Shown here: positions 1 through 64,000 of the stretch, one piece after another
How positions within the stretch are numbered: position 1 is the first letter of the stretch
Layout of the letters: the number at the start of each line of letters is the position of its first letter
Origin: Alphaproteobacteria bacterium
Lineage (GTDB): Bacteria > Pseudomonadota > Alphaproteobacteria > SP197
Assembly (NCBI GenBank): GCA_964291415.2
Contig: OZ219917.1
Coordinates: 288,001-352,000 of the forward strand
Direction: 5' to 3'
DNA: 64,000 nucleotides
The notes under the pieces: model-generated
What the model was told of the DNA's origin: nothing
The model's input: the letters and a program-made list of their open reading frames with translations, nothing else
Database searches by the model: none
Made by a program: the position numbers and the translations under genes

Positions 1-751
1 GATGCGGGACGGTCGCACGCCTCTGATCGTGCCGATCGGTGCGCTGGAGCAGCACGGCCATCACATGCCCCTGCACGTGGACGTGCTGTTGCCGAACGAG
101 TTTGCGCAGCGGGTCGCCCGGCGGACCGGAGCACTGGTCGCCCAGCCGTTCACCTATGGCTACAAGTCCCATCCGAAATCGGGCGGCGGCAACCACCTTC
201 CGGGCACGACCAGTCTCGACGGTGCGACGCTGGTGAGCGCACTCAAGGACGTAATCAAGGAATTCGTGCGCCACGGAGTTCGCAAGATCGCGCTGATGAA
301 CGGTCACTACGAGAATTCATGGTTCATCATCGAAGGCGTTGATGTCGCCTTGCGCGAACTGAGATGGGACGGTGTCAAGGACGTGAAGATCGTCGTGCTG
401 TCGTACTGGGACTTTGTGAACGACGAGACCATCGAGAAACTGTATCCGGATGGCTTTACGGGGTGGGACCTCGAACACGGCGGTGTTCTCGAGACGTCAC
501 TGATGCTCGCGCTGTTTCCCCATCTCGTCCAGATGGAGAAGGCCGTCGACCACCCGCCGGCCAGCTTTCCACCCTACGACGTCTACCCGGTCAAGCCTGA
601 CTGGATTCCTGCAAGCGGGACGCTGTCGTCACCAAAGAACGCGACGAAGGAAAAGGGCGAGATCCTGCTCGAGGTCTGCACGGACGGCATTGTCGATGCT
701 CTCAGCAGGGAATTCTCGGATGGACCGGACATGCAGGTCACGGCTGCGTAG
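1..751 (+). CDS. Creatininase (creatinine amidohydrolase), probably 5'-truncated by window edge
   Basis: Motifs GALEQHGHHMPLHVD, NGHYEN, EHGGVLETS typical of the creatininase family; adjacent to creatinase. Confidence 0.9.
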   Translation, partial: MRDGRTPLIVPIGALEQHGHHMPLHVDVLLPNEFAQRVARRTGALVAQPFTYGYKSHPKSGGGNHLPGTTSLDGATLVSALKDVIKEFVRHGVRKIALMNGHYENSWFIIEGVDVALRELRWDGVKDVKIVVLSYWDFVNDETIEKLYPDGFTGWDLEHGGVLETSLMLALFPHLVQMEKAVDHPPASFPPYDVYPVKPDWIPASGTLSSPKNATKEKGEILLEVCTDGIVDALSREFSDGPDMQVTAA

Positions 752-822
752 ACGTCTGCAGATGGAGGGGGTGAGGATCCGACAGTGAAGTTCGAACCCG
801 TCACCTCCAACCCGCGCGGAAT

Positions 823-2037
823 CTAGTTCCTGATGATGTTGTGATCCGGACCGTAGGGGAAACCGGTAATGTTCTCGGCGCCCTTCTCGGTGACCACCAG
901 GATGTCGTGTTCACGGTAGCCACCGGCTCCAGGCTCACCTTCGGGCAGCATGATCATCGGTTCCATGGAGACGACCATTCCCGGCCTGAGTTCCGTTTCG
1001 ACGTCCTCTCGCAACTCGACGCCTGCCTCACGGCCATAGTAGTGGCACAGCACGCCGAACGAGTGGCCGTATCCGAACGAACGGTACTTGAGGAGATCCC
1101 ATCCGCGATACATCTCGTTGAGTTCGGCGGCTATGTCGCAGCAGCGAGCACCGGGCCTTATCAGCTTCAGCCCTTTCTCATGCACGGCGACGTTCTTTTC
1201 CCAGAGGTCCAGGTGGACGTCTGACGCGTGGTCGCAAAACAAGGTGCGTTCCAGGGCCGTGTAGTAGCCAAAGATCATCGGGAAGGCATTGAGGCTGAGA
1301 ATGTCGCCGGATTCGATCCGTCTGTTGGTGACCGGATTGTGGGCACCGTCGGTATTGATTCCCGACTGGAACCAGGTCCACGTATCCATGGGCTCGACAT
1401 AGGGATGGTTGCTGGCAATCTCCCTCACCATCGCGTCCGTTGTTGCGATAGCCACCTCGTGTTCGGGAACACCTGCCGCAATCGCGTCGACGCATGCCCA
1501 GCCGCCTATGTCACAGGTCCGCGCGCCCTCCTTGATGAGCTCAATCTCTTCCTCGGACTTGATGGTGCGCATCCACATTGAGGGTTGGGCGCAATCGACG
1601 AGCTCCACTGCCGGCAGCGCCTCCTCAAGAAGCCGCCTGTAGTCAAGATTGACATGATCGAACTCAATTCCGAGCCGCTTGACGCCGGGAGTGAGCTGCT
1701 TCAATGCCCGGAAGAAGCTGTCGCGCCGCCAGTCGGTGTAGGTGACGTTGTCGCCATAGGTCCGTCGCCAGGGCTGTCCTCCGTCGATGCCGGCAGAGAT
1801 GGTCACCGCCTTGTCGTGATCGATAACCATGCCGTACTTGCGACCGAAATAGCAGTAGAGCCACCCGGAGTAGTAGTTGATGCAGTGATACGAGGTGAAC
1901 AGCACGGCATCGACGTCCTCGGATGACATCCATTGACGGATGGCGTCCTGTCGGCGTTGCATTTCCGCCTCCGAGAAGGGTGAATACTCCTTGTCGCCGT
2001 TGTGCCATTTCGTGACATGAAGCATGTCGTCGGTCAT
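823..2037 (-). CDS. Creatinase (creatine amidinohydrolase, M24 fold)
   Basis: WHNGDK..PFS..EM.RRQ N-terminus, TWFQSGINTDGAHNP, GYGHSFGVLCHYYGREAG, GYREHDIL; start trimmed to ATG 2037. Confidence 0.95.
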   Translation of the reverse strand: MTDDMLHVTKWHNGDKEYSPFSEAEMQRRQDAIRQWMSSEDVDAVLFTSYHCINYYSGWLYCYFGRKYGMVIDHDKAVTISAGIDGGQPWRRTYGDNVTYTDWRRDSFFRALKQLTPGVKRLGIEFDHVNLDYRRLLEEALPAVELVDCAQPSMWMRTIKSEEEIELIKEGARTCDIGGWACVDAIAAGVPEHEVAIATTDAMVREIASNHPYVEPMDTWTWFQSGINTDGAHNPVTNRRIESGDILSLNAFPMIFGYYTALERTLFCDHASDVHLDLWEKNVAVHEKGLKLIRPGARCCDIAAELNEMYRGWDLLKYRSFGYGHSFGVLCHYYGREAGVELREDVETELRPGMVVSMEPMIMLPEGEPGAGGYREHDILVVTEKGAENITGFPYGPDHNIIRN

Positions 2038-2599
2038 CGCGAACACCCATTTTCAGTTGTCAAGTCAGCAAGATTGAGGACGTTACGCGATTCCGTTTGC
2101 GCGACGCAATTTGTTCTTCTTATGCCATGATTAGTCGGTTGAATGTGCTATCGAAAGCAACACTATCGCTCGGCATGGAGTCTTGACCTTGCAACCCGAG
2201 AAAGGTTGTCGGGTGCGTTTGCGTGTCACCATCGAACGAGTGTGTCGGATCACTGCGAATTCCGTGATCACCACCATGTGACCCGCATTGGATTGCTTCG
2301 CCGCTTCATCGTCACGGATTCCGGGGTGGACGAGATCACGACCACGCCTCGCCTCTTCTGGTAGCGCGAACTCCGCAAGGCGGTGTGGCAGCGGCCCGGC
2401 GATGGATCGACATGTCGCACGTGATCGGCTGCCGCAAGCAGGGGATGATCATTGAACCGCGCCAGGGAATGGCCGGCAGCGGCAATCAGGAAGGTCACAC
2501 GGGGTGTGAAACCGCAGGGAGGTCGGTGAGCGGTGGTCGTTGCGCCCGCCGGCCTTGTCGAACCGGTTCATGTCACCCGACCGACGTGCCGGCCCTCGC

Positions 2600-3382
2600 C
2601 TACGGTCCGTAGGCTCCTGCCGTCGCGTCGTTCCCGCCGTCGACAACCAGCGTCGTCCCGGTCACGTAGCTCGCCTCATCGGAGGCCAGAAACAGAATGC
2701 ACCGGGCAACCTCACCGGCACTGGCAACGCGGCGCATCGGGATGCCGGCGGCGAAGTTCCGCAGGTTCTCGTCGAAGTCTCCCCCCTGGTCGTGCAGCAT
2801 CCTGTCCAGCATCTCCGTATGGGTCTCGCCCGGGCACACGGCGTTCACCCGGATACCCTCGGCCGCATGATCGAGCGCCATGCAGCGGGTCATCTGCACG
2901 ATGGCACCCTTGCTGGTGCAATAGGCGACGTAGTTCGCCTCCCCGTTCAGGCCCCATTCCGATGCCGTATTCACGATGCAGCCGCTTCCCTGCGCACTCA
3001 TCTGCCTGAGGGCAGCGCGACTCATGAAGAAGACGGAGCTGACGTTGACCGTCATCGTCTCGTCCCAGGCGTGATCCGATGTCGTGAGGGCCGTGCCTTC
3101 GTGGAGAACCCCGGCATTGTTCACAAGGATGTCGAGACGGCCGAAGCGATGGACACATTCGGACACCAAACGGTCGCACTCGGCACGCTCCGACAGGTCC
3201 GCCTGGCAGAACTCGGCAGTACCTCCGTGTCCCGCAATCTCCGCACAGATGTTTGCGCCTCGTTCCGCATTGCGCCCGGTGACCAGCACCCGGGCCCCCT
3301 GTGCCGCAAAGGCTCGGACACTCGCCTCGCCGATCCCCGTGGTGGAGCCTGTCACCAGCACTGACTTGTCGCTAAAGCTCAT
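2600..3382 (-). CDS. SDR family NAD(P)-dependent oxidoreductase
   Basis: TGSTTGIG, NNAG, YCTSKG (YxxxK); start at MSFSDK. Confidence 0.9.
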   Translation of the reverse strand: MSFSDKSVLVTGSTTGIGEASVRAFAAQGARVLVTGRNAERGANICAEIAGHGGTAEFCQADLSERAECDRLVSECVHRFGRLDILVNNAGVLHEGTALTTSDHAWDETMTVNVSSVFFMSRAALRQMSAQGSGCIVNTASEWGLNGEANYVAYCTSKGAIVQMTRCMALDHAAEGIRVNAVCPGETHTEMLDRMLHDQGGDFDENLRNFAAGIPMRRVASAGEVARCILFLASDEASYVTGTTLVVDGGNDATAGAYGP

Positions 3383-3652
3383 CGTGCTTCCTCTGGCTTT
3401 CGTGGATCGTTTTCTCAAGGACGATGGTACCACTTGGGCATGTGTTCGTCAGGCGCTCACGCCGCACCGGACGACGAATGGCGCCGCTTCTTCAACGAAC
3501 CGTGCGCCCATGCAGTCTCACAACAGTGATCGAAGGCGCCATTGTGTTAACGTCGGGCACATTCGTCTAACCTCCAAGAGTGCCATGCGTGAGGCACGGA
3601 CCGTTCGGTATGTCGCTGCGTGTGGCGAGCTCGATTCACCACGGGTCACGTC

Positions 3653-4072
3653 ATGCTCACCTACACCACCGCATCGATGCTTGAAGAACTCTCCGAATGG
3701 CCGCCAATTGCCGAGATTCCGGGTGCCCGTGTGCTACAGGGCGAGCCTCGCCATTTCGGGCGCCTGGACATCGGGGATTTCGAATCCGACTTCATGCTGG
3801 GTGTGTGGGAGTGCACGGAAGGGACATTCGAATGGACCGAGGTCGGCTTCGAGTTGCAGACACTTGTGGCGGGGCGTCTTCGCATTACCGAGCAGGACGG
3901 CACCGTGCATGATCTTGCCGCGGGCGACACCTACTTCACGCGCAAGGGAGACTGCATGACCTGGGAGGTCATCGAAAGGATCAAGAAGGTCTTCTTTGCC
4001 TTCAACAGCGAGGGTGCCTTCGCCGCCGCATTCGGGCGATTGACGTCCGGCGACCGGGTGCTTCGCGTCTGA
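3653..4072 (+). CDS. Cupin domain protein (DUF861/EutQ-like)
   Basis: GVWECTEGTF..E...LVAGRLRIT..G....L.AGD..F..G...TWEV....KKVF pattern. Confidence 0.8.
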   Translation: MLTYTTASMLEELSEWPPIAEIPGARVLQGEPRHFGRLDIGDFESDFMLGVWECTEGTFEWTEVGFELQTLVAGRLRITEQDGTVHDLAAGDTYFTRKGDCMTWEVIERIKKVFFAFNSEGAFAAAFGRLTSGDRVLRV

Positions 4073-4344
4073 CAGGCGTGCCAACCGTTCAGGAGTCGGG
4101 AGCATCGCATCCCTGCGGCCTGAATCGTGGCACACGGCCTCATCCACAACACAATCCCGCCCCACTGGATGTAACAGGGCATCCTCGCCGTCACACTTCC
4201 TTGGTGCCGAGGAGGCGCTGGCCGGCTTTTCGGTGCTTGTTCGCTGTCTCGGCGATATGATCGCGGCACTCGATCTCAATCCGGTGATCGCCGTCGATGC
4301 CCTCGTCGTGCCAAGCGCCTGATTGACACAACCGGGAGGGAAGC

Positions 4345-5514
4345 ATGGCCATCATCAACCGGATCGCGGACTGGCAGGCCGACATGACCCGCTGGCGGCG
4401 CGACATTCATGCGCACCCGGAAACGGCCTTCGAGGAAACCAGGACCTCCGAGGTGGTCGCGGGCCTGCTCGACACGTTCGGCATCGAGGTCCATCGCGGC
4501 CTGGCCGGCACCGGCGTGGTGGGAACGCTGAAATCCGGCGACGGAGCGAGGCATATCGGCCTCAGGGCCGATCTCGACGCCCTCGACCTCCACGAGAAGA
4601 ACGATTTCGACCACCGCTCGACCCACGACGGGAAGATGCATGCCTGCGGTCATGACGGCCACACCGCCATGCTGCTGGGAGCGGCGCGCTATCTCTCCGA
4701 GACACGCAACTTCGACGGCACGGTCCACTTCATCTTCCAGCCCGCCGAGGAGAACGAGGGGGGCGGCCGGGTGATGATCGAGGACGGCCTCTTCGATCTC
4801 TTTCCCTGCGAGGAAGTCTACGGCATGCACAACGCACCGGGTCTCGAGGTCGGGCGCTTCGCCGTGCGCGAGGGGCCGTTTCTCGCTGCATTCGACATCT
4901 TCGAAGTGGTCATCAAGGGCACCGGCACCCATGCCGCCATGCCCGATCGCGGCGCCGATCCCATGGTCCCGGCCGCCCAGGCAGTGCTGGCGCTCCAGGC
5001 GCTGGCATCGCGCGAGATCTCGCCGCTCGACACCGTCGTCATCAGCGTCACGCAGATCCATGGCGGCGACACCTGGAATGTCATTCCCGACGAGATCGTC
5101 CTGAGGGGAACCTGCCGGTGGTTCGAGGAGTCGGTCAGGGACGCCCTCGAGACATCCATGCGGCGCATCGTGGAGAGCATCGCGTCGGCCCACCGCTGCG
5201 AGGCCACCCTGCACTACGAGCGCCGCTATCCGGCGACGGTCAACAGTGAGCAGCAGACGGCCTTCGCCAGCGAGGTTGCCGCCGGACTCGTCGGCACAGG
5301 GAACGTGGAGAGATCGCACCAGCCGGTGATGGGATCGGAGGACTTCGCCTTCATGCTTCAGGAGAAACCCGGCTGCTACATTCTGATCGGCAACGGATCC
5401 GCCGAGGGCGGCTGCCTTCTCCACAATCCGCACTACGACTTCAACGACGACATCCTCGCCCTGGGAGCGAGCTACTGGGCACGCATCGCGGAATCGGCGC
5501 TGCCCCGGCCCTGA
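4345..5514 (+). CDS. M20D amidohydrolase (hippurate hydrolase-like)
   Basis: HAHPETAFEE, LRADLDAL, MHACGHDGH, FQPAEE, GSEDF; RBS GGGAGG upstream. Confidence 0.92.
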   Translation: MAIINRIADWQADMTRWRRDIHAHPETAFEETRTSEVVAGLLDTFGIEVHRGLAGTGVVGTLKSGDGARHIGLRADLDALDLHEKNDFDHRSTHDGKMHACGHDGHTAMLLGAARYLSETRNFDGTVHFIFQPAEENEGGGRVMIEDGLFDLFPCEEVYGMHNAPGLEVGRFAVREGPFLAAFDIFEVVIKGTGTHAAMPDRGADPMVPAAQAVLALQALASREISPLDTVVISVTQIHGGDTWNVIPDEIVLRGTCRWFEESVRDALETSMRRIVESIASAHRCEATLHYERRYPATVNSEQQTAFASEVAAGLVGTGNVERSHQPVMGSEDFAFMLQEKPGCYILIGNGSAEGGCLLHNPHYDFNDDILALGASYWARIAESALPRP

Positions 5515-5523
5515 TCATGCCGG
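5489..5523. repeat. Left direct repeat bounding the P450/SMT cassette
   Basis: CGGAATCGGCGCTGCCCCGGCCCTGATCATGCCGG; the 19-bp core CCGGCCCTGATCATGCCGG (5505-5523) recurs exactly at 9222-9240. Confidence 0.85.
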
Positions 5524-5688
5524 CGCCCGGGAGCAGGCTGTTCGGCAGCCATCTTCGCTTGCGTGGACGAAGGACATCGGCGTGGCGACGTCCACGCGGC
5601 CGGCTTCCAAGAACGCCGCAGCGGCAAGGTTCAGGCGGCCTGAAACTCGGGTCGCGCCGTTTCCCTGAATTCCGGAGCTTGCAGTGCG

Positions 5689-7713
5689 TCAGGCAGGCAG
5701 TTCGCGCAACTGCTCGGTGATCCGGAACTTGAGCTTCTCGCTCGGCTTCAACGAGGGAAGCGGGGCGAAGGGCAGCGCATCGACGTAACGCTGAGGCGTG
5801 ACCTCGAGGGTGAAGTAATGGGCGATCATCAGCACGTTGATCGCCAGCTGCAGATCCATCCACCGCGCGCCGAGGCACCGGTGCGTGCCGAGCCCGTAGG
5901 GCGCGTAGCCGGGATTGCGGTGTTCGTCGCGGGGCGATGCATAGCGGTCGATGTCGAACGAGAACGGATCGGGGAAGATGTCTTCCATGTAATGCCCGGC
6001 GGTCTGGGCGATGTAGACCCGCGATCCCACCGGTATTTCATGGCCTTCCAGCACGAAGGAATTCATCACGTCCCGCAACGACATCGGAACGATCGGATAC
6101 ATCCGGAGGCATTCCATCAGAAAGCGGTGCGTGACATCCATCGAGGCCGGGTTGAAGTCCTCCGCGTCCGGATCGCCGTTCGCGAACAGGGCGTCGGCCT
6201 CGGCCCGGATCCGCTTGTAGAGCTCGGGCTGCGCCGCCATGGCGTAGACCGCGAAGCTCAGTGAGTCGCCGAGATAGACGCTCGCGACCAGTGCCGCGGA
6301 CAGCACGAATCGCAGGTTGGATTCCGGCATCAGCTGCGGATCGCTCGCGTGCAGGCTCAGCCAGTCGTCGGAGAGGGTGCGCGGACACCCGGCGCGCTGG
6401 GCCGGCGTATGGACGGCCTGGATACGCTGCAGCAGCGTATCGACAGCCCGCGCCCGGCGCTTCATCCCCGGCGTTCTCAGCATGAACCTGGGCAGTGCGT
6501 TGATGATATGGGTGGTGAGCGCGCGCTCCTTGAAGACCATCAGCTCGTCGATGATGTCCTGCGTTTCGACGTTGAGAAAGAGCGGCGAGAGCTGGGCGTT
6601 GACCATTCGTCGGTACCCGCGCACAGGGAAGGTCTCCCCGACCTTCCAGTCCGACATGTAGTGGCGGGTAAAGCGGTACATGTCGTCCAGCCGGCCTGCC
6701 AGCCGATTGCGCGAATAGGCCGGACCCATGGCCTTGCGGAGCCGGAAGTGGTCCGGGCCATCGAGCGACGGCAACACGCCGTGCGCGCCGTAGAGCCTCT
6801 CGAAGGCGGCGAAATAGCCCCCCGCCTTCAGGTGCATCCGCCCGTGACGATGCACCCATGCATTGGCCTGCGGCCCGCCGATGAAGATCATGGGTTTGCC
6901 GAAGGGCCGGCGGATCTGGAACACCGGGCCGTATTGTTCGGTCAGATCCGAGAAGAGCGCAGGGACGTTGCCGCTCCGCAGATGCCGGTTCCGCAGCACC
7001 CGGAGAAGCGGAACTGCGGGGATCGGTTTGTTCAGCGTCGAACGCCGGAGCATCGGGGTGGCGATGTTGTGCTCGACCGCGGCGGCGATGGAGCGGCCGA
7101 TCATGTCCATTCGGCAGATGAGATCGATCCGCTCCTGGGTCTCGTCATCGATATCGAACATGAAGCGGAAGACGTCGCACGTGTTGACGAGGCAAATGAC
7201 GATGATGTCCCTGGGGCCGGGAATCTCGTCGGTGAAGAGCACCTTGAGGATACGCGTTCTGACGAACTGGCCGACGGTGCCTTGCTGCGCGCCGCCGGCC
7301 AACTCCTCGTGCCACGTCGTGGCGGCCAGCGTCCAGAAATCGCCGTCGTGATGTTCCAGGACCTTCAACTCGACCAGGCGGTCGAGGGTCCGGTCGATGA
7401 TCGATTCCGCCTGGCCGGCGAGCCGTTCGATCCAGTAGACGGCATCCCGCTGAACGGTCTCCCCGGCGATTTCCTTCAAGAGGGGATCGAGCACGGCGTC
7501 GCCGGTTTCCGTCGCATCCACGAGAATCAGTGATTCGAGATCCGTGTCGATGCGCCCCATCAGCGAGAGCTCCGCAAGCGCCGCGCCGACCACGGCGCAG
7601 TTCAGATTCCAGCCCCGCACCTGGTGGAAATAGCCGGTCTGCTCGTTGAGGAGAGTCAGGATGAACTCCTCGACCAGGCTCCGCTTCTGGGTCGCCGCCG
7701 TCGAATCTGGCAT
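5689..7713 (-). CDS. Fusion of N-terminal GPP34 (GOLPH3/Vps74-like) domain and C-terminal cytochrome P450
   Basis: N-term SLVEEFILTLLNEQTG...AVVGAALAELSLMGRID....TGDAVLDPLL (GPP34-like); C-term ECLR (ExxR), FDIDRY, PYGLGTHRCLG heme-Cys loop. Confidence 0.85.
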   Translation of the reverse strand: MPDSTAATQKRSLVEEFILTLLNEQTGYFHQVRGWNLNCAVVGAALAELSLMGRIDTDLESLILVDATETGDAVLDPLLKEIAGETVQRDAVYWIERLAGQAESIIDRTLDRLVELKVLEHHDGDFWTLAATTWHEELAGGAQQGTVGQFVRTRILKVLFTDEIPGPRDIIVICLVNTCDVFRFMFDIDDETQERIDLICRMDMIGRSIAAAVEHNIATPMLRRSTLNKPIPAVPLLRVLRNRHLRSGNVPALFSDLTEQYGPVFQIRRPFGKPMIFIGGPQANAWVHRHGRMHLKAGGYFAAFERLYGAHGVLPSLDGPDHFRLRKAMGPAYSRNRLAGRLDDMYRFTRHYMSDWKVGETFPVRGYRRMVNAQLSPLFLNVETQDIIDELMVFKERALTTHIINALPRFMLRTPGMKRRARAVDTLLQRIQAVHTPAQRAGCPRTLSDDWLSLHASDPQLMPESNLRFVLSAALVASVYLGDSLSFAVYAMAAQPELYKRIRAEADALFANGDPDAEDFNPASMDVTHRFLMECLRMYPIVPMSLRDVMNSFVLEGHEIPVGSRVYIAQTAGHYMEDIFPDPFSFDIDRYASPRDEHRNPGYAPYGLGTHRCLGARWMDLQLAINVLMIAHYFTLEVTPQRYVDALPFAPLPSLKPSEKLKFRITEQLRELPA

Positions 7714-8053
7714 CGTTTCCCCCGCACATTCGGTCGTCACGCGGGACGTCGCAGGCATGCTGCGACGTTCGAGGTGGGGTGCCGTCCGTCGGCCGGCACG
7801 CGCCTCCCACTCGTAGTGTGGGTGTCGATTCTACCCTGCCTCCCGTCTCCCGTCACTCCATTTGGTGCATTCACCACACGTTCTGCCTTGCGTGTCGTGA
7901 AGCGGCCGTTGTGTTCGTCAGCGACGGGGACCGCGGTGAACGGCGCCACCTCTCCTGTGCCGCCCTTGCATGTGATAAGGATAGAGGCTGCGGCGGTTTC
8001 AACGAACGCGCGCGATGCACATGTCCTCCGCTGACGGAACAGGAAAACTGCGC

Positions 8054-9079
8054 ATGTCCATCAATCTCTCCAGATCCCTGTGGAACGCGTACCGGGGCTG
8101 GGACGTCAGGAGGCGCGTCGCACGCTTTGGCGGCCGGTTTGACGCAATGAGACAGGCCGATGGCGTCGACTGCGACTTCACGGAGACGGTGAACGACTAC
8201 TATGATCTGTGCAGCGAATTCATGCAGTTCGGGTGGGGCGAGTCGCTGCACTTCGCGCCATTGGCGCGCGGGGAATCGCTGGAGGAATCCGTCGTTCGCC
8301 ATCAGCGCCTGATGATCGGAAAGCTGGACTTGCGGGAGGGCATGGTGGTTGCCGACATCGGCTGTGGAGTGGGCGGTCCCATGCGGCGGGTCGCCCGCGA
8401 GAGCGGCGCCAGGGTTGTCTGCATCAACAACAATGAACAGCAACTGGACAAGGCCAGACGGAGGAACATCGAGACCGGGCTCGATGACATGGCGGAGTAC
8501 ATCAAGTGCGACTTCATGGACATGAGTGCGATTGAAGCCTGCTCGTTCGATGCGGGTTATGCGATCGAGTCGACCTGCCACGCGCCGGACAAGGAGCGCG
8601 CGTTTGCCGAAATCCATCGTGTGCTCAAACCGGGAGCCCGGCTGTGGGGTCAGGAGATGTGCCTGACGAACAGGTACGACCCCGACGACCACCTTCATCG
8701 CGCCATGAAGGACGAGCTCAAGCGGGGAATCGCCCTCAACGAGATCGCCACGTTTGCCGAGGTGGATCGCGCGCTGGAGGCTGCGGGATTCGTCGTCATG
8801 GAAGCAGCGGACAGGGACGTCAGGGAAGGCCATGGCATACCCTGGTATCGGCCCCTGGAGAGTCGGAGCGGGACGTTGCGCAACGTGTTTCGCAGGACGC
8901 CCTTGGGCCGCAAGGCGGTCATCGCGGGTGCGCGGATGGCGGAAGCGTTCCGGTTCTTTCCGAGGGGCTCCACGGACGTTGTCCGATTGATGGACCGGAC
9001 AGCCGACGCCTACGTCGCGGGCGGCAAGACGGGCATATTCACGCCGCTCTACTGCTTCGTCGCCCGCAAGCCCGACTGA
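8054..9079 (+). CDS. Sterol 24-C-methyltransferase (ERG6/SMT1-like SAM-dependent methyltransferase)
   Basis: VNDYYDL..EFMQFGWGESLHFA, DIGCGVGGP, YAIESTCHAP, C-terminal GGKTGIFTPLY..VARKP, all characteristic SMT regions. Confidence 0.88.
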   Translation: MSINLSRSLWNAYRGWDVRRRVARFGGRFDAMRQADGVDCDFTETVNDYYDLCSEFMQFGWGESLHFAPLARGESLEESVVRHQRLMIGKLDLREGMVVADIGCGVGGPMRRVARESGARVVCINNNEQQLDKARRRNIETGLDDMAEYIKCDFMDMSAIEACSFDAGYAIESTCHAPDKERAFAEIHRVLKPGARLWGQEMCLTNRYDPDDHLHRAMKDELKRGIALNEIATFAEVDRALEAAGFVVMEAADRDVREGHGIPWYRPLESRSGTLRNVFRRTPLGRKAVIAGARMAEAFRFFPRGSTDVVRLMDRTADAYVAGGKTGIFTPLYCFVARKPD

Positions 9080-9207
9080 GTCGATGCCATTGTCCGGTCG
9101 GTCAGAAGCGCTTCACAGCAGTGCCGGTCGTTGCGCGCAAGAAGGAAGAGTCGACGACCGTGAGCACGACCGGGCAATCCGGCGCCCGAGCGGGCCGCCA
9201 TTCGATC

Positions 9208-9240
9208 CGGAATCGGGCGTGCCGGCCCTGATCATGCCGG
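9208..9240. repeat. Right direct repeat bounding the P450/SMT cassette
   Basis: CGGAATCGGGCGTGCCGGCCCTGATCATGCCGG; matches 5489-5523. Confidence 0.85.
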
Positions 9241-10056
9241 TGGCGGTGGCGGGCCCTTCACCGTGGCGCGGTAGCCGGAACGCTCCGCAGGCCAGTAGTC
9301 CCAGATGGCCAGGTGTTGCGTGGCGTGATTGTCCCACAGGGCAACGGAGTCGGCCTTCCAGCGAAACCGGCACTGGAATCGCGGTTGCGCGATATGCGAC
9401 CACAGGAACTCGAGAACCAGCCGGCTTTCGGTTTCCTCGAGTTCGACGATCTTTTCTGTGAAGATCTCGTTGACGTAGATCATCTTGCGGCCGGTCGCCT
9501 GATTGACGGCGATCACCGGGTGCACGGCCTCCGGAAAGGCGCCGTCGCGCGTCTCTTCCGGCTTCGTGCCAAAGTAACGGCCATAGCGATCGGCGCCGGC
9601 GTGAAGGGCCGTCAGACCCTCGAGAAAACCCTTCATGGGCCCGGACAGGGCATCGTAGGCGGCGTGGACATTGACGAAGAGCGTGTCGCCCCCTGTGTCC
9701 GGCACGGTGCCGAGGTAGAGGACGCTGGCGGTCGGCGGCTCACGATCGCACGTGACATCCGCATGCCACTTGCTGCCGCTGTACGTCGTTGAATTCCTGT
9801 CCGTGTGAATTGCCAGGATGCCCTCGAATCCCTCGACGTCCCCCTGCGGGTGGACGTGCAGCGGACCCAGGCGCCTGCCCAGCCGCTGCAGGGAGGCAGG
9901 GTCCATCGCCTGGTCGCGGAAGAAGAGAACGTGGTGGCGGTGCCATGCGTCCATCAACTCTGCAAACACCGTGTCATCGAGGGGAGAGGCAAGATCGATG
10001 CCACTGACGTCAGCGCCGATCGTCGGGGTCACCGGTTCAATGCGAAAGGATGTCAT
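9232..10056 (-). CDS. TauD/TfdA family Fe(II)/2-oxoglutarate dioxygenase
   Basis: WHADVT (HxD), GGDTLF, HPVI, WDNHATQH.A; start at MTSFRI. Confidence 0.9.
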   Translation of the reverse strand: MTSFRIEPVTPTIGADVSGIDLASPLDDTVFAELMDAWHRHHVLFFRDQAMDPASLQRLGRRLGPLHVHPQGDVEGFEGILAIHTDRNSTTYSGSKWHADVTCDREPPTASVLYLGTVPDTGGDTLFVNVHAAYDALSGPMKGFLEGLTALHAGADRYGRYFGTKPEETRDGAFPEAVHPVIAVNQATGRKMIYVNEIFTEKIVELEETESRLVLEFLWSHIAQPRFQCRFRWKADSVALWDNHATQHLAIWDYWPAERSGYRATVKGPPPPPA

Positions 10057-10088
10057 CGTCGCTCTCCCCCTGTCTCTTGCCGGTCCTG

Positions 10089-11483
10089 TCACATGGTGAA
10101 GATCTTTCCGGGATTCATGATGTTCCCGGGATCGAGGGCCAGTTTCATCTGGCGCATCAGGTCGATCGCTTCGCCGTGCTCCTCTTCGAGGAACGCCATC
10201 TTGCCCAGACCGACGCCGTGCTCGCCGGTGCAGGTGCCGTCCATGTCCAGGGCTCGCTTGACGAGGCGCGTGTTGAGACGCTCGGCCTCGGCGAGCTCCG
10301 CGGGATCATCCGGATCGATCAGGAACACGAGGTGGAAGTTGCCGTCGCCGACATGCCCGGCGATCGGGGCCGGAATGTGGGTCGTCTCGAGGTCCTCCTT
10401 GGTGGCCACGATGCACTCGGCAAGCCGGGAGATCGGCACGCAGACATCGGTCGGCCACATGGCGCATCCGGGACGCAGCGCCTTGGCCGCCCAGGCGGCG
10501 TCGTGGCGCGCCTGCCACAGCCGGTTGCGATCCTCCTGGCGGGTCACCCAGACGAAGTCGCTGCCGCCGAAGTCCTTGCAGATCTCGCCCATCCTCTCTG
10601 CCTGCTCGCCGACGCCGTCGGCTGTGCCGTGGAACTCGAGAAAGAGTGTCGGGGCAACGGGATTGTCGAGGCCGGAGTAGGCGTTGATCGCCTCGATCTG
10701 AAGTTCGTCGAGAAGCTCGATCCGCGCCATCGAAAGACCGGACTGGATGGTGACAATGACGGCATCGACCGCCGAAGCGATGTCGGGAAAGGACACCGTG
10801 GCGGCGCTGACGGCTTCCGGTATGCCGAAAAGCCTGACCGTGACCTCGGTGATGACGCCGAGCGTGCCCTCCGAACCGACGAAGAGCCGTGTCAGATCGT
10901 AGCCTGCCGCCGATTTCCGTGACCGCCGCGCCGTCTCCACGATGCGCCCGTCGGGTGTGACCACCTTCAGGGCGAGAACCACCTCGCGCATGGTGCCGTA
11001 GCGCACCGCATTGGTGCCCGATGCCCGGGTCGCCGCCATGCCGCCCAGCGAGGCGTCCGCCCCCGGGTCGACCGGAAAGAAGAGGCCCTGATCCCTCAGG
11101 TGCTCGTTCAGCTGCTTGCGCGTCACGCCCGCCTCGACCGTGGCGTCGAGGTCTTCCGGGCTGACGCGGAGAATGCGGTTCATACGCATCATGTCGATGC
11201 TGACGCCGCCGGTGGTCGCCACCACCTGCCCCTCAAGGGACGTGCCGGTGCCGAAGGGAATCAAAGGCATGGCGTGCCGCGAGCAAATGTCGACGACGGA
11301 TGCGACCTCCTCGGATGTCTCGGGCCACACCACGGCGTGAGGAGCCTGGGGATGATGCCAGCTCTCGTCGTGGGAATGTTGCTCGAGAACGGATGCGCCG
11401 GTCGAGAAGCGTTCGCCGAACTTGTGGCGAAGCTCCGCCAGCGCCTCTTGGGGCGCCGGGTCAACGACGGCATGCGCGCTCAT
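10089..11483 (-). CDS. FAD-linked oxidase, D-lactate dehydrogenase/GlcD family
   Basis: FGTGTSLEG, DPGADASLGG, GSEGTLG, HVGDGNFH, GEHGVG.GK; real start ~11483 (MSAHAV). Confidence 0.92.
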   Translation of the reverse strand: MSAHAVVDPAPQEALAELRHKFGERFSTGASVLEQHSHDESWHHPQAPHAVVWPETSEEVASVVDICSRHAMPLIPFGTGTSLEGQVVATTGGVSIDMMRMNRILRVSPEDLDATVEAGVTRKQLNEHLRDQGLFFPVDPGADASLGGMAATRASGTNAVRYGTMREVVLALKVVTPDGRIVETARRSRKSAAGYDLTRLFVGSEGTLGVITEVTVRLFGIPEAVSAATVSFPDIASAVDAVIVTIQSGLSMARIELLDELQIEAINAYSGLDNPVAPTLFLEFHGTADGVGEQAERMGEICKDFGGSDFVWVTRQEDRNRLWQARHDAAWAAKALRPGCAMWPTDVCVPISRLAECIVATKEDLETTHIPAPIAGHVGDGNFHLVFLIDPDDPAELAEAERLNTRLVKRALDMDGTCTGEHGVGLGKMAFLEEEHGEAIDLMRQMKLALDPGNIMNPGKIFTM

Positions 11484-11604
11484 CAGCTTCCCCTCGTTCA
11501 CGTACGGGATTATGTCGCCTCGAAAGAGGCAAAGGAAGCACCCCCAACGCGCAAAATCAGTTAGCATGGGAACCCATCCCCGACAGCACGAAAGACCAAG
11601 GACC

Positions 11605-12798
11605 ATGCCGGAACACGATCTCATGGGGACCTTCCCGCCCGAGGGCGACGCACAGGTCAACCTCGACAACTGGCGCACGCCGCCCCACAACCGCTGGGCC
11701 TTCCAGCATGTCAGCGAACTCGTGCCCACGGCGCAGATCTGGCGCGGCAGCGGGCGGGCCCGGGAACTGCCGAGGGCGCCTGAGGATCTCTCGGCCATTT
11801 CCTTCGTCGACCACACGGGCGCCGACACCACCTTCGGCGCCTTTCTCGATTCCACCTCGACCGACGGACTATGCGTGCTGCGCCGGGGCGCCATCATCAC
11901 CGAGCAGTACCGCAATGGCCTGGAAGCCTGGCGGCCGCACATCCTGATGTCGATCTCCAAGTCGATCACGGCGCTGGTGATCGGCATTCTCGTAGAGCGA
12001 GGCCTTCTCGACCCCTCACGGGGAATCATCGCCATCATTCCGGAGGTCGAGGGCTCGGCATTCGCCGAGTGCACGTTGCAGCACATGCTCGACATGACGG
12101 TCGGCGTCGACTTCACGGAGGACTATCTTGCCGCCGAGGGCCCGATCACCGAGTACCGCGAGGTCTCCGGCTGGAAACCGCCGTCCGATCCCGGCCGGCC
12201 CGGCGACCTGCGCTCCTGGCTCACCACCCTGCGCGCGCAAGGATCGCACGGTCACGCGTTTCACTATGTCTCGCCGACCACCGATCTTCTCGGCTGGATC
12301 ATCGAGCGCGTCACGGCCAGGACCTTTGCCGAGGCCGTGAGCGAGCTGCTGTGGCAGCCCATGGGCGCGGAATTCGACGGCTATGTCACCGTCGACCGGT
12401 TCGGGGCGCCGCGGGCCGCCGGCGGCGTCTGCCTTGCCCTGCGCGATCTTGCGCGGGTCGGGCTGATGATGCTGGAGAACGGCGTGGCGAACGGTCGTCA
12501 GGTCGTCCCCTTCTCCTGGGTGGCCGACACGCGCTTCAATCACGACAGGCAAGCGTGGGCACATGGCGAAGGGGCGGCGGCCAATCCGTCAGGCGGCTAT
12601 CGCAACAAGTGGTGGATCATGGGTGACGAACACGGCTGCTACACCGGTATCGGCGTCTACGGCCAGTATCTGTGGATCGACCCCGTAGCCAGTCTCGTCA
12701 TCGCCAAGTTCGCCTCCCAGCCCCTGCCGACCGACGATAATGTCGATCTGGATACGGCGCGCTGCTTCCAGGCCGTGGGCCGCGCCCTCGCCGGCTGA
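11605..12798 (+). CDS. Serine hydrolase, beta-lactamase family (6-aminohexanoate-dimer hydrolase-like)
   Basis: NWRTPPHNRWAFQH, MSISKS (SxxK), FHYVS, GIGVYGQ. Confidence 0.88.
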   Translation: MPEHDLMGTFPPEGDAQVNLDNWRTPPHNRWAFQHVSELVPTAQIWRGSGRARELPRAPEDLSAISFVDHTGADTTFGAFLDSTSTDGLCVLRRGAIITEQYRNGLEAWRPHILMSISKSITALVIGILVERGLLDPSRGIIAIIPEVEGSAFAECTLQHMLDMTVGVDFTEDYLAAEGPITEYREVSGWKPPSDPGRPGDLRSWLTTLRAQGSHGHAFHYVSPTTDLLGWIIERVTARTFAEAVSELLWQPMGAEFDGYVTVDRFGAPRAAGGVCLALRDLARVGLMMLENGVANGRQVVPFSWVADTRFNHDRQAWAHGEGAAANPSGGYRNKWWIMGDEHGCYTGIGVYGQYLWIDPVASLVIAKFASQPLPTDDNVDLDTARCFQAVGRALAG

Positions 12799-12799
12799 C

Positions 12800-13861
12800 T
12801 TAACCGACCGCCCGCTGCCTCAGGCTGTGGACGACGAGGATGGCGAGCGTGAAGACCACCAGGGCTCCGGCCTGGTGGAGCGCACCGAGCCACACCGGAA
12901 CGTAGGCCAGGAGCGTGGCGATGCCCAGTCCCGCCTGGGCCACGGCGGCAAGCGCCACCAACGCCGCCAGGTGGCGGGTGCGCGCCGTCAGCGGCAGGGC
13001 GTGAAATGACCGCCACATGAGGAGTGCGGCGACCAGCGTCACCACGGCGAGAAACCGGTGATTGAACTGTGCCGCGGCCGGATTGAGAAACGGGTTGATC
13101 CACCAGGGATCCATGTCCGCCCAGGAGGCGGGAACCAGCCGGCCGTCCATGAGCGGAAAGGTGTTGTAGTAGAGACCGGCATCGAGGCCGGCAACGAAGG
13201 CGCCGGCGACGATGGTGAGGCAGACGAGGGCAAGGACCCACAGCGCCCGGCGCCGCGGCGTCCGGACACCGGGTTCGGCGGCGCCGTAGCCCGGAGCTCC
13301 CAGCAGCGACGCCGCGGTCCACACGAGCATGCCGAGGATGGCAAAGGCCAGCGCCAGGTGCATGGCGAGCCGGAACGGGCTGACACTCGGCCGGTCGACC
13401 AGGCCGCTGGCCACCATGAACCAGCCCAGCACGCCCTGGAGACCACCCAGAACGAGGATGAAGGCCAGCCACAGAGCCATGCGCCCCGGCAGCTTTCGCG
13501 TGACGAGAAACCAGACAAAGGGCGCCATGAAGGCAAGGCCGAGAACACGCCCGAGCAGGCGGTGGGCGTACTCGAACCAGAAGATGGTCCTGAACTCGTC
13601 CAGCGACATGCCGCGGTTGATCTCCCGGTACTCCGGGGACTGCCGGTAGAGATCGAAGACAGCGTTCCACTCGGCGAGGTCGAGCGGCGGGAGCCAGCCG
13701 GTCACCGGTTTCCATTCCGTCATGGAAAGCCCGGACCCGGTGAGGCGCGTGACGCCGCCCAGCACCACCATGGCGCAGACCAGCAATGCCACGACAAGGA
13801 GCCAGATGGCCACCTGTCGGCGGGACCGCGTCGGCATGGCCGGAGCAAATGAACCTGTCAT
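12800..13861 (-). CDS. ctaA: Heme A synthase (COX15/CtaA, type 2)
   Basis: GGVTRLTGSGLS.TEW.P, EYAHRLLGR, HL, QFNHR, LHQ heme-ligand motifs; ATGA overlap with ccmE. Confidence 0.93.
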   Translation of the reverse strand: MTGSFAPAMPTRSRRQVAIWLLVVALLVCAMVVLGGVTRLTGSGLSMTEWKPVTGWLPPLDLAEWNAVFDLYRQSPEYREINRGMSLDEFRTIFWFEYAHRLLGRVLGLAFMAPFVWFLVTRKLPGRMALWLAFILVLGGLQGVLGWFMVASGLVDRPSVSPFRLAMHLALAFAILGMLVWTAASLLGAPGYGAAEPGVRTPRRRALWVLALVCLTIVAGAFVAGLDAGLYYNTFPLMDGRLVPASWADMDPWWINPFLNPAAAQFNHRFLAVVTLVAALLMWRSFHALPLTARTRHLAALVALAAVAQAGLGIATLLAYVPVWLGALHQAGALVVFTLAILVVHSLRQRAVG

Positions 13862-14301
13862 GGGTCCTCGCGCCAGTAGCCGGAGTCCTTCAGCGCCTCG
13901 GCCACCTCCGGGGGCATGTAGGTCTCGTCGTGCTTGGCCAGAACCTCGACGGCCTGGAACACGCCGGTGGTTTCGGAAAGCGTCCCCCGGGCGACGATTC
14001 CCTGACCCTCCCTGAAGAGATCCGGCAGGATGCCGACGTGGACCACCGTCATGCTGGCCAGGCCATCGGTGAGATCGAAGGTCGTCGTGAGCCCGTCCCC
14101 GGATCGTTGAACGCTGCCCTCCACCACCAGGCCTCCCAGCCTGATCTCCGTTCCGGCCGCGGCGGGCGTCTCGGCGAGAGAGGCGGGGGAATAGAAGAAG
14201 GTCACAGTGTCCTCGAGGGCGATCAGCACGAGAACGGCGGCCACCCCGAAGCAGGCCACCAGGGCGCCAAGGAAGAGCATGCGCTGGTCCTTGCGCCTCA
14301 T
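13858..14301 (-). CDS. ccmE: Cytochrome c maturation heme chaperone CcmE
   Basis: RLGGLV..GS, LPDLFREGQG, LAKHDETYMPPE. Confidence 0.95.
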   Translation of the reverse strand: MRRKDQRMLFLGALVACFGVAAVLVLIALEDTVTFFYSPASLAETPAAAGTEIRLGGLVVEGSVQRSGDGLTTTFDLTDGLASMTVVHVGILPDLFREGQGIVARGTLSETTGVFQAVEVLAKHDETYMPPEVAEALKDSGYWREDP

Positions 14302-14468
14302 GGCTCCCGTTGCCTCCGGGTCTCCCGTTCAAGGCGCTCCAGTTCCCGGTGGCGGCGCCGGGAACTCCGCAAGCTCGCCACCACGAGCGCCACCAGGATG
14401 GCAATGGTGACGCCGTAGGCCGGCCACACGGTCGCCGCATGCCCCCCCATGTCGAAAAAAGCGCTCAC
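14298..14468 (-). CDS. ccmD: Heme exporter protein D
   Basis: Short peptide FFDMGGHAATVWPAYG + TM helix + basic tail between ccmC and ccmE; GTG start overlapping ccmC stop. Confidence 0.85.
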   Translation of the reverse strand: MSAFFDMGGHAATVWPAYGVTIAILVALVVASLRSSRRRHRELERLERETRRQREP

Positions 14469-15202
14469 GGGGCGCTGCGGGTGTGTCGGCGCATGAGGGC
14501 CTCGGTCCGCCACAACGCCAGTTCGGAACGGGTGCGCACCAGCAGGATGGCAACCAGGAAGGCGGCGAACCCCAAGGCCGTGATCATCAGCGGCCACAGC
14601 ATGGAAGCATGGATCGACGGTCCGTCGGCGCGCAGGATGCTGGCCGGCTGGTGCAGCGTGTTCCACCAGTCGACGGAGAACTTGATGATCGGCAGATTGA
14701 TGACGCCGACCAGCGCCAGGAGCGAGGCCGCGCGCAGCCCCCGCAACCGGTCGTCAAAGGCGCCGGCCAGCGCCAGGTAACCGAGGTAGAGAAAGAACAG
14801 CACGAGGACGGATGTCAGGCGGGCGTCCCACACCCACCAGGTTCCCCATGTCGGCTTGCCCCACAGGCTCCCGGTGATGAGAGCGATGGCGGTGAAGCAG
14901 GCGCCGACCGGCGCCGCGGCCAGCGCGGCGATACCGGCCAGCTGGTGTTTCCACACCAGGAAGCAGGCGGAGAGAACGGCCATCAGGGCGTAGCAGGCCA
15001 TGGCCATCCAGGCCGCCGGCACATGGACATACATGACCCTGACCGTGTCGCCCTGCTGGTAGTCGCCAGGAGACAGCGCCAGGCCCCAGACGAACCCGCT
15101 TGCGAGTCCCAGGACCGCCACGGCCCAGCTCCACGGCAAGGCACGCCTTGCGAACTTCTGGAACCGCGCCGGATTCGCCAGCCTGTGAAAGGAGGGGGTC
15201 AC
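14465..15202 (-). CDS. ccmC: Heme exporter protein C
   Basis: MYVHVPAAW, WGKPTWGTWWVWDARLT (WWD motif), WWNTLHQ. Confidence 0.95.
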   Translation of the reverse strand: MTPSFHRLANPARFQKFARRALPWSWAVAVLGLASGFVWGLALSPGDYQQGDTVRVMYVHVPAAWMAMACYALMAVLSACFLVWKHQLAGIAALAAAPVGACFTAIALITGSLWGKPTWGTWWVWDARLTSVLVLFFLYLGYLALAGAFDDRLRGLRAASLLALVGVINLPIIKFSVDWWNTLHQPASILRADGPSIHASMLWPLMITALGFAAFLVAILLVRTRSELALWRTEALMRRHTRSAP

Positions 15203-15227
15203 GTGGTGTTCCGGCCGTTCTCGAGGG

Positions 15228-15893
15228 TCATTCGATGGCCATGCGCAATGCCACAGCACTCGCCCACAGGGCAAGGGGCGTCCCGGCAATGAGGAGTGCA
15301 GCCTCGATGAGCAGGGGAGGCCACACGGGACCTCCTCTCAGGGCAGCCTCGACGGCGCCGATCCCGAAGATCAACACCGGAACCTGAAGCGGCAGGACGA
15401 TGAGTCCGATGAGCGCCCCGCTCTTCCTCGCGCCAAGGACGAGGGCGGCGCCGATGCTCCCGACAAGGCTCAAGACCGGCGTGCCGACGGCCAGCGACAC
15501 GATGAGAATCCACCAGGCGGCCAGGTCGAGATTGAGCAGCATGGCCATCAGCGGCGACAGGACGACAACGGGAAGACCGGATGTCAGCCAGTGGGCGAGA
15601 CACTTGGCCGCCACCTGGAACTCGAAGGGTTGCGCCGAGAGGGCCATGATCTCCAGGGAGCCGTCTTCGAGATCGGCGCGATAGAGGCGTTCCAGCGACG
15701 TCATGGACGCCAGCAGCGCCGTCACCCAGATAATCCCGGCAGCGATGCGGGCGAGAAGATCCGGATCGGGGCCGACGCCGAAGGGGAAGACCGCGACGGC
15801 GACGACAAAGAACACGAGCGTGAGCGCCGCTTCGCCGCCGCGCCGCGTGGCGAGCGCAAGGTCGCGCCTGACGAGAACGCCGAAGGTCGTCAC
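15228..15893 (-). CDS. ccmB: Heme exporter protein B
   Basis: LERLYRADLEDGSLE, KCLAHW, LPLQVPVLIFG. Confidence 0.93.
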   Translation of the reverse strand: MTTFGVLVRRDLALATRRGGEAALTLVFFVVAVAVFPFGVGPDPDLLARIAAGIIWVTALLASMTSLERLYRADLEDGSLEIMALSAQPFEFQVAAKCLAHWLTSGLPVVVLSPLMAMLLNLDLAAWWILIVSLAVGTPVLSLVGSIGAALVLGARKSGALIGLIVLPLQVPVLIFGIGAVEAALRGGPVWPPLLIEAALLIAGTPLALWASAVALRMAIE

Positions 15894-16501
15894 GGAGACG
15901 TCCCCAGGCGGACTGTCTGCGCCTCGTCGAGGGCATGGGCGGCAAGGATTGCGATTCCGCCCCGGGAGCGGTGCCCGGCGATCAGCTCGTTCAGCCGGGC
16001 GGTCGAGTCGGCATCGAGATTGGCGGCCGGCTCGTCCAGGATCCAGCAGCCACCGGGGCGCGCCGCCACGCGCGCCAGGGCCAGCCGGCGCATCTGACCT
16101 GCCGACAGCATGGCCGCCGGGAGGGGATCGAGACCCTCGAGGTTCAGGGATTCGCGAAGTCCGGGGGACTCGTCACACCCCAGGAAGGCAAGGTTCTCGC
16201 GCACCGTCAGGGTTCTCTTGACGGCATTGAGATGACCGAGAAACACCATGTCCCGGCGCCACGGCTGCGGTTCCAGGCGGGTATCGAGGCCGCGCCAGGA
16301 GATCCGGCCCGCGGAGGGAGTGAGAAGGCCGGCCATGATACGCAGCAGGCTGCTCTTGCCGCTGCCGTTGGGGCCCTCGACGATGAGGGCATCGCCTGCG
16401 TTGAGGGAGACCGTCAGTCCCTGGAAGAGCAGGCGTCCGCCACGTTCACAGGCGAGATCATCGACAAGAAGCCGTGGCTCGCCATTCCCGGGAGACGTCA
16501 T
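15890..16501 (-). CDS. ccmA: Heme ABC exporter ATP-binding protein CcmA
   Basis: LACERGGRLLF, GPNGSGKS, LSAGQ.RR, WILDEP. Confidence 0.93.
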   Translation of the reverse strand: MTSPGNGEPRLLVDDLACERGGRLLFQGLTVSLNAGDALIVEGPNGSGKSSLLRIMAGLLTPSAGRISWRGLDTRLEPQPWRRDMVFLGHLNAVKRTLTVRENLAFLGCDESPGLRESLNLEGLDPLPAAMLSAGQMRRLALARVAARPGGCWILDEPAANLDADSTARLNELIAGHRSRGGIAILAAHALDEAQTVRLGTSP

Positions 16502-16507
16502 GGGCAG

Positions 16508-17257
16508 TCAATGGCCGGCGGCCGCCCCACCATCGAGCGACAGGATGATTCCGGTGGCAAGGCTCGCATCGTCGGAGGCCAGCCACAGGATGCCGCGGGC
16601 TATCTCCCCCGCCGTTCCGATGCGGCCCATGGGCACCCATGCGTTGATGTCCGTGAAATAGCCGTCCTCGTCACCGGACTGCCGCGCCGGGATCCGGTGC
16701 ATGTCCGTGTCGACCGGCCCCGGGGCGACGGCATTGACGCGGACCTCTCCGGCCAGCTCCAGGGCCATGGCCCGAGTCATGTTGTTGAGGCCCCCCTTTG
16801 AGGTGCAATAGACCGTGGAGCCGTCCGCATGGCCCATCAGGCCGGACACCGACGAGACCATGACCACGTTGCCCCTGTTCTCGCGAAGCGCGGGGAGGGC
16901 GTATCGGGTAAGGAAGAATGGCGCGCGAAGGTTGATGTCCATGGTCGCCTGCCAAAGCGCTTCATCCGACTCTTCGATCGTGCCGCCGTCACCGATCGCG
17001 GCGTTGTTGACCAGGACGTCGAGACCCCCGAAGTGGCCGAGGGCCCTGTCGACGAGCTCCCTGCATCCCTCGAGGGTGGAGAGGTCCGCAGGCAGTCCCC
17101 GGCCGCCCCCGAGGTCCGCCACCGTCTCGTCGACGGACTCCTGCGTGCGCCCGTGGATCACCACGTCCGCGCCCTCTTCGAGAAAGAGCCGTGCCGTCTC
17201 CCTGCCGATGCCACGCGTCGAGCCGGTGACAATCACGCGCTTGCCTGAAAACCGCAT
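16508..17257 (-). CDS. SDR family oxidoreductase
   Basis: TGSTRGIG, NNAA, YCTSKG. Confidence 0.9.
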   Translation of the reverse strand: MRFSGKRVIVTGSTRGIGRETARLFLEEGADVVIHGRTQESVDETVADLGGGRGLPADLSTLEGCRELVDRALGHFGGLDVLVNNAAIGDGGTIEESDEALWQATMDINLRAPFFLTRYALPALRENRGNVVMVSSVSGLMGHADGSTVYCTSKGGLNNMTRAMALELAGEVRVNAVAPGPVDTDMHRIPARQSGDEDGYFTDINAWVPMGRIGTAGEIARGILWLASDDASLATGIILSLDGGAAAGH

Positions 17258-17333
17258 GTCCGTGCTCCTCCGCCATGAGGTGACCGTCATACCGCCTCGC
17301 CTTCGCGCAAGTCCACCGCTGCGGCGCCAATCG

Positions 17334-18251
17334 TCAGAAATGCGTCTGCCGATCCCGCGCGAGACTGTTGCGCATGAACTCGGCGAAGGCCCTCGCCGGC
17401 GCCGTCAGCTCGGCGTCCACGGGCCAGACCAGACCGACGTCCATCGTCGGAACATGGCTCGCCAACGGCACCGTTTCCACGCGAAGTCCCTCGAGCGACC
17501 ACGGCCGGTAGACCATGTCGGAGAGAATGGTGACTCCCATGCCGTTGGCCACCATCGAGCGCACGGCCTCCACGGACGATGTACGCATCAGCGTTTTCGG
17601 GCGCACGCCGGCGAGGTGCCAGTAGCGCAGCGCCGTGTTCGACGCTTCGTCGACCGTCAGCATGATGTAGGGTTCCTGCGCCACATCGTTGAGGTGTATC
17701 TCGTCCCTGGCGAGGAGCCCGTGACCAGCGGGCAGCCAGAGGCTTCGGGGCGAGCGGAACAGGGTCTCGAAATCCAGCCCTTCCTGATCCGCGATGTTCG
17801 AGGTCAGGAGAACCGCGATATCGAAGTCGCCGGTGACCAGCCCGTTTTCGATCTCGGGCCGCGTGGTTTCCAGCGGCTGCAGCGTGATGTGCGGATAGGT
17901 GCGCGTGAAGCGCTCAAGGTAGGCGGGAAGAAAGTACCCGGCCACCGTATACGTCATGGCCAGCCGCAGCCTCCCCTTGAGTTGCGACTGTGTGTTGCGC
18001 GGCGCCCGGACGGCTTCGTCGACCGCCGTCAGCACGCGGCCAGCGTGCTCGAGGAAGATCATGCCGTTGTGCGTGAGCGTGACTCCGTGAACGCGCCGCT
18101 GGAAGAGAGCGCAGCCGGTAATCTCCTCGAGCTGCCTGACCGCCACGGTGATGGCGCTCTGCGAAACGTTCAGTTCCCGCGCTGCCCGGGAGATCTGTCC
18201 CGCGCGGGCCGCCGCCACGAAGTAGCGGATCTGTCGCAGTGAAGGTTCCAA
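17334..18251 (-). CDS. LysR family transcriptional regulator
   Basis: SLRQIRYFVAAA..GQISRAARELNVSQSAIT HTH; substrate-binding domain; divergent from ABC operon. Confidence 0.95.
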   Translation of the reverse strand: MEPSLRQIRYFVAAARAGQISRAARELNVSQSAITVAVRQLEEITGCALFQRRVHGVTLTHNGMIFLEHAGRVLTAVDEAVRAPRNTQSQLKGRLRLAMTYTVAGYFLPAYLERFTRTYPHITLQPLETTRPEIENGLVTGDFDIAVLLTSNIADQEGLDFETLFRSPRSLWLPAGHGLLARDEIHLNDVAQEPYIMLTVDEASNTALRYWHLAGVRPKTLMRTSSVEAVRSMVANGMGVTILSDMVYRPWSLEGLRVETVPLASHVPTMDVGLVWPVDAELTAPARAFAEFMRNSLARDRQTHF

Positions 18252-18392
18252 CTGTTTTTCTCATATCATTGTTTGAATATCTTGCATAGGCATGCGTAAT
18301 TCGGGCGTTGTCTACGGGTATTTCCATAGGTCATGTCGACCGCAATCGCCTGTGTTTCAAGGAATGTACCCGCCCTCGTCCCGTCAAGGGTA

Positions 18393-18457
18393 ATATCTGA
18401 TACTGATATAATACTTCCAAATTCATTGAATTTGTCAAGGCAAGGATGCCCTTGACA
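18393..18457. promoter_or_regulatory. Putative LysR operator (ATATC-N7-GATAT, contains T-N11-A) and second inverted repeat TGTCAAGG-N9-CCTTGACA
   Basis: Dyads at 18393-18409 and 18433-18457 in the AT-rich divergent promoter between lysR and the ABC operon. Confidence 0.5.
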
Positions 18458-18538
18458 GAATCCCTGGGGATCGCTTGGCGATCCATCTTGCAAGCAGGGC
18501 CCCGGTACACGGGGGCCGTAACCAGGGAGTAAGGAGAG

Positions 18539-19612
18539 ATGACCATTCGAGTGCGTCACCTTTTGGCGGCATCAGTCGTGACCCTGTCGGCGGTGGGTGC
18601 CCAGGCGGAAGACGCCTGGTATCCCTACGCCGTGGAGAGCTGGGACCCGCCCTTCGACATGTCGAGCCCGCGCACGTCCATCGACTACGTGCCGCTGGAG
18701 AGCGCCAGCCAGGACTGGGAAATCTGCGTGTCCTTTCCGCACATGAAGGATGCCTACTGGCTGGGCGTGAACTACGGAGTCGCCTCCGAGGCCGAGCGGC
18801 TGGGGGTCAACATGCAGCTGGTTGAGGCGGGCGGCTACACCGAGCTCAACACCCAGATCAGCCAGATCGAGGACTGCGTGGCCGCCGGCGCCGATGCCGT
18901 CGTGATCGGCGCGATTTCCTATGACGGCCTCAACAACCTCGTGTCCGAGATCCGTGGACAGGGCCTGCCCGTCATCGACGTCATCAACGGTATGTCGTCG
19001 GGCGAACTGTCGGCGAAATCCCTCGTGTCGTTCGGCGAGATGGGCGGCAAGACCGGCGAGTTCCTCGCCATGACCCATCCGGCGGGAAGCGACCCCGTCA
19101 AGGCCGCCTGGTTCCCGGGCCCGGCCGGTGCGGGCTGGGTCGAGGCGGGGAACGCCGGCTTCATCGGCGCCGTTGAAGGCAGCGCCGTCGAGGTCGTCGA
19201 CACCCGGTACGGCGACACCGGCAAGGAGGCGCAGTCGGCACTGGTCGAGGATGCGCTCGAAACCCACCCGGACCTCGACTACATCGTCGGCACGGCGGTC
19301 ACCGCAGAGGCGGCCATTCCGATCCTGCGCGCGCGCGGCATCAGCGACCGGATCGGCGTCCTGTCCTACTACTTCACGCCTGGCGTCGACCAAGGCATCA
19401 GTCGTGGGCAGATTCTTGCCGCTCCGACCGATTCACCCGTGATCCAGGGCCGGATCGCCATCGACCAGGCGGTTCGCATCCTCGAGGGAGCCGACTACGA
19501 CAAGCATGTCGGGCCGGCGCTCTACGTCGTGACGGCGGACAACCACAAGGACTTCGATTCGTCCTCGACACTGGCACCCGCCGGTTTCAGCCCTGTCTTC
19601 AGGGTCGACTAG
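18539..19612 (+). CDS. Periplasmic substrate-binding protein, TorT-like
   Basis: Signal peptide; ICVSFPHMKDAYWLGVNYG, EAGGY, WFPGP.GAGW, QGRIAIDQAVR typical of TorT-like proteins. Confidence 0.85.
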   Translation: MTIRVRHLLAASVVTLSAVGAQAEDAWYPYAVESWDPPFDMSSPRTSIDYVPLESASQDWEICVSFPHMKDAYWLGVNYGVASEAERLGVNMQLVEAGGYTELNTQISQIEDCVAAGADAVVIGAISYDGLNNLVSEIRGQGLPVIDVINGMSSGELSAKSLVSFGEMGGKTGEFLAMTHPAGSDPVKAAWFPGPAGAGWVEAGNAGFIGAVEGSAVEVVDTRYGDTGKEAQSALVEDALETHPDLDYIVGTAVTAEAAIPILRARGISDRIGVLSYYFTPGVDQGISRGQILAAPTDSPVIQGRIAIDQAVRILEGADYDKHVGPALYVVTADNHKDFDSSSTLAPAGFSPVFRVD

Positions 19613-19619
19613 GCGGTCC

Positions 19620-21131
19620 ATGAAAGGCGAGTCTCTGCCGCTTCTGTCCACCAGGGGAATCTCGAAGGATTTCCCTGGTGTGCGTGCCCTCGACGACGTG
19701 GATTTCGACCTCCTCGAGGGTGAGGTCCACGTTGTCTTCGGCGAAAACGGCGCGGGCAAGTCGACGCTGATCTCCCTGCTCTCCGGGGCCACCAGGCCCT
19801 CCGGGGGCGACATCCGGATGCACGGCGAGCGGATCGAGCTTCATTCCGTCCACGACGCGAGGTCGCGCGGCATCTCGGCCGTGTTCCAGGAATTCTCCCT
19901 CATTCCGCAGATGACGGTCGAGGAGAACCTCTTTCTCGGCGAGGAGCGGCGCCGGGGCATTCTGCTGGACCGGACGAGAATGCGCCAGGAGGCGCGCAGC
20001 CTTCTCGATGATCTCGGCTTTGGACTGTCGCCACAGCGGCCCGTGCACTGGCTCACCAGGGCCGAGCAGCAGATGGTGGAGATTGCCAAGGCCTTCCGTT
20101 CCGATCTGTCCGTGCTCATCCTCGACGAGCCGACCGCCAGCCTCACCGACCCGGAAACCGAACAGCTCTTCGCGCTGATCGGCACCCTCACCGCACGGGG
20201 CGTGGGGATCATCTACGTCACGCACCGCATGGCCGAAATCCGCCGCATCGGGACCCGTATCACGGTCTTGAGGGACGGACGGCGGGTTGCCACCATGCCG
20301 GTTGCCGAGGCGGACGACGAGTCCCTGGTCCGTCTGATGACGGGCCGCGAGGTCGGTCGGATCTTTCCGCCACGGCCCCACGCGACAGGCGGTGAGGAGG
20401 TGCTCGCACTCGAGGGAGTCACGACCGCGGGCGACACGGTCCTCGACGTCTCTCTCCACGTCCGCCGCGGGGAAATCGTCGGCATGGCGGGGCTCGTGGG
20501 ATCGGGCAAGTCGGAGGCCATCCAGGCGGCCTTCGGAGTCCTGCCCGTGAAGGCGGGACGGATTCGCTACAAGGGTTCCGCCGTGACCCGGCGGAGTCCC
20601 GCACGGGCGATCAGGGCCGGCTTCCTCTATCTCCCTGCCGACCGCAAGGAGGAGGGTCTCCTGATGGTACGGCCCGCAAGGGAGAACATGTCCCTGGCGG
20701 CGCTCGACCGGGCTCCCGTGCGCCGGGGACTGTTTCTCGACCGCCGCGCGGAAAGGAGAATTGTCTCGAGGATCGCGGACCATCTCGCGCTCTCGCCCAA
20801 CCGGCCCGAACGTACCGTGGACCACTTCTCGGGTGGCAATCAGCAGAAGGTGATGCTGTCGCGCAGCTTCGCGCAGGACTTCGATCTCATCGTCTTCGAT
20901 GAGCCCACGGTGGGCGTGGACGTGGGAACGCGCGCCGCCATCTACCGGATGATCGTCGATCTCGCGAAGTCGGGCACCGCCATTGTCGTGGTGTCGTCGG
21001 ATCTCCCCGAAATCGTGAATCTCTCGACCCGCGTCTATGTCTTCTACCGGGGCCGCGTGCAGGCAGAATTGACGATGCCGCACATCACCGAGGAAGAGGT
21101 GCTGGCCCACTTCTTCGAACGGGCCGCCTGA
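19620..21131 (+). CDS. Sugar-type (CUT2) ABC transporter ATP-binding protein
   Basis: Two ABC domains; GENGAGKST, LDEPT, FSGGNQQK. Confidence 0.93.
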   Translation: MKGESLPLLSTRGISKDFPGVRALDDVDFDLLEGEVHVVFGENGAGKSTLISLLSGATRPSGGDIRMHGERIELHSVHDARSRGISAVFQEFSLIPQMTVEENLFLGEERRRGILLDRTRMRQEARSLLDDLGFGLSPQRPVHWLTRAEQQMVEIAKAFRSDLSVLILDEPTASLTDPETEQLFALIGTLTARGVGIIYVTHRMAEIRRIGTRITVLRDGRRVATMPVAEADDESLVRLMTGREVGRIFPPRPHATGGEEVLALEGVTTAGDTVLDVSLHVRRGEIVGMAGLVGSGKSEAIQAAFGVLPVKAGRIRYKGSAVTRRSPARAIRAGFLYLPADRKEEGLLMVRPARENMSLAALDRAPVRRGLFLDRRAERRIVSRIADHLALSPNRPERTVDHFSGGNQQKVMLSRSFAQDFDLIVFDEPTVGVDVGTRAAIYRMIVDLAKSGTAIVVVSSDLPEIVNLSTRVYVFYRGRVQAELTMPHITEEEVLAHFFERAA

Positions 21132-22129
21132 TGCCGGGGAAGACTGGCGTTGTGATGAAGAGGCTCTTCGTCCGGCTCGGCATCCTGCCGTTTCTCCTGG
21201 TGATCGCGGTGATCATCTTCGCCCTCATGTCGGACAACTTCCTGACGTCGCGCAACCTGATGAACGTGCTCCGCCAGTCGGTCTTCCTGACCATCGTCTC
21301 GCTGGGACAGATGCTCGCCCTGCTTTCGGGTGGATTCGATCTTTCGGTCGGAACCATCGTCGCGGTGTCCTCGGTCGTCGGCGCCCTCGCCATGGCCGGG
21401 CTCCATGCCGCCATGCCCGAGGCGATCACGCTCACCATTGCGCTGGGCTGTCTCGCCGGCATCCTCGCCGGAACGATGATCGGCGTGGCGAACGCCGTGG
21501 GCGTTGCCTTCTTCAGGGTGTCGCCCTTCATGATGTCGCTGGGCATGGCCTCGGTCGGCTTCGGCATCGCCCTCTATCTGACCGGAGGCGTCCCGGTCTA
21601 CGGCATGCCTGTCGAGTTCGGCGACGTCTTCGGTTTCGGCTCCTGGGCCGGGGTGCCGTCGCCGGTCTGGATCGCCGCCTTGCTGATCCTGCTGATGGCG
21701 GCCCTGCTCTACGGAACACCGTGGGGCCGGCACTTCTACGCCGTGGGAGGCAACGCGAAGGCTGCACACCTTTCGGGTATCAACGTGACCGGGACGCTGT
21801 TCTGCACCTATGTCCTGTGCGCGCTGTTGGCCGCAATCGCCGGGATGCTCCTGACCGCGCGCCTCGATACCGGGGAGGCGAACATCGGTGCCTCGCTGCC
21901 GCTGGAAAGCATCGCGGCCTGCGTGATCGCCGGGGTCTCGCTCAGGGGCGGGATCGGTCGGGTCGAGAACGTGGTGCTCGGAGCCCTCTTCATCGGCCTG
22001 ATCCAGAACGGCATGAACCTGGCGCGGATCGAGAGCTACCTGCAAACGGTGGTTCTCGGCTCACTGCTCATTCTCGCCGTCGTCGCCGACCAGATTCGCC
22101 TGCGCTACGTCGCCTCGCTGAAGAACTGA
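21131..22129 (+). CDS. ABC transporter permease (RbsC-like)
   Basis: GGFDLSVG, GRHFYAVGGN..AAHLSGI, LESIAACVIAG.SL.GG.G. Confidence 0.93.
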   Translation: MPGKTGVVMKRLFVRLGILPFLLVIAVIIFALMSDNFLTSRNLMNVLRQSVFLTIVSLGQMLALLSGGFDLSVGTIVAVSSVVGALAMAGLHAAMPEAITLTIALGCLAGILAGTMIGVANAVGVAFFRVSPFMMSLGMASVGFGIALYLTGGVPVYGMPVEFGDVFGFGSWAGVPSPVWIAALLILLMAALLYGTPWGRHFYAVGGNAKAAHLSGINVTGTLFCTYVLCALLAAIAGMLLTARLDTGEANIGASLPLESIAACVIAGVSLRGGIGRVENVVLGALFIGLIQNGMNLARIESYLQTVVLGSLLILAVVADQIRLRYVASLKN

Positions 22130-22142
22130 AGGGAGACAGCGA

Positions 22143-22871
22143 ATGCTTGCCGACATCAACTGCGACATGGGTGAAAGCTTCGGTCTCTACACCTTCGGCA
22201 ACGATGCGGCGATCATGCCGTACATCACCCAGGCGAACATTGCCTGCGGCTACCACGGCTCCGATCCCAATCACATGGCGCAGACCGTCGAACTGGCGCG
22301 CGAACACGGCGTTCGCGTCGGCGCGCATGTCTCGCTGCCGGACCTCGCCGGCTTCGGACGCCGGGAAATGAAGGTCGGGCGCGAGGAACTGCGGAACATC
22401 ATTCTCTACCAGGTCGGCGCGCTGACGGCCTTTCTCAGGCAGGCCGGCACCGATCTCTCCCACATCAAGCCTCACGGCGCCCTCTACGGCATGGCCGCAA
22501 GCCAGGCGCATATCGCCGAAGCGGTGGCCGACGCCGCACTCGTCTACGGCATGCCGGTGATGGGTCTCAGCGGCACGCTCCACGAGACGGTGTACAGGTC
22601 CCGGGGCATCGACTTCCTGGCCGAGTTCTTCGTCGATCTCGAGTATGCCGACGACGGCAGGCTGATCATCACCAGGAGTCACGATGCGGTCGATCCGACC
22701 GCTGCCGCAGAGCGCGCCAGGAAGGCCGTTCTCGGCGGCACCCTGACGACGGCGGGCGGCAGGACGCTCAAGGTTCATGCCGAGACGGTCTGCGTGCACT
22801 CCGACACACCCAACGCCGTCGAGGTCGCCGCGGCGGTGCGCGACGCGCTGGCGGAACCGGACCATTCATGA
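22143..22871 (+). CDS. pxpA: LamB/YcsF family protein (5-oxoprolinase subunit PxpA-like)
   Basis: DINCDMGESFG, ANIACGYH, HIKPHGALY, TVCVHSDTP. Confidence 0.88.
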   Translation: MLADINCDMGESFGLYTFGNDAAIMPYITQANIACGYHGSDPNHMAQTVELAREHGVRVGAHVSLPDLAGFGRREMKVGREELRNIILYQVGALTAFLRQAGTDLSHIKPHGALYGMAASQAHIAEAVADAALVYGMPVMGLSGTLHETVYRSRGIDFLAEFFVDLEYADDGRLIITRSHDAVDPTAAAERARKAVLGGTLTTAGGRTLKVHAETVCVHSDTPNAVEVAAAVRDALAEPDHS

Positions 22872-22887
22872 CTTCAGGGAGTGACCT

Positions 22888-23124
22888 ATGGACAAGGACA
22901 TCAGGAGCCGTATTCCCGGCACGTTCTACCGCAGGCCGTCACCCGGGGAGCCGCCCTACAAGGACGCCGGCGACGCCGTGGCGAAGGGAGACGTCGTCGG
23001 ACTGATCGAAGTCATGAAAACGTTCCACGAGATCAGGTCGGACATCGAGGGAACGATCGATCGCTTCGTCGTCGAGGACGGCGAACCGGTGATGGCGGGC
23101 CAGACCCTGGCGGTGCTCGCCTGA
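22888..23124 (+). CDS. Biotin carboxyl carrier protein
   Basis: PGTFYRRPSP, EVMKTF biotinylation motif (MK). Confidence 0.9.
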   Translation: MDKDIRSRIPGTFYRRPSPGEPPYKDAGDAVAKGDVVGLIEVMKTFHEIRSDIEGTIDRFVVEDGEPVMAGQTLAVLA

Positions 23125-24512
23125 TGGCGATCGGCAAGCTCCTCGTCGCCAACCGGGGCGAGATCGCGGTGCGGATCATCCGCGCCGCACGGGACCTCGG
23201 GATCCCCAGTGTGCAGGTCCATTCGGCGGCGGACGCCGACATGCTCGCTGTCAGACTCGCCGACGAGTCAGTGGAAATCGGGCCTGCACCGGCCTCCCGG
23301 TCCTATCTCGATACCGATGCCGTGCTGCGGGCAGCCCGGGCGACGGGGGCGGATGCCGTGCACCCCGGTTACGGCTTCCTCGCGGAGAACGCCGTCTTCG
23401 CCGAAGCCGTGCGGGACGCGGGACTGACCTTTGTCGGACCGTCCGCGGAAACGATCCGCCTCATGGGCGACAAGGCCGCGGCACGCGCCTGCGCCGTCGA
23501 CGCCGGCGTGGCCACCGTTCCCGGCAGCGGCGGCGTCATCGCCAACATGGGCGAGGCCGGTGCGCTCGCACGCGACCTGGGTTTCCCGGTCATGATCAAG
23601 GCCGCCGCCGGTGGCGGCGGACGCGGCATCCGCGTAGCCGACGATCCCCGGGAGTTCGAGCGCCTTGCATCGCAAGCGTCGACGGAAGCGAAGGCGGCGT
23701 TCGGCGACGGCGGCATCTACATCGAGAAGGTCATTCACGACGCCCGGCACATCGAGGTCCAGATTCTCGGCGACGGCAGGAACGCCGTTCACTGCTGGGA
23801 ACGCGAATGCTCGCTGCAGCGGCGGCGGCAGAAGATCTGGGAGGAAGCTCCCTCGACCGCCCTGGACGACGGCCTTCGAGACACTCTCTGCCGGTCCGCC
23901 TGCACCCTGGCCCGATCGGTCGCCTACTCGGGCGCCGGCACGGTCGAGTACCTCTTCGACGGGCGCACGGGGGCGTTCTACTTCATCGAAATGAACACCC
24001 GCATCCAGGTGGAACACCCGGTGACCGAGATGATCACCGGCCTCGATCTCGTGGCCGAGATGATCCGGATCGCCGAAGGCGAACCGCTGCGCCTGCGCCA
24101 GGAAGACATCCGCCGCACCGGGCACGCCATCGAGGTGCGCCTCAATGCCGAGGATCCGGCCAGCGATTTCATGCCGTTCCCGGGGACCGTGTCCGAATTG
24201 GCGCTGCCGGACGGACCCGGGGTCAGGGTCGATCACTGCCTCTACCCGGGATACACGGTCCCCCCCTTCTACGATTCGCTGCTGGGAAAGCTGATCGTCC
24301 ACGGCGAGACCCGGGACCACGCGCTCCGGCGCCTCGCCCGGTCGCTTGCGGAACTCAAGATCGGGGGACTCGCCACCACGGCGCCGCTCTTCGGCGCGTT
24401 GTTGGAGGAGTCCGACATCCGCGACAACGCCGTCCACACCGGTTGGCTCGAGCACTGGCTTGCGTCCGGCGCGATGACATCCGTTCAAGACCAGGGAGGC
24501 AGGGCCACATGA
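23124..24512 (+). CDS. Biotin carboxylase (AccC-like)
   Basis: LVANRGEIA, HPGYGFLAEN, GGGGRG, EMNTRIQVEHPVTE, YDSLLGKLI; ATG at 23124 overlaps BCCP stop. Confidence 0.95.
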   Translation: MAIGKLLVANRGEIAVRIIRAARDLGIPSVQVHSAADADMLAVRLADESVEIGPAPASRSYLDTDAVLRAARATGADAVHPGYGFLAENAVFAEAVRDAGLTFVGPSAETIRLMGDKAAARACAVDAGVATVPGSGGVIANMGEAGALARDLGFPVMIKAAAGGGGRGIRVADDPREFERLASQASTEAKAAFGDGGIYIEKVIHDARHIEVQILGDGRNAVHCWERECSLQRRRQKIWEEAPSTALDDGLRDTLCRSACTLARSVAYSGAGTVEYLFDGRTGAFYFIEMNTRIQVEHPVTEMITGLDLVAEMIRIAEGEPLRLRQEDIRRTGHAIEVRLNAEDPASDFMPFPGTVSELALPDGPGVRVDHCLYPGYTVPPFYDSLLGKLIVHGETRDHALRRLARSLAELKIGGLATTAPLFGALLEESDIRDNAVHTGWLEHWLASGAMTSVQDQGGRAT

Positions 24513-25384
24513 GCTGTCGCTATGCATTCGGTGGCGACGAGCATCTGTTCGTCGAAGTCGATGAGGCCATGTCACTCGAGGCATTCTTCGTGTCTCTTGC
24601 CATCACCAACACCCTGCGCGAGGCCGCGATCGAGGGCGTCACCGAGATCTGTCCCGCCAACGCGTCCTTCCAGGTCAAGTTTGACCCTGACCGGATCCAT
24701 CCCTCGCGGCTGCTCGGCATGGTGAAGGAGATCGAGAGCGACGCCGCCGGCGCCGACTCGCAGCTCGACACCAGAATCATCGAGATCCCGGTCTACTACC
24801 AGGATCCCTGGACCCACGAGACCCTGATGCGCTTTCGCGAACGGCACCAGGACCCCGACAGCACCGATATCGAGTATGCCGCCAGGATCAACGGCTACCA
24901 CGATGTCGCCGCCTTCATCGAAGCCCATTCCGGCGCGCCCTGGTTCGTCTCGATGGTGGGTTTCGTGTCGGGTCTTCCATTCCTCTACCAGATGGTCGAC
25001 CGGCCCCGGCAGATCCAGGTGCCGAAGTACCTTCGCCCCCGCACGGATACGCCGAAACTGACCGTCGGCTACGGCGGCTGCTTTTCCTGCATCTATTCGG
25101 TCCGTGGCGCCGGCGGCTACCAGATGTTCGGCATCACGCCGATGCCGATCTACGACCCGGAGCAGCAGGTCAGCCACCTCAGGGACTTCATGGTCTTCTT
25201 CCGCCCGGGCGACATCGTCACATGGGCTCCCATCGACCGCGCCGGATACGACGCGACGGTCGAGGCCGTCGCCGAAGGGACGTTCGAGCCGCGCGTGCGC
25301 GGCGTGACCTTCAATCTTGACGAGTTCAACGCCGATATCGACGGCACCAATGCCAGACTCATGGAGGCGCTCCATGGCGATTGA
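24509..25384 (+). CDS. pxpB: Carboxyltransferase subunit, PxpB / allophanate hydrolase subunit 1 family
   Basis: RYAFGGDEH, IPVYY.DPWT, MVGFVSGLP, YSVRGAGGYQMFGITP. Confidence 0.85.
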   Translation: MSCRYAFGGDEHLFVEVDEAMSLEAFFVSLAITNTLREAAIEGVTEICPANASFQVKFDPDRIHPSRLLGMVKEIESDAAGADSQLDTRIIEIPVYYQDPWTHETLMRFRERHQDPDSTDIEYAARINGYHDVAAFIEAHSGAPWFVSMVGFVSGLPFLYQMVDRPRQIQVPKYLRPRTDTPKLTVGYGGCFSCIYSVRGAGGYQMFGITPMPIYDPEQQVSHLRDFMVFFRPGDIVTWAPIDRAGYDATVEAVAEGTFEPRVRGVTFNLDEFNADIDGTNARLMEALHGD

Positions 25385-26348
25385 AGTCCTCTCCCCGGGA
25401 ATCCTCACGACCATCCAGGACCTGGGCCGTCCCGGCTTCTATCATCTGGGGATTCCGATGGGCGGAGCGATGGATCGCCTGGCCCTCAGGGCCGCCAATC
25501 TCCTGGTCGGCAATGCCGAAGGCGCGGCCGGACTCGAAACGGTCTTCATGGGACCGGACCTGGAGTTCACCGAGGATGCCACCGTCGCCGTCTGCGGCGC
25601 CGAGCTGCCACCCACGGTCAACGGAGCCGAACGGCCCACCTGGACGGCTTTCGACGTGAGGGCCGGGGACGTGCTTGGTTTCGACTATCTGCGGTCCGGC
25701 GCGCGCGCCTACATTGCCATCTCCGGCGGCATCGAGACGCCGCCGGCGCTGGGAAGCCGGTCGACCTATGCCATCGGCGCCCTCGGCGGTCTCGAGGGCC
25801 GGGCTCTGGCGGCCGGCGATACGCTTCCCGTCGGCACCACGAAGGCGGACGGGCGGGCCGGCAGGTCCGTTCCACAGGCGCTGCGTCGCGGAGCGGGGCC
25901 GGCGCCGGAGCTGCGCATGCTGCCGGGGCTCTACTGGCATCGCGTCACGCAGGCTTCGCAGGACGCGTTCTTCGAGGATACCTGGAAGGTCGCCAACGAG
26001 GCCGACCGCATGGGCTACCGCTTCCAGGGAGGCCGGACGATGGAGTTCGTCGAACGCGAACAGCCCTTCGGCGCGGGCTCGGACCCCTCGAACATCACCG
26101 ACGCCTGCTACCCCTATGGATCCGTCCAGGTGCCGAGCGGCGCCGAACCCATCGTCCTCCACCGCGATGCGGTGTCGGGCGGAGGGTACTTCATGATCGG
26201 CACCGTCATCTCGGCGGACATGGACCTTGTCGGACAGCTGCAGCCCAACACGACCATGCGGTTCGTGCGCACCGACATGGAGTCCGCACTGGCCGCCCGG
26301 GCCGAGCGTTCCGCCATCCTGGCCGCGCTGCGCCAGGCGGTAGCCTGA
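25374..26348 (+). CDS. pxpC: Carboxyltransferase subunit, PxpC / allophanate hydrolase subunit 2 family
   Basis: PGILTTIQDLGRPG, GGAMD, ANLLVGN, GSRSTY, DRMGYR, GGGY. Confidence 0.87.
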   Translation: MAIEVLSPGILTTIQDLGRPGFYHLGIPMGGAMDRLALRAANLLVGNAEGAAGLETVFMGPDLEFTEDATVAVCGAELPPTVNGAERPTWTAFDVRAGDVLGFDYLRSGARAYIAISGGIETPPALGSRSTYAIGALGGLEGRALAAGDTLPVGTTKADGRAGRSVPQALRRGAGPAPELRMLPGLYWHRVTQASQDAFFEDTWKVANEADRMGYRFQGGRTMEFVEREQPFGAGSDPSNITDACYPYGSVQVPSGAEPIVLHRDAVSGGGYFMIGTVISADMDLVGQLQPNTTMRFVRTDMESALAARAERSAILAALRQAVA

Positions 26349-26372
26349 CGAGGGCGTCGCGCGAACGGGGGA

Positions 26373-27521
26373 TCAGGTCCCGGCCAGCGTACGGCCGAGA
26401 TAGGCGTAGAACTGTGCGAGAGTCTTCTCGAAAGGCGAGAGCGGACCCCGGGGCGCCTTGCGGCTTCTCATGGTGCGCGCGAGTTCGGTCGTCGCCAGGG
26501 CGTCCTCGGCGTTGACCTTCTCGATGAGTTCGGCGCGCGCCCGCATGGTTTCGGGATCGCTCGACACCAGGTCATTCCAGACGAGGTAGCCGCCCAGCAC
26601 ACGGGTCCGGTCCGGGCCGTCGGGGCGGAAGGAGAGCCAGTTGTTGGAGCCGGCACGCATCGCCATGGTGAAGGCGGGAAAGACATAGACGAGATAGCCG
26701 GTCTCCCGTTCCTCGCGCGTCAGGCTCGCCAGGTCGCCTCGCGGATTGAGCGGGTGATCGGATGCACCCAGAAACTCCTCGCCGATCCTGCAGCGTTCGT
26801 GCGTGAAGGTGTGATCGACCTCAGGGTGCTCGGGAAAGTAGGTCCCCTTAGCCGGCATCTGCACGCCTACGGTGCCGGCATGCAGGCCAACGTGATGGTA
26901 GTACTCCATGGAATTCTCGGCCGAGAGTTTCCAGTTTCCGTCCCACGTGGTCTCGTAGTGGAAGACCTCGGTCTGATCCTCGATGCGGTAGTTGGCCGTC
27001 GCCCGTCCCATGGGCGCCATGGTGACCTCGAGGGGATCGGCATCGTCGTCAAGGTTGACGAACAGGAACCCCCGCCAGCTCTCCAGGCGGTATTCGGGAA
27101 GACGGCATCGGGCCCTCTCGAAGACCGTGCTTCCTTCCATGTGCGGCGCGCCGATCAGGCGGCCGTCGGTGCCGTAGGTCCAGGAGTGGTAGGGACAGAC
27201 GAAGCGGCTGGCATGGCCCTTGCCCGTCACCACCGGCATGGCCCGGTGGCGGCACGCCGTGTTGAGCGCGCGAAGAACGCCGTCCGTGCCCCTGACGATC
27301 ACCACCGGCTCGCCCATGACATCGATGGTGTAGTAGTCCCCCGGCCGCGGCGCGTATTCCTCGCGGCCGACGCACAGCCACGAGCGCTCGAAGATGGTGG
27401 CGACCTCGAGAGCCGAAAGGTCCTCCGAGAGATAGGCATCGGGAGGCAGCGACACGCACGAGTTCTCCGGCACACCGACATAGCGCGCAAGTTCGTCAAG
27501 CAGCTCGTCGAGACTCGTCAT
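26373..27521 (-). CDS. Rieske non-heme iron oxygenase alpha subunit (choline monooxygenase/CntA-like group)
   Basis: CRHR...CPYHSW Rieske motif; NWKLSAENSMEYYHHVGLH mononuclear iron site. Confidence 0.88.
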   Translation of the reverse strand: MTSLDELLDELARYVGVPENSCVSLPPDAYLSEDLSALEVATIFERSWLCVGREEYAPRPGDYYTIDVMGEPVVIVRGTDGVLRALNTACRHRAMPVVTGKGHASRFVCPYHSWTYGTDGRLIGAPHMEGSTVFERARCRLPEYRLESWRGFLFVNLDDDADPLEVTMAPMGRATANYRIEDQTEVFHYETTWDGNWKLSAENSMEYYHHVGLHAGTVGVQMPAKGTYFPEHPEVDHTFTHERCRIGEEFLGASDHPLNPRGDLASLTREERETGYLVYVFPAFTMAMRAGSNNWLSFRPDGPDRTRVLGGYLVWNDLVSSDPETMRARAELIEKVNAEDALATTELARTMRSRKAPRGPLSPFEKTLAQFYAYLGRTLAGT

Positions 27522-28010
27522 GGGCGTTCCTTTCCCCGCCGGCATCGTCGCCAAACACCCCGGATGAGGCAAGACCCGTGTCGGTTCGTGACATCAAGCT
27601 CACCGGCACGCGCCAGGCATGACGGAGTTCGTCCTTGAGACGTGCGGTGGCTGTGACGACCTGTCCTGGCGGGATCCTTCATGTTACCGCGACGCAGGAA
27701 CGTCTTGGTGCAGGCCCGGCGGCGCTCATGGACCCGTGCCCATCTTTCCGGTGAGGACGGGGAGGTTCGAACGCGCCCCGCCTTCAGAGAGGGAACTCTG
27801 TCGTCGACTTGATCTCCTCCATGGATAGCAGGGAGGTAATTTTGAAAATCTTCACCTGGGATTCGCACCCACCGGGACAACGCGCCTTTTCGCAGCAGGC
27901 GCACCGAGAAGAGGTGCCTGGCCTCGGCTGCGTCCACAGTCTGGATCGGCGAGGTGTGCGATCGCGAAACGGATCGCCGCGCCGTTCCTGCACATCGCGC
28001 CCCTCGGCGA

Positions 28011-29261
28011 TCACGCAGGAACGTGCGCCCGGGCTTGAAACGCGGCGCGGCGCCGGCGGTTGCGCCGGCGTTTCGTCTGTCCCGGAAAGCCGCCGCCGGA
28101 CCGTGGCTTCCCCGGAACCCCTTCGCCAATCGCGACAGGTCGTTCGCCGATCACGGTCAGTTGGCGTCGGATCAGACGCTCGATATCGCGCAGATAGCCG
28201 CGTTCGGCCCGATCGCAGAATGACAATGCGATGCCGTCGGCGCCGGCTCGAGCAGTGCGGCCGATGCGGTGGACGTAACTTTCCGGTTCGTTGGGAAGTT
28301 CGAAGTTGATGACATGGGTGATGCCATCAACATCGATACCCCGGGCGGCGATATCGGTTGCGACCAGAACACGCGCTTCGCCGGCGCGGAACCGTTTGAG
28401 CGCCCGCTGGCGAGCGCCTTGCGACTTGTTGCCGTGGATCGCGGCGGCGGCAATCCCGCATTTGGCGAGCTTCTCGGCAACATGGTTGGCGCGGTGCTTG
28501 GTGCGGGCGAAGACGAGCACCCGGGACAACGCCGGGTCGTCGAGGACGGCCGCGAGCAACGCCGCCTTGTTCGCGGCATCGACATGATAAATGCGCTGGT
28601 CGATGCGCTCGACGGGCGTCGCCTGGGGCGTGACCTCGACGCGAACAGGATCGACCAGGATCTCAGCCGCGAGGCGGGCCACGTCGTCCGGCATCGTCGC
28701 CGAAAACAGCAGCGACTGGCGCTGTGCGGGCAGGGCGGCAACGATTTTGCGAACATCCCGGACGAAGCCCATGTCAAGCATCCGGTCGGCCTCGTCGAGC
28801 ACAAGGAACTCAACGGCGTCGAGCCGGAGCCGTCCCTGGCCCATGAGATCGAGCAAGCGGCCGGGGGTTGCAACGAGGACGTCGATACCGCGCGAGATGG
28901 CGGCGACCTGCGGTCCCTGACTGACTCCGCCATAGACCACGGCATGGCGAACCCGAAGATGCCGACCGTAGGCACGGAACTCCTCGCCGATCTGGATGGC
29001 GAGTTCGCGGGTTGGCGCGAGGATCAGGGCGCGGGGCGCGCGCAGGTTGTGGCCGGCTTGCGAAAGCTGCTGGAGGATCGGCAGTGCAAACGCCGCGGTC
29101 TTGCCGGTGCCGGTCTGGGCGATGCCCAGCATGTCGTTCCCGGCGAGAAGTCGGGGAATGGCCTGCGCCTGGATCGGCGTCGGGACGGTGTGGTTTCTGG
29201 AGTTCAAGCCACGCCGGATCGGCTCGGCCAGGCCGAGCTGCGAAAAGTTGCGAACGGTCAA
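28011..29261 (-). CDS. rhlE: DEAD-box RNA helicase (RhlE-like)
   Basis: AQTGTGKT, PTRELA, DEAD, SAT, HRIGRTAR; TTG start after AAGGGAAA. Confidence 0.9.
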   Translation of the reverse strand: MTVRNFSQLGLAEPIRRGLNSRNHTVPTPIQAQAIPRLLAGNDMLGIAQTGTGKTAAFALPILQQLSQAGHNLRAPRALILAPTRELAIQIGEEFRAYGRHLRVRHAVVYGGVSQGPQVAAISRGIDVLVATPGRLLDLMGQGRLRLDAVEFLVLDEADRMLDMGFVRDVRKIVAALPAQRQSLLFSATMPDDVARLAAEILVDPVRVEVTPQATPVERIDQRIYHVDAANKAALLAAVLDDPALSRVLVFARTKHRANHVAEKLAKCGIAAAAIHGNKSQGARQRALKRFRAGEARVLVATDIAARGIDVDGITHVINFELPNEPESYVHRIGRTARAGADGIALSFCDRAERGYLRDIERLIRRQLTVIGERPVAIGEGVPGKPRSGGGFPGQTKRRRNRRRRAAFQARAHVPA

Positions 29262-29734
29262 AGATGTTTCCCTTTTTGCGCCCGCCACCGCTCCGGCCAA
29301 GTCGGCGCGGTCGATCGAAACGCTTGGCCGGCCCCGGGCGCGACCGGAACTGGATATTCCACGAATACTGTTCTCGGGAGGTGCGCCGACCTGTGCGGCG
29401 CTTCGCGCAATCGCGAGACAACAGACAATGTAGGGACGTCACATGAGCCTGGCGACCCGCGATGTCAAGCGAATCCACGCAACCTCGTACACGCCCGCGA
29501 CCGCCCCCACAGGCCGCCCACAACGTCCGGCAGCAGGAGCAGTCCTGGGACAATTCACAAGGATGCGAACTCATCCTGCAGTACGTCGAAACGGTTGTCC
29601 GTCCCGACTCCTGCTCTCGATACGCGCGCATCGAACGACATTTCGGACATGCCCACGTGCTGGTACCTGTTGTCTCTCACCGGGATCCCGATCAAGGACG
29701 ACACCGCGACACCTCATCGCATCCAATAGACCCG

Positions 29735-30012
29735 TCACTTGCGGGGACGCTGTGGGGCTTCGGGTACGGGAAGACGGCGGCGGGCCGGGAACGGATGAGG
29801 CAGGTGATGACATGACGAAGCTGAAGGGCCTGACGGCGCGTTTCATGGAGGATCCCGGTTTCTCGAGAACCAAGTGCGCATCGAGGCGCTGGTGCGCGCG
29901 CCTGTGGTGGCAATGCTGACGCAGGCCGTGATCGCGCGGCTGGGCGGTAGCCGGGTGTCGTCAGTGTTTGCGACCCTTCGCCGGTACGCCGAAGCAACGG
30001 GGACGAAGCGCC
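29735..30012 (+). pseudogene. Decayed HigBA-like toxin-antitoxin pair (RelE/Gp49-type toxin remnant + XRE-HTH antitoxin with frameshift/deletion)
   Basis: Toxin-like tail LAGTLW...RERMRQVMT* overlaps (ATGA) MTKLKGLTARFMEDPGF; a shifted frame continues IEALVRA...LTQA.IARLGG.RVS..FATLRRYAEATG. Confidence 0.6.
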
Positions 30013-30165
30013 ACAGCTCCTCGGTCGCCGTGAGCTTGCAGAAATCGCACACCAGCGACGGAAGACGCGCACTGTCGAGCAGGCGCCACAGCGGTCCGGT
30101 CCGTCCAGGCTTCTTCACCGTCGTCGCGTCGAACGCCCTGACCTGAAATCGTTCTGCCATGTCGG
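30012..30165 (-). pseudogene. Short transposase fragment (IS4-superfamily-like)
   Basis: VRAFDATTVKKPGRTG.LWR....RLPSLVCDF.KLT resembles the first catalytic Asp region of DDE transposases. Confidence 0.5.
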
Positions 30166-30252
30166 CGACAGCAGCCCTGGTCAGGGTCTCGCATGGAAAC
30201 CTGGCGCTGTGGTATTGTTCTTGGAAACCGACATCAGCGAACGGAGGCCACC

Positions 30253-31836
30253 ATGAGCGTGGGGTGGGTGAAGGCCGTTTCATGCGATGACCTGGCAGAG
30301 AAGGGGCGCACGGTCTTTCGCCTCGACAATCGCCAGATCGCCATCTTCGACACGAAGAAAGGAATCTTCGCCTGCAACAACCGCTGTCCGCACGAGGGGT
30401 ACCCGTTGCGCGAGGGCACGCTCGACGAGGACTGCAAGCTGACGTGCAACTGGCACAACTGGAAGTTCGACCTGGTGACCGGAGAGAACCAGCGCGACGG
30501 CGACAGGCTGCGCACCTATCCGGTCGAGTTGCGCGACGGAGAGGTCTGGATCGAGATCGTCGATCCTCCCCTCGAGGAACAGGTCGCCGGCGCCCTTGAA
30601 GGCCTGAAGAAGGGCTTCGACGATCACGCCTACGAACAGATGAGCCGTGAAATCGCCCGTATCATGCGCATGGGCGGCGATCCCCTCATCGCCGTGGTGA
30701 AGGCGATTGAGTGGTCCCACGACCGGCTCGAGTTCGGCTGGACCCACGCTTTTGCCGGGGCCGCCGACTGGCTGGCGCTCCACGACCGCCATGAGGACAA
30801 CCCGGAGAACCGCCTGATCTGCCTCCTCGAGGCGGTGGGCCACATGTCGGACGACACGCTGCGCGAGTCGACCTATCCCTTTGCCGAGGGTGTCATGGAC
30901 TGGGACGAGGAGGCGTTCGTTGCCGCCGTCGAGAGGGAAGACGAGGACCAGGCGATCCGCCTCACCCGGGGAGCGCTTGCCGCCGGCAACGCCCACCTGA
31001 CCATGGAACGGGGCCTCGCCCGGGCGGCCCTGGCGCACTATGCCGACTTCGGTCATTCGGCCATCTACGTCTCGAAGGTCTCCAGCCTCGTCGAACGCCT
31101 CGGCAACGACGTTGCCGAGCCCTTGCTGCTGTCGCTCGTCCGCAGTCTCGTGTCGTCCTTCCGCGAGGATCTCATTCCCGAGTTCCGCGCCTACGGACCC
31201 GCTCTCGAGTCATTCGGCGCAAAGCCGAACGGCTCCGTGCCGGCTGCGGCGGACTATGCGACGCTCAGCGCCCGAAAGGCTGTCGAGTTCACGGCCCGCC
31301 ACGGACAGGCGGCGCCTCTCGAACTCTACCGCAGCCTGCTTGGCGCCAACGCGATGAACATGCTGTCGTTCAATCTGGCCCATCTCGATGACATCGATCA
31401 GCCCTATGGCAGCGATTTCGGCTGGCTCGATCTCACCCACGGCCTCACCTTCGCGGAAGCCGTGCTGCGGCTGTGCTCGCGCCACGAAGACCTGTGGCCG
31501 GCGGGTCTCTTGCAGATGGCCTGCTTCGCCGGCCGGAACATCGGTCATCAGAACCCGGACGTGGATCTCGAGGACTGGAGGGTTGCGGATCGCGCCGGCT
31601 TCTTTGGCGACGTCGAGGCAAAACTCCTCGACCACGGCCAGGACGAGTACATCGTTTCGGTCCATCTCCTCAAGACGGCCGAAGCCGTGCGCTGTCTCGC
31701 ATCGTCCAGGGAAACGGGTCACGCGGGCGAGGTGGCGCTCGCCGCCCTCAACCGCCTGCTTCACTCACCGGTGCGGCGCAAGATGGTCCGCCGCACGGCG
31801 CGCCAGGCCATGCGGTTCGTCGCCACCGACGTGTAG
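30253..31836 (+). CDS. Rieske (NirD-like) ferredoxin domain fused to a large His-motif helical domain
   Basis: N-term NRCPHEGYPL...CNWHNWKFDL; ~420-aa C-terminal region of unknown function; RBS GGAGG. Confidence 0.85.
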   Translation: MSVGWVKAVSCDDLAEKGRTVFRLDNRQIAIFDTKKGIFACNNRCPHEGYPLREGTLDEDCKLTCNWHNWKFDLVTGENQRDGDRLRTYPVELRDGEVWIEIVDPPLEEQVAGALEGLKKGFDDHAYEQMSREIARIMRMGGDPLIAVVKAIEWSHDRLEFGWTHAFAGAADWLALHDRHEDNPENRLICLLEAVGHMSDDTLRESTYPFAEGVMDWDEEAFVAAVEREDEDQAIRLTRGALAAGNAHLTMERGLARAALAHYADFGHSAIYVSKVSSLVERLGNDVAEPLLLSLVRSLVSSFREDLIPEFRAYGPALESFGAKPNGSVPAAADYATLSARKAVEFTARHGQAAPLELYRSLLGANAMNMLSFNLAHLDDIDQPYGSDFGWLDLTHGLTFAEAVLRLCSRHEDLWPAGLLQMACFAGRNIGHQNPDVDLEDWRVADRAGFFGDVEAKLLDHGQDEYIVSVHLLKTAEAVRCLASSRETGHAGEVALAALNRLLHSPVRRKMVRRTARQAMRFVATDV

Positions 31837-33546
31837 CGCCTCTGGCGTCAGGGCATCGAAGAGACCGGAGAGACGCCGCGTCCGGTTGGCGAGCGCTACC
31901 CTGATCTCGTCCTCGCTGCCGTGGACGGTGACCGTGCGGCGCGCCCTCGTGACGGCCGTGTAGAGAAGTTCACGGGTGAGGATCGGTGACTCCTCCCCGC
32001 CCGGAACGACCGCCACGTCCTGGTACTCCGAGCCCTGGGCCCGGTGGACGGTCATGGCGAAGACGCTTTCATGGTCGGGCAGGCGCGCCGGAGGAAAGGC
32101 GAGCGCGTTGCCGGCGTCGTCGCGAAGTTGCGGAAAGAGCACCGTGCGCCGGCCGTCCCTGGCCGGGATGACGATGCCCGTGTCGCCGTTGGAGAGACCT
32201 GTTGCAGGATCGTTGCGCGTGATGATCACGGGGCGGCCGACATAGAACCCGTCACGCTGCCGGGCGAGGCCACGGTTCCCCAGGCCCTCCTCGACTAGGC
32301 GATTGAAGCGCGCCGATCCGAAGGGACCGCGACGGTGACCGCACAGGACCGCGAACCGGGAGAAGGGGTCGAACCCTTCGTCCGGAGCGGCGGTCATGCC
32401 CTCAACGAGGGGGCCGTAGACATCGTCGGTCAACCGAACCGCGAGCCTCCTGAACTCTTCGGCATCGTCCAGCGGACGACGCGTGATGGTCGGCTCGCCG
32501 GGATCGTCGAGTGCGGCGATGACGTCATCGGCGTCATTGCGCCTGATGGCCTCGGCAAGCCGCCCGATACCCCCCTTGGCATCGAAGCGCCAGTTGTGGC
32601 TGAGTTCGACGATACGGGAATGAAGCGGCGATGAGCCTGAGGCGCCCGCGGCGACGAGATCGGCGAAGACGGAGCCCGGCTGCACCGACGCCAGCTGCAT
32701 GGAATCTCCCAGAAGGACGAGCCGGGCGTCTTGCGGAAGCGTCTCCAGAACCTGGCCCATGAGGTTGATGTCCACCATGGACGCCTCGTCGACGACAAGC
32801 AGGCGCGTCGGCTCCTCGCGCCAACGGCTGGCGTTGAGCCAGCGATGAAGGGTTCGTGCCTCGAGCACCGCCACGTCGGGACGCTCGGAGGCATCGCGGA
32901 CCGCCTGCTGCAGACGCGCCGCCGCCTTGCCCGTCGGCGCTGTCAGCGCAATGCCTGCAGGCGACACCAGGCCGGCATCCAGAAGGACAGAGAGGATCCT
33001 GGCCACGATCGTGGTCTTGCCCGTGCCCGGACCGCCGGAAATGCAGCAGAATCTGCCGCCAAGGGCGATCGTCGCGGCCTTGCGCAGCTCCTCGGTGACC
33101 GCGCTCCGAGGAACATGCCGGTCCACCAGGGCGACGTGGGAGTCCGCCGTTGCCAAAGGCCCGGCGCATCGTTCGCGGATGCCGGCCGCAACCGCTTTCT
33201 CGAGTTCGAAGAGACGCTCCATGTAGAGCCGCGTGCCCTTGGCCAGGACCAGGGGCGCAGGGGCGGCGGATGTCGTCCGCCTGACGACGGGGCTGGCCTC
33301 GAGAGCGGCGATCCAGGCATCCCGGCCGGGCATGCGCAGGCCTTGTGGTCCCTCCCGGCCGGCAAGTTCCTCGATATCGAGGCACGTATGGCCTTGGCGG
33401 GTGGCGGCGCTCGCCAGGGCCGCGGCCAGCGCGACCGACGTATCGTCGTCGGGGGCCAGATCGGTCATGAGGGCGGCGAAATGCCGATCGATGGGCGCGA
33501 TGGCGTCCTCCCTCAGCAAGTCCTCGACGATCCCCGGCGCCTTCAC
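31765..33546 (-). CDS. recD: Exodeoxyribonuclease V alpha subunit RecD
   Basis: ISGGPGTGKTT, APTGKAAARL, VDEASM, MTVHRAQGSEY, ELLYTAVTRAR. Confidence 0.93.
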   Translation of the reverse strand: MKAPGIVEDLLREDAIAPIDRHFAALMTDLAPDDDTSVALAAALASAATRQGHTCLDIEELAGREGPQGLRMPGRDAWIAALEASPVVRRTTSAAPAPLVLAKGTRLYMERLFELEKAVAAGIRERCAGPLATADSHVALVDRHVPRSAVTEELRKAATIALGGRFCCISGGPGTGKTTIVARILSVLLDAGLVSPAGIALTAPTGKAAARLQQAVRDASERPDVAVLEARTLHRWLNASRWREEPTRLLVVDEASMVDINLMGQVLETLPQDARLVLLGDSMQLASVQPGSVFADLVAAGASGSSPLHSRIVELSHNWRFDAKGGIGRLAEAIRRNDADDVIAALDDPGEPTITRRPLDDAEEFRRLAVRLTDDVYGPLVEGMTAAPDEGFDPFSRFAVLCGHRRGPFGSARFNRLVEEGLGNRGLARQRDGFYVGRPVIITRNDPATGLSNGDTGIVIPARDGRRTVLFPQLRDDAGNALAFPPARLPDHESVFAMTVHRAQGSEYQDVAVVPGGEESPILTRELLYTAVTRARRTVTVHGSEDEIRVALANRTRRLSGLFDALTPEALHVGGDEPHGLARRAADHLAPHR

Positions 33547-36500
33547 GACGCGTCACCCCTGAAGCAGGCGTCGAGATCACGGATGCAGGCATGAGTCGGC
33601 CGATCGAACCACACGCCGCGGCTCATGCCGGCTTCGGGGTCCATCCCTCTCAGAAACAGGTAGAAGGCGCCGCCGACGTGGCGTTCGTAGTCGTAGTCCG
33701 TGATCCTCGTCGCCAGATAGCGATCGAGGGCGACCAGGTAGAGCAGGTACTGGAAGGTGTAGCCGCTCCTGTGCATGGCAGGATCAAGCCGCGCCGAAGC
33801 GTAGTCGCCCGCCCTGTTGCCGAGCCAGTTCGACTTGTAGTCGAGAACGTACCAGCGATCGTTCCGGGCAATCACCAGGTCGATGAATCCCCTGAGATAG
33901 CCCCTGATCGGCTGCGCGCTGGCCGACGACGGGATCGGATCGGGGTAACCGTGGCGCGTCAGACACTCGGAGATGCAGCGTCTGCGCAACCGGTCGGCCG
34001 GAAAGCTGAACTCCAGTTCCGGCAGCCTCTTCAGGGGGTCGGCCAGGCAGAAGCCCTCGTGTCCCGGCTCCTCGAGATGCGTGGCCCGTGCGTTGACGAC
34101 CACGGTGCGCGCCACGTCGGTCCAGGACAAATCGATGCCGTAGTGGCGCAGCTGCCGGCGGCAGATTGCGTCGAGGTCGTCTTCAGGTCTGAGATCCATG
34201 GCTTCGAGAATGCCGTGGAAGCATCGGCCGGCGGTGGCGCCCCGGGGAAAGGTGAAGCGTGACGGGCCATCGCATGGCGCCTCGCCTGAGTCGTCGGGCG
34301 GCGTGTCCCGGTCGTCATCGTGGTCGGGACGCCCGACCAGGCGGCCTCCCGGACCGTGATCGGCGCTGAGAGCCGAGAAGCTGGTGATGTGGCGGATGTT
34401 CTCCAGCTTCCTGGTGAACCGCCTTGCTTCGAGGACCGGGGTGATCTGCGGTGCAGGTACCGGTTCGGGAGCGTTCCCGCTCTCCGGGCCCGGTCCGACA
34501 GTTCCTTCGGATCTCTCGAAGATCCTTGCAATCTGCTGGCGCCATGCGTCGTCAGACAGATCCTTGAACGATGTCTTGACCCTCGCATAAAGGCCCCCGA
34601 CAGCGAGCGGGACCGCCCACTTTTCGCTTGTGTTCGTCGTCTTCGGTGCCACGTACCCGTCGCTCAGCGGCTCCTGGTGAAGCAGCCAAGAAAGCGGGGA
34701 TATCTCCTTCGTGCTGGAGAGCCGTGCTGTAGCCACCACGCAGCGCTCCCTTGCCCGTGTCAGAGCGACATAAAGCAGACGCACTTCCTCCATGAAGCTC
34801 TCGACAAGTTCGGCGTTGCGGTCACCGGCGCCGGGGTCGAGATTGAGGACCACCGGATAGGACGTTGCGTTCCCGTCGTCCCTTTCAAGGTGGCAGGTCG
34901 CCGTGTCGCCGCGCGATGCCTGGACACTCGGGACATCCCACGTGAAGGGACAGAAGACGATCGGGAACTCGAGACCCTTGCTGGAGTGAATCGTCATGAT
35001 TCGCACAAGGTCCTCGTCGCTCTCGAGGCGCAGCAGTGCCGCCTCGTCCCGTTGGGCCGTCTCGCTCAGCTGCCGGCTGAACCAGGTGGCGACGCCCGCA
35101 GGTCCGAGGCGCAGGTCTGCCTCGGCGTCCTGCAGGACATCGATGAGGTGATGCACGTTGCTCAAGCGCCGGGGGGCATTGCCATAGGCCGTCAGGCTGT
35201 CCCCGGACGCGAGGATGCGATGGAGTGCCGTCCCTATTCCCCGCTCCCGCCAGATGCGGCGCCAGCCGGCTATCTCTTCCTGCCACCGGTTCCAGGTGGC
35301 GTCATCATCCTTGATCGCCAGGAGTTCCCGGTTGTCGAGACCGAAGATGTCGCCGGACAGCATGGCGCGTTCCCGCGTGGTCCGGCCCGGCTCGGCCAGG
35401 GCCCACAGCACCCTTTCCAGCTGTTCGGCCTCGCGCGTCTCGAAGACGCTCGTGTCGTCGATTTCGACACATCCGACACCCCTGTGTCGCAGGTCCATGG
35501 CGATGTCACGTCCCTGGCTGCGCTTGCGAACGAGCACCGCGATGTCGGACCCCTTCAGGGGTTGGCCCTCAATGCGGGCGTCGCCCCTTCCTGCCGCACG
35601 GAGCAGTGTGCGGATCTCGCTGCCGGTCCGGTCGACGGACCGCCGCATCGCGGTCGACTTCGTGATGCCACCACCGAGATTCCACACCCTGAGCGGCGGA
35701 CCCCTGTCACCCTTCACCTCGAGAACCGGCGTCTCGTCACGCCCCGGCACGGCCGGACTGAATGCAATGCTGTCGATCAGGAACGGGGCCCGGGTGTCAA
35801 AGAGATGATTGACGCCCCTCACGAGAGACGGAGCCGACCGCCAGTTCTTCCTGAGGGCGAGGGTGTTCCGGGCGCGCTTCTTTGCTTCCAGGTATGAGAA
35901 GACGTCGGCGCCGCGGAACCAGTAGATGGACTGCTTGGGGTCACCGACGATGAAGAGAGCGGGAGGGGTTCCCGGCACCTTCAGCGGCGGGTCGTAGACA
36001 CGTGTGAAGATCCTGGTCTGCAGCGGATCGGTGTCCTGATACTCGTCGATCAGGGCCACCGGGTAGCGTTCACGCAAGCCGCGGGCGAGCGCCATGCCGT
36101 TGCGCCCTTCCAGGGCGCCATGGAGTTCGTTCAGCAGGTCCTCGTAGCCCATGCGCCTGTTCTGGCGTACCAGCTTCGGACGCAGGCTCCGCACCTTTTC
36201 CAGAATGTCGTTCCTGATGTGCCGGACGGCATCGGCATAGGCGGAACGAACCTTCTCACCGGCCACTTCGAGGCGCTCGAAGGCATCGATGAGCGGGTTG
36301 TCGGGAAGCACCTGGTTCTTCAGCAGGGCGCGCTCGAGCCGGGTTCTGCCGAACCGGCCGGCGCGGCCGGTCTCCCACAGCCTGTCATCGTCACCATCGT
36401 TGAGGGCGTCCTCGATGAACTTGAGCCGCTCCAGCGACTTCTTCTCAGGGTAGGATGACTTGCTGAGAACGTGCCGTTGCCACAACGCCTCCTTGAAAGC

Positions 36501-37205
36501 GTCGCCATGGTCTTCCCACAACGTGCGGAGATTCGCCAAGCCCGCCTTCCAGGCCGCCTCGATCTCCCGGGCCGACGGCGCGGTCTTCGGGACGCCGTGG
36601 ACTTCAAGGCCGGGCTGCAGGGGCACGCCCGCCGCCCATGCGGCCAGCGACTCTGGCGAGACTTTCTTGTCGTTCATGTACCGGGCCAGGCCGGGCGTGA
36701 AGGTGACCACGCTCTTCTGCCAGACGTCGTGCGTGGCGCGTGTCACGCATGTATCGAGGCTTCCCGTGATCTCGCAGTGGAATGGCAGACCGCATTCGAA
36801 CGAGAATTCGGCGAGCAGGCGCGCGCAGATGCCGTGAATGGTGTGAATGTTGGCCCGGTCGATGTCATGGATCGCCAGATCAAGGCGGCGCGCGGCCACC
36901 GGAGCATCGATGCCCGTCTTCTTCCAGTGTTCGACGAGTTCGCGCGCCTGGTCATCCCCTTCATCGGGCGACAGCACGGCGCGCCAGGTCGATTTCAGGG
37001 TCCGGCGGATCCGCTCCTTCAGTTCGGCCGTGGCGGCGCGCGTGTAGGTGACGATGAGCAGACCGTCGAGTTCAAGGCCGCGCTCGACAACCAGGCGCGC
37101 CACCAGCGTCGTGATGGCCCTCGTCTTGCCGGATCCGGCACTCGCCTCGATGAGCGTCAGACCGGCGCAATCGAGGGGGACGTCGAGCGGCGTGGACATG
37201 CTCAT
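33543..37205 (-). CDS. recB: Exodeoxyribonuclease V beta subunit RecB
   Basis: IEASAGSGKT, DEYQDTD, GDPKQSIY.FRGAD, TIHSSKGLEF, C-terminal nuclease GFIDL...DYKSN...QY.LY. Confidence 0.93.
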   Translation of the reverse strand: MSMSTPLDVPLDCAGLTLIEASAGSGKTRAITTLVARLVVERGLELDGLLIVTYTRAATAELKERIRRTLKSTWRAVLSPDEGDDQARELVEHWKKTGIDAPVAARRLDLAIHDIDRANIHTIHGICARLLAEFSFECGLPFHCEITGSLDTCVTRATHDVWQKSVVTFTPGLARYMNDKKVSPESLAAWAAGVPLQPGLEVHGVPKTAPSAREIEAAWKAGLANLRTLWEDHGDAFKEALWQRHVLSKSSYPEKKSLERLKFIEDALNDGDDDRLWETGRAGRFGRTRLERALLKNQVLPDNPLIDAFERLEVAGEKVRSAYADAVRHIRNDILEKVRSLRPKLVRQNRRMGYEDLLNELHGALEGRNGMALARGLRERYPVALIDEYQDTDPLQTRIFTRVYDPPLKVPGTPPALFIVGDPKQSIYWFRGADVFSYLEAKKRARNTLALRKNWRSAPSLVRGVNHLFDTRAPFLIDSIAFSPAVPGRDETPVLEVKGDRGPPLRVWNLGGGITKSTAMRRSVDRTGSEIRTLLRAAGRGDARIEGQPLKGSDIAVLVRKRSQGRDIAMDLRHRGVGCVEIDDTSVFETREAEQLERVLWALAEPGRTTRERAMLSGDIFGLDNRELLAIKDDDATWNRWQEEIAGWRRIWRERGIGTALHRILASGDSLTAYGNAPRRLSNVHHLIDVLQDAEADLRLGPAGVATWFSRQLSETAQRDEAALLRLESDEDLVRIMTIHSSKGLEFPIVFCPFTWDVPSVQASRGDTATCHLERDDGNATSYPVVLNLDPGAGDRNAELVESFMEEVRLLYVALTRARERCVVATARLSSTKEISPLSWLLHQEPLSDGYVAPKTTNTSEKWAVPLAVGGLYARVKTSFKDLSDDAWRQQIARIFERSEGTVGPGPESGNAPEPVPAPQITPVLEARRFTRKLENIRHITSFSALSADHGPGGRLVGRPDHDDDRDTPPDDSGEAPCDGPSRFTFPRGATAGRCFHGILEAMDLRPEDDLDAICRRQLRHYGIDLSWTDVARTVVVNARATHLEEPGHEGFCLADPLKRLPELEFSFPADRLRRRCISECLTRHGYPDPIPSSASAQPIRGYLRGFIDLVIARNDRWYVLDYKSNWLGNRAGDYASARLDPAMHRSGYTFQYLLYLVALDRYLATRITDYDYERHVGGAFYLFLRGMDPEAGMSRGVWFDRPTHACIRDLDACFRGDAS

Positions 37206-40200
37206 TCCCGGGCCAGGGGCATCAACAGATCCACCCAGTCCGCAAAGCCGAGATCCATGGGATGATGCCTGTCCCAGACAAGGGAAAACTCGGGCCTGCT
37301 GCCCTCGCCCGGGCCTTGGAAACCGCCCAACCAGGCTCTGTCGACGGCACTGCGAATCGCGTCGCTGTCGGGACCTTCGGCCTTCGCGCCGTCCCTTGCC
37401 TTCCTTGCAGCCCAGTCGAAGGATGTCTGCGGTGCGAAGGGGAGCGGGGACTTCAACCCTTCCCGGTAGGCGGCGAGCCAGGGATCGAGGCTCTCCTCTG
37501 CGGGCGCGGCCAGCACACTCGTCACCCAGGCGCCGCCCTCCCGGTAGATCGCGGTCGCTGTCGGCGCCGGGTGTCCTTCAGCCACCAGGGCAAGCTGGTG
37601 CAGGTGGATGGCGATCCGATCGATGGCCCGGAGTCTTCCCGGGCGCCACCACACGAGACCCTCCGGGCCCGTGTGCGGAACGGATCCGATCACGCGGCAG
37701 CCCGCGACCTCGACGTCGATGAGGGTGGGAGCGGACCCGATGGTCTCCCGGAAAGGCGCGAGAAGGTCCACCAGCTCATGTGTGCGCTCGACTTCGTCGC
37801 CAATCAGGACGGCACCCGGTTCGCCGGGCGGAAGTCTGCCGGACGCGATCATCAGGTCTTCGATATCCGCGCACGGCATGCCGGCAAGGCGCATCCCGGC
37901 GACGTCGGCGCGCAACTGGTAGGACTGCAGGGCGTCCAGGGAGAATCGATCCTCCTCCTCGAGTGCGATGTCCGTGCGGGCAAGGCGGATTCCCAGCCGG
38001 TCGCCGAGAAAGGCGCGGGCGGGATTGGCAAAGAACCGCTCCAGCTGAGCGAGACCGACGGTCAAGGGCTCGTCGTCCGGCAGGACCAGCGGCGACAGGA
38101 AGCGACCGGGATCCTTGTTCTGATCACCCGCCTGCGTGAGGGCACGGGCCACATTGCACATGGGGCCTGCATAGCTGAAGGAAACACTGTCCGCGCGAAA
38201 GTAGCGCGAGTCGAAGGGCTGCAGGGGATGATCGGTCCTGAAGACGCCGTCCGGAAAACGTTCGGCCAGATAGTCGGCGAGTTCATCGATCACGACGCTG
38301 GGCGGGATCGGTGCGTCATCCCTGATCCCGCGTCCGGTGTAGGTCACGATGAACCCGGTACCGGCCGCCAGCAGCGCCTCGATCACGGAGAAGCGGTCCT
38401 CGTAGCGGCTGTCCCTGTCCCCTCTCTGACGCGGGCTGTTGGCCACCAGATCGAAGGTCGAGGGGCGCGGCGTGGCGGGAAAGACATCGCCGTTCATCCC
38501 CACCAGGCACACGATGCGTGACGGCAGGGGCTGTCCCTCGGCGAGCCGGCTCACGGTGACGCCGTCACCCAGCCAGGCCGAGCCCGCGGAGGGCGCGTTC
38601 GCGAGGCTGTCAAGGACATCGCGGACGACCTCGAAGGCCAGGGGTGCGCTGCCCCGGATCGCCTGGTCCTCGAACTGCCTGACGGTTCCGCGCAGGGCAT
38701 CGACCTCATCCGCCTCTTCCGTCAGGAGCCTGCCGGCCGGAGGAAGGAAGAAACCATCGATCATGTCGTGAAGGGCAAGAACCCAGTCGGCCGCCCCGCG
38801 TTCCGCTCCCAGACTGCCGCGCAGGCTGAAGACGGCCTCGCAGTAGGAGACGAAGCGACCCAGGATCTGGTACTCGCTTTCCGTGGCGAACCGAAAGCTC
38901 CCGCTCTCCAGCCGGCAGGGTGCGACGCCGTGAATGGTGTGGCGGACATCCGCCACCGCATACCCCAGAAGAAGGCGGCGCAGGCCCTCGTACCATGTAT
39001 TGCGGGATCGAGGGTCCTGGCCCTCATGCTCGCGGTGATCGGCATCGACCCCCCAGCGAATCGCCGCGGCATGCACCCAGCGGCGAATGTCGACCAGGCT
39101 TTCCTCGTCGATGCCGAAACACCGGCAGACCAGCGGCGCATCGAGAGGCGCCATCATTTCCTCGGCGCCGCATCGCGAGCGTACCAGGTGCAGCAGATCG
39201 AAGAAGGCCCGCAGCGAGGCGGCCTCGACGGTTCGCCCGCGCGAGAGCGTCACCGGAATCTGTCCCCGCGACTCGAAAACCGACGAGATCGCGGGTTCGT
39301 AGCGTGCGGGATCGGGTGTGAGGATGTGCACGTCCGCCGGCTGAATGTCCGGGTTCTTCTCGAAGAGGTCGAGAAGACAGTCGTGGAGAACCTCGGCCTC
39401 GCGCGTGGCGGAGTGGCAGGAGTGGATCTGCAGCGACCCGTCCGCCGGCACATCCTCTGCCCTTTTTTCCCGGGCAAGCTTCAGATCGAGAATGTCGCGC
39501 TGGATATCCGCCAGGCAGTGGCGTCCTTCGGGTTCGACGAAGTGGTCGAAATCCCGCGCATCCTCCATGTCGACGAGGGTATCGAAGGTGTCGCGCCCGA
39601 TGCGTCCCCAGGCTGCCAGAAGCTCGTTTCCCTCGGTGATGTGAAGCTCTGCGGGATCGTCGTCCCCGGAGCGCACCACGGTCTCGAAGCGGGTGAAGAT
39701 GTCGCCCCAGTACTGCCTGCAGGGATTGATGAGGCAGTAGTGGACCTCCACCCTGGAGGCAATGCGGCGGAGCAGGTCGAGATAGGACGGTGAAAGCGCC
39801 GGAACGGCGAAGAATGTCACGCGCGCGGGCCATCGGCCGGGAACGGCGCCGCCATCGATGGCGGCATGGAAGCGATCGAGGGCATTGACCCAGTGCCCCT
39901 TGCCGACGATGGCCACCAGGTCCTGCCACAATCGAGCCTGCCAGTGCGGTGACGCGCCCGCTTCCCATTCCCGGATCCACTGCGGCCGGTAGAGCAGGCA
40001 CCGGTCGAACATCCGGGCGAGCTCGCCGGAGAGATCAAATCGCTTGCATGGGTCCCCGTCCTCCAGGTAGCGCCTGACCGGTGCGGCGACGGGCTTCTTC
40101 GCGAACCCGGGCAGCATGTCGAACAGGTGCCACCTCAGGTTGTCCGGTGCAAAGGGCTGCGCCTCGGGCAGATCGGGGACCACATCACGCATCATCGACC

Positions 40201-40426
40201 AGGCAAACTGTGCCGGCAGTTCAAAGCGGTAGTTCGCCGCGATTCCGTTGGCACGGGCCAGCTCCAGGGTGAGCCAGCGCCACATGGTCGGATGCGACAC
40301 CACCACTCTCTCGGCAACGATGGGATCGGCCGGATACTGCCGCACACGCGCCGCGACATCGCCGGCGAGTGCCTCGAGACTGTTGGAATGGTGAATCTGC
40401 ACTTGTCGGTTCGCACCCGGAGACAT
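37202..40426 (-). CDS. recC: Exodeoxyribonuclease V gamma subunit RecC
   Basis: HSNSLEAL, NPCRQYWGDI, GNELLAAWG..GRD, HSCHS..REAEVLHD, HPLQPFD..YF. Confidence 0.92.
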   Translation of the reverse strand: MSPGANRQVQIHHSNSLEALAGDVAARVRQYPADPIVAERVVVSHPTMWRWLTLELARANGIAANYRFELPAQFAWSMMRDVVPDLPEAQPFAPDNLRWHLFDMLPGFAKKPVAAPVRRYLEDGDPCKRFDLSGELARMFDRCLLYRPQWIREWEAGASPHWQARLWQDLVAIVGKGHWVNALDRFHAAIDGGAVPGRWPARVTFFAVPALSPSYLDLLRRIASRVEVHYCLINPCRQYWGDIFTRFETVVRSGDDDPAELHITEGNELLAAWGRIGRDTFDTLVDMEDARDFDHFVEPEGRHCLADIQRDILDLKLAREKRAEDVPADGSLQIHSCHSATREAEVLHDCLLDLFEKNPDIQPADVHILTPDPARYEPAISSVFESRGQIPVTLSRGRTVEAASLRAFFDLLHLVRSRCGAEEMMAPLDAPLVCRCFGIDEESLVDIRRWVHAAAIRWGVDADHREHEGQDPRSRNTWYEGLRRLLLGYAVADVRHTIHGVAPCRLESGSFRFATESEYQILGRFVSYCEAVFSLRGSLGAERGAADWVLALHDMIDGFFLPPAGRLLTEEADEVDALRGTVRQFEDQAIRGSAPLAFEVVRDVLDSLANAPSAGSAWLGDGVTVSRLAEGQPLPSRIVCLVGMNGDVFPATPRPSTFDLVANSPRQRGDRDSRYEDRFSVIEALLAAGTGFIVTYTGRGIRDDAPIPPSVVIDELADYLAERFPDGVFRTDHPLQPFDSRYFRADSVSFSYAGPMCNVARALTQAGDQNKDPGRFLSPLVLPDDEPLTVGLAQLERFFANPARAFLGDRLGIRLARTDIALEEEDRFSLDALQSYQLRADVAGMRLAGMPCADIEDLMIASGRLPPGEPGAVLIGDEVERTHELVDLLAPFRETIGSAPTLIDVEVAGCRVIGSVPHTGPEGLVWWRPGRLRAIDRIAIHLHQLALVAEGHPAPTATAIYREGGAWVTSVLAAPAEESLDPWLAAYREGLKSPLPFAPQTSFDWAARKARDGAKAEGPDSDAIRSAVDRAWLGGFQGPGEGSRPEFSLVWDRHHPMDLGFADWVDLLMPLARE

Positions 40427-40518
40427 CGCCGCCCTCACGGGTTATGTGGCGTGGTGGCATACCGGTCAAGGGCATCCCGGGGCTTGTTGCCGGCTTCCAA
40501 TGCCACTATGTGATCGCC

Positions 40519-41382
40519 ATGGTCCTCCGGTCCTGGCGCAGCAAACCACCCCTGAAGTGGCTTCCCCTTGTCGGCTTGTCCGGCAAACGCCCGGTGGTCA
40601 ACGTCCTCAGGCTCGAGGGGACGATCATGGCGTCCTCGCGCTTCAGGCGTGGCCTCAACCTGGCGGGCCTGGAGCCCTTGATTGACCGTGCCTTCTCGGC
40701 CGGCCGGCCGGCTGCCGTCGCCCTCGCCATCAATTCTCCGGGCGGCTCACCGGTGCAGTCGGCGCTCATTGCGGCAAGGATCCGGACACTGGCCGACGAG
40801 AAGAAGCTTCCTGTTATCGCCTTTGCCGAGGATGTCGCCGCGTCCGGCGGCTACTGGCTTGCCTGCGCCGCAGACGAGATCTATGCCGACCACAGTTCGA
40901 TCATCGGCTCGATCGGCGTGATCCATGCCGGGTTCGGCCTGCACGGCTTCCTCGAGAATCATGGCATCGAGCGCCGTCTCCACACCGCCGGCGACCGCAA
41001 GGCAATGCTCGATCCCTTCGTTCCTGAATCCGAACAGGACGTCAAGAGGCTGTCGTCCCTGCTGAAGGAACTTCACGTCACCTTCAGGAATCACGTGCGC
41101 GAACGCCGGGGAGACCGTCTGAAGTCGAGCGCCAGAACGCTGTTCTCAGGCGAGTTCTGGACCGGGGACCGGGCTCTGGCCATGGGTCTCGTGGATGGCA
41201 TCGGTGACTGTCGCACCGTCATGCGCGAGCGCTTTGGCGACAAGGTCCGGTTCAGAACCATTGCCAGGCGCCAGCCCCTGGGCGGTCTCGTCGGACGCAG
41301 CATCGTATCGACCGACGGGCTGGCGGATGACCTCGTGGGCGCCGTGGAGGAACGGCTCCTCTGGCAGCGCTACGGTCTTTGA
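40519..41382 (+). CDS. S49 family peptidase (SppA-like)
   Basis: INSPGGSPVQS, EDVAASGGYWLA, SIIGSIGV. Confidence 0.9.
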   Translation: MVLRSWRSKPPLKWLPLVGLSGKRPVVNVLRLEGTIMASSRFRRGLNLAGLEPLIDRAFSAGRPAAVALAINSPGGSPVQSALIAARIRTLADEKKLPVIAFAEDVAASGGYWLACAADEIYADHSSIIGSIGVIHAGFGLHGFLENHGIERRLHTAGDRKAMLDPFVPESEQDVKRLSSLLKELHVTFRNHVRERRGDRLKSSARTLFSGEFWTGDRALAMGLVDGIGDCRTVMRERFGDKVRFRTIARRQPLGGLVGRSIVSTDGLADDLVGAVEERLLWQRYGL

Positions 41383-41385
41383 GGG

Positions 41386-42291
41386 ATGTCCGTTCCCTTC
41401 ATCCAGGAACCCGACGTGGTGCGGGGCATGGCCACCCGGGTCTCGCCCCTGGTGCGTCGCATCGTCGCCGACAATCCCTCCGTCTTCACCTACCATGGCA
41501 CCGGCACGTTCATCGTCGGCCACGGTGAGGTGGCGGTGATCGACGCCGGTCCGGCGCTGGAGCGCCATGTCGAGGCCATTCTCGACGCCACCCGGGGCGA
41601 GACCATCACGCACCAGTTCATCACGCACACCCACAGCGATCATTCGCCCGCCGCACGGCTCCTCAAGGAGGCGGTTGGCGCCGAAACCTGGGCCTATGGC
41701 CCGGCCACCGGAGGCGATGACGGCATGACGCCCGTGGACGAAAGCGAGGATCACGCCTTCGCGCCCGATCACCTGCTCCGCCACGGCGATCGAATCTCAG
41801 GACGGGGATGGACCATCGAGGCCGTGCACACGCCCGGTCACGCCTCCAACCACATGTGCTATGCCCTGGCCGAGGAGATGACGCTCTTCTCGGGCGATCA
41901 CGTCATGGGCTGGTCGACAACCGTCGTGTCGCCTCCCGACGGCGACATGTCGGCCTATTTCGACAGCCTCGAGCGTGTCCTCGAACGCGGCGATGCCATC
42001 CTCAGGCCCACCCACGGCGCCGCCATCACCGATCCGGCGACCTTTGTCCGTGCCCTCATCGACCATCGCAGGATGCGCGACCGGCAGATCATCGCCTGCC
42101 TCGATGACGGGATCGGGACCATTCCGGCCATGGTCGAGACACTCTACGCCACCACCGACCGCCGCCTCTTTCCGGCGGCCCGGCGCTCCGTTCTGGCCCA
42201 CATCATCCGTCTCGTTCACCAGGGACTGATCGAAGCAGACGGCACGCCGGACGAACGGACACGTTACCGCCTCAACACAGCACGACAGTAA
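41386..42291 (+). CDS. MBL-fold metallo-hydrolase
   Basis: THTHSDH, HTPGH, SGDHVMGWST, PTHG. Confidence 0.9.
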   Translation: MSVPFIQEPDVVRGMATRVSPLVRRIVADNPSVFTYHGTGTFIVGHGEVAVIDAGPALERHVEAILDATRGETITHQFITHTHSDHSPAARLLKEAVGAETWAYGPATGGDDGMTPVDESEDHAFAPDHLLRHGDRISGRGWTIEAVHTPGHASNHMCYALAEEMTLFSGDHVMGWSTTVVSPPDGDMSAYFDSLERVLERGDAILRPTHGAAITDPATFVRALIDHRRMRDRQIIACLDDGIGTIPAMVETLYATTDRRLFPAARRSVLAHIIRLVHQGLIEADGTPDERTRYRLNTARQ

Positions 42292-42313
42292 TGCCCCAGG
42301 GAGACCTTGAACC

Positions 42314-42859
42314 ATGATACAACGACTTGTTTCCGCTCTCACGGTCGTCGCCGGCCTCGGCGCGGCCGGAGCGGCGGCGGATGACAATCCGCAGGTGTTC
42401 TTCGATATCGAGATCAACGACGAGCCGGCCGGGCGCATCGTCATCGAGTTGAGAATGGACGTCGCCCCGAAGACCGCGGAGAACTTCCGCCAGCTTGCCA
42501 CCGGCGAGGCGGGTTTCGGATACGAGGGTTCACGGTTTCACCGGGTGATCGCCGACTTCATGATCCAGGGGGGCGATTTCACCCGGGGCAACGGAACCGG
42601 AGGCAAGTCGATCTACGGCGCCATGTTCGAGGACGAGAACTTCACCCTGAAGCATACCGGACCGGGCCTTCTTTCCATGGCCAACCGGGGTCCCGACACC
42701 AACTCGTCGCAGTTCTTCATCACCACCGTTCCCACACCGTGGCTTGACGGCAAGCATGTCGTCTTCGGCCATGTCGTCGAGGGCATGGACGTCGTCAGGA
42801 CAATCGAGGTTTCCGCCAACAACGCAGCGCGGATTTCCACCTCGGGAGAACTTGATTGA
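42314..42859 (+). CDS. Cyclophilin-type peptidyl-prolyl cis-trans isomerase with signal peptide
   Basis: [55 protein letters not shown]. Confidence 0.95.
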
Positions 42860-43431
42860 TCGGCCGCATCGCCGCCCTTCTGGTCCTCGTCACGCTGAGC
42901 GCGACGGCGGACGACAACACGATACTCCTGGACCGGATCGAGGCCTATCTCGATTCGATCACGTCGCTCGATTCACGGTTCGTCCAGACCAGCCAGGACA
43001 TGACGCATCTCTCCGGGTCGTTCCAGCTCAAGCGACCGCACTTTCTGCGATTCGCCTATGACGATCCGCCGACCCTGATCATCGCCAGGGGCGAGCGTCT
43101 CGTGTTTCGCGACGGCGAGACCGGAGAGATCACGGTAGGTTCGGTGGAGGGCACGCCGGCACAGTTTCTGCTGCGTCCGCAGATCCGGTTCGGCGACGAC
43201 GTGCGGGTCGCCGACGTGAGGCGGGACGGTGGTTTCGTGGCCGTCACCCTGGAGTCGGCGGAGGAACCGGGGACAGGGTCGATCTCGCTCATTCTCGCCG
43301 AGGACCCCCTTGCCCTCGAACAGTGGCTGGTCCGCGATGCCCAGGGCGTGGTCACGCGAATCACCCTCGTCAGTCCCCGATTCGGCGTCGAGCTCGACAA
43401 CAGCCTGTTCGAGATCGACAGCGGTCCCTGA
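42856..43431 (+). CDS. lolA: Outer-membrane lipoprotein carrier LolA family protein
   Basis: Signal peptide; SL..RFVQ, G.F.LKRP..LRF.Y, W.V.D.QG..T; TTGA overlap with cyclophilin. Confidence 0.8.
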
Positions 43432-43434
43432 CGT

Positions 43435-44154
43435 TCAGGCCGCCAGGCGGCGACTCGCCTCGACAAGATCGAGCCAGCGGCTGGAGACGGCATCGCAGAA
43501 CGCCAGCGCCCCTGCCTCGTGCCTGGCGAACTCTTCCGGCCATCCGGCGTGAAAGTCGGGGTCGGTCTCGAAGAGCGAATCGCTCATCTGCGGCCACCAT
43601 TCCTGCCACAACGCCGACGAACACTCGAAGTGGCACTGGAAGCCATAGCTTCCGCCAAGACGGAAGGCCTGGTTGCGGCACCGCCCGCCCGTCATGAGCA
43701 GCGTGGCCCCATCGGGTATGTCGAAGGTGTCCTCGTGGTGCTCGAGGATCCTGACGGGACCGATTCCCGTCAGCAGCGGATCGTTGCCGGCCGCTTCGGT
43801 GGGTTCGAGTTCCGTGAACCCGACTTCTGTCCACCCCTGCCTCCTCACCCTTGCACCGAGTGCCCGGGCAAGGATCTGGCCACCAAGGCAGACTCCGAGG
43901 ACCGGTCGCGAGGCTTCGTGAAACGCCGCCGCCAGGCGCGCCGCGTCACCGAGATAGGGATAGCGGGCGTCGTCCTCGGCATTCTGTGGACCACCAAGCA
44001 TGACCAGGCCGTCCCAGTGTCCCGGTTCCCGAGGCAGCGGCTCGCCTTCTTCCGGACGCACGTAGACCGTCCTGGCGCCACACCTCGCGAAAGTGTCGGC
44101 TATGGTGCCGAGGTGGCTGGACGGCCAGAACTCGATGGCAAGAATGGTCACCAT
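43435..44154 (-). CDS. Class I glutamine amidotransferase (stand-alone, GMP-synthase-like)
   Basis: LGGP, LGVCLGGQ (nucleophile Cys), QCHFE (His-x-Glu). Confidence 0.88.
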   Translation of the reverse strand: MVTILAIEFWPSSHLGTIADTFARCGARTVYVRPEEGEPLPREPGHWDGLVMLGGPQNAEDDARYPYLGDAARLAAAFHEASRPVLGVCLGGQILARALGARVRRQGWTEVGFTELEPTEAAGNDPLLTGIGPVRILEHHEDTFDIPDGATLLMTGGRCRNQAFRLGGSYGFQCHFECSSALWQEWWPQMSDSLFETDPDFHAGWPEEFARHEAGALAFCDAVSSRWLDLVEASRRLAA

Positions 44155-44242
44155 GGCAGGTACCTCCACCCAAGGAAGCTTGCAGGGAATCCCGATCGGT
44201 TCAAGACACCTGCAGCCATGCGTTTTTTGCGCATCTCGGTTT

Positions 44243-44275
44243 CGTGATACGCAATTGTATTTTTGTCGTATCACG
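44243..44275. promoter_or_regulatory. Inverted repeat CGTGATACG-N15-CGTATCACG upstream of putative sRNA
   Basis: Perfect 9-bp arms around an AT-rich spacer in an intergenic region. Confidence 0.45.
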
Positions 44276-44289
44276 TTCCATGTAGCGTT

Positions 44290-44365
44290 GTGCCGGAGGC
44301 ACCGTTTCCTCCCTCAGATTCGGCTTTGGATCCTCCTCGGCGCGCTCCTGGCGCGTTTGTCCTTG
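44290..44365 (+). ncRNA. Putative suhB/MmgR-like (alpha-r8) small RNA
   Basis: Decamer TTTCCTCCCT (44305-44314) inside hairpin GCCGGA...TTCGGC, second anti-SD-like ATCCTCCTC, terminator-like GGCGCGC-TCCTG-GCGCGTT followed by T-rich tract. Confidence 0.55.
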
Positions 44366-44433
44366 CCGCGATGCCTCCGGCCCCTCATCTCCTCAGGTTG
44401 ACAGGACCCCGCCGGCAAGGGGAACAATCGTTC

Positions 44434-45309
44434 ATGTTGACCCTCGACGACCTTGAGCTGGTTGCACGGGGCAAGGTGCGCGACCTCTACCGGCTCGACT
44501 CCTGCCTGCTGATGGTGGCAAGCGACCGCATCTCCGCCTTCGACGTGGTGATGCCGACGGCCATTCCGGACAAGGGACGGATCCTCACCCGTCTCTCCCG
44601 CTTCTGGTTCGACCATCTGCGGCCCGTCGTCGCCAATCACGTGATCTCCACCGACCTTGCCGGCCTTGACCTGGCGGACAGTGACCGCGCCTGGCTCGAA
44701 GGACGCAGCATGATCGTGCGCGAGGCCCGGGTCTTGCCCGTGGAATGCGTTGTGCGCGGCTATCTCGCCGGCAGCGGCTGGAAGGACTACCAGGCGAACG
44801 GCGCCATTGCCGGGCTGCAGCTGCCCCCGGGCCTGCAGCAGGGCGACAGGCTTCCCGAACCTGTCTTCACGCCCTCGACCAAGGCGCCCCGGGGGATGCA
44901 CGACGAAACCATCACCTTTGCCGGGGTCGTCGACAGGCTGGGACGCGAACGCGCCGGCCGCCTGCGTTCTCTCGCCCTCGAGCTCTACGAGGAAGCGCAT
45001 GCCGAGGCCGGCAGACGCGGCATCATTGTCGCCGACACCAAGTTCGAATTCGGAATCATCGACGGCGACATCGTCCTTGTCGACGAGTGCCTGACCAGCG
45101 ACAGTTCCCGCTTCTGGCCGGCCGACACCTGGCAGCCAGGCAGCCCGCCAGTCTCCCTCGACAAGCAGATCCTGCGTGCGTGGCTTGACACCCGGGCCTC
45201 CTGGACACGCACGCCACCGGCTCCCGATATCCCGCACGCGATCGTCGAACAGATCCGCCGGGGCTATATCGAGGCCTGCGAACGGTTGACCGGCCAGCCT
45301 TTCTCCTGA
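44434..45309 (+). CDS. purC: Phosphoribosylaminoimidazole-succinocarboxamide (SAICAR) synthase
   Basis: GKVRDLY, SDRISAFD, ECVVRGYLAGSG, ADTKFEFG, DE.LT.DSSRFW. Confidence 0.95.
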   Translation: MLTLDDLELVARGKVRDLYRLDSCLLMVASDRISAFDVVMPTAIPDKGRILTRLSRFWFDHLRPVVANHVISTDLAGLDLADSDRAWLEGRSMIVREARVLPVECVVRGYLAGSGWKDYQANGAIAGLQLPPGLQQGDRLPEPVFTPSTKAPRGMHDETITFAGVVDRLGRERAGRLRSLALELYEEAHAEAGRRGIIVADTKFEFGIIDGDIVLVDECLTSDSSRFWPADTWQPGSPPVSLDKQILRAWLDTRASWTRTPPAPDIPHAIVEQIRRGYIEACERLTGQPFS

Positions 45310-45357
45310 CCCCGCCACATTGCCTTGGCGGCGAAGGCACGGCATGTTGGTCGCGTG

Positions 45358-48045
<2,688 letters not shown>

Positions 48046-48107
48046 CCGGCCCGGCGAAGATGCCGAACCTGCAAGGGAAGAGGTCGAGAAGACATCCCTT
48101 GCCGGCC

Positions 48108-49470
48108 ATGCGCAGCCTCGTCGTCGCGTGCGCCATCGTCCTGGCCGTGGCGGCGACAGCCGTTCAAGCCCGGGCGGAGATCACCGACCGCGCCGTGGTC
48201 CGGGCGTTCCTGACCCTCATCGCCGGGGAGGAGGGCGACAAGGCGCGCGCCGCGGCCCTGATCGATGCCCAGTGGGAGCCGTCATTCCTGCCGATGGCTC
48301 TCGAAGTGTTCCGCCTGGCCCGCAGCGCGGAAGTCTCCGCCGCTCTTGTGAGAACCATGGAACGCAAGACCGGCGCCGGGCACGGCCACGACCTGGACGC
48401 CTGGCAGCGCGACATGTGGAATGCGCCGGAAGCGCGGCACCCGCGTTATGCCGCCTTCAAGAGCGCGCTCTACAGCCTCATCGACCCGCGATTCTCGGCG
48501 TACTTCGACACGGCCGGCGAAGCGCTCATCCGGCTCGACGAGATCGTCTGGGGCGGCGTTAGGCAGGATGGCATCCCGCCGCTTCGCGACCCGGCGATGC
48601 TGGCCGCGGAAGACAGCCGCTATCTGGAAGACGACCACATCGTGTTCGGTCTCTCGGTCAACGGCGACGCCCGCGCCTATCCGAAGCGCATTCTCGCCTG
48701 GCACGAGATGTTCGTCGACACGGTCGGCGGTGTGCCGGTCGCCGGCGTCTACTGCACCCTGTGCGGTACCGTGATCCTCTTTCACACCGAGCACGAGGGC
48801 GTGAATCACAGGCTCGGAACGAGCGGCTTCCTCTACCGTTCGAACAAGCTCATGTACGACCAGGCCACCCAGTCACTGTGGAGCACGATGCGGGGGAGCG
48901 CCGGTCGTCGGGCCGCTTGCCGGAAAGGGCATCGTGCTGGAGAGGGGGGCCGTGGTGACGACCACCTGGGGCGAGTGGCGCCGGCGGCACCCCGAGACCC
49001 GGGTGCTCTCGCTCGATACCGGTTACCGGCGCGACTATGCCGAAGGGGCGGCCTACCGCGACTACTTCGCGACCGACGATCTCATGTTTGCGGTCCCGGC
49101 CCTGGATGCCCGGCTGAAGAACAAGGACGAGGTCTTCACGGTGCTGCTTGGCCGCCATCCCGACGCACCGCTTGCCATATCGGCCGAGTTCCTCAGCCAA
49201 ACACCCGTCCATCACGATGCCATCGAGGGCACGTCACTCGTGGTGCTCACCGACACGTCGGGGGCGAACCGGGCTTTCGCGAGCGAGGACGTGACCTTCG
49301 CCCGCTACGACGGCGACCGGAGCGTCGAGGACAGCTCCGGCATGATCTGGACGATGGACGAGCACACCCTGACCGCCGAAGACGGACGCATGCTCCACCG
49401 AATCCCGGCGCAGCGGGCGTTCTGGTTCGGCTGGCACGCCGCGTTCCCGAACACCCGACTGGTTCACTAG
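48108..49470 (+). pseudogene. DUF3179-domain secreted protein, split by a single-base frameshift at ~48892-48896
   Basis: GGV.QDGIPPL, ARAYP..IL.WHE, YCTLCG, GTSG.LY.SN..MYD..T.SLWS in frame 1; continues PVVGPLAG...TTWGEWR..HPET...FWFGW.AAFP in the next frame; removing one G from a G5 run restores the ORF. Confidence 0.8.
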
Positions 49471-49648
49471 CACGACAGCCGAGTCAATGTCGCACGCGCG
49501 CAACGACCAACATGGTCAACATTGTCATGCGCCTGCTCGGCGTCATGCCTGTCGAGCAGAAGGACGATTGGGGTGTCGCAACGAGACGACACTCGTCTGG
49601 AGAATCGATATCGGCAACGAGGCCACCGGCCTGTCGGGCACGCGGGGA

Positions 49649-50842
49649 TCAGTACTTCCCGATGGCATCAAAGTCGAGTTCGACGAGTGGCTCATGGCTG
49701 TCGTCGGACGTCCTGACAATCCTGATGAAGTTCATGTCCGCCAACCGCATCAGTTCCCTCTGGAACGTCCGTCTTGTCACTCCCTTGTAAGCCTCCCTGA
49801 TGTAGGGTGATGCGAGCAGCTCCGACAGGCCAACCATGCGAGACGGGTATTCGGAGAATGGATCGACGGGTTCCGTTTCGGCAATGAGGTAGTCGAGAAG
49901 GTTGTATTCTCTATGATTGAGAACCCTTCTTCGCTGACCGACCCTGGTGTTGAAGGCACGAACGAGCATGGCGCGATAGACGACCCGGTTCAGTCTGCTC
50001 TTGACGAAGTTGTTGATGCCTTCGAGTTCTTCCAGGAAACCTCGCACCCCGAACGTGATGAATCCGGTCACATCGAACGGCCGGGTACGCCGGCATTCCT
50101 GCAACGTCGTCTTGTACTCGGCCTCATGCTTGTAGAAATAGTTCGAAAGCCCGTAGAAGCCGAGAATGTTGTAACCGCCCTGGAACAGTATGCCGGCCTC
50201 AACCAGGCGCGACACGCGGCCGTTTCCGTCACCAAAGGGATGGATGGTGACAAGAAAATAGTGGGCCAGGAGCGCGCGAATGACGGGGTGGAGACCATTC
50301 GTCTCCCGTGAATTCATGAAAGCGATGTACTCGTCAATCAGGCGGTGTATGCGCTCATGCGGTGCTCCTCGATGCACCCCCCCGAGATCAGGTGAGCCGA
50401 CAACGACGGGAAAGTCCCTGAATCTCCCGGGTACATTGTGAACTTCATCGGAGCTTGTGGTCATCATCGCGTGCATCGACAGAATATCGCCCGCACTGAG
50501 AGGAGAGCTGCCTGGGGTGAACCTCTTCTGCACCCATTGTTGGGCGAGGCCTGCATTCCGGACCTGTTGCTGGTCCCTGGTGGCTGACGGCTGCCCCGTA
50601 CCGGAAGACTGTTCGATGATGGCGATCTGCCGGGATACCTCGGCCTCCGTCAACTGGTTCCCTTCAAGGGCCGTCGTACCATGAACAGCCCGCACGCGGT
50701 TCAGCTGATCCAGCTGCTCCCGCCAGTCGGGCGGCAAAACGAGATTCTGGGCAGACAGCTTGTAGGCTTCGATGGATACGAGGTCCTGAAACAACCCGGC
50801 CCTATCCAGTCTGTACGTGAACGTGAAAGTGTCCCAATCCAT
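49649..50842 (-). CDS. Fic domain protein with C-terminal winged-helix-like region
   Basis: HPFGDGNGRVSR Fic motif; N-terminal TTALEGN inhibitory-like (S/T)xxxE(G/N) motif; visibly more AT-rich than neighbours. Confidence 0.92.
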   Translation of the reverse strand: MDWDTFTFTYRLDRAGLFQDLVSIEAYKLSAQNLVLPPDWREQLDQLNRVRAVHGTTALEGNQLTEAEVSRQIAIIEQSSGTGQPSATRDQQQVRNAGLAQQWVQKRFTPGSSPLSAGDILSMHAMMTTSSDEVHNVPGRFRDFPVVVGSPDLGGVHRGAPHERIHRLIDEYIAFMNSRETNGLHPVIRALLAHYFLVTIHPFGDGNGRVSRLVEAGILFQGGYNILGFYGLSNYFYKHEAEYKTTLQECRRTRPFDVTGFITFGVRGFLEELEGINNFVKSRLNRVVYRAMLVRAFNTRVGQRRRVLNHREYNLLDYLIAETEPVDPFSEYPSRMVGLSELLASPYIREAYKGVTRRTFQRELMRLADMNFIRIVRTSDDSHEPLVELDFDAIGKY

Positions 50843-50843
50843 G

Positions 50844-50960
50844 TTGACATCCTGTTTGACGTCTTATTTGACCTCTTCGTTATCCGAATATCGAGTTTAT
50901 ATCAAGCGGATACCATAACTGCCTGCTGTAATTGACACTCTATTTGACTCGTTGTTTGGC
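50844..50960. repeat. Two triplets of TTGAC boxes at 12-bp period upstream of fic
   Basis: TTGAC at 50844, 50856, 50868 and TTGAC/TTGAC/TTGGC at 50932, 50944, 50956. Confidence 0.75.
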
Positions 50961-51063
50961 ATACCGCCTGGGCATTGTCACTGCCGGCTCCGACGTGGGC
51001 GATGCCGCCCGGCACCAGCATCAGGGACGAGACGGACGCGTGCGGGATATCCTGCCGGTCCGG

Positions 51064-51510
51064 TCAGACAGGCCAGTCTATGACATGGTCGGGGAGATCC
51101 TCGTCGGCGACATCGGCCTCCGAGACGACGCGGTTCGACAGCGACACCCCGGCGCGATGCACGCTGTCGGGATCACCCGACACCAGGGGGTGCCAATCGG
51201 GAAGATCGCGGCCCTCGTGGAGCAGGCGGTAGGCACAGGTGCCGGGCAGCCACGCCAGCAGGGAGGAGATGGTCTCCGGCGTGATGCGGATGCATTCCGG
51301 CACCCTTTGGATGCGCCTCGCATAGTCCCGGCAGCGGCAGGTGACGGTGTCGAGCAGGAAGCATGCGACATCGGTGTTGGAGATGGTGCCGTCATCAACG
51401 TCCTCGAGCTTCACGAGGCAGCACTTGCCGCAGCCGTCGCAGAGCGATTCCCATTCCTGGGTGTCCATCTCCTCCAGGGACTTGGTGCGCCAGAAAGGTT
51501 CTTCGGCCAT
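51064..51510 (-). CDS. YcgN family cysteine-cluster protein
   Basis: PFW..K.LEEM...EWESLCDGCGKCC, WLP.TCAYR, WHPLVSG. Confidence 0.92.
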   Translation of the reverse strand: MAEEPFWRTKSLEEMDTQEWESLCDGCGKCCLVKLEDVDDGTISNTDVACFLLDTVTCRCRDYARRIQRVPECIRITPETISSLLAWLPGTCAYRLLHEGRDLPDWHPLVSGDPDSVHRAGVSLSNRVVSEADVADEDLPDHVIDWPV

Positions 51511-52838
51511 CAGTAGACACCCCCGTAGCGCCGGCAGACCTCCTCCGGCGTCAATCCTGATACCGCCTCCAGTTCCCCGCGCTTGTGCATGATGTAGGCT
51601 TCGAGAAGCTCGCCCGGCAGGAGTGTCCCGGCATCAGGCGCGCGCTCGAGGCGGTCGAGAGCCTCGCCAAGCGAGACCGGCAGGCGTTCGACACCATGCC
51701 TGCGGCGTTCACTGTCGCTCATCGCATCGGGATCCGATGACACCGGTTGCGGCGTCGCCAGGCCCTCGCGGATTCCTTCGAGGCCGGCCCGCACGAGGAT
51801 GCCGAGCTGGAGCCAGGGACTGGCGGCCGCGTCACCGGCGCGGAATTCGACATTGAAGGCCGAGGCGACATCGGCGCCGGGGGTTTCCGGGCCCGGGCAG
51901 ATGCGGATCGCCGCCTCGCGGTCACGCCATCCCAGATTGTTGTAGGCCGAACTCCAGGAATGCGGCTTGAGGCGCTGGTAGGAAGCCGCCGACGGCGCCG
52001 TGACGGCAACCATCGCCGGCAGGCGCTTCAGGATTCCGGCGACAAAGCTCCCCATGACGCCCGACAGGCCCGAAGGTTGCGTCGGATCGTGGCTCATCGG
52101 CCGGCCTTCGCGGTCCTGGAAGCTCATGTGGATGTGGACGCCGTTGCCGGGGCCGGCGGGATCGACCTGCGGCGAGAAGCTGACATCCCGGCCGAGGCGC
52201 CTGGCGGCGGCGCGCACCATTTCCCGGGCGATGATGGCGCGGTCCGCCGCTGCCATGGCCGGCGCCGGCTTGACGGTGAACTCGAACTGGCTCCTGCCGA
52301 ACTCCGGCAGGAAGGTCTCAGGCTCGGCGCCTGCGGACTGGAGCGCGTGGAGTACGGCGCCCGGAAAATCGCCGGCGCGCCTCACCTTGTCGAGGCTGTA
52401 GGAATCGCCTTCGCGGTCCTCCAGGCCGCCATCGTGGAACTCGTGCTCGAAGGCGGCGATCAGCCGCAATCCGGTCTCGCTTTCCAGCTCGTTGAGCGCG
52501 CAGCGGAGATAGTGGCGCAGGCAGCAATCCCAGGGCGCGCCGTCCATGCCGAAAAGGTCGCCCAGCATGAAGCGCTCCGCCACGCTGCCATCGCCGAAGT
52601 CGACCTCGACGGCGGAGGTCGCATCGGGCATCAGGACAAGATCGCCCAGCGGCCCCCAGGGTGTCGCCGGAATCTGGCCCCAGCAGTTGATCATGTGATT
52701 GGTGAACGTGTAGCCCACCCCCGCGACAAGCCGTTCGTCGAGCTCGCTCGCAGGAAATCCCTTGCCCCTCACCTGGCCGGCAAGGTCGCTGGTGACCACC
52801 ATGATCAACGGCACACGGTGCACGACATCCTCTCCCAT
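51510..52838 (-). CDS. Glutamine synthetase-like (gamma-glutamylamide ligase) protein
   Basis: RGKG, AFEHEF, E.G..QFE, GNGVHIH.S, SYQRL.PH.WS, REAAIR, EFRAGDA.ASPWL. Confidence 0.88.
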   Translation of the reverse strand: MGEDVVHRVPLIMVVTSDLAGQVRGKGFPASELDERLVAGVGYTFTNHMINCWGQIPATPWGPLGDLVLMPDATSAVEVDFGDGSVAERFMLGDLFGMDGAPWDCCLRHYLRCALNELESETGLRLIAAFEHEFHDGGLEDREGDSYSLDKVRRAGDFPGAVLHALQSAGAEPETFLPEFGRSQFEFTVKPAPAMAAADRAIIAREMVRAAARRLGRDVSFSPQVDPAGPGNGVHIHMSFQDREGRPMSHDPTQPSGLSGVMGSFVAGILKRLPAMVAVTAPSAASYQRLKPHSWSSAYNNLGWRDREAAIRICPGPETPGADVASAFNVEFRAGDAAASPWLQLGILVRAGLEGIREGLATPQPVSSDPDAMSDSERRRHGVERLPVSLGEALDRLERAPDAGTLLPGELLEAYIMHKRGELEAVSGLTPEEVCRRYGGVY

Positions 52839-53692
52839 CACGACGACGCCGGCGCGCCATCCGGCGCGGGCCTTCGGCATTCCTCGAGATAGGCGCGCAG
52901 GGTTCGCGGCGACTGCCCGGTCAGGATCTCGATCCAGCCCGAGATCAGGGTCGCAGGCCGGGCGCGGTATGATTGCCAGTGCACGATCATCGACCGCGCG
53001 AAGCCCTCGTCCATGCCGCTTTCGAGAAGCCCGCGCAGTGCCTCGGCATCGCTCACCGGACGGCAGGCAACGGGCGTTGCGAAGACCTCCGCAATGAGCG
53101 CTGCCAGGGCGGGTTGCGTGAAGGCCTCCGGCCCCGTCAGATCGTAGATTCGGCCATCATGGCCGGTCCCGTCGAGAACCGCGGCGGCCACGTCGGCGAT
53201 GTCGCGCGTGTCGACAAACGGCGTCGTGGCTGCGCCCTGGGGCGAGCGCAGCACCCCCCGCTCAACGACGGCGAGGGGATCGAGCGACTGGTTGAACGCG
53301 GTCGGACGCAGAATTGTCCACGCCAGGCCCGAAGCGCGCAGGTGGCGTTCGGCGACGCCGTTCCAGCGTCGAAAGTCCGACGGGTTGGCGTCGTGCGCAT
53401 CGTAGGCCGAGAGCTTGACGACGTGGCGGACACCGTTGCGTACCGCCGAATCGATCGCCCGCATCTCGAGTTCGGCCTGATCCGGGGTTGGCGCGCAGGC
53501 AAGGTACATGCGCTCGACGCCGGCCATCGCGGCGGCAAGACTGGCCGAATCGCGGAAATCGCCGCGCACGCATTCGACGCCGCCCTCGAGCGCCGCGCCA
53601 CGCACCAGGGCACGAAAGGAAAGACCGCGTGACCGCAGCGCCGGCACGAGCTCGCGACCGACCTGTCCCGTTGCCGCCGTGACAAGGATCAT
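52838..53692 (-). CDS. NmrA-like NAD(P)-binding oxidoreductase
   Basis: ILVTAATGQVG, WTILRP..F.Q, VD.RDIA.VA, Y.LTGPE. Confidence 0.85.
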   Translation of the reverse strand: MILVTAATGQVGRELVPALRSRGLSFRALVRGAALEGGVECVRGDFRDSASLAAAMAGVERMYLACAPTPDQAELEMRAIDSAVRNGVRHVVKLSAYDAHDANPSDFRRWNGVAERHLRASGLAWTILRPTAFNQSLDPLAVVERGVLRSPQGAATTPFVDTRDIADVAAAVLDGTGHDGRIYDLTGPEAFTQPALAALIAEVFATPVACRPVSDAEALRGLLESGMDEGFARSMIVHWQSYRARPATLISGWIEILTGQSPRTLRAYLEECRRPAPDGAPASS

Positions 53693-53699
53693 CGCACCC

Positions 53700-54797
53700 T
53701 CAGGCGAAACCGTAGATGCGCCTCGCGTTGTCAAAGACGATGCGGCGCCTGTCTTCCATGGAAATGCCGGCAAAGGTCCGCTCGATCACTTCCTGGCTGT
53801 GCGGGAAGGTTCCTTCGTCGTGCGGATAGTCGCTGCCCCACAGGAGAACCTCCGATCCGGTGAAGTCCAGCAGTCTCAGGGCAACAGGATCGTCGCTGAA
53901 GGTTACCGCTCCCTGTCGCCGGAAGAACTCGCTCGGTCTCATCTCCAGGTGGGGACGGATCCACATGTGCTTCTTCTCCACCTGTTCGTCGAGCACTTGG
54001 AGCAGCCAGGCGAGCCACCCGGCGCCGCACTCGACAACGACGAACTTGAGATCGGGATAGCGCTGCAGCGCACCCGACGCGATCAGCAGCGCCACCGGGC
54101 TCTGCCCCCTGGCCATGCTCATGGCCATGTGGGCAAGGGCGCCGCCATGGCCTTCCTCCTCACCCCAGTCGTCGGGATACTGATCCTCGCTCTCGGTGAA
54201 GGCATGGAGCGAGATGACGAGATCGTGATCGGCGCAGGCCGACCACAGCCGATCATAGTCGGGCAGGTTGTAGGGCCTGTCGTCCACGGTCAGGGGAATC
54301 TTGATGCTGCGGTACCCTTCCCGCGCCACCCTCGCGACCTCGCGAACGGCTTCGTCGAGATCGATGACCGGAACGATGGCAACGGGAACAAACTTCTCGC
54401 GGTGTCCGCCAAAGTGCTCGATGCACCAGTCGTTGTAGGCGCGGGCCACGGCAAACTGGTAGCCCGGATCGCGTGAGTTGTAGAGAAAGAGCGAGGTGTT
54501 GGGATAGAGAACCTCGGCGCTGATGCCGTCACGGACCTGGTCCGCCAGGCGACGCTCGATGTCCCGGCCGCCGCTGGGATCATTGCGGAACTCGCGATTC
54601 TGGTCGTCCTCGTCCGTACGCTCCGAGGCAAGGTCGATACGCCGCGGCTTCTTGCCGTCCACCACGAAATAGGTGGCGCCGTCGCGCTCCTCGAACCTCG
54701 GGACGCGGTCCCGGTACTTCCTGTCCAGCCTCTCCCCGTAGAGTTCCGGAGGTTCCTGCACGTGGCTGTCAGCCGAGATCACGCGCTGATCGCTCAT
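53700..54797 (-). CDS. Amidohydrolase family 2 protein
   Basis: ISADSHV.EP, AYNDW, VECGAGW, WGSDYPH.EGT. Confidence 0.88.
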   Translation of the reverse strand: MSDQRVISADSHVQEPPELYGERLDRKYRDRVPRFEERDGATYFVVDGKKPRRIDLASERTDEDDQNREFRNDPSGGRDIERRLADQVRDGISAEVLYPNTSLFLYNSRDPGYQFAVARAYNDWCIEHFGGHREKFVPVAIVPVIDLDEAVREVARVAREGYRSIKIPLTVDDRPYNLPDYDRLWSACADHDLVISLHAFTESEDQYPDDWGEEEGHGGALAHMAMSMARGQSPVALLIASGALQRYPDLKFVVVECGAGWLAWLLQVLDEQVEKKHMWIRPHLEMRPSEFFRRQGAVTFSDDPVALRLLDFTGSEVLLWGSDYPHDEGTFPHSQEVIERTFAGISMEDRRRIVFDNARRIYGFA

Positions 54798-55010
54798 CGT
54801 TCACTCCCGTCCCCTCGAGTCCTGGCAAGAGTGCACCCGACAACGGACACGACTCAAGCCCCGCGATCCCTCCACCGCCGGCGCGCCGCAAGGCGCATCC
54901 TCGACCGGCTACTGCTCCACGATCACAATGGCCACGCCGCCGAGTCCGTCCCGGCCGCACGGCACCCGGGTCCGGCGTCAGACCGGCACATGAACTTGCC
55001 ATGACGACAG

Positions 55011-55070
55011 GTGTCGATGTGTTGTCATGTCATCGACACGTTGACGTGACATGTCGACGGGATCGACATG
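55011..55070. promoter_or_regulatory. Two adjacent inverted repeats sharing TGTCGA/TCGACA half-sites in a divergent promoter
   Basis: GTGTCGATG-N11-CATCGACAC (55011-55039) and CATGTCGA-N5-TCGACATG (55050-55070). Confidence 0.55.
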
Positions 55071-55180
55071 ACCTCATCCAAACTGCCGCCGGCTTCGGAA
55101 ATCGAGGCACACGCCCTATAATCATTTCTGGATGGGGCTTGATGCCTCGGGTTCCCCGTCAACCGGAAGGAGCACTGATC

Positions 55181-56071
55181 ATGGCTGAAGCACGCATCGA
55201 ACACGTGGCCGCGGGAACAACGACCGACAGCATTGTCGAGATCCTCGATCGGGACGGTTGCGTCATCATCGACAGGCTGATCAGCGAGGCGCGATGCGAT
55301 CGGATACTCGATGAACTGCATCCCTGGATGAGCAAGGTGCCGACCGGCGCCGGCGAGTGGCTGGGTTTCAGGACGAGACGCACTCACGGCCTTGTCGCCA
55401 AGTCACAGGCGGTTCGCGAGGAAATCTGCAATGCTGAGGTGCTCGCGATCCTCGACCGGATGCTGGGACCGTGGTGCGACAGCTATCAGCTGAGCTCGAG
55501 TTCGACGACGTCGATCGGACCTGGTGAATCGGCGCAGGAAGTTCACCGGGATGCCCTGATGTTTCCGTTCAAGCATCCAACGGAGCGCGTGGCCTACATG
55601 ACGGCCTTCTGGGCGCTGGCCGAGTTCACCAGGGAAAACGGTGCCACCCGCGTGGTTCCGGGAAGCCACCGCTGGGATGACGAGCGCGTCGCCCGGGAGG
55701 ACGAGTTTGCCCAGGCCGTGATGGACAAGGGATCGTGCCTTGTCTTCACCTACGCCGTTCACCACGGCGGCGGCGCCAACACGACGAAGGATGTCTGGCG
55801 CCACGCCCTGTTCCTCTCCTACGTGGTTGGCTGGCTGCGCCAGGAGGAGAACCAGTACCTGGTCAGTCCGGTCGAGGTGGCCCGGCACTACCCCGAACAG
55901 CTCCAGCGGCTCATCGGTTACCAGGTTCACCGGCCCTTCCTGGGCTGGTACGACCTGCAGGAACCGCTGAAGCTGCTGCAGGGCTACGAGGAAACGTCGG
56001 AAGCCAACGTCGATCTCTACGCCGCCGGCGAGGAGCACGGGGTCCTGAGCAAGAATGTGCGCAGGCTTTGA
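55181..56071 (+). CDS. Phytanoyl-CoA dioxygenase (PhyH) family Fe(II)/2OG oxygenase
   Basis: IGPGE.AQ.VHRD (HxD), FT.ENGAT.VVPGSH.W, HHGGGAN, GWLRQEENQYL; RBS AAGGAG. Confidence 0.9.
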   Translation: MAEARIEHVAAGTTTDSIVEILDRDGCVIIDRLISEARCDRILDELHPWMSKVPTGAGEWLGFRTRRTHGLVAKSQAVREEICNAEVLAILDRMLGPWCDSYQLSSSSTTSIGPGESAQEVHRDALMFPFKHPTERVAYMTAFWALAEFTRENGATRVVPGSHRWDDERVAREDEFAQAVMDKGSCLVFTYAVHHGGGANTTKDVWRHALFLSYVVGWLRQEENQYLVSPVEVARHYPEQLQRLIGYQVHRPFLGWYDLQEPLKLLQGYEETSEANVDLYAAGEEHGVLSKNVRRL

Positions 56072-56238
56072 CCCCTCGAGTAGCCGTACTTGACCGTTGC
56101 CGAGTATCGACGTGTCGCCTCCCCTGCGCGAGACCTGGTCACAGCCACCTCCGAAGGGTTTGCCGCAAAACAGTCGGGCCATGACGCGCGAGGGACCGGT
56201 CATCGGTCCGACCCGTTCGCCCCTGTGGTCGGAAACGA

Positions 56239-59200
56239 TCAGGCAGCGTCGAGGTTGACGACCGAAACGCCGTCGCCCAGCACCTGGCGGGCAAGGCCGA
56301 CGAGGTGGGCATGGTGCGTGAACACCAGTACCTGGCAGCTGCCGGCCAGCTGGTGGAGCGCTTCCAGGCCAGCGCCCGCGCGCTCGTCGTCGAAGTTGAC
56401 GAAGAGATCGTCGGCGACAAAGGGCAGGGCGGCATTTTCTTCCAGCCAGCCGTCAATCGCGGCAAGTCTCAACGCAAGCCACAACTGATCCACCGTGCCG
56501 TCGCTCATGCCCGTGACATCGACTTCACTGCCGTCGACCCGCGTCCCGGCCAGGACTGCCTGGTCCTTCTCGTCGTAGACGAGGCCAAGACCGCTGAAGG
56601 ACCCCAGAGTCAGGGTGGCAAAGAGACTTGAGGCTCTCTTCAACAGCGGCGCCTGCTGTTCGGCCCGGTAGCGGTCGACAGCCCACTGCAGGAGTCTCAA
56701 GCCCGTCTGGGCACGCACATAGCGTACCGAGAGGTCTTCCAGTTCCGCCAGAATCGCCTGGCGGTCCCAGGCGGCCGCAACCGCTGCATCCCCGCCGTCG
56801 ATGGATTCGAGGGTGGCCGCCGCCTGCCGTTCCGCAAGAGCCGCCCTGTCGATCGGGTCATCGAGCTCCCTCAGCCTGTCGGACATGGAGTCGATTTCGG
56901 CCCCCAGCCGATCGGGATCCACGTCCCGGGCCTCCTCCTCCAGCTCTCGTTCGGAACGCCCTCCGCCGTTCTTCGCCAGGGATTCGGTGAGCGTGTCCAC
57001 TTCGCGTGCGAGACGTGCCGCTTCACCCGATCGCGCGATTTCGCGACGCAGTTCACCGACGGTTTCAACGCCGGCGCGGGCGATGAGATCACGGATCGTG
57101 ATGTCTGCCCCGCGTCTGGCATGGCGAATATCCTCGAGTTCCCGTTCCCTTTGGGCCAACGAGTCCTTCATGCGTTCGAGCCGGTCCTGCTTCGCCACTT
57201 CATCCGACAGCTGCCTGGCAAGATCCCTGACGACCGTGTCGGCATCCCTGTTTCCCGTTTCCTCGGCCACCGCTTTCGCAAGACTACCGACACGGGTCGC
57301 GAAGGCCTCGAGATCACGCTCGATCTTGCCGATCCGTCTTTCTCTCAGTTCCGCCGCGCGGTCCATGTCGCCGCGAATCTCCTCGATAATGCGCAGCCTT
57401 TCGCCGGCCTGGTCAGGCGACTCAAGGACGTCGAATCCCTCGGCAGCGGTGCGCCAGGTCTCACGCAGGGACACGATGTCGGCTTCCTTCCTGGCCAGGG
57501 CCGAAGCCTTCTCCCGTTCCTCGTGCCGGGCCTCGTCCAGTTCGCGTGCAAGGTCGGCGCGCTTGCGGTTCCTGTCGTTCAGCGTATCGCAATGGCTGGC
57601 GACGAGTGACCGGACAACACTGAATGGTCTCGCGCTCAGACCCTCTGTCTCCATGCCGAGAACAGCCGCTTCTGCAATGAGAAGGTCCTGTGCCTTGCGT
57701 TCTTCCGCGGTGCAGGCCGCGAGGGCCCGCGCAGCTCTTCTCTCCTCTTCGTGCGCCTGCAGCGCGGCCTGGCGATCAATCAGCCACTTCACCATGGCAT
57801 CGGGGTCGAGCGGATCGCCGGGAAGGTCTCGCAGGAGATCATTCCACGTCTCGTGGAGGGCACACACCCGGCGGTCATGCTCGTCGCGTTCCGCGCTGAG
57901 CGTGGCGCGCCTGGCCTCCAGGCGACCCACGGCATCGGCGATCTCCTCGAGGCGGGCCACCGTCCGGGCGGCGGAGAACCGCCTGTCTGCCGCCTCGTCG
58001 GCCTGGTGAATCGCCTCCGCGAGGTCATCGACAGGATCGCTTCCGGCGCTCGCCTGCCCACCGGCGAGGCAGGTGCGGACGGTGTCGAGATGTTGATCGC
58101 GGGCCTGCCGCAGTGCTTCGATCTCCTCGGCAGTGACAATCTCGCCGGTGACGACAAGGGCCTTGCGCTGTGCTTCATGGCTTGCGAGTTCGCGTTCGAC
58201 GGATGCAAGGTCTTCGCGACAGGCATCCCGACGGTCAACGGCCTGTCTGAGGCTGTCCCGCAACTCCTGCACACGTTCCAGCGGCGGTACCCAGAGACCG
58301 GCCAGACGATCGACATCGCCAGCCAGCGGCAGCAAGGGCCGGACCAGAGTTTCGCTGCGGGAGGCGAGATCACGGTGCTCGCGCTCCGCTGCCTTGCGGG
58401 CGGTTTCCGGATCAGCACTCCCGTCCATTGCCTGCAGGGCAACCTGCAGTGGTCCGACTTTCGATTCCGGCCCCATTTCCTGAAGCCGTTCGCCCAGAAT
58501 CCTGGCGCGTTCACCTGTATCGCTTGCCTGCTGGCGCGCCAGATCGCGGACGTGCCCCAGACGAATCCATTCGTCGCCGAGTTCGCGCAGCCGCGTCACG
58601 AGATGCGGCGCCGGCATGCGCCACGCCTGCGGTTCTTCCAGTCCGAGGTCCTGAGCCCGAACCTGCAGGCGTTGTTCCACATCTGCAAGTTCGCGGCGTC
58701 GCTTGGGAAGGTCCTCCCTTTCCGGTTGCAGCTGGATGCGCCGCTGGTCGAGATCCGTGATCTCCCTTGCGTTCTCCAGCAGCGCGCCATTGATTGCGAT
58801 GGACACCGCCTCTTCGTTTTCCCGGGCGATCTGGTTCTCGAGTTGCTCGATCTTCGCATCGTGCAACGACACGGCGCGCTCGGCCCCGTCCAGAACCTCC
58901 AGGACATCGTCAGCAAACGGCTGGACGTCGCCAAGCACGGCCAGGGTGGCGAGCAGTTCCTTCTTGCGTACGAGATCAGGATAGACCAGCCGGATGCGGT
59001 TCAGGCGCTGGCTCGCCTGGCGCAGATCCGCACGCTGGCGCCGCAAGTCCTCGAGGGTCGTTCGGGCCTCGTGCGCCTCTTCCCGGGCCCGCTTCCAGTC
59101 ATCACCGGTTACCGTGGCCTCACCCAGCGCGGCGGTGGCGTCGTTGAGCCGGTCGACAAGCTGGTAGAACGGCTTGCCCGCCGTTTTCCTCGGCGTGAAG

Positions 59201-59712
59201 AGTGTTGCGGCCTCTTCCTTCATGGCGCGTATGTGGAGAGCGATCTCCTCGGTACCGGTGGCGGCTCCGAAGATCATGGCTGCGGTCTCGCTGTGCGGAT
59301 CGGAGAGCTCCTGCCCGCTCTTCCTCAAGCGTTCGTGCGAAAGGCTGAACATGCGCTCGAGAAAGTTCCGGTCAGCGCCACCCAGAAAGAACAGCAGGGC
59401 ATCGGGCGCAAGCGCCTGGCCACAGGCGTCGAGAAGCGTGTTCGACTTCCCCTTGCGGCGGCGGAATTCGAGGCAGCGGTCTTCGTGTTCGATGAGGGCT
59501 CCCACCATCATGTCGCGGTATCCGTGCTGGAAGCCGAAGGCCGAGCGCTGGGGAATGCCGAAAAGCGCATCTTCCAGGGCGTTGCGCGACGTCGATTTAC
59601 CGGCCTCGTTGGTGCCAACGATGATGTGGAAGTCATGGCCGCCTTCGGGAAACTCCAGCGACCGGTTGCTGAAATGCCCGTAGCTGAGGAGGTCGAGGCG
59701 GCAGACCCTCAC
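56239..59712 (-). CDS. YhaN-like SMC/Rad50-type ATPase with long coiled coil (AAA_27)
   Basis: Walker A GTNEAGKST, signature MSDGT.DQLWLALRLA, Walker B/D-loop VADDLFVNFDDER, FTHH. Confidence 0.9.
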   Translation of the reverse strand: MRVCRLDLLSYGHFSNRSLEFPEGGHDFHIIVGTNEAGKSTSRNALEDALFGIPQRSAFGFQHGYRDMMVGALIEHEDRCLEFRRRKGKSNTLLDACGQALAPDALLFFLGGADRNFLERMFSLSHERLRKSGQELSDPHSETAAMIFGAATGTEEIALHIRAMKEEAATLFTPRKTAGKPFYQLVDRLNDATAALGEATVTGDDWKRAREEAHEARTTLEDLRRQRADLRQASQRLNRIRLVYPDLVRKKELLATLAVLGDVQPFADDVLEVLDGAERAVSLHDAKIEQLENQIARENEEAVSIAINGALLENAREITDLDQRRIQLQPEREDLPKRRRELADVEQRLQVRAQDLGLEEPQAWRMPAPHLVTRLRELGDEWIRLGHVRDLARQQASDTGERARILGERLQEMGPESKVGPLQVALQAMDGSADPETARKAAEREHRDLASRSETLVRPLLPLAGDVDRLAGLWVPPLERVQELRDSLRQAVDRRDACREDLASVERELASHEAQRKALVVTGEIVTAEEIEALRQARDQHLDTVRTCLAGGQASAGSDPVDDLAEAIHQADEAADRRFSAARTVARLEEIADAVGRLEARRATLSAERDEHDRRVCALHETWNDLLRDLPGDPLDPDAMVKWLIDRQAALQAHEEERRAARALAACTAEERKAQDLLIAEAAVLGMETEGLSARPFSVVRSLVASHCDTLNDRNRKRADLARELDEARHEEREKASALARKEADIVSLRETWRTAAEGFDVLESPDQAGERLRIIEEIRGDMDRAAELRERRIGKIERDLEAFATRVGSLAKAVAEETGNRDADTVVRDLARQLSDEVAKQDRLERMKDSLAQRERELEDIRHARRGADITIRDLIARAGVETVGELRREIARSGEAARLAREVDTLTESLAKNGGGRSERELEEEARDVDPDRLGAEIDSMSDRLRELDDPIDRAALAERQAAATLESIDGGDAAVAAAWDRQAILAELEDLSVRYVRAQTGLRLLQWAVDRYRAEQQAPLLKRASSLFATLTLGSFSGLGLVYDEKDQAVLAGTRVDGSEVDVTGMSDGTVDQLWLALRLAAIDGWLEENAALPFVADDLFVNFDDERAGAGLEALHQLAGSCQVLVFTHHAHLVGLARQVLGDGVSVVNLDAA

Positions 59713-59714
59713 GA

Positions 59715-60968
59715 TCAGCCTCCGAGCAGACGTGACAGGACGCCGGCTCGTTCCTGTTCGAGAAGCGTGCGGGCGTCCTGGTCCCGCGCCAGCCTGAGAA
59801 GATCCGTGTCGGGACTGGAGGCGATCTCCCGGGGCAGTCTCGCCAGCAGTTTCGCGATGTCGCTCCTGAGCGCTTCCACGAGATCCGGATCATCGGCCGC
59901 GCCTGCCATCAGGTCGGCAATGTCCGCGATACTGCCATCGGTGCCGGTCTCTGCCGCCATGCTGGTGGAGACGACAACGCGTTCGATCCAGGCCCTTTCC
60001 TCTCCAAGGCCCAGGGCCATGGCGCGTGCCTCGTCGAGAAGCTGGTGTTCCCTGAGGACGAGCGTTCCGTGAAGTCCGGTCGCGCCCGTGAACTCGACCC
60101 TGCAGGCCATGAGACGGCCGTCGGCATCCCGGTCCACCGCGTCCTCGATGGCCCGGGCCATCCGGAGCAGAACGTCGTCCCAATCGTCAAGGCCGTCAGC
60201 GTCCACGGTCACGTGGGCCCAGCGCACGACATCGACGGGAACCGGAAGCGTCTCGACACCGTTGTCGGTGACCGTCACGCGCATGTACCCCCGGGGGCCG
60301 GTTTCGCGGATGTGGCGACCCTGGATGTTTCCGGAGAACACCACCCAGGGATCCCGGTGCAGAACCTCCTGGCGATGGACATGGCCCAGGGCCCAGTAGT
60401 CGTAACCCCGCGCCACGAGATCGGCGAGCGTGCAGGGGGCGTAGTCGGCATGGCCGCCCATGCCGCCCAGACCGGTATGGAGCACGCCGACGTTGAACGC
60501 ATCCGCCACCGGACCGGGATAGGAAGGGACGAGGTTCTCCGTGACATCGGGTGTCGCGTAGCTGCGGCCATGGACCGCCGCTCCCGTCGCCTCATGGATG
60601 AAGGTGCCGGCACCGGACGCACCGAACACGTGGACGTTGGAAGGAAGGGTCAGCTGCCTGGTAATCCTGCTCTCGGCGTCGTGGTTGCCGTAGACCAGGT
60701 AGACGTCGATACCCGCCTCGTTGAGCCGACCCATCTGGCGAATGAAGAAGAAGCCGGTGTTGCAGTCCCGCCAGGTGCCGTCATAGAGGTCGCCAGCGAT
60801 GACGACGAAGGCGACGCTCTCGTCGATCGCGTGATCCACGAGAATCTCGAATGCCCGGCGGCAGGCAGAACGGATGAGGCGGGGTGCGTGACCTTCCTGG
60901 GCCGCCAGCCCTCTCAACGGGCTGTCAAGATGGATATCGGCGCAGTGGATGAAGGAAAATGATGTCAT
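59715..60968 (-). CDS. YhaO-like Mre11/SbcD metallophosphoesterase nuclease
   Basis: HCADIHLD, AGDLYD, GNHD, LHT, YWALGHVH, SGNIQGRHIRE.G. Confidence 0.9.
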   Translation of the reverse strand: MTSFSFIHCADIHLDSPLRGLAAQEGHAPRLIRSACRRAFEILVDHAIDESVAFVVIAGDLYDGTWRDCNTGFFFIRQMGRLNEAGIDVYLVYGNHDAESRITRQLTLPSNVHVFGASGAGTFIHEATGAAVHGRSYATPDVTENLVPSYPGPVADAFNVGVLHTGLGGMGGHADYAPCTLADLVARGYDYWALGHVHRQEVLHRDPWVVFSGNIQGRHIRETGPRGYMRVTVTDNGVETLPVPVDVVRWAHVTVDADGLDDWDDVLLRMARAIEDAVDRDADGRLMACRVEFTGATGLHGTLVLREHQLLDEARAMALGLGEERAWIERVVVSTSMAAETGTDGSIADIADLMAGAADDPDLVEALRSDIAKLLARLPREIASSPDTDLLRLARDQDARTLLEQERAGVLSRLLGG

Positions 60969-61045
60969 GCCCGCCGGTGCGGTACCGCAGGCCGCCGGAT
61001 CTTGTCAAACCCGGTTGCGGACGAATGCGAGTAACGGCCTAGACC

Positions 61046-62366
61046 CAATACTGTTGCCTGATGGGCACATTTCGGGGATCCATTGGTGGACCGTGCGGGA
61101 CAGGGTTCCGCGTGCAGTTGCTCATCTTGCGCTTGACGCCCCGGGGCTTGACCTGTCCGCGGCTGGACACGGCCCGTTCCTCGAGGATGCATTCATGGCT
61201 TGTCGTCGCCTGTGGGGGAAAAAGCACCGGGGTGGACGATGCGGCGGCGGACGACGTTGACCGTGGAGGAAGGATAATCGGTCCGGGTCGGCTCCGGCGC
61301 TGGCCGCTCGTGGATCACGGCGTAGTGCATCAACCCCTCGAGCTCCTGAAGGGAGGGCCGGGGTCTTGCTGCGAGAGCCCCGGGGCCGAGCATGTGGGTC
61401 TTGATCTCGTCATAGGCGATCTGATCTCCCAGCGCTGAGAGCGCGGCGAGCTCGGCCGCCGGCGCAGCCTCGGGATCGAGCAGCGTGGTGATGAGGGTGA
61501 AGACCATCGCTCGGGCAGCCGGTAGCTCAACACCCGCACCGTGCTTTGGCCGCGGCTGCGCCTGCGGTGGCCGCTGCACGGTCCAGGATCCGTCGGCGAA
61601 CCTGTCGTGCACCGGAAAGGCCATGTTCGACTTGACCCGCCAGAGCAGCTCGGCGCCCCGGGCCCGGGCCCGCGACCACAGCGGAAAGCCGCTATAGTAG
61701 CTCCGCAAGGCATGCCGGGCGCGAGGTGGGGCACCAGCCGCTCGGCCTGCTTCATCTCCGACTCCGACAACGGACCGCCGCACCAGGCCAGAGGCGCTCG
61801 GGTGCCGATCGCTGAGAACCGACAGCCGCAGCTTCGGAAAGCCCGCGCTGCCGCGACCGGAGCCGGGCAGGCCAAACGAACGGCGGTTCTCCTCCTCGTC
61901 GGGAACCGCCAGCGTCGAACCGTCGATCGCCACCAGGCGATGGCCGGTACCACGCCCCCGCCGTCGACGGCACGGCAAGCGGCTTCACGCAGGACTCCCG
62001 CAACGCCGCAAACGGGGTCGAGCCCAGACGGCTGCGCGCCCGCGAGATCGACGACTTGCCCGACACACGCACCACATCCGGCGACACCCAGGCAATCCCT
62101 CCATCAGGCAGCGCAGCACCTCGCGCGTCGACGCGCCATCGCAATCACGTAGTACATCATCACGTCCGCCGGAAGCGCCCGCCGGCGCACACTCACACGA
62201 CCGGTCCGGCCAAGCGCATCCCGCACCGCCTCGCGCGGAAAGACACGCGCAATCACCCCGACGCTCAGGTAGTTGCAACCCACCAGGCAGCGAGGCCGGC
62301 GTTCGGGACATCCCGAGTCAAGCCCACGTAACATACTACCACATTGTGCTTAAAGCAACAGTATTG
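61046..62366 (-). mobile_element. IS4-family insertion sequence with frameshifted transposase, intact terminal inverted repeats and 10-bp target duplication
   Basis: IRs CAATACTGTTGCCT (61046) / AAGCAACAGTATTG (ends 62366); TSD GGCCTAGACC at 61036-61045 and 62367-62376; fragments YLSVGVIARVFPREAV, RLVAIDGSTL, RWEI..YDEIKTH in different frames. Confidence 0.92.
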
Positions 62367-62465
62367 GGCCTAGACCCGTGATCCTGTCCGCGGGGCATGG
62401 CGGCACGGCCAAATGGGCGTGTCCTGGTCATGATTCCAGATCATTGCACGAGAGGGAGACCGATC

Positions 62466-62711
62466 TTGCGTGTCGTGAGCGTTCATCAGGCCAAAACCAG
62501 TCTGACACGGTTGTTGGCGCACGTGGAGGCTGGCGAGGACGTCTTCATTGCCAGGCGAGGCGAGCCGGTCGCTCGCCTCGTTCCCTACGATGCTGTTGGC
62601 CGACGGTCATTTGGTGCCATGAAGGACGGCATGGTCGTTGATGACTGTTTCCATGATCCGTTGCCGGAGGAAGAGTTGAAAGCATGGGAAGGCGGCTTGA
62701 CCGAAGAATGA
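62466..62711 (+). CDS. Phd/YefM family antitoxin (orphan)
   Basis: VSVHQAKTSLTRLL..VEAGEDV.IARRGEPVARLVP...R.FG......DD.F.DPLPEEEL..WEG; RBS GAGGGAG. Confidence 0.85.
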   Translation: MRVVSVHQAKTSLTRLLAHVEAGEDVFIARRGEPVARLVPYDAVGRRSFGAMKDGMVVDDCFHDPLPEEELKAWEGGLTEE

Positions 62712-62895
62712 GCCCCTTGCTTGCAGTTGCCCTTGCGGCCGGGCTGTCCGCCGACTGAATGTCTTGAGAGCGTGTTCCGCCATCTCGGTGAAGAAGTCGC
62801 GCAGCAACCATCGGAGTACCAGGCACGCAACGCGTCGGATATGCCGGATCATCACGTGGCATGGAGAATTCTGGTTCATGCACCTCTGGCGGAAT

Positions 62896-63327
62896 CTAGA
62901 CCCCGGGATCGGTCAGCTGGCGCAGGCGGCGTGCCGCCTGGATGGCGAAGGCGAGGGTCTGGGCCTTGCGGCGTGCCGCGTTGATTGGTGATTCGGCTGC
63001 CTGGCGCACGATTGCGGCGCCGTAGCGGTCGGCGATGATGAGGCCGTGCTCTTGCGGCAGGATGTCGGCCGGAAAATCCTCGGGCACGCCGAAATAGTAG
63101 AAGTCGCAGTAGTCGAGGTAGTCGGGCCACTTGGCATCGGACTGAAAGTCGGCGACGGAGGACTTGACCTCGACGATGGTGAAACGGCCCTTGCCGTCGA
63201 GTGCCAGGACGTCGGCCCGCCGGCCGTTCCTGACCGTGAACTCCGTCACGCTCGCCTGGTTCATGGTGGCGAACATGCGGCCTATGCCGCGGGCAAGATC
63301 CAGGGCGCGTTGCCGGCTATCGGTCAC
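62896..63327 (-). CDS. mmcB: MmcB family DNA repair endonuclease
   Basis: LARG..R, EF....GRRADV, IVEVKSS.ADF.SD.KW.DY..YCD.YYF, GLI.AD.YGA. Confidence 0.9.
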   Translation of the reverse strand: MTDSRQRALDLARGIGRMFATMNQASVTEFTVRNGRRADVLALDGKGRFTIVEVKSSVADFQSDAKWPDYLDYCDFYYFGVPEDFPADILPQEHGLIIADRYGAAIVRQAAESPINAARRKAQTLAFAIQAARRLRQLTDPGV

Positions 63328-64000
63328 GGATCATCCCGCTTGCCGCTGACACCCGCCTCGTCGAAGGTGGCCATGCCGTCATGGAGCGCGACGGCCGCCC
63401 TGACGACGAGAGCCGCGCAGGCAGCGCCCGACCCCTCGCCGAGACGCATGCCGAGATCGAGCAGCGGCCTCTTTCCAAGGTGGTCGAGAAACCGTCCTGC
63501 CGCGGGCTCGGCGCTGACATGTCCGGCGATGCAGTGATCGAGAGCCCGGGCGTCGAAACAATGGAGCACGCTGGCCGCCGCACAGTTGACGAAGCCATCG
63601 AGAATGACCGGTGTCCTGTTCAGCCGGCAGGCAAGAATGGCGCCCGCCATGGCGGCTATCTCCCGTCCGCCCAGCGACGCAAGCGTCTCGAGGGAGTCCG
63701 CCGGCTGCCGCCAATGGCGTTCCAGCGCCCTGTCGATCACGGCGGCCTTGCGGTTCACGCCCTCCTGGTCGAGACCGGTTCCAGGACCCGCCCAGTCGGC
63801 GCCGTCGCCACCGAAGAGAGCGGCGCCAAGGGCCGCAGCCACGGTCGTGTTGCCGATCCCCATGTCACCGATCACCGCGATATCCGCCCTTCGCACCGTT
63901 TCGAAACCCTTCCTGAAGGCATCGCATGTCTCGGCTGCAGTCATCGCCGGTTCCCGCGAGATGTCTCCGGTGGGCCGCTCGAGTGACAACGGCACCACCT
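63324..64000 (-). CDS. cobT: Nicotinate-nucleotide-dimethylbenzimidazole phosphoribosyltransferase (5'-truncated by window edge)
   Basis: GDMGIGNTT, GPGTG, GGREIAAMAG, LDGF, L.MRLGEGSGA, MATF.EAGV. Confidence 0.93.
   Translation of the reverse strand, partial: VVPLSLERPTGDISREPAMTAAETCDAFRKGFETVRRADIAVIGDMGIGNTTVAAALGAALFGGDGADWAGPGTGLDQEGVNRKAAVIDRALERHWRQPADSLETLASLGGREIAAMAGAILACRLNRTPVILDGFVNCAAASVLHCFDARALDHCIAGHVSAEPAAGRFLDHLGKRPLLDLGMRLGEGSGAACAALVVRAAVALHDGMATFDEAGVSGKRDDP

Follow-up and report, generated by a model that had tools for sequence, protein, structure and literature searches.

The question raised by this locus is what function could be served in an alphaproteobacterium by a protein joining a GPP34 (GOLPH3/Vps74-like) domain to a cytochrome P450, encoded divergently from a gene of the sterol-methyltransferase family (SMT-A). 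A sequence-only reading of the window, that is, of the whole 64-kb stretch of DNA analyzed, had proposed a two-gene system acting on exogenous sterols. The analysis presented here suggests that these two genes form the center of a module for sterol tailoring in an uncultured alphaproteobacterium, through which a sterol derived from the host or a neighbor would be imported and modified. We put the probability of this reading at roughly 0.6.

Both open reading frames were verified in the window and are listed in Table 1. The homologues are mostly 672-676 residues long for the fusion and 343 for the methyltransferase, so the true start of the fusion is likely M16 at nt 7713, giving 674 residues, and that of SMT-A is likely M14 at nt 8054. 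With these starts the spacer has the divergent spacing of about 340 bp noted originally, while the longest reading frames would leave 256 nt. One sigma-70-like site in the spacer, at 7856-7828(-), is a match to the consensus, which by itself says nothing on function. The neighboring genes are unrelated to the pair: M24 and M20 peptidases, an SDR and a cupin on one side, and TauD, an FAD oxidase, a beta-lactamase-like protein and CtaA on the other. The 64-kb window contains no gene for a cyclase or an epoxidase, in agreement with the sequence-only reading.

Table 1. Coordinates of the gene pair and its domains in the window
Feature	Position (nt)	Strand	Description
GPP34-P450 fusion gene	5689..7758	-	689-aa ORF; Pfam GPP34 and p450
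GPP34 (GOLPH3/Vps74-like) domain	7072..7677	-	residues 28-229 of 689-aa ORF; PF05719
Cytochrome P450 domain	5692..7026	-	approximately residues 245-689 of 689-aa ORF
Divergent intergenic spacer	7714..8053		340 nt between homologue-supported starts
SMT-A gene, sterol-methyltransferase family	8015..9079	+	354-aa ORF; Methyltransf_11 and Sterol_MT_C

The fusion protein matches Pfam GPP34 over residues 28-229 (98.1 bits, cut-off 29.1) and p450 over residues 432-659 (112.6 bits), and alignments with solved P450s extend over residues 260-661. The heme-thiolate loop YGLGTHRCLG (general form FxxGxxxCxG) and the ExxR motif ECLR are intact and identify the C-terminal part as a P450, as had been recognized from the translation; Cys613, which binds the heme, and Glu534 and Arg537 of ExxR are invariant across an alignment of 44 sequences. 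The best 120 database matches are all two-domain proteins of 627-700 residues, and the fusion is encoded at 40 genome loci, all in metagenome-assembled genomes (MAGs); the architecture is therefore no assembly artefact. The AlphaFold model has a pLDDT of 85.5 and a pTM of 0.82, and in the family tree the protein falls in the "type II" clade of GPP34_L.

The nearest solved structure to the P450 domain is the CYP51 of M. capsulatus (6mcw; Foldseek E 5e-16, TMt 0.79, 22% identity). Among the solved P450s compared, CYP51 and CYP120 stand closest to the domain, with some 21% identity. AGQHTS is the CYP51 signature of the I-helix. In the fusion this helix reads YLGDSLS, and the domain shares about 21-22% of its residues with solved CYP51s, so the protein is not assigned as a sterol 14α-demethylase; a separate P450 in related clusters (C9, CYP51) does carry AGQHTS. 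NCBIfam holds no equivalog for the fusion or for the methyltransferase.

The N-terminal domain has the GPP34 fold, with profile matches to GOLPH3 (3kn1, E 5e-11) and Vps74 (E 8e-10). The PtdIns4P pocket of GOLPH3 is formed by R90, R171 and R174, with W81 packing (PMC2806290). In the profile alignment I/V, E and I stand at the positions of these arginines, and the posterior probability is high in all three columns; two alignments disagree on the W81 column. Docking through PI4P is thus not supported by the alignment. The translation shows no recognizable hydrophobic signal at its N-terminus.

SMT-A matches Methyltransf_11 (PF08241, 68.6 bits) followed by Sterol_MT_C (PF08498, 63.8 bits, cut-off 21.7), the order of domains expected of ERG6/SMT proteins. 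The four motifs named in the sequence-only reading (YYDL..FGWGESLHF, GCGVGGP, IESTCHAP and GIFTP) are all present in the translation. With Regions I-III defined as in preprint 10.64898/2025.12.19.695621, Region II DxGxGxxGP is found as ADIGCGVGGP and the glutamate of Region III in YAIESTCHAP. Region I is different. Brown & Welander report the form GWGxxFHF as constant in all SMTs that act on desmosterol or 24-methylenecholesterol (preprint 10.64898/2025.12.19.695621), whereas the window protein has GWGESLHF preceded by FMQF, without the full set of flanking aromatics. In the SMT-A clade Region I reads FMQFGWGESLHF: F89 is replaced by L in 43/43 rows, many rows have S or N for G86, and M stands at position 81. 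Residues M57, W61, E63, S64, L65 and F67 of SMT-A are invariant in 37 sequences. This departure suggests that SMT-A may be unable to accept the usual Δ24 sterols. Members of this distinct clade are 57-100% identical to one another and reach no more than 48% identity with SMTs linked to oxidosqualene cyclase (OSC). The label "ERG6-type" thus needs correction, since SMT-A forms a separate clade in which M and L replace two Region I aromatics.

It is important to examine the company that the fusion keeps in other genomes. Within 6 kb on either side of it at the 40 related loci, a sterol-type partner (squalene epoxidase-OSC fusion (SE-OSC), CYP51, SMT or sterol-sensing-type RND) occurs at 38, which bears out the sterol context first proposed. 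The partners are RND at 27 of the 40 loci, any SMT at 17, SE-OSC at 15, LolA-like at 13, CYP51 and Rieske at 5 each and squalene synthase at 3; loci L009 and L036 have none of the surveyed partners in this interval. A representative RND protein matches the Pfam MMPL, Patched and Sterol-sensing domains. The fusions beside SE-OSC or CYP51 are orthologous to that of the window (46-56% identical). Two genomes (G036, G038) have two fusion paralogues each, one adjoining SE-OSC and the other SMT-A.

The fusion and an SMT also occur together at the level of whole genomes, an association on which the sequence-only reading depended. Sterol_MT_C is found in 34/39 fusion genomes (MAGs of unassessed completeness) versus 3/300 evenly sampled other genomes of the class, two of these three being marginal (E ~1e-4); the full-length fusion occurs in none of the 300. 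The absence of an SMT from 5/39 fusion genomes indicates that the P450 does not strictly need one. Conversely, SMT-A led to 37 metagenome loci, of which 15 contain a match to the fusion of 300 residues or more, 19 one of 80 residues or more, and 12 a Rieske gene. The two genes lie in tandem with the fusion first in 11 cases, divergently in 9, convergently in 4 and in tandem with the SMT first in 1, and their linkage thus survives rearrangement. Complete type II clusters with fusion, SMT-A, Rieske and RND genes are found at L098, L099 and L102, with LolA-like/DUF1302-like and flavoprotein genes also at L098 and L102. SMT-A is not restricted to genomes lacking a cyclase: it occurs in 13 fusion genomes, of which 7 are cyclase-free, 1 has an SHC-like match only and 5 have SE-OSC. 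The relation of OSC loss to adjacency of SMT-A can be judged from just 3-4 independent contrasts (sign test p 0.5-1).

In the source genome, five further genes of the module lie on the same contig, 110 kb from the pair, at C1:404.9-413.2 kb, beside a decayed second copy of the fusion. They code for a Rieske protein (KshA/SdmA-like), a flavoprotein (LkcE-like), an RND protein (HpnN/BstA-like), a LolA-like and a DUF1302-like protein. This gene content places the pair at the center of a wider predicted module, and the description of a two-gene system was too narrow by these five genes. The Rieske protein is nearest to KshA in the PDB (E 1e-18) and to SdmA in NCBIfam (36 bits against a cut-off of 600), and the RND protein is nearest to HpnN. 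The likenesses of the P450 to CYP51, of the Rieske protein to KshA/SdmA and of the RND protein to HpnN are independent, though weak, steroid signals.

The source genome is a MAG in five contigs, 100% complete by marker genes with 9% contamination. Searches of the whole genome with the SQHop_cyclase family and with SE-OSC proteins gave no match, and the best match to CYP51 was 24% identical, none being CYP51-like. ERG4_ERG24 was likewise without a match; that search matched no control genome, so this absence is weakly supported. A marginal match to the squalene-epoxidase family (20.9 bits, cut-off 20.1) comes from a search that also matches E. coli and Caulobacter. The combination of OSC with squalene epoxidase that marks de novo sterol synthesis is therefore missing, which answers the whole-genome check called for at the outset. 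Two SQS_PSY genes are present, and squalene or phytoene may be made. Because the genome lacks cyclase, CYP51 and ERG24 matches, the bacterium likely has an outside source of sterol, and the exogenous substrate of the sequence-only reading gains support from the same absences. Pieces at least 95% alike were found in two runs labelled sponge metagenome (two further studies); by these labels and its two domains the protein belongs to GPP34_L, a family of sponge-associated bacteria.

Several known systems can be compared with this one. In eukaryotic side-chain tailoring, ERG6/SMT and a C-22 desaturase P450 (CYP61/ERG5 or CYP710) act on the same sterol. By analogy the pair most probably works in a similar manner, a SAM-dependent side-chain methyltransferase being paired with a P450. 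However, the P450 of the window is nearest to CYP51/CYP120 among the families compared, it has a predicted GPP34 anchor in place of an N-terminal transmembrane helix, and its substrate is probably exogenous. The sterol system of Methylococcus capsulatus (PMC10942540) has a CYP51-ferredoxin fusion, SdmA/SdmB and the BstA/B/C transporters. It resembles the present module in having an MMPL/HpnN-type RND protein co-located with sterol genes and a Rieske partner, and the structure closest to the P450 domain is that of the M. capsulatus CYP51. It differs in that the partners here are LolA-like and DUF1302-like rather than BstB/BstC, the Rieske protein falls far below the SdmA cut-off, and the P450 lacks AGQHTS.

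Proteins with GPP34 and P450 domains, named GPP34_L, have been reported solely from sponge symbionts, with a proposed role in PI4P binding and in phagocytosis control or interference with phagosome maturation (PMC11706023, Microbiome 2025). The window fusion has the same architecture and length and is a member of this family; it differs from that account in its ties to genes of sterol synthesis, methylation and transport and in its lack of the PI4P arginines. Sponge-symbiont SMTs (Brown et al. 2023, PMC10070321) and bacterial clusters of sterol genes that include sdmAB and an OSC gene (PMC10070321; Brown & Welander 2025 preprint) are also published. They share with the present locus the Methyltransf_11 and Sterol_MT_C domains, the habitat, Rieske sdmA-like genes and, in their clusters, fused SMO/OSC; SMT-A differs in its separate clade, in M81 and L89 of Region I and in its occurrence in OSC-free genomes. 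The main text of PMC11706023 mentions neither sterol nor methyltransferase, and the main texts of PMC10070321 and the Brown & Welander preprint mention neither P450 nor GPP34. The original statement that no such system had been described therefore fails for the fusion and the SMTs taken singly (PMC11706023; PMC10070321) and holds, as it seems, for their link, which appears to be new.

It is important to consider other explanations. Instead of a sterol, the two enzymes may act on another isoprenoid or lipid (for example squalene, a molecule of hopanoid-like or carotenoid origin, or an acyl chain with double bonds), in which case the resemblance to sterol enzymes would be purely historical. Botryococcus has SMT-like enzymes methylating squalene and botryococcene, which provide a precedent, and the source genome has two SQS_PSY genes and no cyclase. 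The lack of an NCBIfam equivalog for either protein and a Region I invariantly unlike that of sterol-active SMTs (preprint 10.64898/2025.12.19.695621) point the same way. However, the orthologous fusions adjoin SE-OSC at 15/40 and CYP51 at 5/40 loci, the RND encoded nearby has matches to the Sterol-sensing and Patched domains, steroid oxygenases are the closest relatives of the Rieske partner, and a canonical SMT is also found within some type II clusters (L098). We regard a non-sterol substrate as decidedly unlikely. Very unlikely is a catabolic or detoxifying uptake, in which the P450, the KshA-like Rieske protein and the flavoprotein would act together in opening or breaking down host steroids for their carbon. 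Steroid-degradation gene sets, as in actinobacterial cholesterol catabolism, do combine a P450, a KshA_C-type Rieske protein, a flavoprotein and an envelope transporter, as here, and among solved structures the Rieske protein is closest to KshA. We know of no SAM-dependent C-methyltransferase in steroid catabolism, however, and SMT-A would be out of place there. The fusion of the relatives adjoins biosynthetic genes (SE-OSC, CYP51, squalene synthase), and the RND protein belongs to the HpnN/BstA family of export type (PMC10942540).

Still less likely is that GPP34_L is a symbiosis effector binding host PI4P and hindering phagosome maturation, with the P450 accessory and the SMT incidental. This would agree with the role and the exclusive occurrence in sponge symbionts reported in PMC11706023, with the origin of 40/40 related loci from MAGs and with the near-identical pieces in sponge metagenome runs. 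It is difficult to reconcile with the replacement of GOLPH3 R90, R171 and R174 (PMC2806290), with the linkage to sterol synthesis, SMT or lipid-transport genes conserved in 38/40 loci, with the lack of a readable hydrophobic N-terminal signal, and with the invariant heme and ExxR residues, which point to a working enzyme needing cytoplasmic redox partners. The least probable explanation is an endogenous de novo pathway whose cyclase was missed by the assembly. A cyclase is present in 28/39 fusion genomes, and the source MAG is contaminated and in five contigs. Nevertheless, it is complete by marker genes, the family and protein searches for cyclase and SE-OSC were both empty, CYP51 is absent, and ten more fusion genomes besides the closest relatives G001 and G005 are cyclase-free, including G009 and G006, whose fusion loci are on a chromosome 1 record and a 2.9-Mb contig.

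We thus return to tailoring of an imported sterol. Since the fusion and SMT genes of the relatives are located inside sterol synthesis and transport clusters, the bacterium probably acquires sterols from its sponge host and remodels them. As the bacterium cannot cyclise squalene, the sterol that serves as substrate is most likely synthesized by the host or else by neighboring symbionts. For the source genome we infer the following substrate, direction of transport, reactions and order. Passage of the sterol through the envelope would be the task of the RND, LolA-like and DUF1302-like proteins, and the GPP34 domain would hold the P450 at the membrane or feed lipid to it. The P450 would oxidize or desaturate the sterol, and SMT-A, with its remodelled Region I, would transfer the methyl group of SAM to a side-chain double bond. 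SMTs require an olefin, and mature host sterols are often without one; this favors an order with the P450 first and SMT-A second. A more specific proposal, tentative and unlikely as it stands, is that sponge symbionts whose sterol synthesis has been lost import host sterols through the RND/LolA-like/DUF1302-like proteins, the GPP34-tethered P450 adds a double bond or oxygen function, and SMT-A, with a widened Region I pocket, alkylates a non-canonical position. If this were true, some "sponge-specific" sterols and fossil steranes would be joint products of host and symbiont, and GPP34, interpreted until now as a PI4P effector, would serve P450s as a bacterial module for handling lipids.

The P450, the Rieske oxygenase and the flavoprotein found beside the SMT are candidate enzymes for sterol chemistry still without an assigned gene, and the transport proteins are candidates for another type of sterol transport system in bacteria, the second besides BstABC. 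The fusion, which has been proposed to be a hallmark of sponge symbiosis that serves in host manipulation, gains a different and testable biochemical role from its conserved position within sterol gene clusters. The distinct and strongly conserved SMT clade in cyclase-free genomes points to bacterial remodelling of host sterols. This bears on which organisms make the unusual sterols of sponges and hence on the reading of side-chain-alkylated steranes as animal biomarkers.

The two genes of the pair are transcribed divergently, as the sequence-only reading had described: one encodes a fusion of a GPP34 domain with a cytochrome P450 (the fusion), and the other a protein of the sterol methyltransferase (SMT) family, here called SMT-A together with its divergent clade. 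The GPP34 domain spans residues 28-229 of the fusion (98 bits, Pfam), and the Sterol_MT_C domain of SMT-A scores 63.8 bits (cut-off 21.7). All SMT signature motifs quoted in that reading are present in the SMT-A frame. Homologues have lengths of 672-676 (fusion) and 343 (SMT) amino acids, so that the starts are likely to be M16 in the fusion and M14 in SMT-A; with these starts the divergent spacer of 340 nucleotides is obtained. The NCBIfam search gave no equivalog for either protein. The flanking genes have no relation to lipid metabolism. The predicted complex of the whole fusion with SMT-A residues 41-341 scored 0.00, which speaks neither for nor against binding.

Coordinates of the features in the window, in its genome (G000; C, contig) and in related genomes
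Feature	Position	Strand	Remarks
Fusion ORF, 689 aa	window 5689-7758	-	Pfam GPP34 and P450 domains
SMT-A ORF, 354 aa	window 8015-9079	+	Pfam Methyltransf_11 and Sterol_MT_C
Rest of type II set	G000:C1:404.9-413.2 kb		within L091 (G000:C1:402001-418000); LkcE-like amine-oxidase flavoprotein, Rieske/KshA_C oxygenase, HAE3/HpnN-like RND, LolA-like and DUF1302-like genes
Decayed C-terminal fragment of second GPP34-P450 gene, 86-90 aa	G000:C1:410771-411040	-	between RND and LolA-like genes
Second, canonical SMT (L092)	G000:C4:431386-432672	-	Region I GWGQSFHF
Strongest Pfam P450 match of the genome (290 bits)	G000:C2:52016-59975		adjoins RND-like gene and three envelope-type ORFs
Near-identical mirror copies	G000:C3:54000-67000 and G000:C4:31000-45000		each with stand-alone GPP34 gene
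Fusion gene with in-frame stop codons	L026:6001-8043		
SMT gene with in-frame stop codons	G034:C2:2882020-2882910		
SMT gene with in-frame stop codons	G023:C4:32102-32887		

Solved P450 structures align over residues 260-661 of the fusion. Both the heme loop (YGLGTHRCLG) and ExxR are preserved, without variation across an alignment of 44 sequences, and the AlphaFold model of the P450 domain is good (pLDDT 85.5, pTM 0.82). The best structural and sequence matches of this domain, M. capsulatus CYP51, CYP184A1 and CYP120A1, are only 18-22% identical to it, so that it is a family of its own. When the P450 part was used as the query against the ESM Atlas, only generic P450 clusters came back.

SMT-A retains Region II and the Region III glutamate. 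Positions 81 and 89 of Region I, which are aromatic in active SMTs, are occupied by M and L, G86 is frequently replaced by S or N, and M57, W61, E63, S64, L65 and F67 are invariant across 37 sequences. Members of the clade share 57-100% identity with each other and at most 48% with SMTs linked to an oxidosqualene cyclase (OSC). According to the main text of preprint 10.64898/2025.12.19.695621, GWGxxFHF is among the 25 residues shared by every SMT with activity on desmosterol or 24-methylenecholesterol, and SMTs departing from the conserved residues may require other substrates. The strong conservation suggests that SMT-A is functional, but probably with a side chain of another shape as its target.

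Screening of a single genome for each species yielded 40 fusion-encoding loci, all from records titled MAG. Within 6 kb of the fusion, an RND transporter was found at 27 of the 40 loci (the representative matches MMPL, Patched and Sterol-sensing domains), any SMT at 17, a fused squalene epoxidase-oxidosqualene cyclase (SE-OSC, about 1110 aa) at 15, a LolA-like protein at 13, a CYP51 with the I-helix AGQHTS at 5, a Rieske oxygenase at 5 and squalene synthase at 3, while 2 loci have none of these partners. The fusion P450 was rejected as the 14-demethylase of the cluster, because a distinct CYP51 carrying the AGQHTS helix occurs alongside it; it is also unlikely to replace the C-4 demethylase, since the Rieske gene accompanies the fusion. 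The three genes with in-frame stops (the fusion gene of L026 and the SMT genes of G034 and G023) may be pseudogenes or MAG assembly errors.

The expected co-occurrence with an SMT was found across genomes: a Sterol_MT_C gene is present in 34 of the 39 fusion genomes versus 3 of 300 further genomes sampled evenly from the same class, and 2 of these 3 matches are marginal. None of the 300 encodes the full-length fusion. A cyclase is present in 28 of the 39 fusion genomes, in 25 cases as a long epoxidase-cyclase frame. Two genomes of the class sample (G158, G087) each have a P450 on its own, at 33-35% identity to the P450 part of the fusion, and a stand-alone GPP34 gene elsewhere, which may represent a split form of the fusion; another (G237) has a 677-aa open frame beginning with a GPP34 domain.

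The converse scan, with the SMT of the window as query, yielded 37 metagenome loci. In 15 of them the fusion is matched over at least 300 aa and in 19 over at least 80 aa, a Rieske gene is present in 12, and 15 have no partner, many of these with short flanks; the counts are not independent, because some loci are duplicates from parallel assemblies. The SMT and the fusion are arranged in tandem with the fusion first (11 cases), divergently (9), convergently (4) or in tandem with the SMT first (1). Two further runs with the label sponge metagenome contain contigs at least 95% alike. Contigs of X22, a sponge metatranscriptome run on record as RNA, contain pieces 85-97% alike over parts of both genes, which is not proof of transcription. 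All four runs were compared as contigs, and bins without cover are uninformative.

The tree of 54 fusion proteins shows two groups. All 20 rows of the type I clade derive from genomes with a cyclase, and its fusions adjoin RND and SE-OSC genes. The type II clade (17 rows), which includes the fusion of the window, comes mostly from cyclase-less genomes, and its fusions adjoin the window-type SMT. Both types occur in genomes G036 and G038. The full type II cluster is visible in three longer regions: L098 (flavoprotein, LolA-like, DUF1302-like, fusion, canonical SMT, RND, Rieske, SMT-A), L099 (fusion, Rieske, RND, SMT-A, second SMT) and L102 (fusion, DUF1302-like, LolA-like, RND, SMT-A, flavoprotein, Rieske). 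SE-OSC is possessed by 5 of the 13 SMT-A genomes. The apparent link between OSC loss and SMT-A adjacency offers only 3-4 independent contrasts, is not significant, and largely reflects the descent of a single clade.

The genome of the window comprises 4.44 Mb in 5 contigs, with 100% completeness and 9% contamination. The remaining type II genes are located 110 kb from the pair. G072 and G249, two genomes of the same genus, lack the pair. When window 2000-9200 is compared with them, synteny is kept for the genes of the FAD oxidase, the beta-lactamase-like protein and CtaA and is broken across SDR-cupin-M20-fusion-SMT-TauD, which places the pair in a variable segment. The canonical SMT on C4 has as neighbours Sulf_transp and flavocytochrome c sulfide dehydrogenase genes of sulfur metabolism and a gene for an NTP_transf_8 protein. 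The P450 region on C2 may be a parallel module of P450 and lipid transport. It is possible that C3 is a duplicated haplotype, and this could explain part of the contamination.

The fusion was published as GPP34_L in PMC11706023, where it is reported from sponge symbionts only, with PI4P binding and control of phagocytosis proposed; "sterol" and "methyltransferase" have no occurrence in the main text. Assayed SMTs of sponge symbionts, some clustered with OSC and sdmAB, are reported in PMC10070321 and preprint 10.64898/2025.12.19.695621, whose main texts do not mention P450 or GPP34. A full-text search for GPP34, sterol and symbiont found no paper joining them, one unrelated review aside. The supplements (PMC10070321 Data 1, PMC11706023 Fig. 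S11, preprint Supplementary Figure 1) may show the neighbourhood of the P450 or of SMT-A, or a tested SMT-A member. The earlier statement that no such bacterial system had been described appears to hold for the combination and not for its parts, the fusion (PMC11706023) and the symbiont SMTs (PMC10070321).

The search of the whole genome detected no SQHop_cyclase, no match to the SE-OSC protein and no CYP51 (best match 24% identical). The squalene-epoxidase family gave one marginal match of 20.9 bits, of a kind also present in E. coli; ERG4_ERG24 had no match here or in any control genome, and its absence is therefore weakly supported. That an endogenous sterol pathway has been missed is highly improbable. 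The GPP34 domain matches GOLPH3 in a profile comparison (E 5e-11), and the residues aligned with the basic pocket R90, R171 and R174 of GOLPH3 (PMC2806290) are I/V, E and I. Docking of the P450 through PI4P is not borne out, and the PI4P-effector role published for GPP34_L is highly improbable as the explanation of the pair. A non-sterol substrate is unlikely, and a role in steroid catabolism is very unlikely.

The gene pair is confirmed, and the earlier interpretation, modification of exogenous sterols at a membrane, finds partial support: the sterol gene context, the co-occurrence with an SMT and the lack of an own cyclase speak for it, while PI4P docking is not supported and the fusion is already published. 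We consider it probable (about 0.6) that the pair tailors sterols not made by the cell itself. The P450 would act first, creating the olefin for the SMT, an order favoured because the SMT needs an olefin. The GPP34 domain would serve as a membrane or lipid-handling module rather than as a PI4P reader, and the distant Rieske, flavoprotein and RND genes would be part of the same pathway. The components are of known kinds; what appears to be new is the conserved coupling of fusion and SMT, the SMT-A clade, the seven-gene type II module and its presence in cyclase-less symbionts.
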